Assembly (NCBI GenBank): GCA_048886685.1
Contig: JBHLKM010000013.1
Coordinates: forward strand, 1 to 64,000
Origin: Candidatus Hodarchaeota archaeon
GTDB lineage: Archaea; Asgardarchaeota; Lokiarchaeia; Sigyniarchaeales; SOKP01
Direction: 5' to 3'
Length of the DNA: 64,000 nucleotides
Shown: one piece after another, positions 1 through 64,000 of the stretch
Numbering within the stretch: the stretch's first letter is position 1
Layout of the letters: each line of letters opens with the position of its first letter
Notes under the pieces: generated by a model
Told to the model about the DNA's origin: nothing
Database searches by the model: none
Seen by the model: the letters and a program-made list of their open reading frames with translations, nothing else
Translations under genes and position numbers: made by a program

Positions 1-2140
1 GATTGGTCGGGAAATTTCACTTTTAGCGGATCAACTGGACAGATAAATCAAGGAGCGTGGGATTTGTTCGGAAACGGGACTGTTACGATTCGGTTTTATG
101 CCAATGATACTTTAGGAAACTTCATATGGGAGGAAGTAGTCGTGAGAAAAGATGTTGAACCTCCTTCTATAATATTTAATTCACCAACGCCTAACCAATT
201 ATTCGGAACCACTGCTCCTGATTTCGATATAACAATTATAGATCCACAGGGACTAAATACATCTTGGTACCAATTGCATAATGGTACCGATTGGTCGGGA
301 AATTTCACTTTTAGCGGATCAACTGGACAGATAAATCAAGGAGCGTGGGATTTATTCGGAAACGGAACTGTTACGATTCGATTTTATGCCAATGATACTT
401 TAGGAAACCTCGGATGGGAGGAAATAATAGTGAGGAAAGATATTGAAATTCCTTCAATTACAATTAATTCACCCACACCCAGCCAGTTATTTGGAACCAT
501 TTCTCCTGATTTTGATGTAATAATTACAGATCCCTCGGGACTAAATACAACATGGTACCAGCTACATAATGGTACCGATTGGTCAGGAAATTTCACTTTT
601 AGCGGATCAACTGGACAAATAGATCAAGGAGCGTGGGATTTGTTCGGAAATGGAACTGTCACTATTAGATTTTATGCCAATGATAGTGCGGGAAATCTTA
701 TATGGGATGAAGTAGTCGTAAGAAAAGACATTGAACTTCCATCAATTACAATTAATTCACCTACGCCTAACCAATTATTCGGAACCACTGCTCCTGATTT
801 CGATATAACAATTATAGATCCACAGGGAATAAATACATCTTGGTACCAATTGCATAACGGTACCGATTGGTCAGGAAATTTCACTTTTAGCGGATCAACT
901 GGACAGATAGATCAAAGTGCCTGGGACTTATTCGGAAACGGGACTGTTACGATTCGGTTTTATGCCAATGATAGTGCAGGAAATCTTGTATGGGAGGAAG
1001 TAATCGTGAGAAAAGATATTGAACTTCCTTCTATCGCAATTAATTCCCCGGTACCCAACCAAATATTCGGAACCACGGCACCCGATTTTGACGTAATTAT
1101 TGCGGATCCATCAGGAATCCATACGACTTGGTATCAACTGCATAATGGTACCGATTGGTCGGGAAATTTCACTTTTATCGGATCAACTGGACCGATAGAT
1201 CAAAGTGCGTGGGATTTGTTCGGAAATGGAACCGTTACAATTAGATTTTATGCCAATGATACATTAGGAAACCTCGGATGGGAGGAATTAGTAGTGAGGA
1301 AAGATATTGAACTTCCTTCGATTACAATTAATTCACCCACACCCAACCAATTATTCGGAACTACTGCTCCTGATTTCGATGCAACAATTACAGACCCATC
1401 CGGAATCCATACAAAATGGTACCAGCTACATAATGGTACAGATTGGTCAGGGAATTTCACTTTTAGCGGATCAACCGGACAGATAGATCAAAGTGCATGG
1501 GACTTGTTCGGAAATGGAACTGTCACTATTAGATTTTATGCCAATGATAGTGCAGGAAATCTTATATGGGAGGAATTAGTCGTGAGAAAAGATGTTGAAC
1601 CTCCTTCCATTACAATTAATTCGCCTATGCCCAACCAATTATTTGGAACCGTTGCACCCAATTATAACGTAACAATTACAGATCCACAGGGAATAAATAC
1701 ATCTTGGTACCAATTATATAATAGTACCTATTGGTCAGGTAATTTCACTTTTAGCGGATCAACTGGACAGATAGATCAAAGTGCGTGGGATTTGTTTGGA
1801 AATGGAACTATCACTATTAGGTTCTATGCAAATGATACATTTGGCAATCTTGGGTATGAAGAAATAATTGTACAGAAGGACATCTTAGCACCAATTATTA
1901 CAGTAAATTCTCCAACACCTAACCAGCTTTGTATTCATGAAGTCCCTAATTTTGACCTCACATTCACTGAAGGGAATTTGAATGTAACTTGGTATACCAT
2001 AGATGGTGGATTAACGAACTTCACTTTTACAGGAACAAGTGGAACGATTGATCAAATAGCATGGAATAGATCCCCCAATGGAACTGTTACTATTAGATTT
2101 TATGCAAACGATACATTTGGAAACCTAGGTTATAGTGAAG
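1..2140 (+). repeat. Intragenic 288-bp tandem repeat (about 7 units, last one degenerate)
   Basis: GATTGGTC(G/A)GG recurs at 1, 289, 577, 865, 1153 and 1441, with a variant at 1729; the protein repeats every 96 aa. Confidence 0.95.
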
Positions 2141-2619
2141 TATCTGTTGTTTATAATAAATATACTCCAAAACCATTCATTTTATCATCCGATGCAGATT
2201 CTCCAGATACTGATGGTCAATTTGTACTGAATTGGACGATTTCCGTTGGAGCAGATAATTATACAATATATATGTATAACAGCTTAATTACTGATATTAA
2301 TTCAAGCGTGATAATGATAACAGAAGGTATAACTTATCTTAACTATTCGATAACTGTTGAAAGTGGTATTTATTACTTCTTAATCGTTTCTTTTAATAAT
2401 ACAGGACACACTCATTCAAATAATCTAATTATTACAGTTGAAATTCTTGCAGATAAACCGTTTGATTTAGCTGAATTTTTAACCGAACCATTTACTTTAT
2501 ACTATTTTGGCGGTTTAGTAGTAGCTATTTCCCTTTCAATCATAATCCGGAGAAAGAGATACTATAAATCCAGCAGCAGAGAAATTAGCAGAATTCATGA
2601 GATAAGACGAAAAGAATAA
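1..2619 (+). CDS. Membrane-anchored surface (glyco)protein with tandem 96-aa beta-rich/Ig-like repeats; 5' end lies outside the window
   Basis: The frame is open from base 1 (GAT TGG TCG = DWS). Repeats contain many N-x-S/T sequons (NGT, NFT, NDT, NTS). C-terminal TM helix (LYYFGGLVVAISLSIII) is followed by a basic RRKR tail. Confidence 0.8.
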   Translation, partial: DWSGNFTFSGSTGQINQGAWDLFGNGTVTIRFYANDTLGNFIWEEVVVRKDVEPPSIIFNSPTPNQLFGTTAPDFDITIIDPQGLNTSWYQLHNGTDWSGNFTFSGSTGQINQGAWDLFGNGTVTIRFYANDTLGNLGWEEIIVRKDIEIPSITINSPTPSQLFGTISPDFDVIITDPSGLNTTWYQLHNGTDWSGNFTFSGSTGQIDQGAWDLFGNGTVTIRFYANDSAGNLIWDEVVVRKDIELPSITINSPTPNQLFGTTAPDFDITIIDPQGINTSWYQLHNGTDWSGNFTFSGSTGQIDQSAWDLFGNGTVTIRFYANDSAGNLVWEEVIVRKDIELPSIAINSPVPNQIFGTTAPDFDVIIADPSGIHTTWYQLHNGTDWSGNFTFIGSTGPIDQSAWDLFGNGTVTIRFYANDTLGNLGWEELVVRKDIELPSITINSPTPNQLFGTTAPDFDATITDPSGIHTKWYQLHNGTDWSGNFTFSGSTGQIDQSAWDLFGNGTVTIRFYANDSAGNLIWEELVVRKDVEPPSITINSPMPNQLFGTVAPNYNVTITDPQGINTSWYQLYNSTYWSGNFTFSGSTGQIDQSAWDLFGNGTITIRFYANDTFGNLGYEEIIVQKDILAPIITVNSPTPNQLCIHEVPNFDLTFTEGNLNVTWYTIDGGLTNFTFTGTSGTIDQIAWNRSPNGTVTIRFYANDTFGNLGYSEVSVVYNKYTPKPFILSSDADSPDTDGQFVLNWTISVGADNYTIYMYNSLITDINSSVIMITEGITYLNYSITVESGIYYFLIVSFNNTGHTHSNNLIITVEILADKPFDLAEFLTEPFTLYYFGGLVVAISLSIIIRRKRYYKSSSREISRIHEIRRKE

Positions 2620-2623
2620 TGAA

Positions 2624-2653
2624 TTTTTTACCTTTTTTTTTTTATTTTATTTT
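2624..2653 (+). terminator. Oligo-T tract between convergent genes (archaeal-type terminator)
   Basis: Long T runs directly after the surface-protein stop codon. Confidence 0.45.
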
Positions 2654-2656
2654 GAA

Positions 2657-4132
2657 TTAATAGCTTTTAGCAATATACACAGTACAAGTTGCAGGTTCTC
2701 CACAAATTAAACATGTTGCAAACTCGTGTTTTTCTTCATCAACTCGTTTTCCTCTCACTTCTCCACCAATTTCTTTTTCAACTACTTCAGCACATTTCTC
2801 CCCATCGTGATCAATTGAGCAAAATCCACAACAAACGATTTTGCCATTATTTATTGCTTCAGTGGCAGCATCCTTCTCATATACACATTCTATTTGAGAC
2901 TCAAAATCAATCAATGACTTCTCTTTTATCTCCTTTGTGTAATTCTGGGCAATTTCTTCTACTTTTTCCTCTAAATCTGTCTCTTTTACTATAAATTTTT
3001 CCCCATCATGACGTTTTACTAAAATTAATTGTTTCTTCTCAAGATCTTGTGGTCCTATTTCTATTCTGATTGGTACACCTCTTAATTCCCAGAAATAAAA
3101 TTTATTACCAACTGATTCATCAGAATCATCTAATTTGACGATGTATTTATCTTTAAGCAGGTTTTCTATTTCTATTGCTTTCTTTAAAACAACATCTTCT
3201 TTACCTTTGTAGAATATTGGAATTATAATTATCTGGACCGGAGCAAGATCAAAAGGTAATATTAATCCCTTGTTATCCCCGAGATATGCAATCATAGCTC
3301 CATAATTTCTACTTTGAGCAGGACCATAACAAGTCTGATAACCATATTTCTCCTCTCCATCTTTATCAACAAATTTTACATTAAATGGCTTTGAAAAATT
3401 CTGCCCAAGTAAATGTGTTGAGGGCAACTGTAATACTTTTCCAGATCCCATTAATGCATCAGCTGCATATGTATGAATTGCTCCTGCAAATTTATCCCAT
3501 TCCGGTCTTTGAAAAAAGATTATAGGGATACAACACTCATCTTGAAGAATCTGATAAGTAGATTCCATATCTTCTTTAACTTGATTAATTGCATCCCCCA
3601 TTGTGGCAAAAACATTATGAGATTCAATCCAATGAAATTCTCTCCCTCTTAGAAATGGTCTTGTCATTTTTCCCTCATATCTCCAAACTTGGCATGAAAG
3701 ATATCTTTTAAAGGGTAGATCCTTATAACTTCTTATCCACATAGAATACATTTTATATAACGCAGTTTCGCTGGTTGGACGTAATGCCAAACGTTCTGTT
3801 AATTTACCAGAGCTACCTGCTTCTGTCACCCAGAATACTTCTGGAGCAAACCCCTCTACATGTTTTGCTTCTAATAAGAAATTTGATTCAGGAATAAGAG
3901 AGGGCATTGTTAATGGGAGATGTCCTTTAGCATCTAACAAATCTTCAGTCTTTTTATACATTTTTCTAATCGTGATTGTTGCCCATTCTCTATATACAAC
4001 GAAACCTTTGATATTATACCTAATATCGGCTAATTCTGCTTTATTAATCAATTCTGTGTACCAACCAGAAAAATCTTCTTTTTTTGATACAGTTATCCCC
4101 GTTATTGGAACTTCATTCTTCTTTTTTGCCAT
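2657..4132 (-). CDS. proS: Proline--tRNA ligase (archaeal/eukaryotic type)
   Basis: Motifs HVEGFAPEV, LALRPTSET, RPFLRGREFHW, HLLGQNFSKPF, and a C-terminal Cys-containing tail ending AKSY. Confidence 0.97.
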   Translation of the reverse strand: MAKKKNEVPITGITVSKKEDFSGWYTELINKAELADIRYNIKGFVVYREWATITIRKMYKKTEDLLDAKGHLPLTMPSLIPESNFLLEAKHVEGFAPEVFWVTEAGSSGKLTERLALRPTSETALYKMYSMWIRSYKDLPFKRYLSCQVWRYEGKMTRPFLRGREFHWIESHNVFATMGDAINQVKEDMESTYQILQDECCIPIIFFQRPEWDKFAGAIHTYAADALMGSGKVLQLPSTHLLGQNFSKPFNVKFVDKDGEEKYGYQTCYGPAQSRNYGAMIAYLGDNKGLILPFDLAPVQIIIIPIFYKGKEDVVLKKAIEIENLLKDKYIVKLDDSDESVGNKFYFWELRGVPIRIEIGPQDLEKKQLILVKRHDGEKFIVKETDLEEKVEEIAQNYTKEIKEKSLIDFESQIECVYEKDAATEAINNGKIVCCGFCSIDHDGEKCAEVVEKEIGGEVRGKRVDEEKHEFATCLICGEPATCTVYIAKSY

Positions 4133-4211
4133 AGAATATCATTAAAAGAAATATTGTAAAAGATAAATATTTTATGACTATGTCTCTGAAAATGATATTC
4201 CTATACTACTA

Positions 4212-5186
4212 TTATTTTTTCAAATCACCTAAAATTTGCTCTAATTCTTGATATAATTTTGGATAAAATTTGGCAAATAAACGATACCAATCAAGACCAA
4301 TTATCCCACTAGCAAAAAAACAAAGTATAAAACCAATGAATACTATTGTTTCGTGGCTTAAATTGAAAATTTCTTTAGGTAAAAAATCTACTCCATGAAT
4401 AAACATATTTACAGCAAAACTATTTAGTAAAATCCCAAAAGGATAATATAAACCTCTTGGATTTTTAAAAAATTGTAATGAATCATGAGAAATTTGATTG
4501 AAGGTTGATGATATTCTATTTCCAGACTGATCCTTTCTTTTTTCGATAAGCTTAAGTCTAAAAATATCTCTTCTATCTCTCAAAATCAAAAAACTTCCAC
4601 TAACTAAAAATAAAAATAACAAAATCATGTCTATTGCTAAGAATATTCTTAATCTCTTCTTCAATACTTCATGTTGGATCATCAAAAAACGAATTAGCAA
4701 TAGGAAAATAGCCAATATTATAAATAAAATGCCAACAAACCCTTCATGTACGTGATAATTCTTAATAATTTTCCATTTTCTATTAGGATTAGAGTTATTC
4801 TTGATATATTTGATCATATACAATGTAAAACCTGGAGATAGAATAGAAATGCATATAATAGCTGCGCAATTTCTTATGGCAGCCCAATTCCATAAACCGA
4901 GTTCAATCTTATAAAATTCAAGGAAATAGATCCCTATCCATAAGAATGTTCCAAATGAAATTACTATGCCAAAAATTATATTATAAACTGTACTGTTAAT
5001 CAGAAAGAAGGTTATATAAAAAAAGGCAATAAAATAGAAAATTGTAATCATCCAATTGACTTTCAAATCTAAAGAATCCCATTCAAACTTTTGATTGCAA
5101 TAGAAAAAATAATACAAAACAATAAAACTAAAAATTAGAAGAAAAAAAAGAATAATTCTCCTTAATCCAAACCAAAATTTTCTCAT
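4212..5186 (-). CDS. Polytopic membrane protein, unknown function
   Basis: 324-aa ORF with about 8 hydrophobic segments. Confidence 0.7.
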   Translation of the reverse strand: MRKFWFGLRRIILFFLLIFSFIVLYYFFYCNQKFEWDSLDLKVNWMITIFYFIAFFYITFFLINSTVYNIIFGIVISFGTFLWIGIYFLEFYKIELGLWNWAAIRNCAAIICISILSPGFTLYMIKYIKNNSNPNRKWKIIKNYHVHEGFVGILFIILAIFLLLIRFLMIQHEVLKKRLRIFLAIDMILLFLFLVSGSFLILRDRRDIFRLKLIEKRKDQSGNRISSTFNQISHDSLQFFKNPRGLYYPFGILLNSFAVNMFIHGVDFLPKEIFNLSHETIVFIGFILCFFASGIIGLDWYRLFAKFYPKLYQELEQILGDLKK

Positions 5187-5308
5187 GAAATCTAAATAAA
5201 ATTCTAATTCTTAATTATATTTTGTCAAACATATTTAAGAATGTTCATAATAGAGTTGAAATTTAAAAGAATAATATCAACCATAAGTTAATTAAGGAAT
5301 AAGAAGTG

Positions 5309-6055
5309 TTAACCTTCATCAGGAAGTAGTTTTGCATCGGTAATGATAGTACCATTCCTGATGACTGATTCATAGTTTTTAGAATCCAAATACTTCTTTA
5401 TTTGTTCTCCAATTTTGGTTAAGTTCCTAAAATCTTGGTCTTCGTCTATCTCGTAGATAATTATTGATTCTGCAGATTCTAAGTCTTCTTTACTTAAGTT
5501 ATCAGCAACCATTATCATAACTGAACTTGCGCCTTCGAGTATAGCTATTTTTTTGATTTCTTCTTCTAAAGAACCAAAAGTAAAATAATTCCTACTCTTT
5601 TGTTCTATTTTTGCTAATAAAACGTTCTCTAAATTCTGACGTGAATTCTGATCATAAAAAGCAGTTAATTCTTGAGCACAAATATTTTTGTATTTCCCCG
5701 AAATCAAAATTTCTTTATCATTAATAAACTCTATTAATTTCTCATAATATTCTTGGTCAATTTTCTGAAAATTTTCGATATTTCTTACTAAATCCGTTAA
5801 TTTAAAGATTAAATCATAATAAAATTTTAAAGTAGATTTAATAATTAGCTTATCATTCATTTCTTTTATTTCTGGATAATATTTCTTAAGTATAAGATTG
5901 ATATTTTGATTAAAAGCAGCACATAATTTTGCAATTTCATTGATATTTTTTACAGATTTTTTTGTTAGTTGGATAAGTAGGGAATCATCTAAGATAGATA
6001 ATTGTTCAAACACTTCCTTAATCTTAGTAGAATATTTTTTTTCTATATAGCTCAT
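5309..6055 (-). CDS. Hypothetical helical protein (start probably ATG at 6055, MSYIEKK)
   Basis: Long open frame with host-like composition; no family motif recognised. Confidence 0.65.
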   Translation of the reverse strand: MSYIEKKYSTKIKEVFEQLSILDDSLLIQLTKKSVKNINEIAKLCAAFNQNINLILKKYYPEIKEMNDKLIIKSTLKFYYDLIFKLTDLVRNIENFQKIDQEYYEKLIEFINDKEILISGKYKNICAQELTAFYDQNSRQNLENVLLAKIEQKSRNYFTFGSLEEEIKKIAILEGASSVMIMVADNLSKEDLESAESIIIYEIDEDQDFRNLTKIGEQIKKYLDSKNYESVIRNGTIITDAKLLPDEG

Positions 6056-6174
6056 ACCTTTATAAAATAGATATAAATACACCTATTTAATGTTAATTTT
6101 TCAAATAATTCCATGAGAAGGCTATTAAAACGTGTAATTGAGTATAATTTTAAATAAAGAATATACTTTAAATC

Positions 6175-7377
6175 TTAAAGAAAGAAAATTTTGGTCGCAG
6201 TCATAACAGCTCCACTTATAATTGGGACTGTAAAATTGTCATTTATCCCTATAGGCAAAAGTTCAATTAAGGGAGCTGCAATTCCTCCAGAGATAAGTAT
6301 AATCAATGGTATATCTAATGTAGTATAAAGAATAAATCCTGAGATAATAACAGATCCTACATACGCAAGTGTGCCTTCAACAGTTTTTTCAAATATTTTG
6401 TGTCGCCCATATGCTAATCCAAATATTTTACCAAACATATCACCAAAAATAAGGAAAACCAGAGCAGTAATAGCGATTTCAATCTCAAAAAAAAGCAAAA
6501 TAATAAATGTAGAAATTAAAAAAATAGTCATCGAAGAGAATTTTGATTCCTCTCCTTTTCTAAAAATTGCTTTAGTTTTTTCAGTTAATAAGATATTCGT
6601 TTGTTTATGAAGAAATCTAAAGAGATCTAGACCAATAAAACATAAACTAACGATACCTATAACAAAAAGCCCAAGCTGTTTACCAATAAAATAAAAAATA
6701 AGAAATAACATTGCTACTGGACGTATAGCAACTCTCCACCAATTTTCTAAAAATTCTTCATCGGTAATTACCAATTTTTTCTCAGTAATTACTTTATACA
6801 TTCCAACATTAGCAATATGAACTAATATTATGATAAAAAAGAGGTTATATCCACTCGTAGGATAGAATAGAAATACTGAATATCCGAGTAAAGGAAATAA
6901 AATAACGGGTAATAAGGATCCCACTTTAGAAATATAGGTAAATATTGCTACAAGTATTAAAATAAAGATTATAACAGAGAAAATTTCAAAACTAACTGTT
7001 AAATAATTCAAAAGATAATAAAGAAGTATTCCTGTCGCTGTAGCAATCCCTTGTCCCCCTCGAAAGTCCAAATAAAAGGGAAAAACATGCCCGATGATGG
7101 CTGCCAAACCGCTAATCTGTATAAAAATAAAATCTGCTCTTAGTGAATACGCTATTAACATTGCTAATAATCCTTTTAATGTATCATATAAGGCTGTAGG
7201 TATAGCATACGTAATCCCTAGAACTTTAAACGCATTTGCCGTTCCGGCATTTTTTGTACCTTCTTCTCTTATATCAATACCTTTTAATTTACCAAAAATA
7301 AACGCAGGTAATATACCACCAAGAATATATCCAATTAAAATGCTTAAAATATCTATAATGGTATCAAAAAAATTCAT
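6175..7377 (-). CDS. plsY: PlsY-type glycerol-3-phosphate acyltransferase domain fused to a CTP-dependent lipid-kinase-like domain (dolichol/phytol/DGK1 family), copy 1
   Basis: PlsY motifs DIREEGTKNAG and GHVFPFYLDFRGGQGIAT; C-terminal GDMFGKIFG...KTVEGT...NDNFTVP. Confidence 0.8.
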   Translation of the reverse strand: MNFFDTIIDILSILIGYILGGILPAFIFGKLKGIDIREEGTKNAGTANAFKVLGITYAIPTALYDTLKGLLAMLIAYSLRADFIFIQISGLAAIIGHVFPFYLDFRGGQGIATATGILLYYLLNYLTVSFEIFSVIIFILILVAIFTYISKVGSLLPVILFPLLGYSVFLFYPTSGYNLFFIIILVHIANVGMYKVITEKKLVITDEEFLENWWRVAIRPVAMLFLIFYFIGKQLGLFVIGIVSLCFIGLDLFRFLHKQTNILLTEKTKAIFRKGEESKFSSMTIFLISTFIILLFFEIEIAITALVFLIFGDMFGKIFGLAYGRHKIFEKTVEGTLAYVGSVIISGFILYTTLDIPLIILISGGIAAPLIELLPIGINDNFTVPIISGAVMTATKIFFL

Positions 7378-7495
7378 AATTCTACACTTTTGTTAACACT
7401 AATCTTATACTTTGTTTAAAATAATATAAAGATTAAGGTTTTAGAATTATTTTGAGAATTATTAAAATAAATTGAAAAAAACTACAAAATTTTTT

Positions 7496-8710
7496 TTAGA
7501 AACCAAATAACATAAAGGCACTCATAACCGAACCACTTATCATTGGAACCGTAAAATTGTCATTCATTCCTAAAGGAAGAGCTTCTGAAAAAGTTGCTGC
7601 AACTCCTCCCGCTATTAGAATAGCCAAGTTAATATCCACTAAAGTATAAATAAAATATCCACAAATAACTATAGTACCAAAATAAGCAAGAGTTCCTTCA
7701 ACAGATTTGTCAAAAAATTTATGTTGTCCAAACGCCAGCCCAAATATTTTAGCAAACATATCACCAAATGTGAGAAAAACTAACGCAGTTATTGCTATCT
7801 CAATCTCAAATAACAATATAATTATAAAAGTAGAAATTATAAATATTGTCATTGATGAAAATTTCTTTTCTTCTCCCTTTCTAAAAATTGCCTTAGTTTT
7901 TTCTGTTAATAATACATTTGTTTGTTTATGAAGAAATCTAAAGAGATCTAGACCAATAAAACATAAGCTCACAATACCTATTAAAGTAAGAGCTACTGTC
8001 CTAGAATATACAAAATAAAATAGCAGAAACAGAAGAGTAACCGGTCTTATCGCTACCCTCCACCAACTAGATTTAAAGTTCTCATTCTCTATCTTAAATA
8101 ATTTTAATGTAATTGCAGTATAAATACCAAATGAGATAAGAAAAGCAAGAATTATCCAAGAAAAGATATTATAAGGATTATCTGGATAATGTAAATAAAT
8201 CATATACCCATAAACTGGTAAAGGGAACACCATTGGCATAGATTTTTTAGATGATTTTCTAGATGCTAGATAAAATATTGCATATATAGACCCTAGAAAT
8301 AACATAAAGTAAAAGAACTCAAGAGTAATAAAATATTGAGTAAACATATAAAGAAGCATTAATCCTGTAGCTGTTGCTATTCCTTGACCCCCTCGAAAGT
8401 GCATATAAAAAGGAAAAATGTGTCCCACAACCGCGGCCATTCCGCTGATATGAGCAAAAACAAAATCAGCACCAATTCCAAGTGCTATAAAAATAGCAGC
8501 TATGCCCTTTAATGTGTCATAACATGCTGCTAGAAGCCCATAATGAAAACCTAAAACAAGTGTGAGATTTGAAGTACCTGCATTCCCCGTTCCTTCTTCT
8601 CGTATGTCAATTCCTTTTAATTTTCCTAAAAAATAACTAGGATTAATTGATCCTAAACCATACCCTATTAAAATTCCTAAGATCCCTACTAAAATGTCTA
8701 AAAAATCCAT
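7496..8710 (-). CDS. plsY: PlsY/CTP-dependent lipid-kinase-like fusion, copy 2 (tandem paralogue)
   Basis: DIREEGTGNAGTSN, GHIFPFYMHFRGGQGIAT, GDMFAKIFG...KSVEGT...NDNFTVP. Confidence 0.8.
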   Translation of the reverse strand: MDFLDILVGILGILIGYGLGSINPSYFLGKLKGIDIREEGTGNAGTSNLTLVLGFHYGLLAACYDTLKGIAAIFIALGIGADFVFAHISGMAAVVGHIFPFYMHFRGGQGIATATGLMLLYMFTQYFITLEFFYFMLFLGSIYAIFYLASRKSSKKSMPMVFPLPVYGYMIYLHYPDNPYNIFSWIILAFLISFGIYTAITLKLFKIENENFKSSWWRVAIRPVTLLFLLFYFVYSRTVALTLIGIVSLCFIGLDLFRFLHKQTNVLLTEKTKAIFRKGEEKKFSSMTIFIISTFIIILLFEIEIAITALVFLTFGDMFAKIFGLAFGQHKFFDKSVEGTLAYFGTIVICGYFIYTLVDINLAILIAGGVAATFSEALPLGMNDNFTVPMISGSVMSAFMLFGF

Positions 8711-8924
8711 AGATTCAAAATTAAGTTAATAATAATCTATATTTGATTTAAGATAATAAAAAGGTTAAGATCTAAAAAATATAAAAATAAAAAAACAAAA
8801 TTAAAATTTTTTACCTTTTCTGTAAGTAAATTAGCTTTTATGATGAGAATATTATTTTTAACTATAGGTTTATATGAAAAGTAATATTATTTTCTACGGT
8901 ATAGCATCTACTATTCGACATATA

Positions 8925-10096
8925 ATGAATTCAAAAGAGCATGTCAATGCAGCAATCCGCTTCAATAATCCTGTTAAAGTACCTGTTTTTAATCTAATAG
9001 CAGGAGATATTTTACCCTTACCTATCACCTACTCTAAGAACTAGAAACCCGGGTGGAATGAAGGAGAAGAAGGATTATTTCCTCATGTTAGAGACGTTTA
9101 TGAATGGGATAGACCAGATTGGGCAAATAGAAATCCAGAATTCGAAGGAACAAAGTGGAGAAAAATTCCACATGAAGAAATTGATGAATGGGGTTGTATA
9201 TGGAACATGAAAGGAAATGATCAAAATATGGGGCATCCAGGAAGAGCTATATTGTTAGATTGGGAAAATTATGATGATTATATGGAAAAATATACCCCAG
9301 ATGCAGATGATAAAACCAGATTTGAATTCGCTTTTAAACTAAAAAATAACGTTAATGAGGATCATTACCTGATGATAATATTGCCAACATTCGGACCATC
9401 TCAGGTTGTAGCTGCTATGAGAGGTTTTAATACATATTTAATTGATCATAAAAATCATCCACAAGAACTTAAACAAGCGCTAGAACTAGTAGCAGATTAT
9501 CATGTTAAGTTGATAAAAGCTTCTTTTAAATATGGTTTAAATTCTGACGGAATCTGGTTAGTAGATGACTTAGGAGAGCAAAAAGGACCGTTTTTTGGTC
9601 CAAAAATGTTCAAAAAACACTATGAATCTTCTTATAAATATATTATTGACGAAGCTCATGCTCTTGGAGTGGATGTACATCATCATTGTTGCGGAAAAAT
9701 GATCCATTATTGCCTGTTTTAATAGAATGGGGCCTTGATGCTATTGAGCTTGATAGTCCAAAAATGAGTGGATACCCCGATCTGAATCCTTATCGTGGTA
9801 AAATAATGTTTTGGGCGTGTGTTAATATTCAATCTATCTATACTCTAGGCACACCTGAAGAAGTAGAACGAGAAGTATGGCATATGATAAGAAATCTCGG
9901 TACAAAAAATGGTGGATTTGGAGCTTATTTTTATCCCACCCCTAATGATTTAAGAACCCCAAGAAAAAATATTAGAGCTTTTGGGAGAGGGCTTGAAAAA
10001 CATAGGGATTATTCAAAAATCCCTTCCCATTGGTGCGATTATCTAATAAAGGACGAATGGAAGGATTTTGAAGTTCCTCCTTTTCCACCGTTATAA
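8925..10096 (+). pseudogene. Disrupted uroporphyrinogen-decarboxylase / MtaA-like methyltransferase family gene
   Basis: ATG at 8925 (MNSKEHVNAAIRFNNPVKVP), in-frame TAG at 9042-9044, then DEWGCIW, DDLGEQKG and HCCGK. A 1-nt deletion near 9700 joins it to ORF 9686..10096 (DPLLPVLIEWGLD...GTPEEVE). Confidence 0.8.
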
Positions 10097-10272
10097 ATAT
10101 AAAGTGTTAAAATAAAATATAGATCCTATTATAATGTCAAGTAAATCCATATTTTGACACTTAAAGTAGAAAAAAATCCTATCTTTGATTTAAAAAAATA
10201 AAAGGTTTAAAGGCAAAAAATATAAAAAAAAATAAAAAAAATAAACAGTATGTTCAGAATAGTGAAATCATA

Positions 10273-11202
10273 TTATTGAAGCTTACTTTTTATCTGTTTG
10301 GATCGTGAGCGTAATGTTACTTCTGTAACTTTAGCTACTTCCGAAACTTCAGCTTGCGTTTTTCGGTGATTTCCCGCTTTAGCTGCCATATAAATGACAC
10401 TTGCGGCTAACCCTTTTGGATCTTTACCCGTACGTAATAATCCGTTTTTAGAAGCCTCAACAAGCATATTAATAGCTTTTTTCTGGGTTTCCATAGGTAA
10501 ACCAAGGTCGTTTCCGAATCTAAATACTAATTGTTCGGCGGTGATTGGTTTATATTTGAGATTCAACTCAGGGAGTACTTCTTTTACAACCATACCTAAA
10601 GAACGGTGAACTGTTCTTCTTGGGGTCATTGATGCTTCACATACTTCCTCAAGTAATCGTGGAAATTCATGAACGCGAATTGCAGCATATAATGAAGCCG
10701 CAATAAAACCATCAATTGATCTTCCCATTGTTAATTTCTTCTTTGCTACCACTGAATATATTTTCCAAGCAGTTTCTTTAATATATTCTGGGATATTCAT
10801 TTTTGATGTTAACATTTTAAGTTTGGGCTTCGCTTCCCAAAAGTTTCTTTCAATGCTAGAAATTAACGAGTTCTGGATCTTTGATAATCTTGAGAAGAGC
10901 GTTTTACCTCGTGCATTAATAAGTCTTCCTTTTGAGTCTATCTTAGAATTGGGTAACATCGTTCTTGGTCCAAATTCCCTCCATCGAGGTTCTGTCCGCC
11001 TTCGTTTGTTTACCTCTTCTACGGTATATGCGCGTCTTTCATTTCCAACAAGATTGCGTCCAAGAATCATACCGCAGTTTGTACAAACAGCATCCCCATC
11101 TTGTGGCTCAATACAAGGATTATCGCAACATAGAGCATCTGAACTACAGCTATCTTCTTCAGAATTAACCTTTGTTGAACGTAGTCTGTCTTTATAACTC
11201 AT
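10273..11202 (-). CDS. tfb: Transcription initiation factor IIB
   Basis: N-terminal Zn ribbon (CTNCG), two cyclin-fold repeats, GKDPKGLAA, TQAEVSEVAKVTEVTLR. Confidence 0.95.
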   Translation of the reverse strand: MSYKDRLRSTKVNSEEDSCSSDALCCDNPCIEPQDGDAVCTNCGMILGRNLVGNERRAYTVEEVNKRRRTEPRWREFGPRTMLPNSKIDSKGRLINARGKTLFSRLSKIQNSLISSIERNFWEAKPKLKMLTSKMNIPEYIKETAWKIYSVVAKKKLTMGRSIDGFIAASLYAAIRVHEFPRLLEEVCEASMTPRRTVHRSLGMVVKEVLPELNLKYKPITAEQLVFRFGNDLGLPMETQKKAINMLVEASKNGLLRTGKDPKGLAASVIYMAAKAGNHRKTQAEVSEVAKVTEVTLRSRSKQIKSKLQ

Positions 11203-11530
11203 TTTAGTTCACATCTGCAATTTTTTTTCAACTGTTAGCGTGATCTGTGAGTGATCTTTTTGCTACAATTTTGTAATTGTTTCAATATCTGTGAGATCAT
11301 TTATGTATAAAATTCTATCAATTATAAAACATAAGTATGATCTTATTTTGATACTATTATTGATATTGAATTATAAGTTAGTCATGTATATATAAGCTTT
11401 TTTATACAAACTTGTGATATGTCCCCGTACAAACAAGTCTTAGGGGATTTTAGTGGGATTATAAAATATAAGCAATTTTTAATGGGTAGAAAAAAAATCA
11501 GTCATTTAGCTTAAAGAACGTAATCGTAAT

Positions 11531-13252
11531 TTAGTGGTAGAGATACAAAAATCTTTCCATAAAATAAAGAAAAATTTGGTTATAATAGCCAGAAAAGTAA
11601 AAATCGGAAGCATGACCTCCCATTGGCATCCATAAGATTGCACATTCTCTATTTCCTTTAGCTAAGTAAGTATTTCTTATATTTTCCGATATACTAAAAT
11701 AATTTAAAATATCATGAGTTCCTTGAAAAATTAAGCATGGTGGGCTATTTTGGTCAATAAGGATTTCTGGATTTGTAAATACAGCACTCCCACTAATTCC
11801 AAAAAATACCATTTGACCATTCGCAGGGTAGAATGGAACTATACCTTTTATTGTTAAATTGTTGCTAAAAATATCTGTATAATTACCACTTGAAATTGCT
11901 AACGCTACAGCACTTGCGAGATGTCCTCCTGCAGAACCTCCACTTACAAATACAGAGTCTAGATTAGCACCATATTCATCTGCATGGATGGAAAGATAGT
12001 TTGTAAAGGCTCCAATATGGCGCATCATATCATCAATATTAAAATCTCCCTTTTTGTAATCAGGAGTTAGAGGATCTAATTCATATAATGGATTGGTATC
12101 AAGACCATATTGAATATCAAATACAATATATCCTTGAGCAGCGAAGTATTTATTCATCTGCATCATATTCATCATTCCTTTATCACCAGAAACCCAACCA
12201 CCTCCATGAATTCTGATTAAAGTGGAATTTTCACCTGGAAGACCAGCTCTTCCATTTAATGGCATGTATGCATCAAAATAAAGTCTTATTCCCTCCTCCT
12301 CATAGAATAATGTATTCTTTTCAATTTTGCACTCTTTTGGTTTTGATCCAAGAAAATAACTCGTAAGGGAAAATGGGGTTCTTAAGAAATATTGATCTGT
12401 TGAGGAAGGAATTCTATTATTCCAATCATCACCAAATGCAGTTGCAAATGATCTTTTTGCGTTTATTACAGTAAAATTAGTCATAAACAGAGGCATTAAT
12501 AAACAACCTGAAACAAAAAAGCCTAAAATTGCTGTCCTGTAATATTTCTTATTAATTCTTTTATGACGCTTTAATTTTAAAAGTAAAATTGTATTTGCGA
12601 GGAAAATAATTGAAAAAAAAACACCAAATTGACCCGATATAATTGCTATGAAGGTTGTAACTACTTCAAAAGAACCAAAAATAATCACAATGGCAAATAT
12701 TATTCCTATTATGAAAGTAATTCTTGAAATTATAACCAAGATTTTTCTTGAAATTCTTTTAGCTCTGATAAATTTTTTTGTATATATTGTAAAGAATGTG
12801 TACTTATGGAGGGACCAATCAATTTTCCTCAAAGTTAAGATATTATATATAGCAAAAGAAAAGCCATAGGTTAAGATTCCAAAATAACTAACATAGACTA
12901 GCATATAAGCCCCAATTGTATCAACTAATTTATTTGAATAAATTGATGATAAAAGTAAATTTCCCCCCATTATACAGGGTATAGCAATGATAATGAAAAG
13001 TAGATATCCATAGCTGATATACTGTGTTTTAACTCTTAATTTATTTTTTTTATGAAGAATGAAATAAATATATAGTAAGTTTTCAAATATAGTAATAGCT
13101 AAGATTACTCCATATATATCCCATAACATTGAATACACAGGATTTAAGATATATAATATTCCTAATACAAAGCAAAATAAATTTAGGGTTATGCTTGTGT
13201 AGCTAGTAACTATTAAATTCCTAAACTTTACTGGATTTTTTGCTTCTTTCAT
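11531..13252 (-). CDS. Membrane-anchored alpha/beta hydrolase (HSL-family esterase/lipase)
   Basis: About 7 N-terminal TM helices; HGGGW oxyanion motif, GGSAGG nucleophile elbow, and Asp/His near the C-terminus. Confidence 0.85.
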   Translation of the reverse strand: MKEAKNPVKFRNLIVTSYTSITLNLFCFVLGILYILNPVYSMLWDIYGVILAITIFENLLYIYFILHKKNKLRVKTQYISYGYLLFIIIAIPCIMGGNLLLSSIYSNKLVDTIGAYMLVYVSYFGILTYGFSFAIYNILTLRKIDWSLHKYTFFTIYTKKFIRAKRISRKILVIISRITFIIGIIFAIVIIFGSFEVVTTFIAIISGQFGVFFSIIFLANTILLLKLKRHKRINKKYYRTAILGFFVSGCLLMPLFMTNFTVINAKRSFATAFGDDWNNRIPSSTDQYFLRTPFSLTSYFLGSKPKECKIEKNTLFYEEEGIRLYFDAYMPLNGRAGLPGENSTLIRIHGGGWVSGDKGMMNMMQMNKYFAAQGYIVFDIQYGLDTNPLYELDPLTPDYKKGDFNIDDMMRHIGAFTNYLSIHADEYGANLDSVFVSGGSAGGHLASAVALAISSGNYTDIFSNNLTIKGIVPFYPANGQMVFFGISGSAVFTNPEILIDQNSPPCLIFQGTHDILNYFSISENIRNTYLAKGNRECAILWMPMGGHASDFYFSGYYNQIFLYFMERFLYLYH

Positions 13253-13501
13253 TTCTTTAACTCATTTGGCTAATTTGCTAATTAATTACCCTTAATGAGG
13301 CTAATCCATATTAGGGGTATTTGGCGACTGAATATATTCTTATAAGTGTTGATTCGTGGTCGAATCAGAGTTTAAAGCTTTATAAAATAATAAAAATCTT
13401 CATATAAAAAATTAACAGAAAAGATAAATTTTTTAGTAGTAAACCTAGATCTTGATCTCATTTAATATACTATTTAAGTCGCATAAACAAGCTCATTTGA
13501 T

Positions 13502-14773
13502 TTATTTTAAGATAGGAAGAATTTGAGGACCCTTAGGAAGAATTAAAATTTTAGCATTTTGAATTGCTTTTTCTAACGAGATCCTTATCCCCTCCTCTAT
13601 TGTTTTTGCGTATTTTAAGCCTATATTTCCTATTTCCTTTTCATTTAAGCTAGATACTACAACAATTTCTGCTTTCATAAGAATTCGAGACAATATTTGG
13701 ATTTCCCATTGGTCTGGTGTTGTGATTTCTCTCTTCATAATTTTATCATAAAGTACATTTGGACTCATTCCTGAGAAAATTAATTTCTTAAAACTTTCTT
13801 GACCAATACCATCAGCACATTCATTTACAGAGATAATAGTGCCCCCTTTTTTTACAGCCATTTCACCTATAGCCATACTTTTAACTGCTTGGTACAAGTT
13901 TAAGTCTAATGGATATCCTCCATTTCCGCATACTACGATGTCATATGGGTCTTTTATTTCTTCAAAAATATATTTTTGTTGGTAACCTACCAGCTTTTCA
14001 TGGATTTTTTCAATATCTCCTGCTGCTACTTCTACAATTTCATGTTTTTCATTTATGCAAACATTTATTGCAAAATCCACTTCCACTAATTTAGCAATTT
14101 CAATAGCATTTCTATGCATTAAATTGTCTTTATACACACCAAAACGCGAATATTGGGATGCTATATTCTTAGCAGAATGATTTGCTCGAATAGTTTCCTC
14201 ACCCGCGATACCCGGAACAATTGCTTTCCTTCCTCCACTAAAGCCAAAAAAGAAATGAGGTTCGACATAACCCGTTACTATTTTTAAATCACTTTCTAAA
14301 TAATGTTTGTTAATATATATTGGGATATTATCTTGTGTATCTCCTAAATAATTAAGTGAATTTTTATCCGTAGCTACATGATCGATAGTTTTTAGTCTAT
14401 TTTTTAAGTCGCTTCCTAAAATTCTATCTAATTCATCTTCTTTAGAGCGTCTATGTAAACCAGTTGCTATTAAAATTAAGATTTGATTGTCTTGGATCCC
14501 GTATTCGTTTAATTCTTTGATTAAAGCTTCCAAGATAAGGTGAGAAGGTACAGGTCTAGTTGAGTCTGATACCACAATGCAGATCCTGTTCAGAACCTTC
14601 TTGAATTTTAATATATCTTTTAGTGATTTACTTTCAAGAGGATTTTTGATAGCTTCTCTGATTTTTTTTATCGGATCTATCAACCCTTTCTGTTCATTCG
14701 GTTTTAGTACTGAAACATTCCATGATGGATCAAGAGTTAAATCTAAACCTCGTGCACCATAATCAAACTTCAT
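13502..14773 (-). CDS. larA: Nickel-dependent lactate racemase family protein
   Basis: SDSTRPVP, ATGLHR, EPHFFFGFSGGRK, GGYPLDLNLYQAVK, DQW. Confidence 0.92.
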   Translation of the reverse strand: MKFDYGARGLDLTLDPSWNVSVLKPNEQKGLIDPIKKIREAIKNPLESKSLKDILKFKKVLNRICIVVSDSTRPVPSHLILEALIKELNEYGIQDNQILILIATGLHRRSKEDELDRILGSDLKNRLKTIDHVATDKNSLNYLGDTQDNIPIYINKHYLESDLKIVTGYVEPHFFFGFSGGRKAIVPGIAGEETIRANHSAKNIASQYSRFGVYKDNLMHRNAIEIAKLVEVDFAINVCINEKHEIVEVAAGDIEKIHEKLVGYQQKYIFEEIKDPYDIVVCGNGGYPLDLNLYQAVKSMAIGEMAVKKGGTIISVNECADGIGQESFKKLIFSGMSPNVLYDKIMKREITTPDQWEIQILSRILMKAEIVVVSSLNEKEIGNIGLKYAKTIEEGIRISLEKAIQNAKILILPKGPQILPILK

Positions 14774-16512
14774 TATTTACCCTCTGAATGATGAATAATT
14801 TCCCTAGCTTTTTCAAATATTTCAGATGTGCTCACCCCTGCAGGGCATATGGTATCACAGAGAGCACATAAGGTACAAGTTTGTAGAATTTCTGTTATAA
14901 AATCATTTAATTCCAATTCACCATGAACTAATCCATTTAGAATACTTAGTCTACCTCTCGGACTGTACGGTTCGATTAGAAAATGAATCCTTGATGGGCA
15001 TTTAATTATACAAAATCCGCATCGCATACATTGTAATTCTAATAATTCATCAGATTTGTTTTTAAGATTTCGTTTTTGATTCATTTTTTTTAATATACGT
15101 TCATCTCCTTTACCTATTCCAGGATTTAGGATTCGTTGAGGATCAAAGAGCTCCTTAATTTCATTCATTAGTTTAACAACGTCTATTCCATGCTCCGATT
15201 CAAGATACACGGTTTTCACCTTTCCTATTCCATGTTCTCCAGTTATTGTTCCCCCAACAGGAATTATTATTTCTTTATACAAGTAATCAACAGCATTTTC
15301 AAAATCTTTTATATCTTCTACATCATTCTCGTTAAACAAAAAAGTAGGGTGTAAATTTCCTTCCATGTGACATATAGTTGCGACCAATAAATTCTTAGCG
15401 TTAATGGCTTTAGGAATTTCTTCTATTTTCTTTATAACATCTGAAAAGTCTGAAATTTGTATTGTACAATCTTCAACACAAGTGTTTGGTCTTATTCTTG
15501 ATAGGGCTGGAAGATTCGATTTCCTGGCAAGTATCAATCTTTCTCTTTCCTTTTCCGTTTTAGCAATTTTGAAGAAATTAGGATTTTTTTGGAGAATTAG
15601 ATCCAACATAGTTGAGAAATTTTCCTCAACTTCCCTAATAGTATCTCCATCTACTTCAGCTAATAATACATACCCATTTGGGAAATCCAAATAATCTCCA
15701 CCCAGAAAATCAGATACGGCTTTCAACATAAGCTTATCCATGAATTCCAATAGATTTGGTACAATACCATGTTTTCTTATTTCAATAACAGCATCTCTTA
15801 AATCATCAACATTTTCAAAGATAAAAAAACCTAATTTTCTGGTTTTAGGTAAAGGTCGAATTCTCAAACCTATTTTTGTTATGATTCCCAAAGTTCCTTC
15901 AGAACCTATAAATAAATCCTTCAAATTATAAGAAGAAACAGATTTAAGTACTTTTGATCCTAAATTAAGAATTTTCCCATTAGGTAAAACAACTTCTAAA
16001 TATAAAACATAATTTTTTGTGACGCCATATTTAAAAGCCTGAATTCCTCCAGCATTGCTGGCAACCATTCCACCTATGGTACAAACTGAGCTTGAACCTG
16101 GATCTGGAGGAAAAAAATATTCATGCGGTTTTAAAATTTCATTCAGTTCGTCACATATAACTCCAGGTTCAACTTCTACTAAATTATTTACGATATCAAT
16201 AGTAAGTATTCTATTCATTTGACTTAAATCTAATACTATACCACCATAAGGGGTTGATGAACCTGATGATAAGCTCGTTCCACTGCCTCGAGGTGTAACT
16301 GCAATCTTATTATCATTAGCTAATTCTAAGATTTCAGAGATCTGTTTTGAATTCTGAGGTATTAAAATCAGATCTGGAACCCAATCCTTATTAAAAATCG
16401 AACCCCCAAAAGCATAAGTAAATCTAACTTCATATCGGTTAAAGAAAGAATTTTCTCCAACAATTTGTTTGAATTTTTCGAGTAATTCATCAGAAATTTT
16501 ATTATAATTCAT
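14773..16512 (-). CDS. FAD-linked oxidase (GlcD/D-lactate dehydrogenase type) with C-terminal 4Fe-4S domain
   Basis: PRGSGT, FPPDPGS, GSEGTLG, GEHGIG; CxxCxxCxxxC motifs at the C-terminus; its stop overlaps the larA start. Confidence 0.88.
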   Translation of the reverse strand: MNYNKISDELLEKFKQIVGENSFFNRYEVRFTYAFGGSIFNKDWVPDLILIPQNSKQISEILELANDNKIAVTPRGSGTSLSSGSSTPYGGIVLDLSQMNRILTIDIVNNLVEVEPGVICDELNEILKPHEYFFPPDPGSSSVCTIGGMVASNAGGIQAFKYGVTKNYVLYLEVVLPNGKILNLGSKVLKSVSSYNLKDLFIGSEGTLGIITKIGLRIRPLPKTRKLGFFIFENVDDLRDAVIEIRKHGIVPNLLEFMDKLMLKAVSDFLGGDYLDFPNGYVLLAEVDGDTIREVEENFSTMLDLILQKNPNFFKIAKTEKERERLILARKSNLPALSRIRPNTCVEDCTIQISDFSDVIKKIEEIPKAINAKNLLVATICHMEGNLHPTFLFNENDVEDIKDFENAVDYLYKEIIIPVGGTITGEHGIGKVKTVYLESEHGIDVVKLMNEIKELFDPQRILNPGIGKGDERILKKMNQKRNLKNKSDELLELQCMRCGFCIIKCPSRIHFLIEPYSPRGRLSILNGLVHGELELNDFITEILQTCTLCALCDTICPAGVSTSEIFEKAREIIHHSEGK

Positions 16513-16672
16513 ATCAATTGGTTAAGACGTAGTTTAATACCTTACTATATTTTCTTAGACAATTTTAGTTATATTTTATTATTTCGAAAAATAATTTAAA
16601 AATTAATCAATAGTTATCTTAATAAGAAACATTATTATTAATTAAAAACAATCCTTTAGTTAAGGAATTAAT

Positions 16673-17065
16673 ATGGTGAAAGTGTTAAGAGATTTATGGA
16701 TTTTAACAGTAAGTGGTACAACAGTTTATAGTCGAGTAATTGATCCGAGAGTTAACCCTCAATTGTTTGGAGCCCTTATGAGTGCTTTAAATACTTTTGC
16801 TGAAAAACTAACTGAGGAAGGGATGTCTAATTTTGAATTAAGCCAAATTCGTTTTTCAATAGTTAAAAGAAATAAATTTATTTTTGTTGCGAGTTCTTCT
16901 AACAAAATAAAAGCTAAGAAAGTATTTAATGAATTAAGAAATATTTCCGAAAAGTTCTTTGAGATGTATCCTGAAGAAACTTTAAAGAAATGGGATTCTA
17001 ATGTTGGACTCTTCGATACTTTTGAACATACAATTAGGGATTCATTAGAAGATAATTCGAAATAG
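16673..17065 (+). CDS. Stand-alone longin-like (profilin-fold) protein
   Basis: 130 aa; pattern LWILTVSGTTVYSR / LFGALMSALNTFA / FIFVA / ELRNISEKFFEMY...W...F is typical of longin and sigma-adaptin-like domains. Confidence 0.6.
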   Translation: MVKVLRDLWILTVSGTTVYSRVIDPRVNPQLFGALMSALNTFAEKLTEEGMSNFELSQIRFSIVKRNKFIFVASSSNKIKAKKVFNELRNISEKFFEMYPEETLKKWDSNVGLFDTFEHTIRDSLEDNSK

Positions 17066-17185
17066 ACTTTATAGACTCCTATTAATTTAACATATCTTTA
17101 TCCTGTTATTTCGAATATTATGAATTTTCTTTTCATAACCATAAAAAATTTAAGATAATTTAGATTTGATATTAATGAAAAAAGT

Positions 17186-17542
17186 ATGAAAGAAATAGAA
17201 AACAATAAAAAAAATATTAAAAACAAAGAATTATCAGATCAACCAAGTAATCTTGATAATCCAAGAGATTATAATTCAATTTTCAAGAATAATTTTGTTC
17301 CCTCAAATAATTTAGATTACTTAATCAAAAAAATATCAAATCCCGGTTTTTTAGGCTCAATTCACTTGAAAAAGGAAATGAATCCTAATTATAAACAAGT
17401 TGAAAATATACTTGGTAATGAAAATGAATTGAAACTTACGCGATCATTAAAAAATGCGATATTTAATCCGATAACAAAAATATTGATAATCTCAGCTATT
17501 ATTTTTAATCTAATTTGGTTTCTATCAATTTATCTTATTTAA
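17186..17542 (+). CDS. Hypothetical tail-anchored membrane protein
   Basis: Polar N-terminus with a single TM helix at the extreme C-terminus. Confidence 0.55.
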   Translation: MKEIENNKKNIKNKELSDQPSNLDNPRDYNSIFKNNFVPSNNLDYLIKKISNPGFLGSIHLKKEMNPNYKQVENILGNENELKLTRSLKNAIFNPITKILIISAIIFNLIWFLSIYLI

Positions 17543-17686
17543 ATGGAAGGGAATTCCTACTCTTTAAAAAAATTATCAACTATTTCCCATTAATAAATTT
17601 AAAAGATATTTAAATATTTCAAAATTAGATTTTGTAACTTAAAACAGTAATTCAAAAAAAACTTCAATTAAAAGGGTATCAAGTAT

Positions 17687-19156
17687 TTGATATATGATGT
17701 CATAATTATAGGTGGTGGAGTTACCGGATGTTGTATAGCTCGTACACTTTCAAAGTATGACTTAAGTATATGTGTAATAGAAAAGGAGGCTGAAATCGCT
17801 TCTGGTACAACTAAAGCAAATTCAGGTGTGGTTCATGCAGGTTACGCAGCTGAGAGAGAGTATATTAAACGATATCTATGCATCAAAGGAAATAAATTGT
17901 ATACTCAAGCCAAAAAAGAATTAAATTTTCCATTTGAAAGGATCGGTTCATTTGTAGTTGCTCTGGAAGATGATCAGATCAAAAAATTAGAAGAAGAAAG
18001 AAAAAAAGGCACTGAAGATGGTATTCCCGGTTTAGAACTGATTTTGGATAAGAAAAAGATAAAAGAATTGGAACCAAACTTAACGGATGATGTTGTGGGC
18101 GTTTTATATGCTCCCACTGCAGGTCTTGTTAGTCCATACGAATTAACATTTGCATTGGCAGAAAATGCTGCCAATAATGGAGTGAAGTTTTTTAGGAACC
18201 ATGAAGTTGTTAAAATCAAGCATCAAGATTATATGTTTACTGTAAGGACATATCAAGGAGAATTTCAAGCAAAAAATCTTATTAATGCTGCAGGACTCCA
18301 TGCTGCAAAGATTTCCAAAATGTTGGGTTTAGATTATTTCAGTATACTGCCAAGAAAAGGAGAATACGTGCTATTCGACAGAAATGCTATCCATCTTAAT
18401 AAGATTCTCTTCCCAATGCCAACTAAAGTTTCGAAAGGAATTTTAGTTTGTCCTACATTGCACGGGAATACTTTTGCTGGGCCGAATGCGCAAAATATTA
18501 CTGATAGTGAAGATACTTCGACCACTATAGCTGGTTTAAGAGAAATTTTAGATGGTGGAAGAAAATTAGTACCGAATCTTCCTTTAAGAAGTTCAATTAG
18601 AAATTTTGCTGGTTTGAGAGCTGTCCCAGATACTTATGATTTTATCATAGACAATACTGATATTTATGGTTTTATAAATGTCGCAGGTATTCTTTCTCCT
18701 GGATTAACAGCAACTTTTGCCATTGCTGAGAAGGTTGTTGAATTCCTTGAATTATTAGGCGTTGAATTAAATGTAAAAGACGATTATAACCCAATTCGTC
18801 CGAAACCTAAGCGATTCAAAGATTTCACTAAGGAAGAACTGGATAAAAAAATTCAAGAAGACCCTAGATGGGGCAGAATAATATGCCGCTGTGAAACAAT
18901 ATCGGAAAAAGAAATTATTGATGCTATCCATGCCCCAGTTGGTGCTAATACTGTTGATGGAATTAAGTTTCGATGTAGACCTGGGATGGGTAGATGTCAG
19001 GGAGGTTTCTGTCGTCCTCGTGTTATCGAAATTCTTTCAAGGGAACTTAATAAACCATATGAGGAAATTACTAAAAGAGGAGAAGATACAAATATATTAA
19101 TCGGAAGAACAAAAAATATCGTGTTAAAAGATATTTCTGGAGGTATCAGCAGATAA
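17687..19156 (+). CDS. FAD-dependent oxidoreductase with C-terminal BFD-like [2Fe-2S] domain (GlpA-like glycerol-3-phosphate dehydrogenase)
   Basis: GGGVTG, TTKANSGVVHAG, ICRCE...GMGRCQGGFC. Confidence 0.85.
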   Translation: MIYDVIIIGGGVTGCCIARTLSKYDLSICVIEKEAEIASGTTKANSGVVHAGYAAEREYIKRYLCIKGNKLYTQAKKELNFPFERIGSFVVALEDDQIKKLEEERKKGTEDGIPGLELILDKKKIKELEPNLTDDVVGVLYAPTAGLVSPYELTFALAENAANNGVKFFRNHEVVKIKHQDYMFTVRTYQGEFQAKNLINAAGLHAAKISKMLGLDYFSILPRKGEYVLFDRNAIHLNKILFPMPTKVSKGILVCPTLHGNTFAGPNAQNITDSEDTSTTIAGLREILDGGRKLVPNLPLRSSIRNFAGLRAVPDTYDFIIDNTDIYGFINVAGILSPGLTATFAIAEKVVEFLELLGVELNVKDDYNPIRPKPKRFKDFTKEELDKKIQEDPRWGRIICRCETISEKEIIDAIHAPVGANTVDGIKFRCRPGMGRCQGGFCRPRVIEILSRELNKPYEEITKRGEDTNILIGRTKNIVLKDISGGISR

Positions 19157-20466
19157 TGAACAGATATGACGTTGATGTTGCTGTAATTGGTGGAGGTTCT
19201 GCGGGTTTAGCTGCTGCTATTGTTGTTAAAAAAGCAGGTTTGAATGTGTTAATATTAGAAAGAGATAAAGAATTAGGAGGAATTACTCTCCAATGCATTC
19301 ACAACGGATTTGGTCTCCATGAGTTTAAAGAAGAATTGACTGGACCTGAATATGTTCAAAGATTTATCAATCAAGCTATGGAACTAGATGTCGCTTATAA
19401 ATTAGATACTATGGTAATTGAAATTACTTCAGATAAAGTAATTTATGCAGTAAACAACAAAGAAGGACTTATTGAAGTTAATGCAAAAGCAATAATCCTT
19501 GCAATGGGATGTCGTGAAAGAACTAGGGGTGCTATCAACATACCTGGCTTTCGACCTGCTGGAATATATACGGCAGGACAAGCCCAAAGATTTGTGAATA
19601 TTGAAGGTTATTTACCTGGTAGAACTTATGTCATTTTAGGAAGTGGAGATATTGGTATGATTATGGCACGACGCTTAACATGGGAAGGATGCCATGTTAA
19701 GGCAGTGGTTGAGATTCAGCCTTATGTAAGTGGATTAATAAGAAATCAAGTACAATGTTTAGAAGATTATGGAATTCCACTTATAACAAGTTATACCGTT
19801 ACTAAAATTCATGGTAAAGATAGAGTTCAAGGGGTTACGATATCTAAAGTGGATAGGAATTTTGATAGAGTCATAGGCTCTGAGAAATTTATTGAATGTG
19901 ATACATTACTGTTATCAGTTGGGTTAATACCAGAAAATGAATTAACAAGAGAAGTTGGAGCTGAAATCTCGGAAATGGGTGGTCCCGTCGTCGATAATAA
20001 GTTAGAAATTACGATAGAGGGAATATTTGCATGTGGTAATGTATTGCAAGTACACGATTTGGTAGATCTAGTAACCGCAGAGGCAAAAAGAGCTGGTTTA
20101 AATGCTGTTGAGTATATCAATAATAGATTTGGGGAAAAAATTGAGAAGAAAACAAAAATAATATGCAGTGCTGGTGAAAATGTAAATTACGTCAAACCAG
20201 ATTTGATTAATCCATCTGATTTATCAAAAGATGTTATATTTACCTTTAGGGTTAAAAGACCCGATAGAAGGCTTTTGATTCAATTTAAAGATGACAAGAA
20301 TAGAATTATATATAAAAAAAAAAGGAGATATGTCATTCCAAGCGAAATGATTGAAATAAAATTAAATTTGAAGGAATTAAATATAGATTCTGAGTGTAAG
20401 AATATTTTAATAGAGGTTGTGCCTCGTCCAGAAGTATTAATTGAAGAAGATCAATCTTGGAGGTAA
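19156..20466 (+). CDS. NAD(P)/FAD-dependent oxidoreductase (partner of GlpA-like subunit)
   Basis: GGGSAG, QCIHNGFG, GCRERTRG, GSGDIG, ACGNVLQVHDLVD; start overlaps the upstream stop. Confidence 0.85.
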   Translation: MNRYDVDVAVIGGGSAGLAAAIVVKKAGLNVLILERDKELGGITLQCIHNGFGLHEFKEELTGPEYVQRFINQAMELDVAYKLDTMVIEITSDKVIYAVNNKEGLIEVNAKAIILAMGCRERTRGAINIPGFRPAGIYTAGQAQRFVNIEGYLPGRTYVILGSGDIGMIMARRLTWEGCHVKAVVEIQPYVSGLIRNQVQCLEDYGIPLITSYTVTKIHGKDRVQGVTISKVDRNFDRVIGSEKFIECDTLLLSVGLIPENELTREVGAEISEMGGPVVDNKLEITIEGIFACGNVLQVHDLVDLVTAEAKRAGLNAVEYINNRFGEKIEKKTKIICSAGENVNYVKPDLINPSDLSKDVIFTFRVKRPDRRLLIQFKDDKNRIIYKKKRRYVIPSEMIEIKLNLKELNIDSECKNILIEVVPRPEVLIEEDQSWR

Positions 20467-20470
20467 AAAA

Positions 20471-20854
20471 ATGTCAGCATCAGAGATTCCAGAAGGCTCT
20501 AAAGAGATCCGTTGTATAATATGTCCGACAGGTTGCCTTGTTCATGTTGAAAACGTTAATGGAGAGCTAGTTATTGAAGGTCATTCATGTAAGAGGGGAG
20601 AAGAATATGTTAAAGAAGAATTTATAGCACCTAAACGAATTCTTACTACTACAATGAGAGTAAAAAATGGGTTCCTTCCATTGGTACCAGTAAGATCAGA
20701 CACACCTATCCCTAAAGAGAAACTTCAGGATACTCTAAAGGAAATCGCCAAGACAGTGGTTAAAGCTCCAATAAAAATGGGAGATGTTTTATTAAAAAAG
20801 GTATTAGGATTGGATGTGAATATAATCGCTAGTCGAGACTTGATAGAAGCTTAA
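20471..20854 (+). CDS. DUF1667 family small metal-binding subunit
   Basis: CIICPTGC, CKRG, PKRILTTT; ATG at 20471; third gene of the GlpA-like operon. Confidence 0.85.
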   Translation: MSASEIPEGSKEIRCIICPTGCLVHVENVNGELVIEGHSCKRGEEYVKEEFIAPKRILTTTMRVKNGFLPLVPVRSDTPIPKEKLQDTLKEIAKTVVKAPIKMGDVLLKKVLGLDVNIIASRDLIEA

Positions 20855-20974
20855 ATAAAAACTCTTTTATATTAATACAACTCTCTAATCCATCTATAAA
20901 TAATTAATTTTAAATATATTTAGAGATAATTGAATATATATTCAATATTGAACCAAAATTTCAGAATGATTTAA

Positions 20975-22345
20975 ATGAATAAAGAACGTATTTTAAGTGA
21001 GTTAGAAGATATTGTCGGAAAAGACTTTGCCTCAAATAAACCAGAAGATCTTTTCATATATTCGCAAGATCCTGGAGCTTCTGAACCTCGTCCTGTGGAT
21101 TTTGTAGTGATGCCGAAAACTGTTGAGGAAGTACAACAAATTGTAAAACTAGCAAATAAAGAAATAATCCCTCTAATTCCTATGGGAGGAGGGCTTACTT
21201 TAAGTGGATTGATCCTTCCTGTTCATAAAGGAATTGTTATGGATATGAAAAGAATGGATAAAATTCTAGAAATTAATAGTTTGGGACGATATGCAGTTTT
21301 AGAAGCGGGTGTAACCACAGGATCTCTGGTATCATATTTGAAAGAACATCATCCAAATTTACAAGCTCCGGTTCCTGATGCACCAACATCAGCAACAGTT
21401 GCAGGGAATGTATTAATTCATGGATCAGGTTCTCTCTCTCAAAAATATGGACATCATGCAAGCATGATTAATGGCTTGGAAGTTGTGCTACCCACAGGAG
21501 AAATAACCAAACTTGGATCGTGTGCAATTTCAGAATATTGGTTTTCAAAAGCGCCAATTCCAGATTTAATTGGTTTATTCACAAGTAGCTTCGGTACTAT
21601 GGGAATTATTACAAAAGTATCCATAAAATTATATCCAAAACCAAAAGAACGAGATATAATCTTTGGATTAACTCAAGATTTTGATGGGCTCCCAGATCTA
21701 ATGTCTAAAATAACTTTTACAGAATTCGCGGAAGATCTTATGATAGGACATTCCCATACACCTAGTAATATGAAAAATTTTTGTGCACTTATGGTATATA
21801 TAACAGGAAACTCAAAAGAAGAAATGGATTTAAAAAGATCTACAATAGAAAAGATATTTAAAGAAAAGAATATTCAAGTAGCCCCAATAATGGGTCAAAC
21901 AAGGACATATTTAATGGATCATCCTCAATATACAGCTGCGTTTGCAGCAGACTGGAGAAAGGGAGGGGGTTTCGAATATGTAGGGTCATTTATTCCATTA
22001 GAAAAAATTCCTGAGGCAATCGAAAAAGGAGTAATAATATCGAAGAAATATGGGTTAGTACCATCGTTATTATGCAGAATAATAGGAAGTGGTCATGCGG
22101 TCATGTTTTCTGTAACATTCCCATTTAATCGGGCAGATCCCGCTGATATGAAAAATGCTAGAGAAGGATTAGAAGAAACAAACAAAATGATTTTGGAGAT
22201 AGGCGGAATTCCCTGGAAAACAGAATTAATAGGCCAAAAACTCACTATGAAAAAAGCAGATCCGCATTATAAGGGATTATTTAAACGAGTTCGAAATCTT
22301 ATAGATCCAAATGGGATAATGAACCCAGGAAATTGGGAGGTGTAA
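20975..22345 (+). CDS. FAD-binding oxidoreductase (VAO/GlcD family)
   Basis: GGGLTLSG, GTMGIITK, DPNGIMNPG. Confidence 0.85.
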   Translation: MNKERILSELEDIVGKDFASNKPEDLFIYSQDPGASEPRPVDFVVMPKTVEEVQQIVKLANKEIIPLIPMGGGLTLSGLILPVHKGIVMDMKRMDKILEINSLGRYAVLEAGVTTGSLVSYLKEHHPNLQAPVPDAPTSATVAGNVLIHGSGSLSQKYGHHASMINGLEVVLPTGEITKLGSCAISEYWFSKAPIPDLIGLFTSSFGTMGIITKVSIKLYPKPKERDIIFGLTQDFDGLPDLMSKITFTEFAEDLMIGHSHTPSNMKNFCALMVYITGNSKEEMDLKRSTIEKIFKEKNIQVAPIMGQTRTYLMDHPQYTAAFAADWRKGGGFEYVGSFIPLEKIPEAIEKGVIISKKYGLVPSLLCRIIGSGHAVMFSVTFPFNRADPADMKNAREGLEETNKMILEIGGIPWKTELIGQKLTMKKADPHYKGLFKRVRNLIDPNGIMNPGNWEV

Positions 22346-22348
22346 AAA

Positions 22349-23560
22349 ATGTTATCAAATCAAAAAAGTCGAGAAGAGTTAGGATTGAAATATTATGAAC
22401 AAATAATACACAGGTGCTTTAGATGTGGATACTGCAAGTTTACAGGGGATTATATAACTATCAACTGCCCGAGTTATAAAAAGTTCAGGTTTGAATCTTT
22501 CAGTGCGGGGGGACGTCTGTGGTTAATCTGCGGGTTAATGTCTAATGAACTCGAATGGAGTGACTATATGAGTAAGATTCTATATGCTTGTACGACATGT
22601 GGAAACTGTGGCGAGAACTGTAAACTCTTGAGTCGAAAACTTGGACCGGAATTTGCAGTAGATATAATTGAATTAGCACGGGCTGAAGCATTCAAAAATG
22701 GATTTTGTTCAGAAAAAACTATTAATTTCGGAAATCATACTAGTAAAGAACATAATCCTTATTTTGAAAAACATACAGATAGATTATCTTGGCTCCTTGA
22801 TGATTTTAAAAATCCCGAAGATCCGGAAATTGGATATTTTGTAGGGTGTACATCATCCTATCGTGAAGAAGAATTAGCTAAAAATACTTTTGAAGTTCTC
22901 AAGAAAATTGGCGTCAAATTTGCCATATTTCGAGAGGAATGGTGCTGTGGATCACCACTACTTAGAACAGGGCAAAGGGAAATTGCAATAACCCAAGCCA
23001 AACATAATATTGAACTGTTTAAAAGTAAAAATATCAAAACCATTGTTACTTCTTGTGCGGGCTGTTATAGAACCATCAAGGAAGATTACTCAAGAATTTT
23101 TTACGATGAAATTTCGGAAGATAAATTGCCATTTGAAGTACTTCATATTTCAGAATACATCAAAAGGCTCTTGGATGAAAATAAAATTGAATTCAAAAAG
23201 GATTTAAATGGAACAAAAATAGTAACATATCACGATCCATGCCATCTCGGTCGCCATGCTGGGCTGTATGATGAACCAAGAGAAATTATTAAGAGAATTC
23301 CTGGGATAGAGTTTAAGGAAATGCACAAAATTAAAGGTGATGCAACATGTTGCGGTGCTGGAGGAGGTGTCAAATCCGGATTTTCTGAATGGGCTCTGGA
23401 AATGGCGAGCAATCGCATTGAAGAAGCATTAGATAGAGGGGCAGAAATATTGATAACTACTTGTCCGTTCTGCGAAAATAATTTCACAGATGCCATAAAA
23501 GAACATAATTATGATATCCAAGTCTTAGATTTAGTGAATTTATTAAATGAATTGTTGTAA
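22349..23560 (+). CDS. Fe-S oxidoreductase with CCG domains (GlcF/HdrD-like)
   Basis: CFRCGYC, CTTCGNC, WCCG, YHDPCHLGR, CCGAGGG. Confidence 0.88.
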   Translation: MLSNQKSREELGLKYYEQIIHRCFRCGYCKFTGDYITINCPSYKKFRFESFSAGGRLWLICGLMSNELEWSDYMSKILYACTTCGNCGENCKLLSRKLGPEFAVDIIELARAEAFKNGFCSEKTINFGNHTSKEHNPYFEKHTDRLSWLLDDFKNPEDPEIGYFVGCTSSYREEELAKNTFEVLKKIGVKFAIFREEWCCGSPLLRTGQREIAITQAKHNIELFKSKNIKTIVTSCAGCYRTIKEDYSRIFYDEISEDKLPFEVLHISEYIKRLLDENKIEFKKDLNGTKIVTYHDPCHLGRHAGLYDEPREIIKRIPGIEFKEMHKIKGDATCCGAGGGVKSGFSEWALEMASNRIEEALDRGAEILITTCPFCENNFTDAIKEHNYDIQVLDLVNLLNELL

Positions 23561-23615
23561 AAATGGAAATTAATTAAAAAATAAAAATATAAAAATTAGA
23601 AAAAGGAGGAAAAAA

Positions 23616-24647
23616 ATGTTTTTAGAAGAAAAATGTAATAGGGATACATGCGGAATAGCCTGTTTAACAAAATGTTATTATATGGACTATCCAGAGCAAA
23701 AAGCAAAAGAAGAATTCGAGAAATTAATAAGAGGTGAACCGTCTACAATTACTTCAGAATGTATCACCTGCTGTGCTTGCACTCAGTATTGCCCACATGA
23801 AGCAGATCCCTTTGATCTCATTAGTAGGAGAATGGAAGAAACAGGAACCTTTATCGGGGGTGAACGCGCTGCCATTCAGATGAGAGGAGCTAATGCTATG
23901 CCTTCCTCAGTAAAAAAGGGAGACTCTGATAAACCTATAATGAATCTTTGTACCGTTAATATGATTGTGGGAGCGATTGAAGGGCAATTATTCGAAGGAT
24001 TAACTCTTCTTCAAGGAGGAGATTATTTCTGTCAAATTGGCGGATATCATGGAGGCATACCAAGTATGGTAAGAGATAATGCTCAGAAATTCATTGATAA
24101 CCTTGCAAAGGTGGTTCCAGACGACAATTACCTGATTTGTTTTCATGACGATTGCTTTATGATGTTAGACCATTACGCAAAAGATTTTGGAGTGGAAATT
24201 CCCTTTAGATATATCCATATAATCGAATATCTTCGGGATTATGTAAAAGAAAATCTCGATAAAATAAAGAAACTAGATATAAAAATAGCATACCAACAAC
24301 CGTGTGCATCTCGTATAGGAATGGATGCTTTTAGGAAAAAAGATAAAATGCTAGATGAGCTATTTGAATTATTGGGTGTTGAACGAGTAGACAGAAAGTA
24401 TGACCGAGAAGGAGCGCTCTGTTGCACAGCTGTTATTTCTCCTAATGATAAATATTGGAAAATGAACATTGCTGATGCTAAGAATGCTGGAGCAGAAGCA
24501 ATGGTGTTTCTTTGTCCTTTCTGTTGTCTATACTTAAGGAGCAAGGCTCAAGCAGAAGGTCTTGAACCTTATTTTTTAAGCAATCTAGTAAGGGAAGCGT
24601 TAGGTGAAAGTCTCCCTAAAGGTAGGGCTGGAAAAATATATGAATAA
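23616..24647 (+). CDS. Fe-S binding / CCG-domain oxidoreductase subunit
   Basis: CITCCACTQYCP, CFHDDC, YQQPCASR, LCC, CPFC. Confidence 0.75.
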   Translation: MFLEEKCNRDTCGIACLTKCYYMDYPEQKAKEEFEKLIRGEPSTITSECITCCACTQYCPHEADPFDLISRRMEETGTFIGGERAAIQMRGANAMPSSVKKGDSDKPIMNLCTVNMIVGAIEGQLFEGLTLLQGGDYFCQIGGYHGGIPSMVRDNAQKFIDNLAKVVPDDNYLICFHDDCFMMLDHYAKDFGVEIPFRYIHIIEYLRDYVKENLDKIKKLDIKIAYQQPCASRIGMDAFRKKDKMLDELFELLGVERVDRKYDREGALCCTAVISPNDKYWKMNIADAKNAGAEAMVFLCPFCCLYLRSKAQAEGLEPYFLSNLVREALGESLPKGRAGKIYE

Positions 24648-24698
24648 AAATAAGATAAAAATATAATATTTTTTTAATTTTTCTCATTCTATACTATT

Positions 24699-25715
24699 TT
24701 AATAATCTAATTCCTCACCTAGAGCGATTCTGCATAAATCACTTAATAAATATAATTTTAATCCTTTTCTCTGTATTTTGGATCCCATTGTTTCTTGACA
24801 CATTGGACAAACAAATATGCATGCTTCGGCACCATGATCAATCATATCTTGAATATTTTTATCCTGAGTTGGTGTTCTTAAATTAGCTTTACCAAATGTA
24901 GCAAATGGCGCTGTGCAACACAGTGCATTCTCTCTATCATAAGTCCTTTTAACTCTTTCCACACCTATAAGATCACAGATATTATCAACATATTTTTCTA
25001 TTTCGGGAATAAACCTATTAGAGCAACTACGTTGATAAGCTATTTTCATATTCAATTTATTTATTTCTGACTCATGATCCTTGAGATATTCATAAAGATA
25101 TTCAAAGAGATGAATTGGTTTGAACCCTTCAGGTAGTTCTATATTATTTCGTTTACAATAAGAAGTATAAAAACCGTAACACTCGTCATGGAAGCAAATC
25201 ATTTCCTTAATTCCTTGCTTTTTTATGTTTTCTAAGATAATTGGGGCCCTTTCTTTGATAACCGAATCCTTTGCAACATGATGATATAATAAATTACAAA
25301 AATATGAAAGTCCACTAACATATTGCAGGTTTTCAAATAATTTTCCCTCCATATTCTTTGCATTTGTTCGTGGAAAGGCGCATTTATTTAACACAGGTTT
25401 CCCAAGATCAATATCTTTTAGCCTTAATTCATCATGAGGTTTATATCTCGTTATTGTTGCTTCCAACATCTGAGCAGGAATATTAAAAGTATTGAATTTT
25501 TCCTGTAATTCTGTTTTTAGATCAAATGGGTGTGAGTCATGCGGGCAATACTCATCACACGCGAAACAGGTAACGCATTCTTTTAAAACAAAAGAATCTT
25601 CACCTTTAATCATTTTCTCCATTTCTTTTCTTGCTGTTTCTTTATCAATATCCATCCATTGACATCTAGTTAGGCATTCGACATTGCAATTAAAGCAATT
25701 AGATTTATCAAACAT
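24699..25715 (-). CDS. Fe-S binding / CCG-domain oxidoreductase subunit, paralogue of 23616..24647
   Basis: CVTCFACDEYCP, CFHDEC, YQRSCSNR, YDRENALCC, CPMC. Confidence 0.75.
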   Translation of the reverse strand: MFDKSNCFNCNVECLTRCQWMDIDKETARKEMEKMIKGEDSFVLKECVTCFACDEYCPHDSHPFDLKTELQEKFNTFNIPAQMLEATITRYKPHDELRLKDIDLGKPVLNKCAFPRTNAKNMEGKLFENLQYVSGLSYFCNLLYHHVAKDSVIKERAPIILENIKKQGIKEMICFHDECYGFYTSYCKRNNIELPEGFKPIHLFEYLYEYLKDHESEINKLNMKIAYQRSCSNRFIPEIEKYVDNICDLIGVERVKRTYDRENALCCTAPFATFGKANLRTPTQDKNIQDMIDHGAEACIFVCPMCQETMGSKIQRKGLKLYLLSDLCRIALGEELDY

Positions 25716-25834
25716 AATTTAATCAATTTGAGAATTTTATAATTTAAGATTCAAATATTCTGAAAATATTTTTAATTTTATGAAAATATGTCTAATAGAC
25801 CCAAAATAAAATTAATTCGGAATAATTATAAGAA

Positions 25835-27016
25835 ATGGTTAAAATGGAAAGTATAATAGTTAATTTAAAGGATGAGGATTTAGCTTTCAAGGAAGAAATT
25901 GATAGAATAATTCTAAATGAGGTTGCACCTCATGTTGATGAAGTTGAACAAGGAAAAATGGATATCTGGGATGTAATCCGACCACTAGGAAAACATGGTT
26001 TAATAGGGGTTTCCTATCCGAAAGAATTTGGAGGTCGGGGTGGTAATGCTACTCAAGAACTTCTAATGACTGAAGCTCTTTGTTATCAAAGTTACCCTAT
26101 GGATATGAGCCGAGGAGCATCAACATATCCAGCATGGTTAATACGGGCCTTTGGGAAAACAAAATTACTTCGAAAATATATCGATCCTCTAGTAAAAGGA
26201 GAAAAAATAGGCTGCTTTTGCTTTACCGAACCAGATGCAGGCAGCGATCTCTCGAGGATGAAAACTATTTATGAAAAAGATGAAAAAAATGAAGAGTTTA
26301 TATTAAATGGAGAGAAACGGTTTATTACTAATGGGAGTGTAGCTGACACTCTTGTTGTGTATGCCCGAAATGGTGCTTTTATAGTTCAGTCGGATTGGGA
26401 AGGTTTTGAAGTTATTGAAGAATATTCGATGATGGGTCTTCATGGACTCCACCTTGGACACCTAAAATTCAACAATGTCAGAATCCCGAAAGAAAATGAA
26501 CTTTTTTATAGAGAACCTAAACCATCCACCGAAGGTACCAGAAAAAGAAGGACTGAAGCTATATCAAGTATGCAGCAATTTCTTGGTCCAGAGCGAGTAT
26601 CTATGGCTTTACAAGCAATTAGTGTCGCAAAAAGAGCATTAGATGAAGCCATTCGTTATTCAAGGGAACGTGTTCAGTTTAATAGACCTATAAGTGAGTT
26701 TGAAGGAATCAGTTTCAAAATTGCGGAAATGGCAACAAATTATGAAGCGGGGAAAGCGCTAGTGCAAAAAGCACTACAAAATATGAGTGACGGAAAATTA
26801 GCTGCGATGGCTAAACTTTTTGCTTGCACTAATAGTTTTAAGATTTGTGATGATGCCTTACAGATTTTAGGTGGAATTGGTTATACAAATAAATATCCTG
26901 TTGAGAGGTGTCTACGAGACATTAGGTTATCACGAATAGGGGGAGGTACGGACGAAATAATGAAATATATCATTCAAAAAGAGATTTATAAACAACTCGC
27001 AGGGAAGTCAAGCTAA
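25835..27016 (+). CDS. Acyl-CoA dehydrogenase
   Basis: FTEPDAGSD, LNGEKRFITNG, RVQFNRPI, QILGGIGY, IGGGTDEI. Confidence 0.93.
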   Translation: MVKMESIIVNLKDEDLAFKEEIDRIILNEVAPHVDEVEQGKMDIWDVIRPLGKHGLIGVSYPKEFGGRGGNATQELLMTEALCYQSYPMDMSRGASTYPAWLIRAFGKTKLLRKYIDPLVKGEKIGCFCFTEPDAGSDLSRMKTIYEKDEKNEEFILNGEKRFITNGSVADTLVVYARNGAFIVQSDWEGFEVIEEYSMMGLHGLHLGHLKFNNVRIPKENELFYREPKPSTEGTRKRRTEAISSMQQFLGPERVSMALQAISVAKRALDEAIRYSRERVQFNRPISEFEGISFKIAEMATNYEAGKALVQKALQNMSDGKLAAMAKLFACTNSFKICDDALQILGGIGYTNKYPVERCLRDIRLSRIGGGTDEIMKYIIQKEIYKQLAGKSS

Positions 27017-27120
27017 AATAAAATCCTCATATTTAATCTAACTTTAAACCATAATTTTTACATTCTTTTCTTCATTTTTTTCCTTAAATTTTTTTATCAA
27101 TTTCTATAAGGTAGATTTTA

Positions 27121-27579
27121 ATTCCTGAACTGGATCAAATTTATGAAGTTTATACAAATTTATACATAGGAGCTTATTGGCCAAGATTAAACTTTAAAAA
27201 ATTTAAAGAAATCGGTATTACTGCGATTGTAAATTTAATGGAAGAAAGTCTTTACAATCCCACATCTTTAGGATTTTCATACTTACATAAAGGCTTTCCT
27301 GATAATACTTATCCTCCGCATGAATTTTTGAATGAGATTTTAGGTTTTATCGAAATGCATCTAGAGAACAATGGAAAAGTTTTAATACATTGTTCCATGG
27401 GTGTCTCTCGAAGTGGAGGATTGGTTGTTGCTTGGTTGCTAAAGAAAAATCCAACTTGGAGTTGGAGGGATGCCATTTCTTATGTCAGTAAATCAAAATT
27501 CATTGCTCCAGCTGTGGAAATAAGGGAATCTATTCTTGATTACCTTGAATCATTTGAAAATTCTAGAAGAAATTATTGA
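27121..27579 (+). CDS. Dual-specificity protein phosphatase; true start lies upstream of the track ORF and is non-AUG (ATT 27121 or CTG 27130)
   Basis: HCSMGVSRS active site. The in-frame upstream region encodes IYEVYTNLYIGA...GITAIVNL, the canonical DSP N-terminus, and is bounded by TAG at 27112. Confidence 0.85.
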   Translation: MPELDQIYEVYTNLYIGAYWPRLNFKKFKEIGITAIVNLMEESLYNPTSLGFSYLHKGFPDNTYPPHEFLNEILGFIEMHLENNGKVLIHCSMGVSRSGGLVVAWLLKKNPTWSWRDAISYVSKSKFIAPAVEIRESILDYLESFENSRRNY

Positions 27580-27714
27580 AACTTTTAACCATTAATTAAA
27601 ATGCTTATTAATGGTGTATTTGTACTCTATTCATTTACTTAAATATATAAAACAAGACTTAGATTAATTAATAAAAAGCAATTTTATTATAAAAAAATTG
27701 GAGGAGAATTATTT

Positions 27715-28068
27715 TTGTCTGAATTTGAACAAAAAGTATTAAAATTACTAGAAGAAATAAATGGAAAGCTGGATTCACTTTTAAAAGGAGGACCTACTAC
27801 ATCGAGTGCACCAATAACCGCATCTACTACCGCTCCTGACGCAACTTCTGAAGTAAGTCTTCCAAAACCTTCTGAGCTTGTTGAAAGACAAAAAGAGGAA
27901 GAAAGATTACAAGAAAAGCCCCCTGTAGAGGGCAGAAGGATCTGTCCGGAGTGTGGAGGAACCTCCTTTGCTACTCATGAAGACAAAAGTCAAGTATTAC
28001 ACCAAATGGGCGGTGTAAAAATATACGCTAAGAAATATGTTTGCAGAAATTGTGGATTTACTTATTAA
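27715..28068 (+). CDS. Small protein: short coiled-coil helix, P/T/S linker and C-terminal Zn ribbon homologous to the gelsolin C-terminus
   Basis: TTG start after GGAGGAG; EGRRICPECG...DKSQV...IYAKKYVCRNCG. Confidence 0.75.
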   Translation: MSEFEQKVLKLLEEINGKLDSLLKGGPTTSSAPITASTTAPDATSEVSLPKPSELVERQKEEERLQEKPPVEGRRICPECGGTSFATHEDKSQVLHQMGGVKIYAKKYVCRNCGFTY

Positions 28069-28365
28069 TAAATACTTGCAGAATTTCTCTTTTTCTTTTT
28101 AATTTTATTTAATTAATAAGGTATAAGAAATATATATCCAGAATTTATGAGTATGAAACTTACCATTGTTTGTTTATCAGATAAGTAAAATAAGCTGGAA
28201 TCTTGTTAGTAATTATTTTTTTATTTAGTTTTTAACTTGAAGTCTAATTCTTCTTTGATTTTATCACGATCATTGCCTTATTTGTCATTTCAGTTAGGTT
28301 TTTATCTTGAATATTCTTAACTTCTTTAATAGAGAATTAGATAAGAGATAATGGTGTACTTATAA

Positions 28366-29451
28366 ATTCCTCATTGGAGAGTCAAAAAGTGGATTCAATA
28401 CATAAAGAACTTTATTTTAAATAATTTTACAAGTATAAAGGTTCCATACTCCGCCCAAATAGAACTAACCCTACGATGCAATGGGAAATGTCCCTTTTGT
28501 TCAATACACTCTTTACCAAAATCTATTATTGGTGAAGATATGAGTACTAAACAAATTATGCATTTAATTGACCAAATTGCAGATTTAGGTGTACTAGCGT
28601 TGTCATTTACAGGAGGTGAGCCTACACTCAGAAAAGATCTTCCAGATCTCATATACTATACAGGAGTTGTTCATGATTTTATGAATGGTATAGCTACTAA
28701 TGGTTATTTACTACCGCAATTATTTAAAAACCATAAATTTGAAGGCTTGGATTATATTCTGTTCTCTCTTGATTACCCTAAGGCGGAATTACATGATAAA
28801 ATGCGTGGAATTAAAGTATTTGATAAAGTAATAGAGTCCATAAAATTTGCTAATAAATATGATATAAAGCCAATAATCAGTACGGTAGTAATGAACGATA
28901 ATTTAAAATATTTAGAAAATATGTGTGAATTAGCTGAAAATTTAAATTGTTCTATTGAAATATATCCCTGTGAGGATATTATAAGAGATTATCCTGGAAA
29001 TCGTTATCAAATCGATAACATTTATGATTTAATCCCAGATGTTCCTATTTGGGCAAATATCATGCGGTCATTAAGAAGACAATATAAAAATATTTTAACA
29101 GATCCTATTTCTATTAAGGTAATCGAAAATGGAGGATTCGGAGGTTATCCCTCATATCATCAAAAGACATTGCGTTGTCATGTCGCTGAAGCTTATATTT
29201 TTATTAGTCATGATGGGTATGTTCACTATCCATGCAAAATCCACCCCATAACTAGTTTTAATACCTTGAAATATCCCTTACGTAATATCTATTATTCGAA
29301 AAAAGTAAAGGATATTAAAAAAAGACATGATAGTTATAATTTCTGTGAACATTGTCGTTTAGGTTGTGCTATAGCATCGTCAATTCCAACTCGTTGGAGG
29401 ACTGTTTACTCTAAATATATAAAAGGATTCTTGGATGGCAATTTAAGATAG
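28366..29451 (+). CDS. Radical SAM protein with C-terminal SPASM/twitch-like domain; start lies upstream of the track ORF
   Basis: CNGKCPFC (CxxxCxxC) is encoded in frame at 28477-28500, upstream of the track ATG; FTGGEP; C-terminal Cys cluster. Confidence 0.85.
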   Translation: MPHWRVKKWIQYIKNFILNNFTSIKVPYSAQIELTLRCNGKCPFCSIHSLPKSIIGEDMSTKQIMHLIDQIADLGVLALSFTGGEPTLRKDLPDLIYYTGVVHDFMNGIATNGYLLPQLFKNHKFEGLDYILFSLDYPKAELHDKMRGIKVFDKVIESIKFANKYDIKPIISTVVMNDNLKYLENMCELAENLNCSIEIYPCEDIIRDYPGNRYQIDNIYDLIPDVPIWANIMRSLRRQYKNILTDPISIKVIENGGFGGYPSYHQKTLRCHVAEAYIFISHDGYVHYPCKIHPITSFNTLKYPLRNIYYSKKVKDIKKRHDSYNFCEHCRLGCAIASSIPTRWRTVYSKYIKGFLDGNLR

Positions 29452-29573
29452 ATATGGGCACTAATGATTAAAATGATGAGTTCTTTACTAAAATTTAAAT
29501 CATTAAGTAAATTGAAAATAAATTTCAAAAAATTTAATTAAAGGCGTGTTTTTCCTTATATAGTGATAGCTTT

Positions 29574-30182
29574 ATGTCAAATGTGGTAATTATTCTTCAA
29601 ATCATGCTAATAACCATTAGTATGATAATCTTAGGTATGATCCTCAACAAAATTTTAGGTTTATCAAAAGAAAAAATAACAGAATTTAGGGAACGTGCTT
29701 CAAACCTTCAAGAACGGATAAGAAATGCTCAGGTTATTGGTGATGTACAAATGATGGCACAGCTACAGCGTGAAATACTGCAATTTACAAAACAGATTAT
29801 GTTAAAGCAATTTGTTCCATTATGTTTAAGATGTTTTATTTTTATTGGGATTTTTGCTATCCTTGGATTTATTTATTCAGATTATAATAGTGGCTTATTA
29901 CCTTTTCCTTTGTTAATTTTTGGTAGTGGATGGATAGCATTTTATTTTATGTTTTCCATAAGTTTCTCATTAGCGGTTTATGGGATAAAAAGACTTTATA
30001 ATAGAATTACAGGAAAAGCTATTTCCACTCAAAGTCATTTAAGAGAAATTATGCAGTTAGTTTCTCCAACCCAACGAACTTCTGGAATTTCATTCCAAGT
30101 TTCAGATGGTGTACATCCAAGTAAAGTAGAGGATAGTTCTTCTGAAAGATTTGATTCATGGAAGGAACGTATTCAAAAATAA
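29574..30182 (+). CDS. EMC3/TMCO1/Get1-like (DUF106, Oxa1 superfamily) membrane insertase candidate
   Basis: TM1, cytosolic coiled-coil hairpin, TM2, then LPFP...GW.aFY TM3 topology. Confidence 0.65.
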   Translation: MSNVVIILQIMLITISMIILGMILNKILGLSKEKITEFRERASNLQERIRNAQVIGDVQMMAQLQREILQFTKQIMLKQFVPLCLRCFIFIGIFAILGFIYSDYNSGLLPFPLLIFGSGWIAFYFMFSISFSLAVYGIKRLYNRITGKAISTQSHLREIMQLVSPTQRTSGISFQVSDGVHPSKVEDSSSERFDSWKERIQK

Positions 30183-30294
30183 TTATAAAGAACTATAATT
30201 TGCCTATACAATATTCTTTCATCATTATAGTGAAATTTAAAAAAATATAAAAAAGTGAAAATATCTGACAGAAGAAAATAATATTAAAAGGCAG

Positions 30295-30747
30295 ATGACG
30301 CTGTATTTTATTTTTGCTGCCTTGATGATCGGATTAAATTATCTCATCCAAAAATTAAATCAAATAATCGCACCTTCCATATGCGCCACCTTTGGAGGAA
30401 CTGATTTTCTTCAAACATTTTATTGCTCAACTGACCCATTTAATATGCCAGAATTGATTGGCTCTATTATCGCTGTTGGTATGACCTATATTATTAAATT
30501 TTTCTTAGATAAATACATAGTTTTTAAAGTAGGTGGAACAGAACTGAGAGAAACCTCAATAGAATTTATTAAATATTTTGGATTTGCTATTCTTACAACT
30601 ATAGAAAACATTGGGATTCAATTTTTATTAACCAATTTTCTTAATACTCCTTTAGAAGTAAGCTTTATAGTTGCTTTATCCATTGGATATATAACTAAAT
30701 TTTTCCTAGATAGGCATTATGTATTTTTAAAAAAATTTGAAGAATAA
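30295..30747 (+). CDS. GtrA family membrane protein
   Basis: Duplicated KFFLD(K/R)xxVF motif; 4 TM segments. Confidence 0.75.
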   Translation: MTLYFIFAALMIGLNYLIQKLNQIIAPSICATFGGTDFLQTFYCSTDPFNMPELIGSIIAVGMTYIIKFFLDKYIVFKVGGTELRETSIEFIKYFGFAILTTIENIGIQFLLTNFLNTPLEVSFIVALSIGYITKFFLDRHYVFLKKFEE

Positions 30748-30782
30748 AAAAATTTAATAGATCGAAAGGTGTTTTAATTCAT

Positions 30783-31883
30783 ATGTCAGATGAACAAGAA
30801 GAACGTGAAGAAGAAGAAGATAAATCGATCACAGAAGCTTTAGGACAACTTGGTTGGGTGGAAGAAAAAGAAGAAGAAGAAGTCCTTGAAGAGGGTGAAG
30901 ACCTTTTAGAGCAGCTTAATTTTTTTAAAGAAGAAAACAAGAGATTAATAGAAGAAATCAATGAAAAGAATAATCTCATTAATGAAAAAATTGAAATAAT
31001 ACGCAATCTTGAATCCAATCTTCAAAACTTATCAAAACAATCAGAAGACAAGTCAGATCAAGATCAAACAATACAAAAACTATATGAAACAATCGAAAGC
31101 AAAAACGATGAAATAGAACAATTGAATACACTTCGTGATGAGGAATCTGCCAAATTACAGAAAATTATAGATGATCAGGTTCAAAAAATAAAAGAATTAA
31201 CATCTCAGATTGAGGACTACCATTCAGGTCAGACTGATTTGTTAAGTAAAAAAGATGTTCAAATTAAAGAGTTAGAAGAACAGCTTCAATATCTTGAAGG
31301 TGATACAATTCAAAAGTCGAAGTTTCAAAAACTCGAAGTACTTCTCGAGAAAAAGGATGAGCTTATAACCGAAAAAGAGAAAACTATCTTTACCCTCGAA
31401 AATTCATTAAAGACAGCCAATCAACAAATACAAGAAATCCAACAGCAACAAGAAACGTTTAATCTAGTTAAAAAAGATCTTGAGAAAAAAACAGAACGAA
31501 ATAAAGAATTAGTAGTAGAAATGGAAGAATTAAAACAAAAAAATATTACAAATTCCGAATTAATAAATCGCCTCGAAGAAAAATTGGAGGAAGCTCATAG
31601 AACATCAGGAAATATTACTGGAAAATTCGAGGTAGAATTAGGCAATTTGAGAAACGTTTTAGATGGAAAAAACGATGAAATCATAGCTTTAAAAGAAAAA
31701 TATGATAAAATGGATTCTGAACTTCAAGAATACAAAAAAATTGAAGAAAAGATTTTAGGTGATCTTCAGGATCTAAAAGACGAGAAACTCATATTCGAGT
31801 CTGAACTTGAAAATAAAGATAATGAAATAATAGATCTAAAGAAAAGAATTAAGTTAATGCGTAGAGATATGCAAAAATCATAA
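30783..31883 (+). CDS. Long coiled-coil protein with acidic N-terminus
   Basis: About 320 aa of E/K/L/Q heptads with no prolines. Confidence 0.75.
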   Translation: MSDEQEEREEEEDKSITEALGQLGWVEEKEEEEVLEEGEDLLEQLNFFKEENKRLIEEINEKNNLINEKIEIIRNLESNLQNLSKQSEDKSDQDQTIQKLYETIESKNDEIEQLNTLRDEESAKLQKIIDDQVQKIKELTSQIEDYHSGQTDLLSKKDVQIKELEEQLQYLEGDTIQKSKFQKLEVLLEKKDELITEKEKTIFTLENSLKTANQQIQEIQQQQETFNLVKKDLEKKTERNKELVVEMEELKQKNITNSELINRLEEKLEEAHRTSGNITGKFEVELGNLRNVLDGKNDEIIALKEKYDKMDSELQEYKKIEEKILGDLQDLKDEKLIFESELENKDNEIIDLKKRIKLMRRDMQKS

Positions 31884-32035
31884 ACAATAAACATCTTAAT
31901 CTTGTTTTTATTGGAATATTATTTACCCAATTTGTTTATCCCAATTATCTTATACTATGATCTTTAAAAATTTAATAAGATCGACCATTAAAAAAAAAAA
32001 AGATTAAAAAAATAAACACTATTTAGGTTTGGGGG

Positions 32036-33043
32036 CTATTTCTCTCTCCATTGAATCCCACAATTACCGCAGAGGTATTTTTTTCCATAAACTCTGGGGT
32101 AGTCTAAAATCACATTTGATTTATCAACACTCTCATGAATCATGTGGGGATCATCGTTTTCACACTCTGGACATCTTCTACGCCCTTCCATTTTCTCAAC
32201 GGTTAAAATCGAAGTGTCTGTTCTTCCAGGAATTCCTGGAGCTGCAGCAGAGGCTCTTACTTCTGAAATATCCGCTTTCACATCTGCTGGAGTTACTTCT
32301 CTGACTTCTGATTTAAATTCTGGTTGGATTGCTGCGGCAATTCTATCATCTTCATCAATCCCTTCTAACACCGATTCAGCTTTTAATTGTACAGCATCAG
32401 ATTCTTTATAATCTTCCCCTCTATCAATAGCAGCAAGAAAGTCAGCATCATTACCTTCTTCAAAGATTGTTTCTTGTTGTAATCCGGCTCTATCAGCGTC
32501 TATTGATCGCGCCCATTGACCCGCTCTAACTTTTTCTGTCGTAGTACATGATTTTCCCTGCCAGATATATACTTTATTTCCTAAATCAGCAACAAAACAA
32601 TCTTCTGATTCAAGTGAATCTTTAGAAAAGGGTACCTGAATCATTTTCATAGCATTTATATCTTCGAATTCTTCCGACGAAACTCGATAAAGAATATTTT
32701 TCCATTCGTGAAATTGTGCAAAATCGCCAGTAGTTACATCCTTAAGTAAAGTTTTAGCATAATTTTTCTCTACAATCTTCATAGCACCCATAGTGGCAAT
32801 TAATGCTAGAAAATCTTTTGTTTCAAAACCTTGATCTACAGTAATTATTTTTGCAGCTCCACCACGTTGTTGGTCTAATGTTCTTGCTTGAGCAGCTCCA
32901 GCAGTTTTTTCATCTACCGAGCATTTATTTCCAATCCATACGAATATTGTTTTTTCTGCGTCGACGAGGTAAACGTCCCCGCTGGAAAAGATGGGTTTAT
33001 TGATTTCTTTTAATTGACCTTGATCAACTAGGAAAAGTTTCAT
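32036..33043 (-). CDS. Two-domain gelsolin-like protein with C-terminal Zn ribbon
   Basis: Two gelsolin repeats (FSSGDVYLVD..IFVWIGNKCSVDEK; LESEDCFVAD..VYIWQGKSC..EK...EEGND..F) plus CPEC...CGNC. Confidence 0.88.
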   Translation of the reverse strand: MKLFLVDQGQLKEINKPIFSSGDVYLVDAEKTIFVWIGNKCSVDEKTAGAAQARTLDQQRGGAAKIITVDQGFETKDFLALIATMGAMKIVEKNYAKTLLKDVTTGDFAQFHEWKNILYRVSSEEFEDINAMKMIQVPFSKDSLESEDCFVADLGNKVYIWQGKSCTTTEKVRAGQWARSIDADRAGLQQETIFEEGNDADFLAAIDRGEDYKESDAVQLKAESVLEGIDEDDRIAAAIQPEFKSEVREVTPADVKADISEVRASAAAPGIPGRTDTSILTVEKMEGRRRCPECENDDPHMIHESVDKSNVILDYPRVYGKKYLCGNCGIQWREK

Positions 33044-33139
33044 ATAAAATTCTCACTATTTTTTTTTTTTAAAATTTTCTTTAAATGCATTATAAAACTA
33101 GGCTTATAAAAATTTGTGTGAAAAAATACTCTCCTTAAA

Positions 33140-34531
33140 TTAAAAATCATCTAGAGCGAGATTTATTCTTCTTACCAATTCAGGTATATCATTAAGATCT
33201 ATTGAACAATATGCAATTCGAATCCCATTTATGTTTTCTTCTGGTTTTTCGATAGGAATTATTCCCACTTTATATTTACGTAGTAACTGGTCACCAAAGT
33301 GATTTGCCTTTATTTTATTCGGATTTAAATTTAAAAATAGGAAAAATCCTCCCGAATTTGGATCAATTGAAATATTAGGATTATTGATCTTACTAAGTTC
33401 AGAATTTATTTTCTCATATCGTTTTTTAAGTAAGTCATTTACTTTCTTCCGTGAGGAAAGAAATTGTTCGATTCCTTTTTCTTTAAATAGTTTTTGAGTA
33501 ATAGCTTGATAAAAGTGGTTACAATTAGATATTGTTGCACGATTGAATCCTTCTAATTTGTTATGAATTTCAGTCTTAAGAATCTCCAGTTCCTCCTCAC
33601 TTTTAACCCAACTTGGCTTTAACCCAAAAGTTATAAATCCAATCCTTCCTCCATATATTAAAAGCTCTTTAGTAATTCCATCAAGTTTTATTGGGATGAC
33701 ATTCTCATCTAATTCAAGTAAATCATAGAATATTGACCTATTTGAAGCATCCTCTTCATAAACATAAGGTTCATATGCATCATCTACTATTACAATTATT
33801 GGTTTTTTCAGGGTTTTTTGCTTTTTCTGCAAAAGTGATATAATTTCATCAACTTCTTTTTTAAGAGGGACGTATCCTGTAGGATTATTTGGAAAATTTA
33901 AAATAAGGATAATCTTTTCCTGGATTTGTACAACTTCATCAATAGCTAATTCTAAGCTTTCCAAGTTAAAATTTTGATCCTTAAAAAATTCAAAAGATTT
34001 AATCTTAGCACCAATAAATTTCTCAATTATGTTGTCATAATTGCCCCATCTCTTATTAGGGGCAATAATAGTTTCACCAGAGTTTAGAAATAATGAACAA
34101 CTATGGTAAATTCCATTAGTGACTCCAGCAGTAATAATTGGTGTTGTAATATAATTCTCTAATCTTAATAATAAATGTTTTTCCTTTTCTTTATCATAAT
34201 TTGCCTTTCTTAAGATCCAGTTTTTCCAAATTTCTCTTGTTTCATTTAAGCCTCCAATAGACGCATACGGGACAATTTGCTCAACATTTAAGCTAGTGTA
34301 TTCTGATATTTCTTTAAGATAACATGGCAACCAATCAGAACTTCCCCCTTCAATGAAATCTTTTTCATATCCAAAGGCGGATCCTATAGTTCCTATTAAT
34401 TCTGCTTCCTTTTTTGCTCGTCCAGACCAAAAGAAAATTCCCTGTGGTAAAAAAAGTCTTCTGCCTAATTTTGAATACGCATTATAAAGTGGAGTTTTCT
34501 TAAGAATAGTAAATTCCATATTTTTTCTCAT
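33140..34531 (-). CDS. PLP-dependent aminotransferase class I/II
   Basis: NFPNNPTGY, DDAY, DGITKE...GGRIGF. Confidence 0.9.
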   Translation of the reverse strand: MRKNMEFTILKKTPLYNAYSKLGRRLFLPQGIFFWSGRAKKEAELIGTIGSAFGYEKDFIEGGSSDWLPCYLKEISEYTSLNVEQIVPYASIGGLNETREIWKNWILRKANYDKEKEKHLLLRLENYITTPIITAGVTNGIYHSCSLFLNSGETIIAPNKRWGNYDNIIEKFIGAKIKSFEFFKDQNFNLESLELAIDEVVQIQEKIILILNFPNNPTGYVPLKKEVDEIISLLQKKQKTLKKPIIVIVDDAYEPYVYEEDASNRSIFYDLLELDENVIPIKLDGITKELLIYGGRIGFITFGLKPSWVKSEEELEILKTEIHNKLEGFNRATISNCNHFYQAITQKLFKEKGIEQFLSSRKKVNDLLKKRYEKINSELSKINNPNISIDPNSGGFFLFLNLNPNKIKANHFGDQLLRKYKVGIIPIEKPEENINGIRIAYCSIDLNDIPELVRRINLALDDF

Positions 34532-34633
34532 CCCGTATTGAAATTCATTCTAATCTTATACTATTAATAAATAATGTATATTAATGAAATTTATTTAGTG
34601 AATTTAAATAAAAATAAATATTAAAGAAGAAAT

Positions 34634-35104
34634 ATGAATGAGGAAAATAATTTAGGAGAGTCTGAACAAAAAGAAACAGATGAAAAGCCATTTCGAAAGG
34701 GTTGGAATAACCTAATTGAAGGGTTTAAAGGAGGATTTGAAAAATTACAGCACTCATTAGAAGAACAATCGAAGAAAAACAAGGAATTGTGGGAAGAAAA
34801 TAAAGAAAAGTTTACTAAATTCTTTAAAGATGCCAAACAAGAATGGGATAATAAAGTAGAAAAATGGAAATCTAATATGGAACAAAAGCAAATAGAATCA
34901 AAAGAACAGTGGGACGCTTATAAAAATAAGATTAGTCAAGATTTTAAAAATTGGCAGGAAAAAACAAAACAAGATTGGCAGGATGGCGTTAAAGCCTTTA
35001 GAAAGGGATTTTTCAAAGCTTATTTTTGGTTTTTGCTTTTAACTATTCCGATTCTTATTATAGTTATAGTTATATTGTATGTGGTAAATAGATTAATCGG
35101 TTAA
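34634..35104 (+). CDS. Amphipathic-helix repeat protein with C-terminal TM anchor
   Basis: Regularly spaced Trp/Phe in a K/E/Q-rich helix; terminal hydrophobic segment. Confidence 0.65.
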   Translation: MNEENNLGESEQKETDEKPFRKGWNNLIEGFKGGFEKLQHSLEEQSKKNKELWEENKEKFTKFFKDAKQEWDNKVEKWKSNMEQKQIESKEQWDAYKNKISQDFKNWQEKTKQDWQDGVKAFRKGFFKAYFWFLLLTIPILIIVIVILYVVNRLIG

Positions 35105-35135
35105 AGAATTCACAGTTTCTTATTTATCTTAAAAA

Positions 35136-35795
35136 ATGATTGAAATTTTTCTAATTTCTTTTGTGGTTGGGATTTCAGGAGCGGTAACCCCTGGACCAGT
35201 TTTAACATTTACAATATACAAATCCATTAAAGAAAAAAAAGGATATCTTGCAGGATTCTTCATAGTTTTAGGTCATCTTGTTTTAGAATTAGCTTTATTG
35301 ATTACTCTATTAATAGGAGCATCCTTGCTTTTTCAAAATTTGATCTTTCTAATAATATTAGGAATAGTCGGGGGGAGTTGCTTAATAACATTTGGTATCT
35401 TAACCATAAGGGATGTATATAATCGGCGTTATGAAATTAAAATTGATTTAGACAATCAAGATGTAAATAATTTTAGAGGTAATAGTTTTATTGGGGGGAT
35501 TTTCTATTCTGTTACTAATCCATATTGGGAATTTTGGTGGGCCACTGCAGGTATCAAAATAATGTATGATTTAAATGTGTCGCTTAGTCAACCATTAGGT
35601 TTTTTATTATTCTTTTTGGGACATGAATTATCAGATTTCGTTTGGTATGTGCCCATTTCTATTGGCCTCTTTTTAGGGGGGAAAGCTCTAAATCCTAACA
35701 TTTATAAGTATGTTCTAATAACGTGTGGTGCTTTTATGATAATTTTCGGAATATATTTATCTTTTAACACAGTCCTATTTCCTCCTAGTGTATGA
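35136..35795 (+). CDS. LysE-family translocator
   Basis: GAVTPGP, GHLVLE, NPYWxxWW, GHELSD. Confidence 0.85.
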   Translation: MIEIFLISFVVGISGAVTPGPVLTFTIYKSIKEKKGYLAGFFIVLGHLVLELALLITLLIGASLLFQNLIFLIILGIVGGSCLITFGILTIRDVYNRRYEIKIDLDNQDVNNFRGNSFIGGIFYSVTNPYWEFWWATAGIKIMYDLNVSLSQPLGFLLFFLGHELSDFVWYVPISIGLFLGGKALNPNIYKYVLITCGAFMIIFGIYLSFNTVLFPPSV

Positions 35796-35888
35796 TCTAG
35801 ATGTTATTCATATATTTTAGAACTTTTTAACGATTAATTCTCAGCAATCAGATTCTCAATTTAAATAAGGTTTGTTTTTCTGGTCAAT

Positions 35889-36164
35889 ATGGAAGAAAAT
35901 CTAGCAGATAATGAATTTCGCAAATTTCTCATAAGAAAACTATTAACTGTATGTCCAATATGTCAAAAAAAAATCTACGGTAAAGATATTGACATATTAA
36001 ATATCGATACTTCTAAAATAAATCATTGGCCATTAAGATATGTTTATTGCCATGCAAGTAATAATGTACCCTTACATGCCTTAACTCTTTATCTTGACTC
36101 TGGTTTTTCCGTTAGGGGAAATGATGTGTCAAATTTTATCAAAATTGAATATCAGGAAAAGTAG
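35889..36164 (+). CDS. Small hypothetical Zn-binding protein
   Basis: CPIC...YCH...H; 91 aa. Confidence 0.6.
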   Translation: MEENLADNEFRKFLIRKLLTVCPICQKKIYGKDIDILNIDTSKINHWPLRYVYCHASNNVPLHALTLYLDSGFSVRGNDVSNFIKIEYQEK

Positions 36165-36360
36165 CTTAATACTTCTCTAATTCTTGATCTTCTTGCCCCT
36201 TATATAAATCTGAATGCTTCTCAATGCCCAAATCTAATCAGAATTAGAAATTTTTTTTTATATAAATATAAGGAATTGTAGTTACAATTGCTAAAGTCTT
36301 ACGAAAGATCAATAATAGTTTATGGACGAATATACTTTAAATTATTTCACAAATACGATA

Positions 36361-38418
36361 TTATAGCTCTTGATCTTCTTGTCTTTCATATAATTCTGAA
36401 TGAGGTTCAAGGAAATGATTTTGACACATCGGGCAAGTATTATACTTAGATACCCACCAAACTATGCATAAGTAATGATATGTACTACCACAGAAAGGAC
36501 ATGTTATCACTTTATCTTTAACAAAATCAATAAATTTGTGGCAAACCGTGCATTGTACTTCTGAAGCTGAGATTCCTTTGCTCAATTTTACTCGATTCGC
36601 TAAAATCGTTTCTAATTTTGATAATTCTACCTGATAGAGTCCAAGAGAGTTATTTAAATGACTAATTTTTGAATTTATTTCAGCGATTCTTTCTCTCAAT
36701 TCATTCTCAGTTAACTTTTCAGCAAGGAACGCTGATAATGCAAAATTTAGCGGTAGTTCTTCAAAATTTTCAGTTTGTTCAGAGATTTCAGTGATGGTTG
36801 CAAATAAAAATCCTTCTTTATCAAGTAATTCCTTAAAGCTTTTAAATAGCTTATTTATCAGAAGAGATATAAGAAAGGTTAATTGCTGTCTTTTACGATT
36901 AAAATTTTCTTCCCATAATTTTATTATTTGATAAATATCAATATCTTGACTCTTTTTAGAATCAAGCATTTTATATACTTCATCTTTAATATTTTGAATT
37001 TTTGCTGTATATCGGACCAGAATCTCCCTAATCTGTTTTAATTGAGGAAATTCTTCTTTAATTATTAATGATGTTTCATCTTCATATGATATGATTAGTT
37101 CATTAAGTTCTGAGATTTTTCCCTTGATGAATTTTCTAATATTTACTCTAACTTCTTCATCTTTGACAGTTTGAATGAAGGATAAATATTCATTTTTTCT
37201 ACGATATATTTCAGATGATACATTTCCAAAGATCTTCCTATATGATTCTGTTATATTATCATATGGAATAAGAAAATTTTCTAACATTAGAACCCAATCT
37301 TCGACTTCTTGTATCTTTGAATAAAATCTATCTATTTTTGTATAATAAAAGTTTGCAATCTTCTCGAATTCTTCGGTTTCAGTGTCATCATGGATCTTCT
37401 CTTGGAATTTCTTTTCTAGTCCTAAAATATAGTAATCCACAATTTTCGGTAGGAATATCCTAATTTTCTGGTCTTTTAATGTTTTGAGTTCAATATCTAC
37501 ATTTTTATCCTTTAAATCAAATTCCTCAATTTCTACAACAATATCATGAAATTTTTCCAAAATTAACTCTTTAAGAAGGGGTTTTACAAATTGTTTGAGA
37601 TTTTGAATAATTTCTTTCCTTTCAAGGATGTTTATAAATTCGTCCCCTTGATATTCTTCAATGATCCTATTAAAATTTAGGAGATACGTTAAATCAAAAT
37701 ATAGATTGACCTTTTTTTCATTTTTAGATAAAAAAAATTGATAAAGCTCATCAAAATGAAATGTTAATATAAATTCTTCCTTATCTTTTTTCCGTTTTTT
37801 AATAAATGCTTCATTTAAACTTTTAATAAAAGTGTATACCTCTTTAATCTCATCCCAATCTCCCAATACTGCTGGGATTTCATTTAATTTGAAGTTTAGA
37901 TTTTTATTTTTATTTATTTCAACCCATAAATGTAGTTGATCGTCATAAAGTTTCTGAGTTTCTTTTAATGCAGTTATTATCTTAGACGCAATATCATTAC
38001 TTTGGCGAAGTAGATCGAGTATATTTGATATTGTATTGTTTAAAATTACATTACCATTTTTTATTAAACGTTTTATGTTCGAACAATTTGAATTAAAATT
38101 TTGTAAATTGTTAATTATTTGATTTAATTCCGTTAGAATCCCAGATTTTAAATGATAATAATATTTATTATTAAGTTCTGTTTCAGAATTGATTATATAC
38201 GTATTCAAGAAAGTGGTTATTTCATCTAAATATTTAGAATATGAATCCAATATTGTGGATGATAAATTTAACTTTGTTTCTATGAATTGAGTAATTTCTG
38301 ACTCTTCAACCTTCTCTGCTTTGAACTTTGTTAATATGTCTTTAATCTCAAGAATTTCTTCCTTGGTAAAGATCATTACTTCTGTAGTATCATGGAAAGT
38401 GTTATTAATTAAATTCAT
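36361..38418 (-). CDS. Long helical/coiled-coil protein with C-terminal RING-type finger (candidate E3 ligase)
   Basis: CTVC-x13-CPFC-x4-H-x2-C-x2-WW-x6-CPMC at the C-terminus. Confidence 0.75.
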   Translation of the reverse strand: MNLINNTFHDTTEVMIFTKEEILEIKDILTKFKAEKVEESEITQFIETKLNLSSTILDSYSKYLDEITTFLNTYIINSETELNNKYYYHLKSGILTELNQIINNLQNFNSNCSNIKRLIKNGNVILNNTISNILDLLRQSNDIASKIITALKETQKLYDDQLHLWVEINKNKNLNFKLNEIPAVLGDWDEIKEVYTFIKSLNEAFIKKRKKDKEEFILTFHFDELYQFFLSKNEKKVNLYFDLTYLLNFNRIIEEYQGDEFINILERKEIIQNLKQFVKPLLKELILEKFHDIVVEIEEFDLKDKNVDIELKTLKDQKIRIFLPKIVDYYILGLEKKFQEKIHDDTETEEFEKIANFYYTKIDRFYSKIQEVEDWVLMLENFLIPYDNITESYRKIFGNVSSEIYRRKNEYLSFIQTVKDEEVRVNIRKFIKGKISELNELIISYEDETSLIIKEEFPQLKQIREILVRYTAKIQNIKDEVYKMLDSKKSQDIDIYQIIKLWEENFNRKRQQLTFLISLLINKLFKSFKELLDKEGFLFATITEISEQTENFEELPLNFALSAFLAEKLTENELRERIAEINSKISHLNNSLGLYQVELSKLETILANRVKLSKGISASEVQCTVCHKFIDFVKDKVITCPFCGSTYHYLCIVWWVSKYNTCPMCQNHFLEPHSELYERQEDQEL

Positions 38419-38533
38419 AATTATTTTCCCCGTAATATGGATTCTAATTCATAATAAAAGGAAGAAATCATGTAATAAATTATTAATGATTATTAGGCAA
38501 TATATTAAATTTTAAGAAAAAGACTTGTGAAAG

Positions 38534-39151
38534 TTATTCACCTAATTCTTTAACCTCTAAATACTTTTCTTTTGATCCATCCTTAGTTATCGTCAAAATA
38601 TCAATTCCATTACCAGACATTACATCCCGTGAAATTGAATTCCTTATTGCTTTCTCTACTAATTTTTCACCAGAAGCAACAGTCATATCAAGTTTATATT
38701 CAGCTTCTAAAATACCAATTGACAACAGCATTCCAGTTCCAGTAGTTCCATAATCATCCGGCATTAAACTCCCAATCGCGTCCAGTGTATATAATTCAGG
38801 ACCACCGATATCCATACCCGCAACAACCAAATTTGTATATAGCGGCATCATTTTCCTTGAATATAAATAATTTGATACCATTTTTCCCATGCTTCTAGTA
38901 GAAATTCTCTCCCCAGCATCTAAAAGATATAAATTAGCTTGTGCTCTTAAAATTTTCACAAGAATCTGAAAATCACCAATCAAACCATAAGCTGCCATTC
39001 CAATATATTCTGTTATTTTAAACACTTTTTTTGTGGATTTGTTTGTAACTGTATATCCCCAAGTTGCCCTTCGATCATTTCCAAGAACAACGCCATCTTT
39101 ACATTTGATAGCTACGCCACAAGCGCCAGGAACCATAATTTGCTGAGCCAT
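38534..39151 (-). CDS. psmB: 20S proteasome beta subunit, probably non-catalytic
   Basis: KCKDGVVLGNDRRAT, KKVFKI, RDVMSGNG; the usual G-TTT N-terminus is replaced by PGACG. Confidence 0.92.
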   Translation of the reverse strand: MAQQIMVPGACGVAIKCKDGVVLGNDRRATWGYTVTNKSTKKVFKITEYIGMAAYGLIGDFQILVKILRAQANLYLLDAGERISTRSMGKMVSNYLYSRKMMPLYTNLVVAGMDIGGPELYTLDAIGSLMPDDYGTTGTGMLLSIGILEAEYKLDMTVASGEKLVEKAIRNSISRDVMSGNGIDILTITKDGSKEKYLEVKELGE

Positions 39152-39340
39152 AAAATATTCACTTATAAGTATTGAATTATTATGTTTATTTTGTTATTAT
39201 AAATAAACAGAGCTAATTAAAATTTGTGCTTTAAATTTATAAAATTTAACACTTTACACCCAAACATAATGAACTTTTATTCTTCTTCAACAGCTATTAT
39301 TTTTCATATCACAATTACTAATATGATCTCTAGATTGAAA

Positions 39341-39750
39341 TCAAATTTTACTTCTAAATTCAATTATGATATAATGATTATGATCACACAAATCATCTTA
39401 TTATGTTTAGTAGGGATCGTTTGGTTTAATTAGAAATTTTTTAGTTCTCCTCTAAACCATAAAGAAATAGTGTTTATAGAAATTTTTCTCACTATTACCA
39501 TTTGAATTATTGTGTGTACAAAAAAATTACTTCATATTTTTTGAATGATTTTCCCGTATATGATCACATAATTAACAATAACCCACTTGATTGGGATTAT
39601 CATTTTTAATTAAAAATTTTTTAATTCCCCATTAAATTATAGTAAAACCAATTATAACAACCAATTAACCAACATTGGATTCCGAACCATTGTGATTCTA
39701 AAAAAATTACTTCATATTTTTTCAATGATCAACCATTGCATGATCATGGG
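39341..39750. repeat. Degenerate ungapped 180-bp tandem repeat (about 2.3 units) upstream of the histone gene
   Basis: TGATCA at 39381, 39561 and 39741; 39520-39549 vs 39700-39729 match at 29/30; 39411-39460 vs 39591-39640 match at 36/50 without gaps. Confidence 0.85.
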
Positions 39751-39949
39751 TGATGACTCTTTAATTAAAACCCCAATTTTTTGTCGTGATTTTTTTTTCA
39801 TTTAACTCTTCATAATCTGCTGATTTTGTCAAAACATTTAAATAACTCTTCAAACATTATATTATCTAAGACACTTTAAAAATAACCAACAAAAAAATTA
39901 AAAACTTAAATTTTAAGATTTAAATCTAAAAATTTTGGAGGAATAAAAA

Positions 39950-40168
39950 ATGGCTAAAAAGAAACATTCGTTTGCGTGGTCTCCAATCAGGAGATTAATG
40001 AAACAACAAGGTGCTAGCATTGTGGCTCGCAACGCAGTAGATTTATTGATTGATCATTTAGAGAAGACTGCCACCGCATTAACCGAACAAGCAAGAACCT
40101 TCACCATGCACGCGAACCGCAAGAAGATAACTAAGAATGATCTACTCTTATCCATCAAATATAAGTAA
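39950..40168 (+). CDS. Archaeal histone (HMf-like fold) with short Lys-rich N-terminus
   Basis: PIRRLMK..GA..V...A...L...L...A......HANRKKITKND; GGAGG RBS upstream. Confidence 0.93.
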   Translation: MAKKKHSFAWSPIRRLMKQQGASIVARNAVDLLIDHLEKTATALTEQARTFTMHANRKKITKNDLLLSIKYK

Positions 40169-40192
40169 ACAGTAAATTAATGGGTAAGATAA

Positions 40193-40230
40193 ATTTTTAA
40201 TTTTTTTCCTTTTTTTTCCTTTTTCTTTTA
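40193..40230 (+). terminator. Oligo-T terminator after the histone gene
   Basis: Several T runs directly downstream of the stop codon. Confidence 0.5.
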
Positions 40231-40263
40231 ATTTCTATTATATAGAGTATAATTTGTATAATC

Positions 40264-41058
40264 TCATTTAGTAGGATTTAATTTCCAAATTTTAAATGAC
40301 TCAATAATAAAAACTATTGTTCCAAAAATCAAAAAAAACAACAAAAACAAACTCAGTGGTTCTGAAATAAATTTATCACCATGGAGTAGAGCAAGGATAG
40401 AATAGACAATAAAACCCAGAATATAGATTATTAGGTATAGTGAAATTCGAGGGATCACTCGAGTTCCAATGCGTATAAAAAATTTGAGTATCCTTATTTT
40501 GACTTCTTTATTTATTGTATATTTTCCTTCCTCAGGGCTTTTTAATATAACTCCATCATTCAGTAATTTTGTTATTTGATAAGCTACTGTTCCAGATGAT
40601 GAAAAATTCAATGCTTTCTGGATTTCTCTAATTCCAGCATGGTTATGAGTATATATATACCAGTACACTTGAAGTGCTTTGCCTTCTATTGAAGTTTCTG
40701 TTATTTCGGTTTTTGCTTGCTTTATCAGTTTTATTGATTCTTCAGATTCTTGAATGATAGCCCCATAATAAGACTTAGAGAGAAAATGGATAACAAGAAT
40801 CAAAAATCCATAAAGAACAAACAAAATAATAGAGAAAAAGAGAAAAAATTCTATAACACTCTGGTTGTAATCCGTTTGACAATATTGAAATAAAGAAATA
40901 ATTGTTATTATCCCATGAAAAATAGTCAAATAATAAAAAATTCTTTTGAGATAGAACATTACAAATCTTTTAACACGTAAAATTTTAGATCTAGGCTCGA
41001 AAAATGCACTAAGTTTTTCATCTGGAATCTTAGTTTTTTTGGATGTCATAATTACCAA
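40264..41058 (-). CDS. Membrane-embedded winged-helix transcription regulator
   Basis: TM-TM, then wHTH (VYWYI...GIREIQKALNFSSSGTVAYQITKLLNDG...GKY), then TM-TM. Confidence 0.75.
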   Translation of the reverse strand: MVIMTSKKTKIPDEKLSAFFEPRSKILRVKRFVMFYLKRIFYYLTIFHGIITIISLFQYCQTDYNQSVIEFFLFFSIILFVLYGFLILVIHFLSKSYYGAIIQESEESIKLIKQAKTEITETSIEGKALQVYWYIYTHNHAGIREIQKALNFSSSGTVAYQITKLLNDGVILKSPEEGKYTINKEVKIRILKFFIRIGTRVIPRISLYLIIYILGFIVYSILALLHGDKFISEPLSLFLLFFLIFGTIVFIIESFKIWKLNPTK

Positions 41059-41163
41059 TAATTTTCCCTAATATTGTTTATCCATTTTCAATTATTAAAT
41101 GTTATTAACGTTATTTAAATCAGAATCCAAATAAAAATGTTAAAAAAATGAAATATATTACAT

Positions 41164-41181
41164 TGTTCAGAATTCTGAACA
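41164..41181. promoter_or_regulatory. Perfect 18-bp palindrome TGTTCAGAATTCTGAACA, candidate operator
   Basis: Lies between the divergent wHTH regulator gene and a membrane protein gene. Confidence 0.65.
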
Positions 41182-41266
41182 GAAAAACATATTTAACGAT
41201 AGAATGGATACTTATTAATGAAGTAAATGTATCCAAAAAACTAGTTTCTATTATTTTTTTAAGAGA

Positions 41267-41743
41267 GTGGATATCTTAAAGACAGAAAATGGCATTTTTA
41301 ATGAGGATAGATTTAAAAATAATAGAGTAGGTAAAGTTAAACGCTTAAAAACTGGAATGATTGTAGCAATTATAGTAGGAACCTTGTTTATAGCAAGTCA
41401 AAGTCTTATGTTAGTTAATCAAAACTGGTATTATGCAGCTAAACAGAGAATATATATAGATTATAATAATGGAGAAATAGATTATGACACATATTATAAC
41501 AAACGTGAACAACTAGAGCTCAATTTCTATGATAATTTATTAACTGTCTCAATACTCAGTACTATAGCATCAGTTAGCACATCTATCACTTTTATATTCA
41601 TAATTATCTGTTTATTATCAATTGTTTTGGATGAATCATTTAATAGAAAAATGAGGAGATTGGCTTTAGGTTTAGCGGTGATAACGTTATTTTTCGTGTT
41701 GTATCCTATGTTTTTATCTCCAAATATTTATATAGAAATATAA
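41267..41743 (+). CDS. Membrane protein (3 TM; SHOCT-like GEIDYDTYYNKREQL segment)
   Basis: Hydrophobic segments; exact start uncertain. Confidence 0.6.
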   Translation: MDILKTENGIFNEDRFKNNRVGKVKRLKTGMIVAIIVGTLFIASQSLMLVNQNWYYAAKQRIYIDYNNGEIDYDTYYNKREQLELNFYDNLLTVSILSTIASVSTSITFIFIIICLLSIVLDESFNRKMRRLALGLAVITLFFVLYPMFLSPNIYIEI

Positions 41744-41895
41744 GAACAATCACTGACAGATTAGATTAAATCTTTAAAAAAATTCCTCTTTTTTTCTCTT
41801 TATTTCTAAAATATTAATAAGATTTGAATTAATGACATTTTTAAGAATTACTCAAAAAATAAAATTGATAAAAAAGGATTAATGTGCAAGTTGAA

Positions 41896-42398
41896 TTACT
41901 TAACATTCCACATCATTGCGCATTCGCCGATACCGCCTTTTTGAACACCCTCATATCTTAGATTCCTAAAACCGAACTTATTTTTTACCTTCGATAAAAC
42001 ACCCATGATTACTTGTGGAAACATGCAAGATGGACTACCTTATCATGAAATCTATAATAAGTGTTTGCGAAGCACATTTTACAACTGTCTTGTTTAGCAA
42101 TTAATTTTATTACTTCGCCATCTTCATCTTTCACCACTTCTACTTTCGCATTATCTGTTATTGCCCATTCTTGTTCTAAAAATTGTTCTAATCGCTTCAT
42201 GAAATCATCTATCGTATTGACTCCTTTTTCATCGAATTCTCTTCCAATTGTACGCCCAATTTTTGTGAAAATTTCTCCTTTCTTATCCGCAGGGAGCGCC
42301 TTTTGTAAAGCATACCAAAGTTTGAAGAATGTACTATAAGGGACAGTATCAAAACGTGTAGTTAAATTTTGAACTTGGTTTTCTGTTAATGTTGTCAT
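41896..42398 (-). pseudogene. V4R-like (Bet3/H-NOX fold) Cys-containing protein split by a 1-nt frameshift near 42040
   Basis: IGRTIGREF and CKMC lie in the first frame; the shifted frame continues GSPSCMFPQVIMGVL...GECAMMWNVK* to TAA at 41896. Confidence 0.65.
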
Positions 42399-42720
42399 TC
42401 TATTTCATAACCTCTTTTATCTTCTTATAAAGATTTAGAATAGAAATTGGTAATCATCATATTCTATAAAAAAATGCCAATTACTGTATATATGATAACG
42501 GCTGAGCTATCAGATTTTTTATAACGTATAAATTATAGATATATCATAATATAATAGTATTAAATTAGGCTCTTTATAACAAAACTATATTAAATTACAG
42601 ATTAACTCTTTGATAATGGAGTTTAAAAACATTAGTAAGGAACTATTATTATACCGTAATCTATATTTTCTTTCTAAAATTATTTAAAATATAACCTAAA
42701 GAATTGAATAAATATTAAAA

Positions 42721-43350
42721 ATGACAAAAACTAATGAAACATTAGTAAATGGCGAAGCGAAGAGAGTTCTTTTTCAGTCAATGGAACTAATAATGAATAA
42801 TATTCAGGCTAACATTGACCACTTAGATAAAAATTTCAAGTATACACAAAAATTTATAGATTTAGTTCATGATGGTTTAATAAATAAACGTAGGTTTTTC
42901 TTATTAGCCTCAGGAAGAAGTGCCTTCATATTGCAATGCTTTGCCACTAGACTCGTTCATTTAGGTGCAGAAGTTCACATAGTTACCAATCTTGCAAGTA
43001 TGCCTGCCCTTCGAAAAAAAGACATTCTGATTGTGTTGTCTGGATCTGGTACCACGAGTATTGTCGTAAGTTTATTGAATAATTATGTAAATACAATTAA
43101 ACCGTATGGAATAATAACAATAACATCTCATCCAGAAACCGTTATTGGGCGTCTAGGAGACATTACTATCAAGCTAAAAGGCAGAACTAAAAGAGATAAA
43201 GCTGTGGGTGATACTGCTGTTCTTGCCCCAGAAGGAACTATGTTTGAAATAGCCGCCTTTGCCTACTTAGATGCAGTTATTGCAGAGTTAGCCATTAAAA
43301 TGGGAAAAACTAATGATGAAATGTTAAAAAAGCATTCACAAGCCACATAA
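42721..43350 (+). CDS. hxlB: SIS-domain 6-phospho-3-hexuloisomerase-like protein
   Basis: SGRSA, FATRLVHLG, LSGSGTT, APEGTMFE, terminal KKH. Confidence 0.8.
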   Translation: MTKTNETLVNGEAKRVLFQSMELIMNNIQANIDHLDKNFKYTQKFIDLVHDGLINKRRFFLLASGRSAFILQCFATRLVHLGAEVHIVTNLASMPALRKKDILIVLSGSGTTSIVVSLLNNYVNTIKPYGIITITSHPETVIGRLGDITIKLKGRTKRDKAVGDTAVLAPEGTMFEIAAFAYLDAVIAELAIKMGKTNDEMLKKHSQAT

Positions 43351-43467
43351 TCACTTTTACTAATACTTTCCCTTAAAATTTAAATAACATTTAACATGCG
43401 CCGATTTATAGTGTTTTTATGAGAATTATCAATTCGATGACTAATAATCTCCAAATCGGCGCACACT

Positions 43468-44337
43468 TTATAAACAGAGTGCGCCAATTGCAGCACAAAA
43501 TTCAGAATTCTTTATAAATATAGCTTTATTTCCATTAACTTTACACATTACAGACAAAATTTTCTTTACTATCCTGTTTTCTTTTAAAAAGCCACCACAG
43601 AAAACAATAGTATAAATATCATTGATCCTGGCCATCAAGTTAGCAATCATGCCTATATTTTCACCAATCATACATATCAATGAATTAATAAAATCTTCTT
43701 TTTTTAGATTATTTAAGTTATAATTTAAATCAATTTTCCCAAAGGTTGCTGCCGTAAATTCCCTGAATGACAAATCAACTCTATCGTCTTCAGGCTCATA
43801 GATATCAGAGACTTTTAAATCAATTTTATATCTATTGCCACTATTAGCCAAGTTTAATGCTTCTTTGAAATCATCTAAATTAAACAGTGCTTTAAGGATG
43901 CCCATAAAAAAGCCACCTCCCAAAGCTGTACCACCTAAGTGTTCAATTAAATTTTTTTTAGAAACCATAGAAGTTCCAGTTCCGATGGTCACGATTAATG
44001 ATTCTGATAATTCTTTCTTTTTTTCTAATAAATGAAGTATTTCAACTCCCTTAACATTAGCTTCAAATTCATTTATTATTTTTGTTTCAAAATTTTTTGA
44101 ATATGTTTGAAATAAGTTGAAACTTTTCCCTCCTGTAAAATTTACTTTTTTATAATGCTCTATTCTTGACTTTATGGCATCTTCGAAATCTGTTGACTCG
44201 TTTTGAGTATGATAGTACGAGCAATTTAATATCTCATCCTCTAAGAATACCATTTTTGAAAGGCTTTGTCCCATATCTACTCCAATTGTATCTAATGGAA
44301 TTGTAGCATCCAAATTGTCTATATTAACATTAATCAC
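43468..44337 (-). CDS. coaW: Type II pantothenate kinase (CoaW/fumble family)
   Basis: GVDMGQSLSK, FTGG, NEF...GV, IGTGTS, GGTALGGG, DLKVSDIY, AATFGK, AAIGA. Confidence 0.85.
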   Translation of the reverse strand: MINVNIDNLDATIPLDTIGVDMGQSLSKMVFLEDEILNCSYYHTQNESTDFEDAIKSRIEHYKKVNFTGGKSFNLFQTYSKNFETKIINEFEANVKGVEILHLLEKKKELSESLIVTIGTGTSMVSKKNLIEHLGGTALGGGFFMGILKALFNLDDFKEALNLANSGNRYKIDLKVSDIYEPEDDRVDLSFREFTAATFGKIDLNYNLNNLKKEDFINSLICMIGENIGMIANLMARINDIYTIVFCGGFLKENRIVKKILSVMCKVNGNKAIFIKNSEFCAAIGALCL

Positions 44338-44420
44338 CTAATTCATCACTTAACTTAAAATTCAATTCATTCATTATTTAATATTATTAATTTAATTAAT
44401 GAGTTATCTAAATCATTTTC

Positions 44421-45893
44421 ATGAAAGATCAGTCAGACTTACTTAACACAGAGGTTGCGATAGTTAAGGGTGATACACCGAAAGAAACTGTTTTAAATGG
44501 AATTGAAGTACTTGGGGGGATACATAAATTCATTAAAGAGGGAGATCAAGTATTTATTAAATTTAATTTGAACTTACCCACTGGTTTTCCCACGAATACT
44601 AATTTTGATGTACTTGTGTCATTGATTACTTCATGTAAAAAAGCTGGAGCAAGTAAAATATACTTGGGTAGTTTTCCATTTAAGGGTATTTCAATCGATA
44701 CGATTTCTAATATTTTAAATTTAAAGGATCATTTTAATAGCTTTGGAGCAGAATTAGTATTTTTAGATAATAGTGATATTTTTAAAGAGAAAAATTTCAA
44801 GAAGGAACAGTTGAATCAAATAAAGGATAAGTCTTTTACAAAGGTAAACATTAATGAAAAAAAATATTTTGTCCCAAAAACTATAATTGATTCAGATAAA
44901 TTCATTATTGTGAATCAAGTAAATGTAGATCCGTTATTTAAATTGAATCTATCTCTTTTAAATTCATATTCAATAATCCCTCCAAAATATCAAGAAATTA
45001 TATGTAATGAAAATCGAGATCCTGATTATATCCCTTTTGATCAATATAAAAACGATTTAATCTCTAACGTTATTGATGTTTTTACTATTAAGCAACCGGA
45101 TTTAGTAGTAAATGATCTTTTTTATTTATTAGAACGTGCTGGACCATATATTTATAGGGATTCTAACTTAAAAAAAACGGGAATAGTAATTATTGGAAAT
45201 AATGCTGTACCTGTTGATTTAACCACTTTAAAATTATTAAATATAGATATTCAAAACTATAACTTGATTTTGGAAGCAAATCAAAGAGGTTTAGGTACAA
45301 TAGATCCTCAGAAAATAGAAATTCTTGGTGAAAAAATCGAAGATAACAAAATTAATATAAATCTATGCATATCCAAACTCGAAAACATCAATGTAAAAAA
45401 CATAATAGTAAATACAGGTCATATTTGTTCTGGATGTTTTAAACAGGCATATCATCTGTTAAATTTTATGAAAACATATATGACTAAAGATCTAAAATAT
45501 AATTCAAAAAATGCTTTTTTGGTTGGTCAAGATCCTTTAGAACCAGAACATTTTACGAATGTTTTATTATTTGGTGATTGTGCTATAAAAAGTACGAATG
45601 CTAGTAATTTTAGAAAGATAGAAAAGGTTTCAAGAAAAAATACTGCAAGTAAGAAAAAATCTAAGAAATCAAAAAAACATAGTTCTCATAAACAGGAAAA
45701 AGTTAAGGAAAAAACAAATAAAAAAATATTAGAATTCCAAGGATGTCCACCTGATATTCTGGATTGTTTAGAATTACTATTTAAATATTACGGAAAGAAA
45801 AATCTACCTAATTTATTTTTTATTAGAACAATTTTGGAAACAATTGTTAATCCTAAAGAACAAGAAAAATTTAGGATGATGGGGGTTATTTAG
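44421..45893 (+). CDS. DUF362-domain Fe-S protein
   Basis: N-terminal DUF362-like pattern (GGI.KFIK.GD.V.IK.N), CSGC, GDCA, GCPP. Confidence 0.7.
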   Translation: MKDQSDLLNTEVAIVKGDTPKETVLNGIEVLGGIHKFIKEGDQVFIKFNLNLPTGFPTNTNFDVLVSLITSCKKAGASKIYLGSFPFKGISIDTISNILNLKDHFNSFGAELVFLDNSDIFKEKNFKKEQLNQIKDKSFTKVNINEKKYFVPKTIIDSDKFIIVNQVNVDPLFKLNLSLLNSYSIIPPKYQEIICNENRDPDYIPFDQYKNDLISNVIDVFTIKQPDLVVNDLFYLLERAGPYIYRDSNLKKTGIVIIGNNAVPVDLTTLKLLNIDIQNYNLILEANQRGLGTIDPQKIEILGEKIEDNKININLCISKLENINVKNIIVNTGHICSGCFKQAYHLLNFMKTYMTKDLKYNSKNAFLVGQDPLEPEHFTNVLLFGDCAIKSTNASNFRKIEKVSRKNTASKKKSKKSKKHSSHKQEKVKEKTNKKILEFQGCPPDILDCLELLFKYYGKKNLPNLFFIRTILETIVNPKEQEKFRMMGVI

Positions 45894-45897
45894 AGAA

Positions 45898-47478
45898 TTG
45901 ATAAACAGGAAATTCCAAGAAAATTGGTTAAAAATACTTAAATATAATTCTAATATTGAATTAGGAGACAAATTCAAATTAGTAGAAGATATAGTAAGAA
46001 TACCCCTCACACCAATAGGAGTTAATCCATATCTTTTATATTATCTTTTCGAAATTTTTTATCCAAAGTTTATCAATTCACAGCAGAATATCTTGGATAT
46101 AATAATATCTAATAACGGAAGAAATATTATTAAGTCATATTTATACAGGACAAAGAAAGCCGGTATTCATGAATCAATAGAAATAGTTCCACATGACATT
46201 ATTAAAATTCATAAAAAAGACTTTGAAGATATTGAAAGATTTTATAATAGAGTATTAGAAAGTCTGATTAAAAAGAAAGGAGTGAGAGTTTCATCAATTA
46301 GAGTTTTCAAAGAAAAAGCTATAAGTTATATTAATCAGCATTGTGTAGGTATTGAAGATTTACCTTTCGATGTATTTTTATTGAAATTCCTTGATTTGAT
46401 CCAAAAACTGATTGAACAAGATTTATTTATAATGTATCCAGAGCCGAAAATATTTAGATTCTTAAAAGAGATTATCAGTTTTTTAAATGGGTATCGAATT
46501 AATAGTATTTTTAACGTGTTGTACCCTCTATTACCTGAATTTAACATTGCATTTACATTTGGTTCTAAAGACATACTTATTATTTTACATTTACAAAAAT
46601 TATTTGTTTCAAACTCTGAGACACCGTATTTAAGATTAAAAATAATGCTCCCGAAAGAATTGGATATTAATGTTGATAATTTACACGAAAATGAAATTTT
46701 GGAGCTCGTTGGAGAACGTTTGCAAACAGAGAATGCATACTTTATAAAACAAAGTGATATAATTTTACTCTTTACAGATTTAATTAACTTGCCTGTTCAA
46801 CTTAAGGAGGAAGATCTGCTACTCTTTTTTCAGAAAATCTTATTTGCATATCGAAGTTATGAGAAACATTGGTATGTAAGACCAAAACCAATAGTTTATA
46901 ATAATCTACTGAGATTTATATTTAGGATTTTTGGATACAATTTAAGCCTTCGAAAAGTTTCCCATTGGGCAATACCTTATTTAATTTCTAACCTATTTGA
47001 GAGCTCGTTTGGATTAAATTCAAAGATTTTATTAGTAATTTCAGATTCTGGAAAATATAAAAAGCTTAAAATAAATAATTTAAACTATTTAGAGAAGGTT
47101 TCTGATTATATCCTCCTTTTTGAAATTGAAAATAAGACGTTAATAAAAATCAATAAAATAAATAAGGAGGATTTATTTACCGATGGGGAAATCAAAGGTT
47201 TAGGGTCAATTCGAAAAAAATTTTCTGAAAAACATGGTTTTCTTTCAAATGTAATTATAATTGATAAACTTTTAATCCAAAATCTTATTAAACATTTTAT
47301 ATTTAGACATTCAGAATATGCTCCTATCTCAAAGATAAGAACACTAAAGATGTTAAAAAGGCAAAAGTTCTTTTATATATTTCCTGAAATACCTCTCTAT
47401 AAATTAATCCAAAAAAAAAGTCCACTTGCTCTCTTAAAACTTGTTCTGCCAATATTCATCGATAAGCATGAATTTTAA
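45898..47478 (+). CDS. Hypothetical protein
   Basis: 526-aa ORF adjacent to the upstream gene; no motif recognised. Confidence 0.6.
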   Translation: MINRKFQENWLKILKYNSNIELGDKFKLVEDIVRIPLTPIGVNPYLLYYLFEIFYPKFINSQQNILDIIISNNGRNIIKSYLYRTKKAGIHESIEIVPHDIIKIHKKDFEDIERFYNRVLESLIKKKGVRVSSIRVFKEKAISYINQHCVGIEDLPFDVFLLKFLDLIQKLIEQDLFIMYPEPKIFRFLKEIISFLNGYRINSIFNVLYPLLPEFNIAFTFGSKDILIILHLQKLFVSNSETPYLRLKIMLPKELDINVDNLHENEILELVGERLQTENAYFIKQSDIILLFTDLINLPVQLKEEDLLLFFQKILFAYRSYEKHWYVRPKPIVYNNLLRFIFRIFGYNLSLRKVSHWAIPYLISNLFESSFGLNSKILLVISDSGKYKKLKINNLNYLEKVSDYILLFEIENKTLIKINKINKEDLFTDGEIKGLGSIRKKFSEKHGFLSNVIIIDKLLIQNLIKHFIFRHSEYAPISKIRTLKMLKRQKFFYIFPEIPLYKLIQKKSPLALLKLVLPIFIDKHEF

Positions 47479-47483
47479 CATAT

Positions 47484-48572
47484 TTAAATTATGAATCCTT
47501 TAGCTACTAACAGTTCTGCACTTAAAATACTTCCCCCAGCAGCACCTCTTACAGTATTATGACTTAAAGCTACAAATTTAAAGTCAAATACATTATCCTC
47601 CCTTAGCCGTCCTACTGTTACTGCCATTCCTTTATCGTTATCTCTATCTTTTTTTGGCTGAGGTCTATCGATATTATTTAAATAAATAATTGGCTGCTTT
47701 GGAGCGAATGGTAGGTCCAATTCTTGAGGAACCGATTTAAAAGAACTCCAGATATCAATGATCTCCTCTTTTGATGGAGTAGAATCTTTAAATTTTACAT
47801 TTACACTAGCAGTATGGCCATCGGATACTGGAACTCTTGTACATGTAGAACTTATATCAATGGAATCATCATTTTCAATTCCATTTTCACCCACTTTTCC
47901 CAAGATTTTCAAAGGTTCTTTTTCAGTTTTTTCTTCCTCTCCATTAACATATGGAACAACATTATCAACGATATCTAAAGAAGGAACACCAGGATATCCT
48001 GCTCCAGAAACTGCCTGTAGAGTTGTCATAACTAATTTATCAACTTTATAACCTGCTTGTTCTAAAGCATATATAGGAGTTAAAAAACACTGAACTGAAC
48101 AATTCGGTTTTACAACTATAAAACCTTGTGTAAAACCCATGTTTCTTTGTTGGATCGGTATAACATTTATATGTTCATGGTTGATTTCACCAATAAGTAC
48201 AGGCACATCTGGACTCCAGCGATGAGCGGAATTATTGCTTATTACAGGGATCCCTCTTTTAGCATATTCAACTTCGAGCTCTTTAACTTGCTCTTTAGTG
48301 GGCATGTTGATAGCAGAAAAGACAAAACTAAGATCTTCTGGAACTTTTTCAAAATCCTGTACATCTCTTACCATTAATTCCTTGACAATTTTAGGGATCG
48401 AAAATGACATTTGCCATTTTGTCTTTACGGCTTCTTCATATGTCTTATCTGCTGATCGTGGCGATGCTGCTACATCAACTATCTGAAACCAAGGATGATT
48501 TTGTAATAAATTAATATAATTCTGACCTACAATTCCCGTGGCACCTAATATTCCTATCTTATATTTTTTCAT
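47484..48572 (-). CDS. asd: Aspartate-semialdehyde dehydrogenase
   Basis: GATGIVGQ, KPNCS, QAVSGAG, RVPVSDGH, HNTVRGAAG. Confidence 0.96.
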   Translation of the reverse strand: MKKYKIGILGATGIVGQNYINLLQNHPWFQIVDVAASPRSADKTYEEAVKTKWQMSFSIPKIVKELMVRDVQDFEKVPEDLSFVFSAINMPTKEQVKELEVEYAKRGIPVISNNSAHRWSPDVPVLIGEINHEHINVIPIQQRNMGFTQGFIVVKPNCSVQCFLTPIYALEQAGYKVDKLVMTTLQAVSGAGYPGVPSLDIVDNVVPYVNGEEEKTEKEPLKILGKVGENGIENDDSIDISSTCTRVPVSDGHTASVNVKFKDSTPSKEEIIDIWSSFKSVPQELDLPFAPKQPIIYLNNIDRPQPKKDRDNDKGMAVTVGRLREDNVFDFKFVALSHNTVRGAAGGSILSAELLVAKGFII

Positions 48573-48759
48573 AAAAGAACCTTCGTTTGTTATTTAATTT
48601 TATTAAAAATATGAATGTTAAATTATTTTTAGTATTGTATATAATTAAATTTGTTGATTTTTGTCATAAGTTTTTGAATTTTGATACATTTTTATGTGTT
48701 AGAAACTTTAATCTATATCGTATTTATGAATTTATTTGAAAAAAAATTAATGTGATATC

Positions 48760-49290
48760 ATGCCAGGACCTTATGATGAGTTAGAAAAAGAAGCTGAAAA
48801 CTATGAAAGACGATCAAAAGACGAATTTAAACAGAAAAATTTCATTTCAGCAATATCATTACTAGGAGAAGCACTTGAAATTTATTCGAAACTAGGATTT
48901 CAGGGCAAAATTGGAATGATTAACCAAAGAATAGCTCAGTTAAAAAACTTGGTTAAATATGAAAAACAAGATTCAGTTGTCAGAATAAGAGGAGATGTAG
49001 AGTTCCAACAACGTGTTGATACTGTTTTAAAAGAAAAAGAAAAGTATGTAGATCAAAAATTATCAGAGCAGAAAGCCCTACCTCCAGAAATGAAAAGAAA
49101 ACTTGAACAAATTGGATTAGTGGTTGAAAAGGCAGAAAAAGAAGAAAAACTAGGTAAAATTTCAAGAGTATTAGGGAGATATGAATATATTTTAGAGATA
49201 TATAAGTCTATACCTAAAGATGTAATGAACTTTTCTAATGAAATCTATGAAATTGAAAAGAAAATATCAACGCTACGTTCACAAGAATAA
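48760..49290 (+). CDS. Hypothetical helical (TPR/MIT-like hairpin) protein
   Basis: Two AxxxE...A/V...Y helical-hairpin segments. Confidence 0.6.
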   Translation: MPGPYDELEKEAENYERRSKDEFKQKNFISAISLLGEALEIYSKLGFQGKIGMINQRIAQLKNLVKYEKQDSVVRIRGDVEFQQRVDTVLKEKEKYVDQKLSEQKALPPEMKRKLEQIGLVVEKAEKEEKLGKISRVLGRYEYILEIYKSIPKDVMNFSNEIYEIEKKISTLRSQE

Positions 49291-49338
49291 TTATAATTCT
49301 TTCTCTTATTTTAAATTAAAAAAATTATCGAAATATTT

Positions 49339-50376
49339 ATGAAAAATCCCTTTAATGAGTTTTATCATGTCCCAAATTCAAAGGAATTATTGGATATGGC
49401 TTTTAAGAAAGGTATGAAGAGTTCTGCTCAAGTTTCAAAAAACGCTCCGATTCTAATAAAAGCAATAAAAAAAGAATCAAAACGTATAAAGGTTGCAATT
49501 GAGGTCTTAATTAATCGGATTTTAAATATTATAAAGATGGTTCCAATTATAGATGATCTTCCTGATTTTTATAAAGAATTGGCATCAATTTTAGTAGATA
49601 TAGACAAATTGAAACTAAATTTAGGTAAATTAAACGGAATTTTACCTATTTTAAGTAAAATAGAAAGAGAGCATTTAAACCGATTAAAAAAAATTGAGTT
49701 CCCGAAAGAAGGAGATAATATTAGAAGAGCTGCTTTTGGTAGAATATCTTCTATTATTAACAAACAAGGTAAAAATCTTAAATATTTAAACGATATTAGA
49801 GGTAGTTTGAGAAAGATTCCCACAATTGATTATACTCTACCATGTATAGTAGTTGCAGGTTATCCAAATGTAGGTAAAAGTAGTATTGTAAAACATATAT
49901 CAACGAATAAGAAAATTGAAGTTAAGGAATATCCTTTTACTACTAAACAATTAAATATGGGGCATTTAGAAATAGAACAGAGATTTGAGACAATTAAAAT
50001 ACAATGCTTAGATACTCCTGGTATATTAGATCGCCCTATGTCAAAAAGAAATAAAATTGAACTTCAAGCAATATTAGCTTTAAGATTGATCTCTGATTTA
50101 ATTTTGTTTATTTTTGATCCTACACCTGCATGTGGTTATGATATCGCATCTCAAATTGAATTGTTTCATGAAATAAAACAAAATTTTTCTAAAGAAGGAA
50201 AAATCGAAATTATCATTATATTTAATAAGATTGATTTAGCTAAGGACTCAGAAATTACATATTTAAAGGAAAAATTAAAACTAAAAGATGATGAATTTCA
50301 TTTAACAAACGCTTTAACCGGGGAAAATTTAGATAAGTTAATTAATGTATTAAAAAATAGATATCGGGGGAATTAA
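49339..50376 (+). CDS. NOG1-family (Obg-like) ribosome-biogenesis GTPase
   Basis: GYPNVGKS, YPFTT, DTPGILDRP, NKID; N-terminal helical domain. Confidence 0.92.
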   Translation: MKNPFNEFYHVPNSKELLDMAFKKGMKSSAQVSKNAPILIKAIKKESKRIKVAIEVLINRILNIIKMVPIIDDLPDFYKELASILVDIDKLKLNLGKLNGILPILSKIEREHLNRLKKIEFPKEGDNIRRAAFGRISSIINKQGKNLKYLNDIRGSLRKIPTIDYTLPCIVVAGYPNVGKSSIVKHISTNKKIEVKEYPFTTKQLNMGHLEIEQRFETIKIQCLDTPGILDRPMSKRNKIELQAILALRLISDLILFIFDPTPACGYDIASQIELFHEIKQNFSKEGKIEIIIIFNKIDLAKDSEITYLKEKLKLKDDEFHLTNALTGENLDKLINVLKNRYRGN

Positions 50377-51449
50377 TAATAATTTTAGTAGGTTTAGACA
50401 TTGGTGGGGCTAATTCTAAAGCAGCACTAATCCATTTTAAAGACGAACAAATCTTAGATTCATATTCATATATAGAATATTTTCCCTTCTGGGAAAAGAC
50501 TAAAACAGAGATTCCAGAAATGTTATACGCAATTATCGCGAAGTTAATTGAAATGAATGACTATCAACTCGAAGATATTGATTATTTCGCAGTAGCTATT
50601 ACTGCTGAACTTTCTGATTTATTCCAAACAAAGAAAGAAGGAATTTTAACAATTTTAGATGCATTAGGAAGTGTATTTAACAAGAATAAACTACAATTTA
50701 TTTCAAACAAACAAACATTTCTTGATTATAATATTGCTAAATCTGATCCTTATTCGATCGCAGCAGCTAATTGGGTATCTACAGCTCTGTTTTTAGGTCA
50801 ATTTGTGCCTAATTGTATTTTAATTGATGCAGGCTCAACCACAATTGATATTATTCCGATTATCGAATCAAAACCTGCTGCTCTCGGTAATGATGACATT
50901 TCTCGTCTAATTAATCACGAATTAATCTATACTGGAGGTTTAAGGGCGACTATCCCCTCCATAACTCATCATGTTCCTTATAAAGGTAAAAGTGTACGTG
51001 TTTCGTTTGAAAAATTTGCTTTAGTTTCTGATGTTCATAGAATATTAAATAATATCTCAGAAAAGGAGTATATAAATGATACTGTTGATAATCGTTCAAA
51101 ATCACTACAAGATTGTTATGCTCGACTCTCTAGAGTAATATGTATGGACACAGAAACACTTTCAAAGGAAAATTTAAACAAAATTGCTAATTATATTTAT
51201 GAAAAACAATTAAATATTATTTCTAGAGAAATTAAAGTATTTATGGATAAATTAATAATTAGATTTAAAGAATTTGAGAATAATCCGAGATTCGTTATAA
51301 CTGGTTTATCAGCTGATTTCTTAATTAGAAAATCTCTGCAAGAATTAGGGTATCAAAATGTTAGTAATTATGAAGAAATAACTAATATCCCTGACAAAAT
51401 CAGCTCATCTGCTTTTGCTGTAGCGGGATCATTCTACTATCAATTATAA
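50376..51449 (+). CDS. mfnF: MfnF-like methanofuran biosynthesis protein (H4MPT-linked C1 transfer / ASKHA fold); start non-AUG, near 50376-50382
   Basis: In-frame upstream GLDIGGANSK at 50391; TAELSD, AAANW, DAGSTTIDIIP, ELIYTG. Confidence 0.78.
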   Translation: MIILVGLDIGGANSKAALIHFKDEQILDSYSYIEYFPFWEKTKTEIPEMLYAIIAKLIEMNDYQLEDIDYFAVAITAELSDLFQTKKEGILTILDALGSVFNKNKLQFISNKQTFLDYNIAKSDPYSIAAANWVSTALFLGQFVPNCILIDAGSTTIDIIPIIESKPAALGNDDISRLINHELIYTGGLRATIPSITHHVPYKGKSVRVSFEKFALVSDVHRILNNISEKEYINDTVDNRSKSLQDCYARLSRVICMDTETLSKENLNKIANYIYEKQLNIISREIKVFMDKLIIRFKEFENNPRFVITGLSADFLIRKSLQELGYQNVSNYEEITNIPDKISSSAFAVAGSFYYQL

Positions 51450-51464
51450 TATGTACAGAGGATT

Positions 51465-52190
51465 ATGAAATACAAAACAGCTTTATTTAAAATTGGCGGT
51501 TCAATTTTAGAAGATTTTGAGAATCTTAATTCTACAATAACTCAATTATCACAATTATTCGAGGATGATGTAATCCAAAGAATAATTCTGATCCCTGGTG
51601 GTGGTTCCTTCGCAAACTTTATCAGAAAGGTATATAGTGAATTAAAATTCACTGATGAATTGGCACATTGGATGAGTATAATTTCAATGAACTATAATGG
51701 CTTAGAATTAAGTAAAAAATTTCCTAAATTAGAGATTTTTGAAGATTATGATAAATTAAAAGAAATTGGTAAAAATTTCTGTATATTTTTACCATACCAG
51801 TTCTTAAAAGAAAATGATAAATTACCACATAGCTGGGATGTAACTTCTGATTCAATAACTCTCTTTTTGGCAAAAAAAATCGGTTTAAATGAATGTTTCT
51901 TAATAAAAGATGTTGACGGTATTTTAAATGAAAAGAATCAAGTAATTAAAGAAATATCTGCATTGGAATTAAGAAAAATGAAAGAATCTCGTAAATTATT
52001 TGAGCTAGAAACTTCGAATGATAAGTTAAAAAGCCAATCAAGACCAATAGATCCATATATAATAACTTTAATCGAGAAATGGAAAATCTCATGTGTGATT
52101 CTAAACGGCACATATGAAAGTCAAAGAATTGCAGACTTTTTTGATGATTCAAAATCCCTACTAGAGAAAGGTTACACTAGAATTAGTTAA
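51465..52190 (+). CDS. mfnE: MfnE-like amino-acid-kinase-family protein (methanofuran pathway)
   Basis: KIGGS, PGGGSFA, LPHSWDVTSDSI, KDVDG; adjacent to the mfnF-like gene. Confidence 0.78.
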   Translation: MKYKTALFKIGGSILEDFENLNSTITQLSQLFEDDVIQRIILIPGGGSFANFIRKVYSELKFTDELAHWMSIISMNYNGLELSKKFPKLEIFEDYDKLKEIGKNFCIFLPYQFLKENDKLPHSWDVTSDSITLFLAKKIGLNECFLIKDVDGILNEKNQVIKEISALELRKMKESRKLFELETSNDKLKSQSRPIDPYIITLIEKWKISCVILNGTYESQRIADFFDDSKSLLEKGYTRIS

Positions 52191-52302
52191 AATATTGTAG
52201 TATTTATTCATCAAAAAGTATAGACTAATCTTTTGTAATTAAAGTTTTAATTGAGTTGATTCTAAATTATTATTAATACAATTAGAAAAAAAAGAAATCA
52301 AG

Positions 52303-52806
52303 ATGTCAAGTATTGAAGAAATGAAAAAGAATGCTGAATTCTTAATAGAAAATCTTCCTGGTAAGGATTTACCTGGTACTGCTAAAATCAGCGTACGTTA
52401 TAGGAATTTAGTTAATTTCGCTAATTGCTTCGGTATCACTGATCCAAAATATGTTGGTCCTGAAGAAGAGGGCATCGTTGCTTGCCATGCTTATGCAAAC
52501 GCTTATACGATAAAAAGCCTATATACTTTAGCTCCAGGGGCAAAATTTGTTCAAAATGGGGAGGAACGTATGCTTGTAAAGAATCCTAGAATGATACTTC
52601 ATGCTGGCAATAAATATAATTGGGAAGGTTGTGTAGATGTAAAACCGGGAGATAAATTAACTGCTACTGCGAAATTTGGAAAAGTATGGTTAGTTGAAGC
52701 AAATATGATGTTATTTGTAGAATTGATAACTAAGATTGTAAACCAAAATAATGAACCCGTCTGTAATGTGGTGGTAACAGCTGGATTAAGAAAAGGAGGT
52801 TATTAA
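52303..52806 (+). CDS. MaoC-like hotdog-fold protein, non-catalytic (HadA-like) half
   Basis: FA...G...P.Y and ILHAG..Y......KPGD motifs. Confidence 0.7.
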   Translation: MSSIEEMKKNAEFLIENLPGKDLPGTAKISVRYRNLVNFANCFGITDPKYVGPEEEGIVACHAYANAYTIKSLYTLAPGAKFVQNGEERMLVKNPRMILHAGNKYNWEGCVDVKPGDKLTATAKFGKVWLVEANMMLFVELITKIVNQNNEPVCNVVVTAGLRKGGY

Positions 52807-52810
52807 TTAA

Positions 52811-53359
52811 ATGGTTAAAATATCAGATTTAAAGATTGGACAAGTTCTTCAAAACGAATTTGAAGGAATAACAAGAGATTTATTAAAAGATTATGCCAAA
52901 GCTTCGGGAGATACTAATCCCATACATACTAATGACGCTGTAGCAGAAGCAGCAGGATTAAAAGGAGTTATTGCGCATGGATTATTTTCATTTGGTTTTA
53001 TTTCCAAGCTCTTTGAAGACTTTCTTGAACATGGAAAGTATGGTAAAATTATTGAGTTTCTAGTGGAGATGCGTGGGATGGTAAGGGTCGGAGATCGACT
53101 TGTGACAGAAGCTACAATTGAAAAAATTGAGGGAAAAAAAGTTTTTTTTAACGTCAACCAAATTACTTTTACTAATGTCGACATTAAAGATAAAGAGGGT
53201 AATATAGTAAAACAATTCGAAGCTGGTGAAAGAGGATATATCTCTGAAAAAGATATTGAACGAGGTTTAGTAAAAACAAAAGAAGTTGAGGAAGGTACCT
53301 TAACATATCGAGAAAGAGTTGCAACTCCTGGTACTGCTGTTATTGAACTTTTTAAATAA
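52811..53359 (+). CDS. MaoC-family (R)-hydratase/dehydratase (HadB-like)
   Basis: Catalytic motif YAKASGDTNPIH...IAHG. Confidence 0.88.
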   Translation: MVKISDLKIGQVLQNEFEGITRDLLKDYAKASGDTNPIHTNDAVAEAAGLKGVIAHGLFSFGFISKLFEDFLEHGKYGKIIEFLVEMRGMVRVGDRLVTEATIEKIEGKKVFFNVNQITFTNVDIKDKEGNIVKQFEAGERGYISEKDIERGLVKTKEVEEGTLTYRERVATPGTAVIELFK

Positions 53360-53519
53360 TTAAAAAATCTCGTTCACTACTTTTTATTTTTTTTTAAAAT
53401 TTTACAACTAGTCTCTTTTTTTAGATGGTTTGAAAGATATTTATACTAGATAAAAGATATTTTTAATAGAAGAGAACTTTGAGATAAAAAAATCTAATAA
53501 TATTTTTTTAAAAACCACA

Positions 53520-56444
53520 TTGACATCTTTAACTTTAGACACTGAAAAAATTGAAACATTGATCCTTAATGGATATAATGAAGAGGCAGCTGAAGATATA
53601 TTTAGTTTTATTGAAGATTATCAAAATCATCATGATAAAGAACTCATTTACAGATGTCTTAGTTTATTAAACCTGATTTGTGATAAATCTCCTTCAATAG
53701 CAGAAAGAACTGTAAAAAATGTGAAGAATTTCATTAATGACTCGGATTCTTGGATAAGATTGGTTTCTTTGGAGATCTTATATCAAATCAGTATGTTTAG
53801 ACCAAACTTGTTAATAGATTTAATCGATAAAATCAGAGGACGATTATTTGATCAAGATCCAACTGTGAGAAGATTAACTGTAAAAATTATTGGAAATTTG
53901 ATATTAACACTTCACATTGATTTAGAAGAAATTCACGAAATAATCGAGGAATACACAGAAAAATTGATGGATAATGATTGGAAAGTAAAACTTAATGTAA
54001 TAAAGACTATACAAAAAATACTAAATCAAGATTATACTAAAATCAGAAACTTGGAACCACTACTATCAATGGTAATAATCAATCTTAGAGATGAAGATGA
54101 TGATGTTGCAAAAGCTGCCACTGAGCTCCTTAAGATTCATGGCACATACTTCTTATCTAAAGAAAAATTATTCTATATTCTACTCAACCTTCTTTATAAT
54201 GAAAAAAATAGAGTCAAAGAATTAATTATTTGGTTATTTGGAGAAATTGGTAAAGAAAAATCTTCTGAAATAATATCGATTATCCCAAAACTAATAAATC
54301 TCTTAAAAGAAAATGATTATCGCATCCAATCAAAAGTAATAGAAGCTCTCGTAAATATCGCAGAAAATAATTTTGACCAAATATGGGCTAATTTATTAAA
54401 TTCAATGTCAGAAACGGGAGATTCTTATTATAGAAATTCATTAATAAATGCGTTATATCAGCTCTGTCAAAAAAATATTACAGAAATATTTCCTTATTTC
54501 TTCGAAGAATTAGAGAATCCTTCTGAAAACATTAGAGAAGGAATTGCCCTTGTGTTTAAACGTTTATTTGAAGAATATCAAATTGAAATTGAAAATGAAA
54601 TAACGAGAATATTATATCGATTAGAGTCGCGTTATTGGAGAGAGAGAAAACAAACAATTAATCTTTTAAACCACATATGTTTCATTTTAAAAAATCATAA
54701 AATTGCTGTCTGGATTACAATTGAATTGAATAATTCTTTACAAATTGAAAAAGATCCAGAAGTGAAGGAAGAGATCTATTTCACATTAGAAAATATTAAT
54801 AATAACTTTAAAAAAATTGATTCTACAATAAAACGAATAAATTATGAATTAGCATTATTTCATAATAAAATTTTAAAGTTTCAAAAAATTCCAGCACAGT
54901 TCAGAGAAAAACTAAATTCCTATATTGAGAATTTTAAATTTAACGACACAGAAGTTCAATTAAATCGAAAATATAGTAAAATTCTTAAGAAAATCAAAAA
55001 GTTTGATAATCTAATTAATAAATTTGACTATAAAAGGTTAGCTTTTGAATTAATTGAAGAATGGGAAGATACTAAAGTCCAGATTATTGAAGAATTAAGC
55101 ATTATAAAAAGTTTCATCTCTCAGATATGCGAAGAGAAAAAACAAGAGTTTATCTCTGATTTACATCAAGAAATTAAGTTATTAGATAATCGCATAAGTA
55201 TCCTAAAAGCTGAATTTGATTACATAAAAGAAAATGAACTTGAAATGAATGTTAACACTGGTGAAAATGAAACATTTACTTATATAACCCAAATAAGAAG
55301 GAAGCTATTTAAGTTAGATGGAGAAATAAGAGAATTAATGATAAACAATGTAGAGTTTGATGAGATCTTTAAAGATCTGGTAAGAAAATGGGTTTCAATA
55401 AAAATTGAAATTCAGGAATATTTAATTGATTTAGACAGACAATTTAAGACTATAAAAGATGATTTAGTCGACTATATGCTACAAAGTAGAGTCGCAGGGG
55501 AAATATCTGATACTGAAGAAATAAACGGGATTGATAATGTACTTAGATTTCAACTCCTTCAGGGACATATCCAATCGATTATTACAGAAAGAATCGAAGG
55601 AATTAAAAAACTCAATGATAATTTTGAAACACTCTTATCAAAATTAGAATTTTTAATAAAAACTAATGAGTTTAGTGATGGTCAAAAGTTATTAGAAATG
55701 AATTCCAGACAAATCCAGAATTACATAGCGGAAACTGATAAACAAATTGAAAATATACTCGGTAAAGAGAAATTATTGGAAGATAATAATGTATTTAACT
55801 TATATGTGAGACCATACATTAACAAATTAAACACTTCAAAAGAATTATTGATAAATCGACTTAAAGATTTCATGCGAAAGGGAAACGATAAACTGTATTT
55901 AAATCAAATTAAGTATTATTCGAAGATTAGTAATCCGATAAATTTAGATTTACTCTCGAAATTTTTAAATATTAACACAGAGCAACTAAAAGAAACTGCT
56001 CTTAAATTCATCAACAATAATAAGCTTAATGCCAAAATTGTAAATGAAAAATTATTATTTGATCAAATCGAATCTGATATTACAGATTCTAAAGACGTTT
56101 TATTTTTTAAAAATATTAAGACAATTGGTAATGAAATATATTTGAACTTCAAACTAACTAATCCTTCAAATTTTGATTTTCGAGATTTTCAAATTTCTCT
56201 AAAAGTACCAACTTATGTTAATATACAGAGAAAACAAAGCTTCCCAAAATATCTACAGTTAAATGAGTTAAAACCTGGTAGCGCATTTAAATTTAATTAT
56301 GTCTGTAAGATTGATAAACAAAAAGAACTTAAGAAAAATCTGTTTGATCCGACAGCAGATGAAATTAAACTTGAATTATTCTACAAAGATCAATTCAACA
56401 ATACAAGAAAGACAACTAAACATATCGATTTATTTATCCCATAA
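53520..56444 (+). CDS. Large HEAT-repeat solenoid with coiled coil, PCI-like winged helix and C-terminal Ig-like beta-sandwich
   Basis: HEAT units (DSDSWIR, DQDPTVR, DNDWKVK, DEDDDVA); INLDLLSKFLNI...FINNNKLNAKI; C-terminal LNFKLTNPS...LKPG beta domain. Confidence 0.7.
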   Translation: MTSLTLDTEKIETLILNGYNEEAAEDIFSFIEDYQNHHDKELIYRCLSLLNLICDKSPSIAERTVKNVKNFINDSDSWIRLVSLEILYQISMFRPNLLIDLIDKIRGRLFDQDPTVRRLTVKIIGNLILTLHIDLEEIHEIIEEYTEKLMDNDWKVKLNVIKTIQKILNQDYTKIRNLEPLLSMVIINLRDEDDDVAKAATELLKIHGTYFLSKEKLFYILLNLLYNEKNRVKELIIWLFGEIGKEKSSEIISIIPKLINLLKENDYRIQSKVIEALVNIAENNFDQIWANLLNSMSETGDSYYRNSLINALYQLCQKNITEIFPYFFEELENPSENIREGIALVFKRLFEEYQIEIENEITRILYRLESRYWRERKQTINLLNHICFILKNHKIAVWITIELNNSLQIEKDPEVKEEIYFTLENINNNFKKIDSTIKRINYELALFHNKILKFQKIPAQFREKLNSYIENFKFNDTEVQLNRKYSKILKKIKKFDNLINKFDYKRLAFELIEEWEDTKVQIIEELSIIKSFISQICEEKKQEFISDLHQEIKLLDNRISILKAEFDYIKENELEMNVNTGENETFTYITQIRRKLFKLDGEIRELMINNVEFDEIFKDLVRKWVSIKIEIQEYLIDLDRQFKTIKDDLVDYMLQSRVAGEISDTEEINGIDNVLRFQLLQGHIQSIITERIEGIKKLNDNFETLLSKLEFLIKTNEFSDGQKLLEMNSRQIQNYIAETDKQIENILGKEKLLEDNNVFNLYVRPYINKLNTSKELLINRLKDFMRKGNDKLYLNQIKYYSKISNPINLDLLSKFLNINTEQLKETALKFINNNKLNAKIVNEKLLFDQIESDITDSKDVLFFKNIKTIGNEIYLNFKLTNPSNFDFRDFQISLKVPTYVNIQRKQSFPKYLQLNELKPGSAFKFNYVCKIDKQKELKKNLFDPTADEIKLELFYKDQFNNTRKTTKHIDLFIP

Positions 56445-56644
56445 ATTTGTATAACGAATTAAACTCTTCTCGATTTTAAATATTGTTATAAATTTGAAAT
56501 AGCATTTTTTCCTCCATATAACTTTTTATAAGAAATTTGCTTATCTTTTTAGTGAATTTATTTATTTTTTCAATAAATTATATGAAAAAGATTAATATAT
56601 TCATAATTCTAAATTAAGATACTAATCATATGATTTAAAAAATT

Positions 56645-56651
56645 GAGGTGA
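56645..56651 (+). promoter_or_regulatory. Shine-Dalgarno GAGGTGA of selD-1
   Basis: 3 nt before ATG 56655; the identical motif precedes selD-2. Confidence 0.75.
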
Positions 56652-56654
56652 AGG

Positions 56655-57686
56655 ATGCAAGAGTTAGAGAGTTATCGATTAACATTGCAAACGAAACTTT
56701 TTGGCTGAAATTGTAAACTCGACGCGGAAAAATTAGACAAGCTACTGTCCAACGTTGGATTAAAAGGTGATATTGAGGATTCTTCTGTAATTCTAGTACC
56801 TGGTACTGATCTTGCCATGGTAAAAAACATTGATATTTTCACTCCAATCATAGATGAGCCAGAAATCATGGGAGAGATCGCTGCTGCCAATGTAACTAAC
56901 GACATTTTTGCACTAAACGTATTAAACGTTTCAGGAATGCTTGTATTCTTAGGAATGAAGAAAAATATGCCTATGTACATCGCTGAAGGCTTATTAAAGG
57001 GAATCAAAAATTTCATGGAAAACAAGATAAACTCCAAAGTCCTTGGTGGTCATACTATATATTCAGAATGGCCGTTAATAGGTGGCGAGGCTTCTGGATT
57101 TGTAGATAAAAACAAGATTATTAGAAAAAACTATGTTGATAAGGGAGATATACTAATACTAACCAAACCTGTAGGAAATCAAGCCATCATGGCAGCATAT
57201 CGTCTACAAAAAAACAATCCCGCTCTTATAGAGAATTATTCAACATCAGAAATTGATACTTCGATTGATTTAGCAGTTGAATTAATGACTAAACCACTTC
57301 AAGATGTAGTAGAAGTTATACATTCTTACTCTGACGTTAAATTTGTTCACTCAATGACAGATGTCTCTGGATTCGGTTTAGCAGGTCATTTAAAAGAGAT
57401 GCTACAAAATTCTAAACTTTCAGCGACTATTAACCAAGTGCCTATTATTAAATTAACTAGAGAATTGGCTGATGATTTTGGCTATAAATTTAATTCATGC
57501 GAAATGCCAGAAACTGCCGGTGGAATGCTCCTCTCTGTAGATCATAAACAAGCAGAAGAGTTCTCAGAACGACTCATAAAGTTTGGTGTCCCAAATTGGA
57601 TTATTGGATCAATCGATAACGTTCACGAGGCTAAATATGTTCACGTTTCTGAAGATGTTGAACATATTGAAATAACAAAATTCTAA
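56655..57686 (+). CDS. selD: Selenophosphate synthetase, selenoprotein (Sec at codon 18, TGA 56706-56708), copy 1
   Basis: MQELESYRLTLQTKLFG-U-NCKL is in frame with DIFTPI, GGHT, LTKPVG, TDVSGFGLAGH and ETAGGML. Confidence 0.93.
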
Positions 57687-57758
57687 CGATGTCGAGGAAA
57701 TAAGCAAAAACACATCATTGTGGGTGCTTATTGAGAATTCTGTTGCCCAACAGCATCG
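57687..57758 (+). promoter_or_regulatory. SECIS-like 3'-UTR element of selD-1 (AGGA/GA core)
   Basis: AGGA-A-AUAAGCA-AAAA-CACA...UGUG-GG-UGCUUAU-UGAG, side hairpin CUGUUG/CAACAG, outer stem CGAUG/CAUCG. Confidence 0.8.
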
Positions 57759-57975
57759 AAAAATATTGATAGCTTTTGTTATTTTATTATTTTACAACTT
57801 TCTTTTCTTCCCGTAAATTATAAATTCAATTCTATTTATTCTTATTTATTGAAATTATCGATAGATAATATCGAAAAGATTAATTAATATTTCCTATTAT
57901 TTAAGAAATATATTAAATGGATTTAATAAAAAATAATTGTATAATATTACATACTCAAAATCTTAATTTCAGTGT

Positions 57976-57982
57976 GAGGTGA
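57976..57982 (+). promoter_or_regulatory. Shine-Dalgarno GAGGTGA of selD-2
   Basis: 2 nt before ATG 57985. Confidence 0.75.
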
Positions 57983-57984
57983 TT

Positions 57985-59013
57985 ATGCCTAAAGAGTCAG
58001 ACTATAGATTGACAAAACAAGTGAAAATTTTCGGATGATCGTGTAAGTTAGGTGCAAATGAATTAAATGATTTACTTGAGAAAACTGGTCTAGCTGGAGA
58101 TATCGAAGATGCTGCTATTGTTCCTGTTCCGAATTCTGATATCGTTCAAGTGAAGAATTTAGATATCTTTACCCCTATCGTTGATGAACCGGATATTATG
58201 GGGCAGATTGCAGCATGTAATGTAACAAATGACATATTCGCTATGAATGTTCCTGAAATTTCCGGAATGTTGGTATTTTTAGGGATTAGTACAAAAACTC
58301 CAATGAAGATAGCAGAAGGAATATTAGAAGGAATTAAATACTTCATGGAGAAAAAAATCAACTCGAAAGTTGTAGGAGGTCATACAATCTACTCAGAATG
58401 GCCATTAATTGGCGGAGAAGCTTCGGGATTCGTCAATAAAAACGCCATTATTTATAAACAAGGAGCTAAAAACGGAGATAAGCTATTATTAACTAAACCT
58501 ATAGGTTTACAACCTATAATGGCATCCTACAGGATTTTAAAAGATATGCCAGAGATGCTTGAAACATATTCTGAAAAGCAACTTAGAAAATCAATAAAAC
58601 TCGCAATAAAAATAATGACAAGTTCGAATCAAGATGTTGTAAAAACGATTCATTCCTTGGATGATTTTTCATTTATTCATTCAATGACAGATGTTACAGG
58701 GTTTGGTCTGGCGGGGCATCTATTAGAAATGCTTCAAAACTCTGATTTATCCGCAATTATTGAGACCATACCCTCCATTAAGCACTCTCAAAGCCTTGCT
58801 GAGGATTTGGGTTATGCATTTGATGAATGTGAATGCGCAGAAACTGCTGGTGGTATGCTTATGGCTATTGATCCTTCAAATATAGAAGAATTTTCTGACA
58901 TTCTTTCAGAAAAAGGAATTTCAAATTGGATTGTAGGTACAATTGATACAGTAACTCCTGGACTTGTGAGAATTTCAGAGAACGTTGAGAATATAGAAAT
59001 TACTAATTTTTAA
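57985..59013 (+). CDS. selD: Selenophosphate synthetase, selenoprotein (Sec at codon 18, TGA 58036-58038), copy 2
   Basis: MPKESDYRLTKQVKIFG-U-SCKL is in frame with DIFTPIV, GGHT, LTKPIG, TDVTGFGLAGH and ETAGGML. Confidence 0.93.
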
Positions 59014-59086
59014 CGATGTTGATGATATAAGCTAAAACACATTATAGTGGGTGCTTATTGAAATTTCCACCTGCGAGGTGGCTTCA
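59014..59086 (+). promoter_or_regulatory. SECIS-like 3'-UTR element of selD-2 (canonical AUGA/GA core)
   Basis: AUGA-U-AUAAGC-U-AAAA-CAC...GUG-GGU-GCUUAU-UGAA, side hairpin CCACCU/AGGUGG; 46/54 nt identical to the selD-1 element. Confidence 0.85.
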
Positions 59087-59095
59087 AATTTGCAA

Positions 59096-59890
59096 TTATA
59101 TTCTTTCTTTAATTTCCCCTTTGAGGTTTAAAACTATTTCTCTTATTTCAGATAAAGCTTTATCAACCAATTCTTCACCATGTTCTAAATTAAAAGCAGT
59201 AATAGAAACCTCAACCAAAACGGAGAGACCAATTTTAGGATGGGTTTTGATCCATAATTGAGGATATTTTTCTTCTAACTCACTAGTATATGGAGCAATT
59301 TGGCTTTCTCCAATACCGGAGAAAAGAAATCCTTTTTCGATGAACTTACCTTTCTTTTCTTTTAAAATTGGATTAATAATATTTCTAAACATTGACTTCA
59401 TCTCTGCTGGTACTCCTGGAAGTATAAAAATTGTTGTATTTTTTTCTTTAATTTTCACCCCTGGGGCAGTACCTACCGTATTTGGTAAAGGTATGGAGCC
59501 TTGAGGGAGATATGCCATTTTTTTTCGTTCTTTTGTCATTCCCTCAAGTTTTAAAATTCCTCGTTCATACGCATGTTTGTAAGTTTTCTTTATAGAATTG
59601 AGAGCATGTTCATTAAGTACCAATTTTCTTTTTAAGCCAAATGCTATTCCCTCCAAAGTCATATCATCAAAGGTTGGGCCCAATCCTCCCGAAGTAATAA
59701 CCAAGTCTGGACTTCGACTCAAAATTTCTTGTATTGTACTAGAAATTACATTCAGGTCATCTCCTACCGTTGAAATTCTTTTTAGTTGATGACCATAGCG
59801 AGCAATCCTTTTTGCCATCCAATTTGAATTGCTATCAAGAGTTTTCCCGATTAAAATTTCGTTTCCAATTACGAGTATTTCTGTATCCAT
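59096..59890 (-). CDS. CinA-like / molybdopterin-binding domain protein
   Basis: IGNEILIG, DSNS, VGDD, SGGLGPTFDDMT, GTAPG, LPGVP. Confidence 0.88.
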   Translation of the reverse strand: MDTEILVIGNEILIGKTLDSNSNWMAKRIARYGHQLKRISTVGDDLNVISSTIQEILSRSPDLVITSGGLGPTFDDMTLEGIAFGLKRKLVLNEHALNSIKKTYKHAYERGILKLEGMTKERKKMAYLPQGSIPLPNTVGTAPGVKIKEKNTTIFILPGVPAEMKSMFRNIINPILKEKKGKFIEKGFLFSGIGESQIAPYTSELEEKYPQLWIKTHPKIGLSVLVEVSITAFNLEHGEELVDKALSEIREIVLNLKGEIKERI

Positions 59891-60035
59891 TTTTTACCAA
59901 CTATAAAGAAGTTTAAAACTTATAATATTTAATAATTTCATTTATTTTTCTTAACAATTTAATTTTATAAAACTTGATATTTATTAATTAATTTAACCAA
60001 GTACCTTTAGATAAAAAAGATACTATTGAAAATCA

Positions 60036-60581
60036 ATGACAATAGAAATCGATGATGCTGGAACAGGGGATCTTGTAGGAGATGCCTTTATTGGACTTCT
60101 AAGAAAGGAAACAGGGGAACTTATCTTTAAATCTTTACCTGTTGACTTATTTAGAGCAGAAAATTGGAAAGATAAGGAACCATTTAAAGAAGCAGTCAAT
60201 TTGATTAAAGATGGATTAAAAGAATTAGACTTTCAAAAGGATAGTGAACTCATTAAACTCTGTAGAGGGAATATATTCGATCAAGTGCGGGAATATTTTT
60301 TGGAAGAAGGTATAAATTATGAAGATGCTATAGTTGAAGGTAAACTTCAAGATGCTGTTGAAGGTAAATTACTTGAACACCTTCGACATGACTTAAATGT
60401 AAGGTCTAGAAACTTGACAAAAAAAAGTGGGGCAAAACGATTCTTTGTTTTATTTAATTGGGTTTGCTATGATTTCTTTAATCGAGAAAAATATGTGAAA
60501 ACTGGATTTAAGAAGTGGAATACAGTTTGGAGAGAACGAGCTATTAAAAAATATAATAAAATAAAGAAAGTAAAGAAATAG
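60036..60581 (+). CDS. Hypothetical protein with RNase H-like (RNase HII/HIII-type) N-terminal motif
   Basis: IEIDDAGTGDLVG resembles the DEAG/DESG motif of RNase HII/HIII. Confidence 0.5.
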   Translation: MTIEIDDAGTGDLVGDAFIGLLRKETGELIFKSLPVDLFRAENWKDKEPFKEAVNLIKDGLKELDFQKDSELIKLCRGNIFDQVREYFLEEGINYEDAIVEGKLQDAVEGKLLEHLRHDLNVRSRNLTKKSGAKRFFVLFNWVCYDFFNREKYVKTGFKKWNTVWRERAIKKYNKIKKVKK

Positions 60582-60632
60582 AAATATTCCTAAATTTCTT
60601 CAATATTATTAATAAATTATCTTAACATATTT

Positions 60633-61331
60633 TTAGTTTAATTCAGTTCCACAATTTTTACATTTTTTGGCGTTTTTAGGGTTTTTATCATATCCACACG
60701 CAAAACAAATCACACTTTTACTATCTTTAGATTGTTCAAAATCAAATCTTTCTTGCTTTGATAATGATGGTTGTTTGTGAGTTGAATCTGCTTCAGATCC
60801 TAAACGCTTTTTTACATAATCTTCGTCATGAGGAGTAACTATTTTAAAATCTGTTGAAGTCTGAATCTCTTTGAATCCCTTTGGGATATTTTTAAATTCT
60901 GATTCTTCTATATCTGTAATATCATTTCTATCCATAGCTTTACTAGCTTCAGTCTCTTCTTTTTCATACTCATGAGTCGTTAAAATCTTATTTTCATTTA
61001 ATTCAGAAGTAATATTTTCTTGAATATCTTCTTCTTGTATAAAAGTCTCTTCTTCAAACAAAACTTTTTCTATTTGACCAGCTTTCAAATCTTTTATATG
61101 AGCCATGATACCTTTAGTTCTATTGATTAGCATATTCTTATAAGTAGCGTCAATGTTACGAGATTTTGAAAAATTCAGTGTCATTTCAGAAATCTCTAAC
61201 CAAATTTTAATAGCAGATTCAATTTCATTTCTTCTTTCGTAGCCTTTAGCTAATGCAACCTTAGTTTTCAGCGCTTTATTAAATTTTTCAACATCCATAT
61301 GTGATTTTACCCATTCTTTTAAATACTTCAA
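60633..61331 (-). CDS. MIT-like three-helix domain, acidic linker and C-terminal Zn ribbon
   Basis: A..YE....IESAI..W....E..L......YKNML......MAHIKDLK; C-terminal CFACG...CKNCG. Confidence 0.6.
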   Translation of the reverse strand: MKYLKEWVKSHMDVEKFNKALKTKVALAKGYERRNEIESAIKIWLEISEMTLNFSKSRNIDATYKNMLINRTKGIMAHIKDLKAGQIEKVLFEEETFIQEEDIQENITSELNENKILTTHEYEKEETEASKAMDRNDITDIEESEFKNIPKGFKEIQTSTDFKIVTPHDEDYVKKRLGSEADSTHKQPSLSKQERFDFEQSKDSKSVICFACGYDKNPKNAKKCKNCGTELN

Positions 61332-61466
61332 GTTTTACATGTAAATTAAAATTTTTAAATATTTATTTGATTATTTCCCAAAAATTAAAATTTCTTAACA
61401 CTACTATTTCTTTAAGATTAAGTAAGAATTTAATTTCTCTCTTTTAAAGCATTTAAAATAACTAAT

Positions 61467-63356
61467 ATGTCGCTAAACCCATTTTCATCTAATGAAATAA
61501 AAAATCTTCGAGAAGCAATTGAAAAAAATGGATGGAAAATAAATGGTGTTATAGAAAATTATTTTCGATATAGCTTGAAAAAGGAGAAAGTTATTATATT
61601 TACAATAAAATTTCCTATAACCTTACCTTTAAGGTTAAATTTTCCATTTGAAGTTGTAAGTTTTCGAGTTTCATTAGCCTTTCAAATTTGGAACTTGAAT
61701 CAAAATTCTTTTACGACAATCCTCTATTTAATGAAAGCTCTTAGAAGTTTAGCAATATCTCTTACTTTGGAACATTCATTTCCAATCACGGGAAAAGAGC
61801 AGAAAATTATTAGTTTACTAAATTTGATGATTCCAGAATTAATAAGAGGAGAAAATGAGAATACTTGGTTAAATCGCATCAGAATTTCCCTCTTAAATAA
61901 GAGAGACCAATTAAAAGATTTTACAATTGATCAGCATGAAAGCCTTATAGAATCTCTTAAAAACATTGGATTAGAATCCAGCTTTAATTTACCCTGGGAA
62001 TTAAAGGATGGAGTTCCTAAAATCAGAACATCAGAAACTTTATTCTTTTCAAATGAGGATGAATTTAATGAATTCTTCGTCTTAGAAAAGGGCTTTTTTT
62101 CATATTTCAAAGATCTTGAATATAAAAAATTCTACATTAGAAGTTCTTTTGATACTTATTCACCATACTTATTAATCGACTTATTTAATGATTTTTCTGA
62201 TTTTAAGTTAGAAGAATTAGTAGAAAATTGGATTAAATTCTCCAGAATCATTTTAAATTCGATATTAAAGATTATTGATGTTGATAAAATCAATCATAAT
62301 GAACTTCTAAACTTTAGACCTTCAAAGGAATTAATTTTCCGAAGTAAAAATTTTATCTTAGACCAAAATAATTTTCCATTCTCGGCGCTTTGTTATGAGA
62401 GTTCAATCGCAAAAGAATTATTTCCTTTTCATAATGATTTATTTAATAAACCACCAACAAATTTCGAAGAAATTGAAACTATAAATCAGTATACAGATGC
62501 AGAAGAGCTTATTAAGAATTATAGTTTTGAAGAAGCTACAAAACTTTTGAATGAATCTTTAAAAATCTTTAATAAGAATCAACAAAAAAAAGTGGTTGTT
62601 TCAATTCTTTTGAAATTAAGGAAAATTGCTGCTCTTTTAAATAATGAAGAATTGGCACACAATTACTTGGAAAGCGCTCTTGGTGTTGCTAAATCAGGAG
62701 AGGTTCCTATAGATTATATAATAAAAATACATTATAAATTGGGAATTAGTTATTTCAAGAAGAATGATTACAAGAAGGCTTTAATTCACTTCAATATAAT
62801 TATCAATTTTTTACAAAATGAAAAAATTCCTTCCATTAAAGAAGATTATGTTGGAAAAGCATATCTACACATAGGGTTAATCTATTTAGAACAAAATAAG
62901 ATAGTTGAATCAAAAGACTATTTTAGACGAGTGGTTGAAATCGGAAATAAAATACCTAAAATTAGATTAAATTACTTTTTAACTCGTGCTATTCGATTTA
63001 AAAATCAAGGAAACCTTTCACAAGCTCAGAGATTCCTAAAAGCTGGCTTAAATAATACTAATTTCAATCTTAATGATGAACAAAATCTAAATATTTTTAT
63101 AGATTATGTACTAGAATTAGGTGAATTCTATCTCCATCATAGAAAAGATTCCAAGAAAGCAATTTACTATTTGAGCAGCGTAGAAAACTATCTTTCTCCT
63201 AAAGAAATTAAAGGTATAGAGAGAACTATACGGTGGAACTTATTAATGAGTGATTATTATAAAATTATTGAAAGAAATAATGTGAAATCACAATTTCATA
63301 TCAACCAAAGTCGAATCTTAAAAAACCAACTTCAGAAAATAGGAGTAAGTGAATAA
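61467..63356 (+). CDS. TPR-containing protein
   Basis: C-terminal TPR units (HYKLGISYFKKNDYKKAL; AYLHIGLIYLEQ). Confidence 0.75.
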   Translation: MSLNPFSSNEIKNLREAIEKNGWKINGVIENYFRYSLKKEKVIIFTIKFPITLPLRLNFPFEVVSFRVSLAFQIWNLNQNSFTTILYLMKALRSLAISLTLEHSFPITGKEQKIISLLNLMIPELIRGENENTWLNRIRISLLNKRDQLKDFTIDQHESLIESLKNIGLESSFNLPWELKDGVPKIRTSETLFFSNEDEFNEFFVLEKGFFSYFKDLEYKKFYIRSSFDTYSPYLLIDLFNDFSDFKLEELVENWIKFSRIILNSILKIIDVDKINHNELLNFRPSKELIFRSKNFILDQNNFPFSALCYESSIAKELFPFHNDLFNKPPTNFEEIETINQYTDAEELIKNYSFEEATKLLNESLKIFNKNQQKKVVVSILLKLRKIAALLNNEELAHNYLESALGVAKSGEVPIDYIIKIHYKLGISYFKKNDYKKALIHFNIIINFLQNEKIPSIKEDYVGKAYLHIGLIYLEQNKIVESKDYFRRVVEIGNKIPKIRLNYFLTRAIRFKNQGNLSQAQRFLKAGLNNTNFNLNDEQNLNIFIDYVLELGEFYLHHRKDSKKAIYYLSSVENYLSPKEIKGIERTIRWNLLMSDYYKIIERNNVKSQFHINQSRILKNQLQKIGVSE

Positions 63357-63368
63357 TAAAAAAAGATT

Positions 63369-63572
63369 TTATCTTGAAAATTGAGATCTTTTAGCACCAA
63401 GACTATCCTGTTGACCTCCAAATCGACCGTTAACAAATCGTGCTTTATATAATTCCCGAAATCGCATCCTTGGAGGTTTTTTCTTTTGAGAATTAACTCC
63501 TGATTTTTCAATTTTAGGAGTCTGCATCTTAACTTTTCCAGCTTTTGTTAATGAACCATGAGAACCAGGCAT
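63369..63572 (-). CDS. rps30e: 30S ribosomal protein S30e
   Basis: SHGSLTKAGKVKMQTPK. Confidence 0.95.
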   Translation of the reverse strand: MPGSHGSLTKAGKVKMQTPKIEKSGVNSQKKKPPRMRFRELYKARFVNGRFGGQQDSLGAKRSQFSR

Positions 63573-63735
63573 TTTCTTTTAATCAACTTGTTTTTATTAT
63601 CAATAATATGATTATATAAATAAATTCAAATTCTTAAATTTTGCTGTCAAACGCGAATCTTAAAGATCGGACTCCAATTTTTTATTAAATTTATTAATAA
63701 TTTTGTTAATTAAACTAAAGCTTATTTTGTGCATT

Positions 63736-63906
63736 ATGTCTGAAAAGGGATTTAATAATAGTATTGTTAAAAAGGATGACGAAAAAATATTGTACGGGAT
63801 TAAAAAAATAGTCTGTTTTGCTTGTGGGGAGCAGATTGAGAAAGATACAGAAATTTGCCCCTATTGCAAAACGTCTATTGATAATTCCTTCACCCAAATA
63901 TCTTAA
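63736..63906 (+). CDS. Small zinc-ribbon protein
   Basis: ATG at 63736; CFACG...CPYC. Confidence 0.6.
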   Translation: MSEKGFNNSIVKKDDEKILYGIKKIVCFACGEQIEKDTEICPYCKTSIDNSFTQIS

Positions 63907-64000
63907 AACTAAAGAAATATTATAATTTATGCTATTTAAATTATAACGTTGTGGCATCTCTGTGAGCTTCAGTAAAAGGATGAAGAAAAAAAGTTTCTTA

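What the first reader, a model, noticed from the sequence alone, without database searches (positions are those of the whole stretch)
39341..39750. Exact 180-bp-period degenerate tandem repeat upstream of the histone gene
Seen: the about 800-bp non-coding gap between the divergent proteasome-beta and histone genes holds about 2.3 diverged copies of a unit that stays in ungapped 180-bp register. TGATCA occurs at 39381/39561/39741; the AAAAAAATTACTTCATATTTTTT block occurs at 39520 and 39700; a GGGAT...TTTAATTA.AAATTTTTTA.TTC.CC block occurs near 39413 and 39593. Known: archaeal histone dimers wrap DNA in steps of about 30 bp (180 = 6 x 30), and eukaryotic nucleosome repeats and centromeric satellites are about 170-180 bp. 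Inference: length conservation despite sequence drift suggests a chromatin-positioning or histone-autoregulatory array, or a phased binding-site array such as an origin or segregation locus.
Basis: partly seen in the sequence, partly recalled or inferred. Interest (0 to 1): 0.72.

Follow-up and report, generated by a model that had tools for sequence, protein, structure and literature searches.

The report
Phase-locked 180-bp modules upstream of histone
Two ancient 180-base copies of a non-coding DNA module sit upstream of a histone gene in a group of uncultured Asgard (Loki-type) archaea and have kept their exact length and spacing across more than 20 species, so they most likely form a fixed-spacing row of protein-binding sites that controls that gene; the binding protein and the function are untested.

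Summary
The 798-bp psmB/histone spacer holds exactly two full 180-bp units, A at 39376-39555 and B at 39556-39735, followed by a closing ATGATCA box at 39740. It is 2.0 copies, not 2.3. The offset-180 match scores about 10 sd above dinucleotide shuffles.

The units are unique in the 4.4-Mb genome. The 680-bp core (39270-39949) is found in every same-genus genome whose assembly spans it (about 24 species). It is 66-90% identical, against 42-62% at psmB third codon positions. It has 1.2 gap columns per 100, against 30.8 in the adjoining psmB-proximal 118 bp. All 38 units measured are 180-181 bp.

What it is not:
- Coding: there is no third-position excess and stops are scattered.
- Structured RNA: no Rfam hit and no covariation.
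- A mobile element.
- Near any orc1/cdc6 gene.

When insertions split the spacer, the core stays with the histone gene. Two lineages carry only one unit.

The best reading, at moderate confidence, is a DNA-level, spacing-constrained array of binding sites: TATGATCA boxes 180 bp apart, A5T6 palindromes and A/T-tract blocks. It would act as a far-upstream control or architectural region of this histone gene. A histone-positioning role is possible but untested, and an origin role is unsupported. First readers of this scan noted the same element in two other genomes.

The parts
38534..39151 (-). Proteasome beta-subunit gene (psmB), divergent from the histone gene. It is the left boundary of the spacer.
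   Evidence: ORF. Pfam Proteasome, E 1.7e-49. Orthologues are 76-95% identical.
39152..39269 (.). psmB-proximal part of the spacer. It is rich in indels, includes a conserved psmB promoter-like block (about 39209-39245, with a TATA-like hit on the minus strand at 39211-39228), and is the start of a 39237-39305 zone hit by independent insertions.
   Evidence: 30.8 gap columns per 100. Alignment. PWM hit. Insertions: 161 bp in G017 after 39236; 1.9 kb in G023 near 39305; multi-kb in G040.
39270..39949 (.). Conserved, nearly indel-free 680-bp non-coding core that stays attached to the histone gene.
   Evidence: Length is 678-682 bp in 17 complete orthologues. Identity to G000 is 0.66-0.90, against 0.42-0.62 at psmB third codon positions. 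1.2 gap columns per 100. In G040 the core stays with the histone gene after an insertion.
39322..39329 (+). Box 0, TATGATCT: a weaker ATGATC-type box 57 bp before box 1.
   Evidence: Present as TATGATCT in 9 of 24 species, with related forms in others. The 57-bp distance to box 1 is constant.
39376..39555 (+). Unit A of the 180-bp module.
   Evidence: nhmmer E 4.1e-31. 180-181 bp in all species.
39556..39735 (+). Unit B of the 180-bp module.
   Evidence: nhmmer E 8.4e-36. A and B are 62% identical in this genome and 55-69% in others.
39380..39386 (+). Box 1, (T)ATGATCA, at the start of unit A.
   Evidence: GATC core present in 24 of 24 species; TATGATCA in 17 of 24.
39560..39566 (+). Box 2, (T)ATGATCA, at the start of unit B, 180 bp after box 1.
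   Evidence: TATGATCA in 20 of 24 species; GATC in 24 of 24. Distance to box 1 is 180/181.
39725..39746 (+). Double box 3a/3: ATGATCA, 8 nt, ATGATCA. The second box lies 180 bp after box 2 and closes the array. The two palindromes form the only conserved hairpin-capable element.
   Evidence: TGATCA is present in 24 of 24 species at both sites and the spacing of 15 is constant. It gives the only RNAalifold signal. This is among the best conserved 10-bp windows of the core (0.96).
39413..39454 (.). Block 2 of unit A: GGGAT, then a near-palindromic A5T6 element (39427-39446), then TTCnCC.
   Evidence: the repeat finder family D2. Majority frequency 0.80-0.92. Species variants.
39593..39634 (.). 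Block 2 of unit B. It holds a 19-bp near-perfect palindrome at 39608-39626, and a weak TATA-like PWM hit on the plus strand at 39598-39615.
   Evidence: the 19-mer occurs only twice in the genome. PWM score 8.0, no better than the shuffle expectation.
39504..39559 (.). Block 3 of unit A: an A7 tract, TTACTTCAT, a T6 tract, then ATGAT.
   Evidence: the repeat finder family D1, 63 nt at 78% identity, spacing 180. The 39520 and 39700 blocks match at 20 of 20.
39684..39739 (.). Block 3 of unit B.
39777..39798 (+). Invariant T6-GTCGTGA-T9 element between the array and the histone core promoter. It looks like an oligo-T terminator on the plus strand, or an upstream promoter element.
   Evidence: Majority frequency 0.93-0.95. 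Variants. Reading it as a terminator is inference from the known oligo-T termination of archaeal RNA polymerase.
39837..39844 (+). Histone core promoter TATA box, TTTAAATA.
   Evidence: AACATTTAAATAAC is present in 20 of 24 species. Best PWM hit in the spacer, 9.2. The window is 0.94-0.98 conserved.
39937..39941 (+). Shine-Dalgarno GGAGG of the histone gene.
   Evidence: Sequence. Conserved in the alignment.
39950..40168 (+). Archaeal histone gene (72 aa), the gene the array travels with.
   Evidence: Pfam CBFD_NFYB_HMF, E 1.6e-8. Orthologues are 81-100% identical, most 93-100%. It is one of 5 paralogues, and the only one with unit-like DNA upstream.

Best explanation
The two 180-bp units are DNA-level modules of a far-upstream control or architectural region belonging to this histone gene.

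Anatomy of a module:
- It opens with an oriented (T)ATGATCA box whose core is the palindrome TGATCA.
- About 33 bp later comes GGGAT, followed by an A5T6 near-palindrome.
- About 125-165 bp in comes an A-tract/T-tract block.
- The next ATGATCA box follows.

The boxes therefore lie at 0, 180 and 360 bp, about 17 helical turns apart and on one face of the helix. The last one is doubled at a 15-bp offset, about 90 bp upstream of the histone TATA box.

Proposed mechanism (inferred, not shown): a sequence-specific, probably dimeric, DNA-binding protein occupies the boxes. The intrinsically stiff or bent A/T-tract blocks and the fixed spacing let the bound proteins contact each other, by looping or wrapping, to form one nucleoprotein complex that sets the output of the histone promoter.

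Shown: the repeat, its uniqueness, its age, its purifying selection, its length constraint, its non-coding and non-structured-RNA nature, and its linkage to the histone gene.

Inferred: that proteins bind it, which proteins, and what the effect on transcription is.
For: 1. The repeat is real and unique: z about 10 against shuffles, and a profile finds only these two copies in 4.4 Mb.
2. It is constrained. The core is 66-90% identical where psmB third codon positions are 42-62%. Conserved blocks have majority frequency 0.85, intra-unit spacers 0.74-0.79, and psmB third positions 0.65.
3. Spacing is under selection. Units are 180-181 bp in 38 of 38 cases, even though aligning A with B needs three single-base gaps, so the indels compensate. 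Gap density is 0.6-1.2 per 100 columns against 30.8 in the adjoining DNA. Box distances of 57, 180/181, 165/166 and 15 are constant in 24 species.
4. The TGATCA or GATC cores of the four boxes are kept in 24 of 24 species. Five of the 13 ATGATCA matches in the 64-kb window (both strands counted) fall within 368 bp here, four of them on the plus strand.
5. It is not coding. Codon-position variability is 0.185/0.146/0.150, against 0.118/0.057/0.35 in psmB, and stops are scattered.
6. It is not structured RNA. Rfam finds nothing, consensus folding energy is about 0, and there are no covarying helices. T runs of 5 or more occur on both strands every 90 bp or less, which argues against long transcripts.
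7. It belongs to the histone gene. In G040 a multi-kb insertion separates psmB from the intact core plus histone gene. Three independent insertions all fall at 39305 or before, and none inside the array.
8. It is modular. One-unit versions exist in two lineages.
Against: - No binding protein is identified, and there are no expression data for this uncultured genus.
- Known archaeal regulators act at or next to the core promoter, for example the aCcr1-box between TATA and start codon (PMC9976878) and the CCTF1 site within the pan promoter (PMC13736083). Boxes 90-460 bp upstream would be unusual.
- Conservation is fairly even across the units (spacers 0.74-0.79) and not strictly confined to short sites. 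That also fits a transcribed element.
- The TATGATCA motif is not enriched genome-wide: 258 observed against 358 expected. No regulon supports a dedicated factor.
- The helical-phase periodicity is weak. Nine percent of shuffles reach the observed peak, and the best periods are harmonics of 180.
Confidence: 0.45

Rival explanations
1. Each unit is a small, unstructured RNA gene, that is, a tandem pair of promoter-transcript-terminator modules. An AT-rich TATA-like element in block 2 would drive an RNA of about 80 nt that ends at the T6 run of block 3. The T6-GTCGTGA-T9 element would insulate the histone promoter from read-through.
For: - There is a weak TATA-like PWM hit at 39598-39615 on the plus strand, comparable to the psmB promoter hit.
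- T6 runs lie about 100 bp downstream in each unit, and there is an invariant T9 at 39790-39798.
- Conservation is fairly even across the unit.
- The scan has found conserved sRNA genes in Lokiarchaeia before (this is a lead only).
Against: - PWM hits in the spacer (3) equal the shuffle expectation (3.1 +/- 1.6), and unit A has no hit.
- In most species the TATA-like core reads TTTCAATTA.
- There is no conserved fold, no covariation and no Rfam family.
- The presumed transcript body is the least conserved part of the unit.
- An RNA gene does not by itself explain why the distance between the ATGATCA boxes is held at exactly 180.
Confidence: 0.2
2. The array is a sequence-programmed positioning site for histone oligomers, with 180 bp equal to six dimers or two superhelical turns. 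Histone occupancy upstream of its own promoter would feed back on histone synthesis.
For: - 180 is a multiple of the 30 bp wrapped per archaeal histone dimer (PMC11894787).
- Length is strictly conserved.
- The array is linked to a histone gene and not to psmB.
- There is a 10.6-bp G/C periodicity of power 6.8, with 17 x 10.6 = 180.
Against: - The periodicity is not significant once all periods are considered (9% of shuffles), and the repeat itself favours harmonics of 180.
- The DNA is 22% GC with A7, T6 and T9 tracts. By general knowledge, histone wrapping favours more GC-rich, flexible DNA, and archaeal promoter regions tend to be chromatin-free (PMC11894787).
- The four other histone paralogues have no such units.
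- Strongly conserved sequence-specific boxes (TGATCA in 24 of 24 species) are not needed for histone wrapping.
Confidence: 0.12
3. The array is a replication origin, or a chromosome segregation or architecture site: an ORB-like or centromere-like array.
For: - It is a unique, AT-rich, conserved intergenic region with repeats and palindromes between divergent genes.
- Many assemblies break here.
Against: - The three Orc1/Cdc6 genes lie on contigs C15, C2 and C1, not on the 146-kb contig C13.
- There is no cumulative GC-skew turning point at 39.5 kb.
- The orc1-upstream spacer on C15 is itself highly conserved and is the better origin candidate. The one motif it shares with this spacer in G000 is not conserved in relatives.
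- The repeats are direct, not inverted around an unwinding element.
- G005 and G014 lack the RING-psmB-spacer-histone block, and G041 lacks the spacer and histone gene although it has psmB. That is unlikely for an essential origin.
Confidence: 0.06
4. It is the remnant of a gene, or a live gene, for a 60-residue-repeat protein on the minus strand.
For: - 180 bp equals 60 codons.
- One minus-strand frame stays open for up to 94 codons in some species and gives a protein-like, His/Cys/Tyr-rich translation that repeats between the units.
- There is a weak period-3 signal in the conservation profile, power 81 against a median of 11.
Against: - There is no third-position excess, even in the clade with the longest open frames: 0.106/0.071/0.089.
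- There are many stops in G000 and four other species, plus a 1-nt indel, and no conserved start codon.
- The frame would run through the histone TATA box.
- A decaying pseudogene would not hold 66-90% identity and a fixed length across the genus.
Confidence: 0.04

Closest known systems
Archaeal transcription-factor operators made of short palindromic boxes, for example the aCcr1-box of Sulfolobales cdvA promoters (PMC9976878) and the AT-rich palindromic CCTF1 site in the pan promoter (PMC13736083)
   Same: Short palindromic or near-palindromic boxes, present in more than one copy, conserved at equivalent positions across related species, next to a gene of chromosome or cell-cycle biology.
   Different: The known boxes lie within the core promoter or 5' UTR and are one or two sites tens of bp apart. 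Here the boxes lie 90-460 bp upstream of the TATA box, 180 bp apart, and are embedded in 180-bp modules that are conserved as wholes. No cognate factor is known, and the motif (TATGATCA) is different.
Cooperative, spacing-dependent operator arrays that loop or wrap DNA, such as the bacterial lac, gal, ara and deo operators and Lrp-family nucleoprotein complexes (named from general knowledge)
   Same: Function depends on integral helical-turn spacing between sites, which would explain selection on length rather than on spacer sequence.
   Different: These are mostly bacterial, with no sequence relationship. The looping or wrapping here is inferred from spacing conservation only.
Archaeal histone positioning and hypernucleosomes, 30 bp per dimer (reviewed in PMC11894787 and PMC6136690)
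   Same: The unit length is a multiple of 30 bp and the array lies next to a histone gene.
   Different: No natural, sequence-programmed, repeated positioning array of this kind came up in the three literature searches run here. Composition (22% GC, long A/T tracts) and sequence-specific boxes point away from simple wrapping.
Archaeal oriC with ORB or mini-ORB repeats next to orc1/cdc6
   Same: An AT-rich, conserved, repeat-bearing intergenic region.
   Different: It is not next to orc1/cdc6, the repeats are direct 180-bp modules rather than inverted 20-35-bp ORBs around an unwinding element, and it shares no conserved motif with the genus's orc1-upstream spacer.

Membership tests
Tandem repeat or satellite | Two or more head-to-tail copies of one unit, more alike than chance allows | tested here: met
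   Two adjacent 180-bp units. The diagonal score is 28.5 against 12.9 +/- 1.5 in shuffles. Profile E values are 4e-31 and 8e-36. TRF itself does not call the repeat, because the copies are only 62% identical.
Tandem repeat or satellite | Copy number varies, or the array is homogenised by concerted evolution | tested here: not met
   The A copies of different species resemble each other more than they resemble their own B copy: A/B identity is 55-69% within a species and the consensus sequences are distinct. The two-unit state is fixed in about 24 species, and only two lineages have one unit.
Protein-coding repeat (60-aa units) | An open frame kept across species, with an excess of third-position variation | tested here: not met
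   Stops are scattered in all frames. Variability by codon position is 0.185/0.146/0.150, against 0.118/0.057/0.35 in psmB.
Structured non-coding RNA | A match to a known family, or a conserved secondary structure with compensatory changes | tested here: not met
   The best Rfam E value is 4.1. The RNAalifold energy is about 0, apart from the TGATCA/TGATCA hairpin. The helix scan finds only homopolymer and palindrome pairings.
Mobile element or MITE | Several dispersed copies in the genome | tested here: not met
   blastn and nhmmer against the whole genome find no other copy.
Archaeal replication origin (oriC) | Lies next to an orc1/cdc6 (or whiP) initiator gene | tested here: not met
   Cdc6_C hits occur only on C15, C2 and C1, and the window lies on C13. 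In G021 and G002 they also lie elsewhere.
Archaeal replication origin (oriC) | ORB-type repeats, typically inverted around an AT-rich unwinding element and shared between the origins of one genome | tested here: not met
   The repeats are direct. The only motif shared with the orc1-upstream spacer is not conserved in relatives.
Archaeal replication origin (oriC) | A strand-composition (GC-skew) switch at the locus | tested here: inconclusive
   There is no turning point on the 146-kb contig. The one '1-contig' relative sampled (G021) is an N-joined scaffold, so no chromosome-scale skew could be read.
Promoter-proximal archaeal TF operator | Short conserved palindromic box or boxes | tested here: met
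   The TGATCA or GATC cores are kept in 24 of 24 species at four positions.
Promoter-proximal archaeal TF operator | Overlaps or directly abuts BRE/TATA/TSS | tested here: not met
   The nearest box ends at 39746 and the TATA box lies at 39837-39844. The others are 270 and 450 bp upstream.
Histone (hypernucleosome) positioning array | Unit length is a multiple of 30 bp | tested here: met
   180-181 bp in 38 of 38 units. This is arithmetic agreement only.
Histone (hypernucleosome) positioning array | Dinucleotide or G/C periodicity of about 10 bp that favours wrapping | tested here: inconclusive
   The peak at 10.6 bp has power 6.8, and 9% of shuffles reach it when all periods are considered. 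It is also a harmonic of the repeat.
Histone (hypernucleosome) positioning array | Histone footprints in register with the units | not testable with these tools
   This needs MNase or cryo-EM on reconstituted complexes.

The most novel reading that the evidence does not exclude
The array is a sequence-programmed chromatin or architectural device of an Asgard archaeon. Three TATGATCA boxes held exactly 17 helical turns (six histone-dimer footprints) apart would nucleate or bound a defined histone-factor complex far upstream of a histone gene. [quoted passage not shown]
Probability: 0.12. Interest if true: 0.85.

Novelty: new variant of a known kind. Interest (0 to 1): 0.55.

Why it matters
Archaeal promoters are compact, and known regulators act at the core promoter. 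A control region of more than 450 bp, free of indels, built from two spacing-locked 180-bp modules and kept for the life of a genus would be an unusual regulatory architecture for an archaeon. It sits on a histone gene in the lineage closest to eukaryotes, where the origin of chromatin-based regulation is an open question.

The element gives a concrete, short and synthesisable substrate for testing. The 798-bp spacer can be combined with the 72-aa histone and candidate DNA-binding proteins from the same genomes. That would show whether Asgard chromatin proteins read spacing. Natural one-unit and two-unit variants are available as controls.

If it turns out to be only a pair of small RNA genes or an ordinary operator array, it is a modest annotation gain for uncultured Lokiarchaeia.

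Tried and rejected
- **Tandem Repeats Finder at minimum score 30:** does not call the repeat because the copies are too diverged.
- **Rfam at E up to 10:** only chance-level hits, SNORD70 at E 4.1 and a miRNA at E 6.8.
- **Coding test on the minus-strand open frame:** rejected.
- **RNAalifold windows and a helix/covariation scan:** nothing beyond homopolymer and TGATCA pairings. The column-shuffle control there is weak because it destroys homopolymer runs.
- **Third partial copy:** not supported.
- **Dispersed copies, or unit-like DNA upstream of the four histone paralogues:** none.
- **Homologous spacer upstream of the orthologous histone in four genomes from three other genera:** none. psmB is not the neighbour there either.
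- **GC skew:** uninformative on the contig. The sampled '1-contig' relative G021 proved to be an N-joined scaffold, so 40 fetched windows gave nothing.
- **ORB link:** the pattern AATTC.C.ATTAAAT occurs three times in the genome, once upstream of orc1. I derived it post hoc and it is not conserved in orthologous orc1 spacers, so I dropped it.
- **Promoter PWM built from tRNA upstreams:** aragorn found only 14 tRNAs, so the PWM carries little information. It recovers the histone and psmB promoters but is no better than shuffles overall.
- **10.6-bp periodicity:** the multi-species z-scores are inflated by shared ancestry. The single-sequence test is weak.
- **Downstream wHTH membrane protein (40264-41058) as a candidate binder:** not syntenic in any relative.
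- **Two ORFs inserted in G023:** no Pfam match.
- **Literature searches for Asgard origins, Asgard histone promoters and TGATCA-binding archaeal factors:** no description of this element was found.
Full report
**Setting.** The window is contig C13 (146 kb) of a 4.4-Mb, 31% GC assembly. Relatives found through psmB are MAGs labelled Promethearchaeota or Promethearchaeia, that is, Asgard or Loki-type archaea. The finding lies in a 798-bp, 22% GC spacer. On its left is a proteasome beta-subunit gene (38534-39151, minus strand; Pfam E 1.7e-49). On its right is a 72-aa archaeal histone gene (39950-40168, plus strand; CBFD_NFYB_HMF E 1.6e-8). A fast-evolving RING-finger protein gene follows psmB.

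- Offset 180 gives the highest self-identity of all offsets from 1 to 399.
- The best ungapped diagonal scores 28.5, against 12.9 +/- 1.5 (maximum 18) in 100 dinucleotide-preserving shuffles.
- The repeat finder reports two families at spacing exactly 180, of 63 nt at 78% and 37 nt at 81%.
- Tandem Repeats Finder misses the repeat because the copies are only 62% identical overall.

A profile built from 38 units finds exactly two copies in the whole genome: 39376-39555 (E 4e-31) and 39556-39735 (E 8e-36). The next hit has E 0.6. The DNA before 39380 matches the unit's 3' end at only 35-42%, which is background for this composition. The array is therefore 2.0 units closed by a third ATGATCA box at 39740. 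An extra box sits 15 bp earlier, at 39725.

**Conservation.**
- All 23 same-genus genomes searched had a match at E <= 0.01, and 19 had a strong one, including most or all of the 798 bp at 70-90% identity.
- Further MAGs from genome contigs add more copies.
- In 17 complete orthologues the 680-bp core (39270-39949) is 678-682 bp long. A 19-species alignment has only 7 gap columns.
- Identity to this genome is 0.66-0.90. Third codon positions of the adjacent psmB are 0.42-0.62 identical in the same genomes.
- Majority-base frequency is 0.85 in the conserved blocks, 0.74-0.79 in the spacers inside the units, and 0.65 at psmB third positions.

The adjoining psmB-proximal 118 bp serves as an internal control. 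It has 30.8 gap columns per 100, against 1.2 in the core and 0.6 in the units. Every one of 38 units is 180 or 181 bp. This holds even though A and B are only 55-69% identical within a species, and aligning A with B needs three single-base gaps, so the indels compensate. In 24 species the ATGATC boxes keep distances of 57, 180/181, 165/166 and 15 bp, and the TGATCA or GATC cores of the four main boxes are present in 24 of 24. Cross-species blastn also recovers the off-diagonal match of copy B to copy A in nearly every species.

The duplication is therefore old, both copies are maintained, and length is under selection.

**What it is not.**
- *Coding.* One minus-strand frame is open for up to 94 codons in some species and reads like a His/Cys/Tyr-rich repeat. 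It has many stops in this genome and four others, a 1-nt indel and no conserved start. It shows no third-position excess: 0.185/0.146/0.150 overall and 0.106/0.071/0.089 in the clade with the longest frames, against 0.118/0.057/0.35 for psmB.
- *Structured RNA.* Rfam gives only chance-level hits. Consensus folding energies are about zero on both strands, apart from the hairpin that the two TGATCA palindromes at 39725 and 39740 can form. A helix and covariation scan finds only homopolymer and palindrome pairings. Runs of five or more T occur on both strands at least every 90 bp. Given oligo-T termination by archaeal RNA polymerase (general knowledge), this argues against long transcripts.
- *Mobile.* There are no other copies.

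**Origin test.**
- The three Orc1/Cdc6 genes lie on other contigs, and they are also unlinked in G021 and G002.
- The contig shows no skew turning point at the locus.
- A chromosome-scale skew test failed because the '1-contig' relative is an N-joined scaffold.
- The 328-bp spacer upstream of the best orc1 gene (C15) is itself 77-96% identical across 16 species and is the better origin candidate.
- The one motif it shares with this spacer in G000 was found post hoc and is not conserved in relatives.
- G005 and G014 lack the whole RING-psmB-spacer-histone block. G041 has psmB but lacks the spacer and histone gene.

**Which gene does the array serve?** Three independent insertions hit only the zone 39237-39305:
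- 161 bp in G017;
- a 1.9-kb two-ORF insert in G023;
- a multi-kb insert in G040, where the intact core (from 39272) remains attached to the histone gene while psmB-RING lies on another contig with different upstream genes.

The proximal 170 bp (T6-GTCGTGA-T9, TATA box TTTAAATA at 39837-39844, 5' leader, GGAGG) resembles the promoter region of one histone paralogue, at 69% over 146 bp. None of the four paralogues has unit-like DNA. Histone orthologues in four genomes from three other genera of the order (66-71% identical) have neither psmB nor a homologous spacer upstream. The units are therefore a genus-specific add-on upstream of this one histone gene.

**Copy-number variants.** One long-branch MAG (L074) has a single unit. 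It is mostly A-like with a B-like 3' end, and its spacer is 624 bp. A well-supported clade (L056, L064, L075 and relatives) has one recognisable, more diverged unit. The two-unit form occurs in both major groups of the psmB tree, whose root is unknown. I cannot say whether one unit is ancestral or a deletion.

**Anatomy and likely mechanism.** Each module contains, in order:
- an oriented (T)ATGATCA box;
- GGGAT at +33;
- an A5T6 near-palindrome at about +47 to +66 (in unit B, a 19-mer that occurs only twice in the genome);
- TTCnCCATTAAAT;
- a less conserved stretch;
- an A7...TTCAT...T6 block at +125 to +165;
- an ATGAT(Y) half-box 14-15 bp before the next full box.

Boxes at 0, 180 and 360 bp lie about 17 helical turns apart, so they face the same side of the helix. 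Constraint on spacing together with conserved sequence-specific boxes is what one expects of a cooperative nucleoprotein complex, formed by looping or wrapping. I therefore favour a DNA-level, spacing-dependent binding array that controls the histone promoter, with confidence 0.45. What is shown and what is inferred is set out under the best explanation.

**Rivals.**
- *A tandem pair of short unstructured sRNA genes (0.20).* A weak TATA-like hit at 39598-39615 and downstream T runs fit. However, the PWM is no better than shuffles, unit A lacks a hit, and an RNA gene does not explain the box spacing.
- *A histone-positioning or autoregulatory array (0.12).* 180 = 6 x 30 (PMC11894787) and there is a weak 10.6-bp G/C periodicity. 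Against this, the DNA has very low GC, carries long A/T tracts and has sequence-specific boxes.
- *An origin or segregation site (0.06).*
- *A coding remnant (0.04).*

**Comparison with known systems.** The nearest described things are archaeal operators made of short palindromic boxes, namely the aCcr1-box and the CCTF1 site (PMC9976878 and PMC13736083). Those sit within the core promoter or 5' UTR. These boxes lie 90-460 bp upstream and are embedded in conserved 180-bp modules. Three literature searches found no description of this element. First readers of this scan noted the same 180-bp duplication in two other genomes. That agrees with my cross-species result but is not independent evidence of function.

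**Verdict.** It is a new, lineage-specific variant of an upstream control or architectural array, of moderate to good interest because of its spacing lock, its size and its host lineage. Its function is untested.

Noticed in passing
window 39237-39305 (G017 = L010; G023 = L023:1647-3570; G040 = L139 and L053): This is an insertion hot spot in the psmB-proximal part of the spacer. G017 has a 161-bp insert. G023 has a 1.9-kb insert with two ORFs (256 and 318 aa) that have no Pfam match. G040 has a multi-kb insert containing an LRR-protein gene. All three leave the array and the histone gene intact.
   Followed up: partly
G000:C15:36841-37168 (L116, L118): The 328-bp spacer upstream of the best Orc1/Cdc6 gene (C15:37169-38476) is 77-96% identical across 16 species, with long invariant runs. 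It is a good candidate for the chromosomal replication origin of this genus.
   Followed up: partly
the spacer in relatives: G003 (10-N gap), G007, G008, G009, G013, G018, L049, L050, L055, L057, L069: An unusually large share of assemblies end or are gapped inside this spacer. The cause could be very low GC, the repeat, or strain-level structural variation.
   Followed up: no
window 39600-39875, minus strand: This frame gives a protein-like His/Cys/Tyr-rich translation, open for up to 94 codons in some species but without any coding signature. A weak period-3 signal in the conservation profile (power 81 against a median of 11) remains unexplained.
   Followed up: yes
window 36361-38418: The 685-aa RING-finger protein next to psmB is only 36-84% identical between species in which the non-coding spacer DNA is 66-90% identical. 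The gene evolves much faster than the spacer. The RING-psmB-spacer-histone order is conserved.
   Followed up: partly
window 40264-41058: This is a 264-aa predicted membrane protein with a central winged-helix-like segment (weak LexA_DNA_bind hit, E 0.007). It lies downstream of the histone gene and is not found at this position in any relative.
   Followed up: partly
G000:C6:68732, C27:21587, C3:174754, C6:208419: These are four further histone paralogues (44-56% identical). All have long ORF-free upstream regions (about 310 to over 1200 bp) and GGAGG ribosome-binding sites.
   Followed up: partly
G021:C1: This genome is listed as one contig of 2.27 Mb, but it is a scaffold joined by runs of 100 N. 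It cannot be used for chromosome-scale skew or gene-order arguments.
   Followed up: yes

Follow-up and report, generated by a model that had tools for sequence, protein, structure and literature searches.

A tandem pair of Sec-containing selenophosphate synthetase genes, each with its own 3' SECIS-like element, in a Lokiarchaeial genome

To our knowledge, SelD is the one selenoprotein common to archaea, bacteria and eukaryotes, and the eukaryotic type II SECIS has been proposed to descend from the selD SECIS of Asgard archaea. The window analyzed here, a stretch of 64,000 nucleotides, belongs to a metagenome-assembled genome of the Promethearchaeota, formerly Lokiarchaeota (4.4 Mb, estimated to be 100% complete with 8.4% contamination), and carries two selD genes, selD-A and selD-B, in the interval 56645-59086, which extends from the ribosome-binding site of selD-A through the end of the second SECIS element (SECIS-B). 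The pair raises the question of why one organism should have two self-dependent selenophosphate synthetases.

Multi-copy selD and the type II selD SECIS of Lokiarchaeia are already published. Mariotti et al. (2016, PMC4989117) described in Lokiarchaeota a Sec-SPS/SelD with a distinct type II-like "SPS lokiSECIS", different from the type I lokiSECIS of the VhuD, HdrA, VhuU and PrxL genes; there, the single Loki SPS is a fragment completed from the superset assembly and "apparent paralogues" were deliberately collapsed, whereas the present locus holds two old tandem paralogues. Huang et al. (2024, ISME J, PMC11227280) counted 51 Loki/Thorarchaeia organisms with at least two selD genes, assigned a type II eSECIS-like structure, with a lower stem G[A/U]G_C[U/A]C, to most Asgard selD genes, and suggested a more active role or a new function for the extra copies. 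Their main text holds nothing on tandem order, A/B orthologous groups, a single origin, asymmetric divergence, losses, separate promoters or A-specific substitutions, and these points, together with the tandem anatomy, are what is added here; in the available part of their supplements, the accessions and terms looked for gave no match. Since the basic facts stand in the literature, the value of the present analysis is a cleaner locus map and a set of specific hypotheses, not discovery.

The two genes and their translation signals are located as follows:

56655-57686, + strand: selD-A, the diverged, putatively accessory paralogue; 343 amino acids, Sec codon TGA at 56706-56708
57985-59013, + strand: selD-B, the ancestral-like, putative core paralogue; 342 amino acids, Sec codon TGA at 58036-58038
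56645-56651, + strand: Shine-Dalgarno-like GAGGTGA of selD-A, recognized in the sequence, with GAGGTG kept in 20 of 20 A orthologues
57976-57982, + strand: Shine-Dalgarno-like GAGGTGA of selD-B, recognized in the sequence and by orthologue comparison

The ATG lies 2-3 nt downstream of each GAGGTGA, and the original prediction of such a ribosome-binding site before each extended gene agrees with the sequence. When TGA is read as Sec, both ORFs are full-length without interruption, and their products, which are 60% identical, exceed the curated cut-off (125 bits) of the NCBIfam selD profile TIGR00476, with 179.2 bits for selD-A and 198.5 bits for selD-B, and the gathering scores of both Pfam AIRS and AIRS_C (PurM-like fold). 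The Sec loop reads FG-U18-N-C-K21 in selD-A and FG-U18-S-C-K21 in selD-B; U18 and K21 align with C17 and K20 of E. coli SelD (GAGCGCK) and with the Cys-x-x-Lys of Leishmania SEPHS2 (GCSCK), which puts codon 18, the TGA, in the catalytic Sec/Cys position, as had been predicted. All 56 aligned sequences (A, B and outgroups) carry U18, K21, D42, D60, N79, D83 and D236, of which the last five correspond in the alignment to E. coli D51, D68, N87, D91 and D227, D42 being equated with D51 by the D-x-x-V motif, since the printed alignment is offset by one. These E. coli residues, like D64, D97, D120 and D279 in Leishmania, belong to the ATP/metal site of SelD (PMC7595633). The position of Leishmania T95 is occupied by Asn in both Loki paralogues. 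By profile score, AIRS domains and catalytic loop, we assign both proteins to the SelD family.

Each gene is followed by a candidate SECIS of about 70 nt, which starts 1-4 nt past the stop codon of its UGA-containing selD:

57688-57757, + strand: SECIS-A, covariance-model match of 95.6 bits
59015-59085, + strand: SECIS-B, covariance-model match of 88.6 bits

SECIS-A is composed of a lower helix GAUG/CAUC, a core AGGA_GA with a deviant G at 57696, a 6-bp helix AUAAGC/GCUUAU, unpaired AAAAA, a mini-stem CAC/GUG and a 3' side hairpin (57740-57753). SECIS-B has a lower helix GAUG/CUUC, a canonical core AUGA_GA (59022-59025 and 59060-59061), the helix AUAAGC/GCUUAU, unpaired AAAA, a mini-stem and a side hairpin at 59067-59081. 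The first 57 nt past the two stop codons differ at 8 positions; the side hairpin is the main difference between two otherwise near-identical elements, to which one core base is added in this genome. The selD-SECIS covariance model, trained on 3' elements from relatives, recovered in the 4.4-Mb genome the SECIS-A and SECIS-B sites only (the next match has an E of about 8), with no third copy of the selD type. The original reading, a pair of SelD paralogues that both contain Sec and are each followed by a SECIS-like element, is correct.

The structure is upheld by covariation, as 97.8% of cells pair and compensatory changes occur in 14 of 18 pairs (6 of 9 in the 6-bp helix and the 3-bp mini-stem); none of 500 shuffles equalled the observed value, and slid controls reached 26-50%. 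Throughout the genus, neither the 3' GA nor the AAA varies. Among 88 elements of relatives the core is AUGA in 83, UUGA in three and GUGA in one, the UGA part being kept in 87, and AGGA is a singleton, found in SECIS-A of this genome with its 3' GA intact. The AUGA_GA of SECIS-B is within the published core variants [A/G]UGA_[G/A]A and the AGGA_GA of SECIS-A is outside them; given the UGA of the other 87 elements, Sec insertion into selD-A may be weaker in this organism, or the base may be an assembly error.

We consider both elements to be of the type II, eukaryote-like kind known from Asgard selD, and each probably directs Sec insertion at its own UGA18. They resemble the SPS lokiSECIS in the UGA at the catalytic position, the location directly 3' of the stop, the AUGA...GA core (AGGA...GA in SECIS-A), the adenine run, the short main stem and the extra apical stem; the lower helix together with the co-varying 3' side hairpin, present here, finds no mention in the available part of that paper (Mariotti et al., 2016, PMC4989117). 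With the eukaryotic type II SECIS (Rfam RF00031, SECIS_1) they share the 3' UTR location, the tandem G.A core, the unpaired adenines and the apical mini-stem, but helix II is far shorter here (6-7 bp) and a side hairpin intervenes between lower helix and core. In the window no Rfam family reached its gathering score, and a relaxed search of 56400-59300 (E up to 10) gave only two chance snoRNA matches, with eukaryotic and bacterial SECIS models left unmatched. A selD-B gene of one relative (G011) that appeared to lack a SECIS was rejected as such, since a type I lokiSECIS is seen by eye instead. In the Lokiarchaeial SECIS, seen as a three-way junction, the conserved side hairpin may be a second recognition element for the archaeal SECIS-binding factor, an idea that we rate as improbable.

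The genome contains a complete set of Sec machinery: tRNA-Sec (63 bits, anticodon TCA), SepSecS (483 bits), a PSTK-like KTI12 kinase and an archaeal EFSec with an aSelB_III domain. The same genome has four FlpD/VhuD genes with two TGA codons each, and at least two of these show, on inspection by eye, type I lokiSECIS features in the 3' UTR. Neither SelU (TIGR03167) nor YqeB (TIGR03309) was found in this genome, estimated to be 100% complete, which leaves Sec synthesis as the one known selenium pathway to be supplied. The genes flanking the pair, coding for a HEAT/adaptin-like protein and a MoCF_biosynth (CinA-like) protein, are unrelated to it, and a second selenium pathway as the reason for the second SelD was therefore rejected.

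Could the pair nevertheless be an assembly error, or TGA18 a true stop that leaves truncated, inactive products? The contamination estimated for this metagenome-assembled genome, the unusual AGGA core and the fact that gene callers place both ORF starts downstream of the TGA would fit such a view. An assembly artefact is, however, contradicted by the divergence of the copies, which share 63% of their nucleotides, and by the recurrence of the tandem in at least 42 independent assemblies. These are species-level genomes from two genera and include two closed chromosomes, and all have selD-A followed by selD-B with TGA in both; the order is the same in 42 of 47 A-bearing loci, the remaining five being interrupted by contig ends. 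TGA occupies the Sec codon in all 44 selD genes of the genus and in 24 more selD copies from sister genera; of 52 further loci, 51 have it in each A and B copy recovered. All orthologues conserve this TGA, the ribosome-binding site and the 17 codons upstream of the TGA. With the compensatory changes in the SECIS and the full Sec machinery in the genome also against it, artefact or decay is an extremely unlikely explanation.

Motifs that may delimit separate transcription units were also identified:

56584-56600, + strand: BRE/TATA-like motif of selD-A, GAAAAAG + ATTAATATAT, about 60 nt upstream of the ATG
57872-57890, + strand: BRE/TATA-like motif of selD-B, CGAAAAG + ATTAATTAATAT, recognized by its recurrence across lineages
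57774-57793, + strand: T-rich tract 3' of SECIS-A, candidate archaeal oligo-T terminator

The pattern (G/C)(G/A)AAAA(A/T)ATTAATA(T/A)AT is shared by all 19 sequences upstream of A, where it sits about 55-70 nt from the ATG between variable flanks, and selD-B is preceded in most lineages by ATCGAAAA and then a T/A-rich box; most A orthologues have runs of 4-7 T about 20 nt past the SECIS. Conservation, in AT-rich DNA, is the basis on which promoter and terminator functions are proposed. Room for a second promoter between the genes had been noted originally, and a conserved BRE/TATA-like motif does precede each gene. In at least two genomes an unrelated gene (HGD-D) stands between selD-A and selD-B.

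The origin of the pair was approached by phylogeny, in quick IQ-TREE searches with SH-aLRT as the sole support measure. The A clade is monophyletic (100% SH-aLRT) and nested in a B-type grade (support of 95 and 100), and its stem branch measures 0.31-0.46 substitutions per site, whereas the B branch is near zero. The B type is the only one in single-copy relatives and, wherever the contigs allow the check, all genomes of the family that bear selD have it; selD-A was lost at least twice, B standing alone in four genomes (G012, G014, G022 and G108), and the A copy of G019 is disrupted. Members of the A clade are 79.5% identical to one another and those of B 79.6%, and the dN/dS values, 0.08 for A and 0.10 for B, indicate strong purifying selection on both. 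These data point to a single duplication inside one Lokiarchaeial family. Recent conversion of one coding sequence by the other was rejected, since the third codon positions of selD-A and selD-B are only 42% identical.

Animals also have a duplicated selenophosphate synthetase, SPS1/SPS2 (SEPHS1/SEPHS2), with one faster-diverging copy. An SPS1-type copy is defined by the loss of Sec/Cys at the catalytic site and makes no selenophosphate. The suggestion that the Loki pair represents an early stage of such a split is not supported: the duplication is old, synonymous sites between A and B being saturated and the event predating two genera with dozens of species, and, unlike the animal proteins, both Loki copies have retained Sec, Lys and the ATP-site residues over this long evolutionary span. 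In every intact A and B copy examined, Sec, Lys and the aligned ATP/metal Asp and Asn are present; no loss of Sec/Cys was found among them, the disrupted A copy of G019 being the sole exception.

A Sec-retaining prokaryotic counterpart of SPS1/SPS2 can still be conceived, in which selD-A would have taken up a new function, for example in sensing, in regulation or in a different transfer of selenium or sulfur. The long A branch beside a B branch near zero, the near-invariant N-terminal 21 residues of selD-A and its dispensability in some lineages speak in its favor, as do eleven positions fixed differently between A and B. Among the latter, Leu215 of A replaces an Asn that is present in 24 of 24 B copies and 12 of 12 outgroups, and also in 111 of 122 diverse SelD representatives (91%), in human SPS1 and in Leishmania SEPHS2; in E. 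coli and A. aeolicus SelD it was placed by the M-x-x-x-N motif only, because gap placement is ambiguous. Its replacement could mean an altered chemistry and not more of the same enzyme, and selD-A may produce or pass on another selenium (or sulfur) species, or modulate B. Yet the Asn is also missing from a few other SelD lineages, with Leu in representatives P0011, P0016 and P0020 (for P0020, no close orthologue was found in the 300 Asgard genomes searched, the best identity being 48%), all alignable catalytic and ATP-binding positions of A are intact, and neither the neighborhood of the pair nor the genome at large yielded a gene of another selenium pathway. We thus regard a new function of selD-A, as a distinct selenoenzyme and not a spare, as unlikely.

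In SelD dimers the ATP sites are located at the subunit interface, and a tandem pair would, on this ground, encode the two halves of one enzyme, an A-B heterodimer. The active form of SelD/SEPHS is indeed a dimer (PMC7595633), A occurs without B only at contig ends and constraint is equal on both. But B was alone in the ancestral state and is so again after the loss of A, so that it must at least work as a homodimer, and the separate promoter motifs, as well as the gene inserted between A and B in some genomes, also argue against such a pair, which makes the heterodimer very unlikely.

We favor, with a probability of about 0.78, the view that selD-A and selD-B are two working Sec-containing SelD/SPS genes in separate transcription units, derived from one duplication, with B as the core and A as the accessory copy. 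Each unit would consist of a BRE/TATA-like promoter, a Shine-Dalgarno site, a coding sequence with UGA18 and a 3'-UTR SECIS, that of selD-A also ending with a T-tract. The type II SECIS of each mRNA, with its kink-turn-type core (AUGA_GA, but AGGA_GA in SECIS-A), short helix, unpaired adenines and mini-stem, in a three-way junction with the side hairpin, would direct the archaeal EFSec and Sec-tRNA(Sec) to decode UGA18 as Sec. B would have retained the ancestral sequence as the indispensable copy, and A, after fast divergence straight after the duplication, would have come under purifying selection as an accessory, losable copy. We infer that both proteins are active SelD enzymes, and the most likely benefit of keeping both would be a larger, or differently regulated, supply of selenophosphate in a lineage with a large selenoproteome; a selenium-responsive two-tier supply, as originally proposed, is speculation.

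A stable pair of Sec-SelD genes, each with its own near-identical SECIS, offers a natural comparison and, if selD-A were distinct, prokaryotes would have a division of labor like that of SPS1/SPS2, but with Sec retained.

When the single in-frame TGA of each gene is read as selenocysteine (Sec), the window holds two selenophosphate synthetase genes in tandem, an upstream, diverged paralogue (selD-A) and a downstream, ancestral-like one (selD-B):

selD-A: 56655-57686, + strand, 343 aa, lone TGA at codon 18 (FG-U-NCK)
selD-B: 57985-59013, + strand, 342 aa, lone TGA at codon 18 (FG-U-SCK)

Table-11 ORF calling starts at an internal Met or Val (56817 in A and 58150 in B), and GAGGTGA lies 2-3 nt 5' of the ATG in both extended genes. 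SelD-A and SelD-B are 60% identical, exceed the curated cut-off of the NCBIfam model TIGR00476 (selD) and contain both AIRS domains. Aligned to solved SelD/SEPHS structures, U18 and K21 fall on the catalytic Cys/Sec and Lys and, using the list of ATP-site residues in PMC7595633, D60, N79, D83 and D236 correspond to E. coli D68, N87, D91 and D227; D42 was matched to E. coli D51 by its D-x-x-V motif and aligns directly with Leishmania D64. The tandem pair of Sec-containing paralogues described in the original prediction is, thus, fully confirmed, and these are the only two selD copies in the genome.

The same genome (47 contigs, 4.4 Mb, the window being contig 13) also encodes a Sec machinery, whose absence would have spoken against this reading: a tRNA-Sec (63 bits, cut-off 47; anticodon TCA, ARAGORN) adjoined by the SepSecS gene (483 bits), a GTPase of 472 aa with the archaeal SelB domain III and a PSTK-like kinase of the KTI12 family. 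Four homologues of FlpD/VhuD each contain two in-frame TGA codons (contig and positions in the window's genome, G000):

C2:241180-241548, FlpD/VhuD homologue
C6:147627-147995, FlpD/VhuD homologue
C11:123522-123890, FlpD/VhuD homologue
C6:218704-219069, FlpD/VhuD homologue

A type I lokiSECIS is visible by eye 3' of at least two of the four, where AUGA, a 9-bp stem, an 11-nt A-rich loop with terminal AG and then GA follow the features published by Mariotti (2016; PMC4989117). The other 11 FlpD matches in this genome lack an in-frame TGA. SelU and YqeB were looked for in the genome and neither is present, so Sec synthesis is the sole known use of selenophosphate here.

Both copies occur in 20 of the 23 other species-level genomes of the genus, every copy with one TGA; in the order's other families, Sec-selD is a single-copy gene. 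Species-representative genomes were scanned and gave 47 A-type loci, in records named Promethearchaeota (former Lokiarchaeota), with B following A on the same strand in 42 and a contig end truncating the remaining five; two closed chromosomes are among them. We discard an assembly artefact as the source of the duplication. In a wider sample, a second genus of the family also has the A-then-B tandem and seven other genera have B-type selD alone. The family's selD sequences form one clade in the trees, and the A sequences are monophyletic (100% SH-aLRT), with a long stem (0.31-0.46), and nested among B-type sequences that form a grade (95% support). Therefore, A arose by one duplication within the family, and the divergence of A and B was asymmetric. 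Since then the two have evolved at an equal pace, as seen in within-clade identity (79.5% for A, 79.6% for B) and dN/dS (0.08 and 0.10, respectively). A was lost at least twice, in the subclade of genomes G012, G014 and G022 and in G108, and B is always present. Because the pair is old and stable, and Sec is kept in both A and B, we reject the proposal of an early SPS1/SPS2-type split.

Some genomes depart from this arrangement. In G019, selD-A is disrupted just 3' of the Sec codon by a partly palindromic 31-nt insertion that shifts the frame (locus L058, about nt 760-870, G019:C136; L110 likewise); the gene may have become a pseudogene, the assembly may be wrong or the insert may be a very small intron-like one. 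The selD-A of G017 (L027) is near that of the window (dS 0.62), its selD-B is distant from the window's (dS saturated, other position in the tree), and the B-gene SECIS of G013 (L021) and G018 (L029) have an A-type side hairpin. These mixed patterns may stem from recombination or gene conversion among members of the genus, or from metagenome bins that are chimeric.

We identified 11 positions with fixed differences between A and B, the most striking being Leu215 in A, which A of the second genus shares. At this position, 24/24 B copies, 12/12 outgroups, human SPS1 and Leishmania SEPHS2 have Asn, within an M-x-x-x-N motif, as do 111 of 122 diverse SelD representatives (50% identity) for the Asn; in E. 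coli (N210) and A. aeolicus an Asn matches the motif, with ambiguous gap placement.

Between A and B, only eight of the 57 nt that follow the stop codon are different, against an identity of just 42% at third codon positions; conservation of the 3' element is, thus, far above the neutral level. Its structure was derived from an alignment of 43 selD 3' regions of the genus, followed by 88 covariance-model hits, and consists of a lower helix (GAUG/CAUC), a core in which AUGA faces GA, forming tandem G.A pairs, a 6-bp helix (AUAAGC/GCUUAU), an invariant unpaired AAA and a 3-bp mini-stem. Between core and lower helix, the 3' strand carries a GC-rich side hairpin, in most cases with GC in its loop:

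57740-57753, side hairpin of SECIS-A
59067-59081, side hairpin of SECIS-B

In total, 97.8% of the cells are paired and 14 of 18 pairs, including all five of the side hairpin, show compensatory changes, a level reached by 0/500 shuffles (slid controls, 26-50%), which substantiates the SECIS-like element seen 3' of each gene. Minimum-free-energy (MFE) folds gave this three-way arrangement also for selD 3' UTRs of several outgroups (L054, L055, L043, L041 and L040) and, in the window's genome, for two of four VhuD 3' UTRs (C6:148056 and C11:123954). In Lokiarchaeia, the SECIS seems to form a three-way junction, in which the lower helix encloses the SECIS hairpin and the 3' side hairpin. The selD element is the type II 'SPS lokiSECIS' (Mariotti, 2016; PMC4989117) and the type II eSECIS-like form (Huang, 2024; PMC11227280); the latter also notes the lower stem G[A/U]G_C[U/A]C, and we found no mention of the side hairpin in the available text of either paper.

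SECIS-B has the canonical AUGA core, and that of SECIS-A (57695-57698) is AGGA, with G at 57696. Among the 88 selD SECIS of the genus, 83 have AUGA, three UUGA and one GUGA, the window's SECIS-A being the sole GGA. AGGA is either a recent mutation, with possibly less efficient Sec insertion into selD-A, or an error of the assembly consensus. Judged by eye, the selD of L018 (selD-B of G011), L145 (G172) and L147 (G296) have a type I element (9-bp stem, 11-nt A-rich loop with AG at its end) instead of type II, which suggests SECIS swapping between genes.

All 19 sequences available upstream of A contain (G/C)(G/A)AAAA(A/T)ATTAATA(T/A)AT, roughly 55-70 nt from the ATG; it looks like an archaeal BRE with a TATA box and is thus a putative promoter. 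In most lineages, B is preceded by ATCGAAAA and then a T/A-rich box; judged by sequence, this conserved motif agrees with the second promoter for which room had been noted. A palindrome-like TTATCGATA(A) with repeated ATCGA (57855-57878), just 5' of and overlapping the BRE-like motif of selD-B, is kept in many genomes at the equivalent regions of relatives and may be a regulator binding site. In G004 and G006, a gene of the HGD-D family (2-hydroxyacyl-CoA dehydratase component, PF06050; 429-432 aa) lies between A and B (L047 and L046), and a gap of comparable size is seen in some six other loci. Given the separate motifs, the T-runs 3' of SECIS-A and this intervening gene, we consider it more likely that A and B are transcribed independently and that each transcript needs its own SECIS. 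G022 has kept the HGD-D gene and lost A; in G012 and G014, B directly follows the HEAT-repeat gene (further loci concerned: L122:177-1475, L039 and L033). In the window, a HEAT-repeat protein of 974 aa (53520-56444, + strand; Pfam Adaptin_N, 40 bits, cut-off 37) is encoded just upstream of the pair, with conserved synteny in relatives; this eukaryote-like signature protein has no relation to selenium.

The phenomenon is already published in outline: PMC4989117 describes a Sec-SPS with a distinct type II-like SECIS, and PMC11227280 two or more selD genes in 51 Loki/Thor organisms, with two suggestions on the role of the extra copies, the same two as here. Added here are the A and B orthologous groups, which have a single origin and diverged asymmetrically, the pattern in which A was lost, a promoter-like motif for each gene, the replacement of Asn by Leu in A, a side hairpin with covariation and the AGGA singleton. 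According to PMC13188914, no known archaeal selenoproteome is larger than that of isolate bin41 (19 genes), which also has an A-type selD (L103), consistent with a greater demand for selenophosphate in this group.
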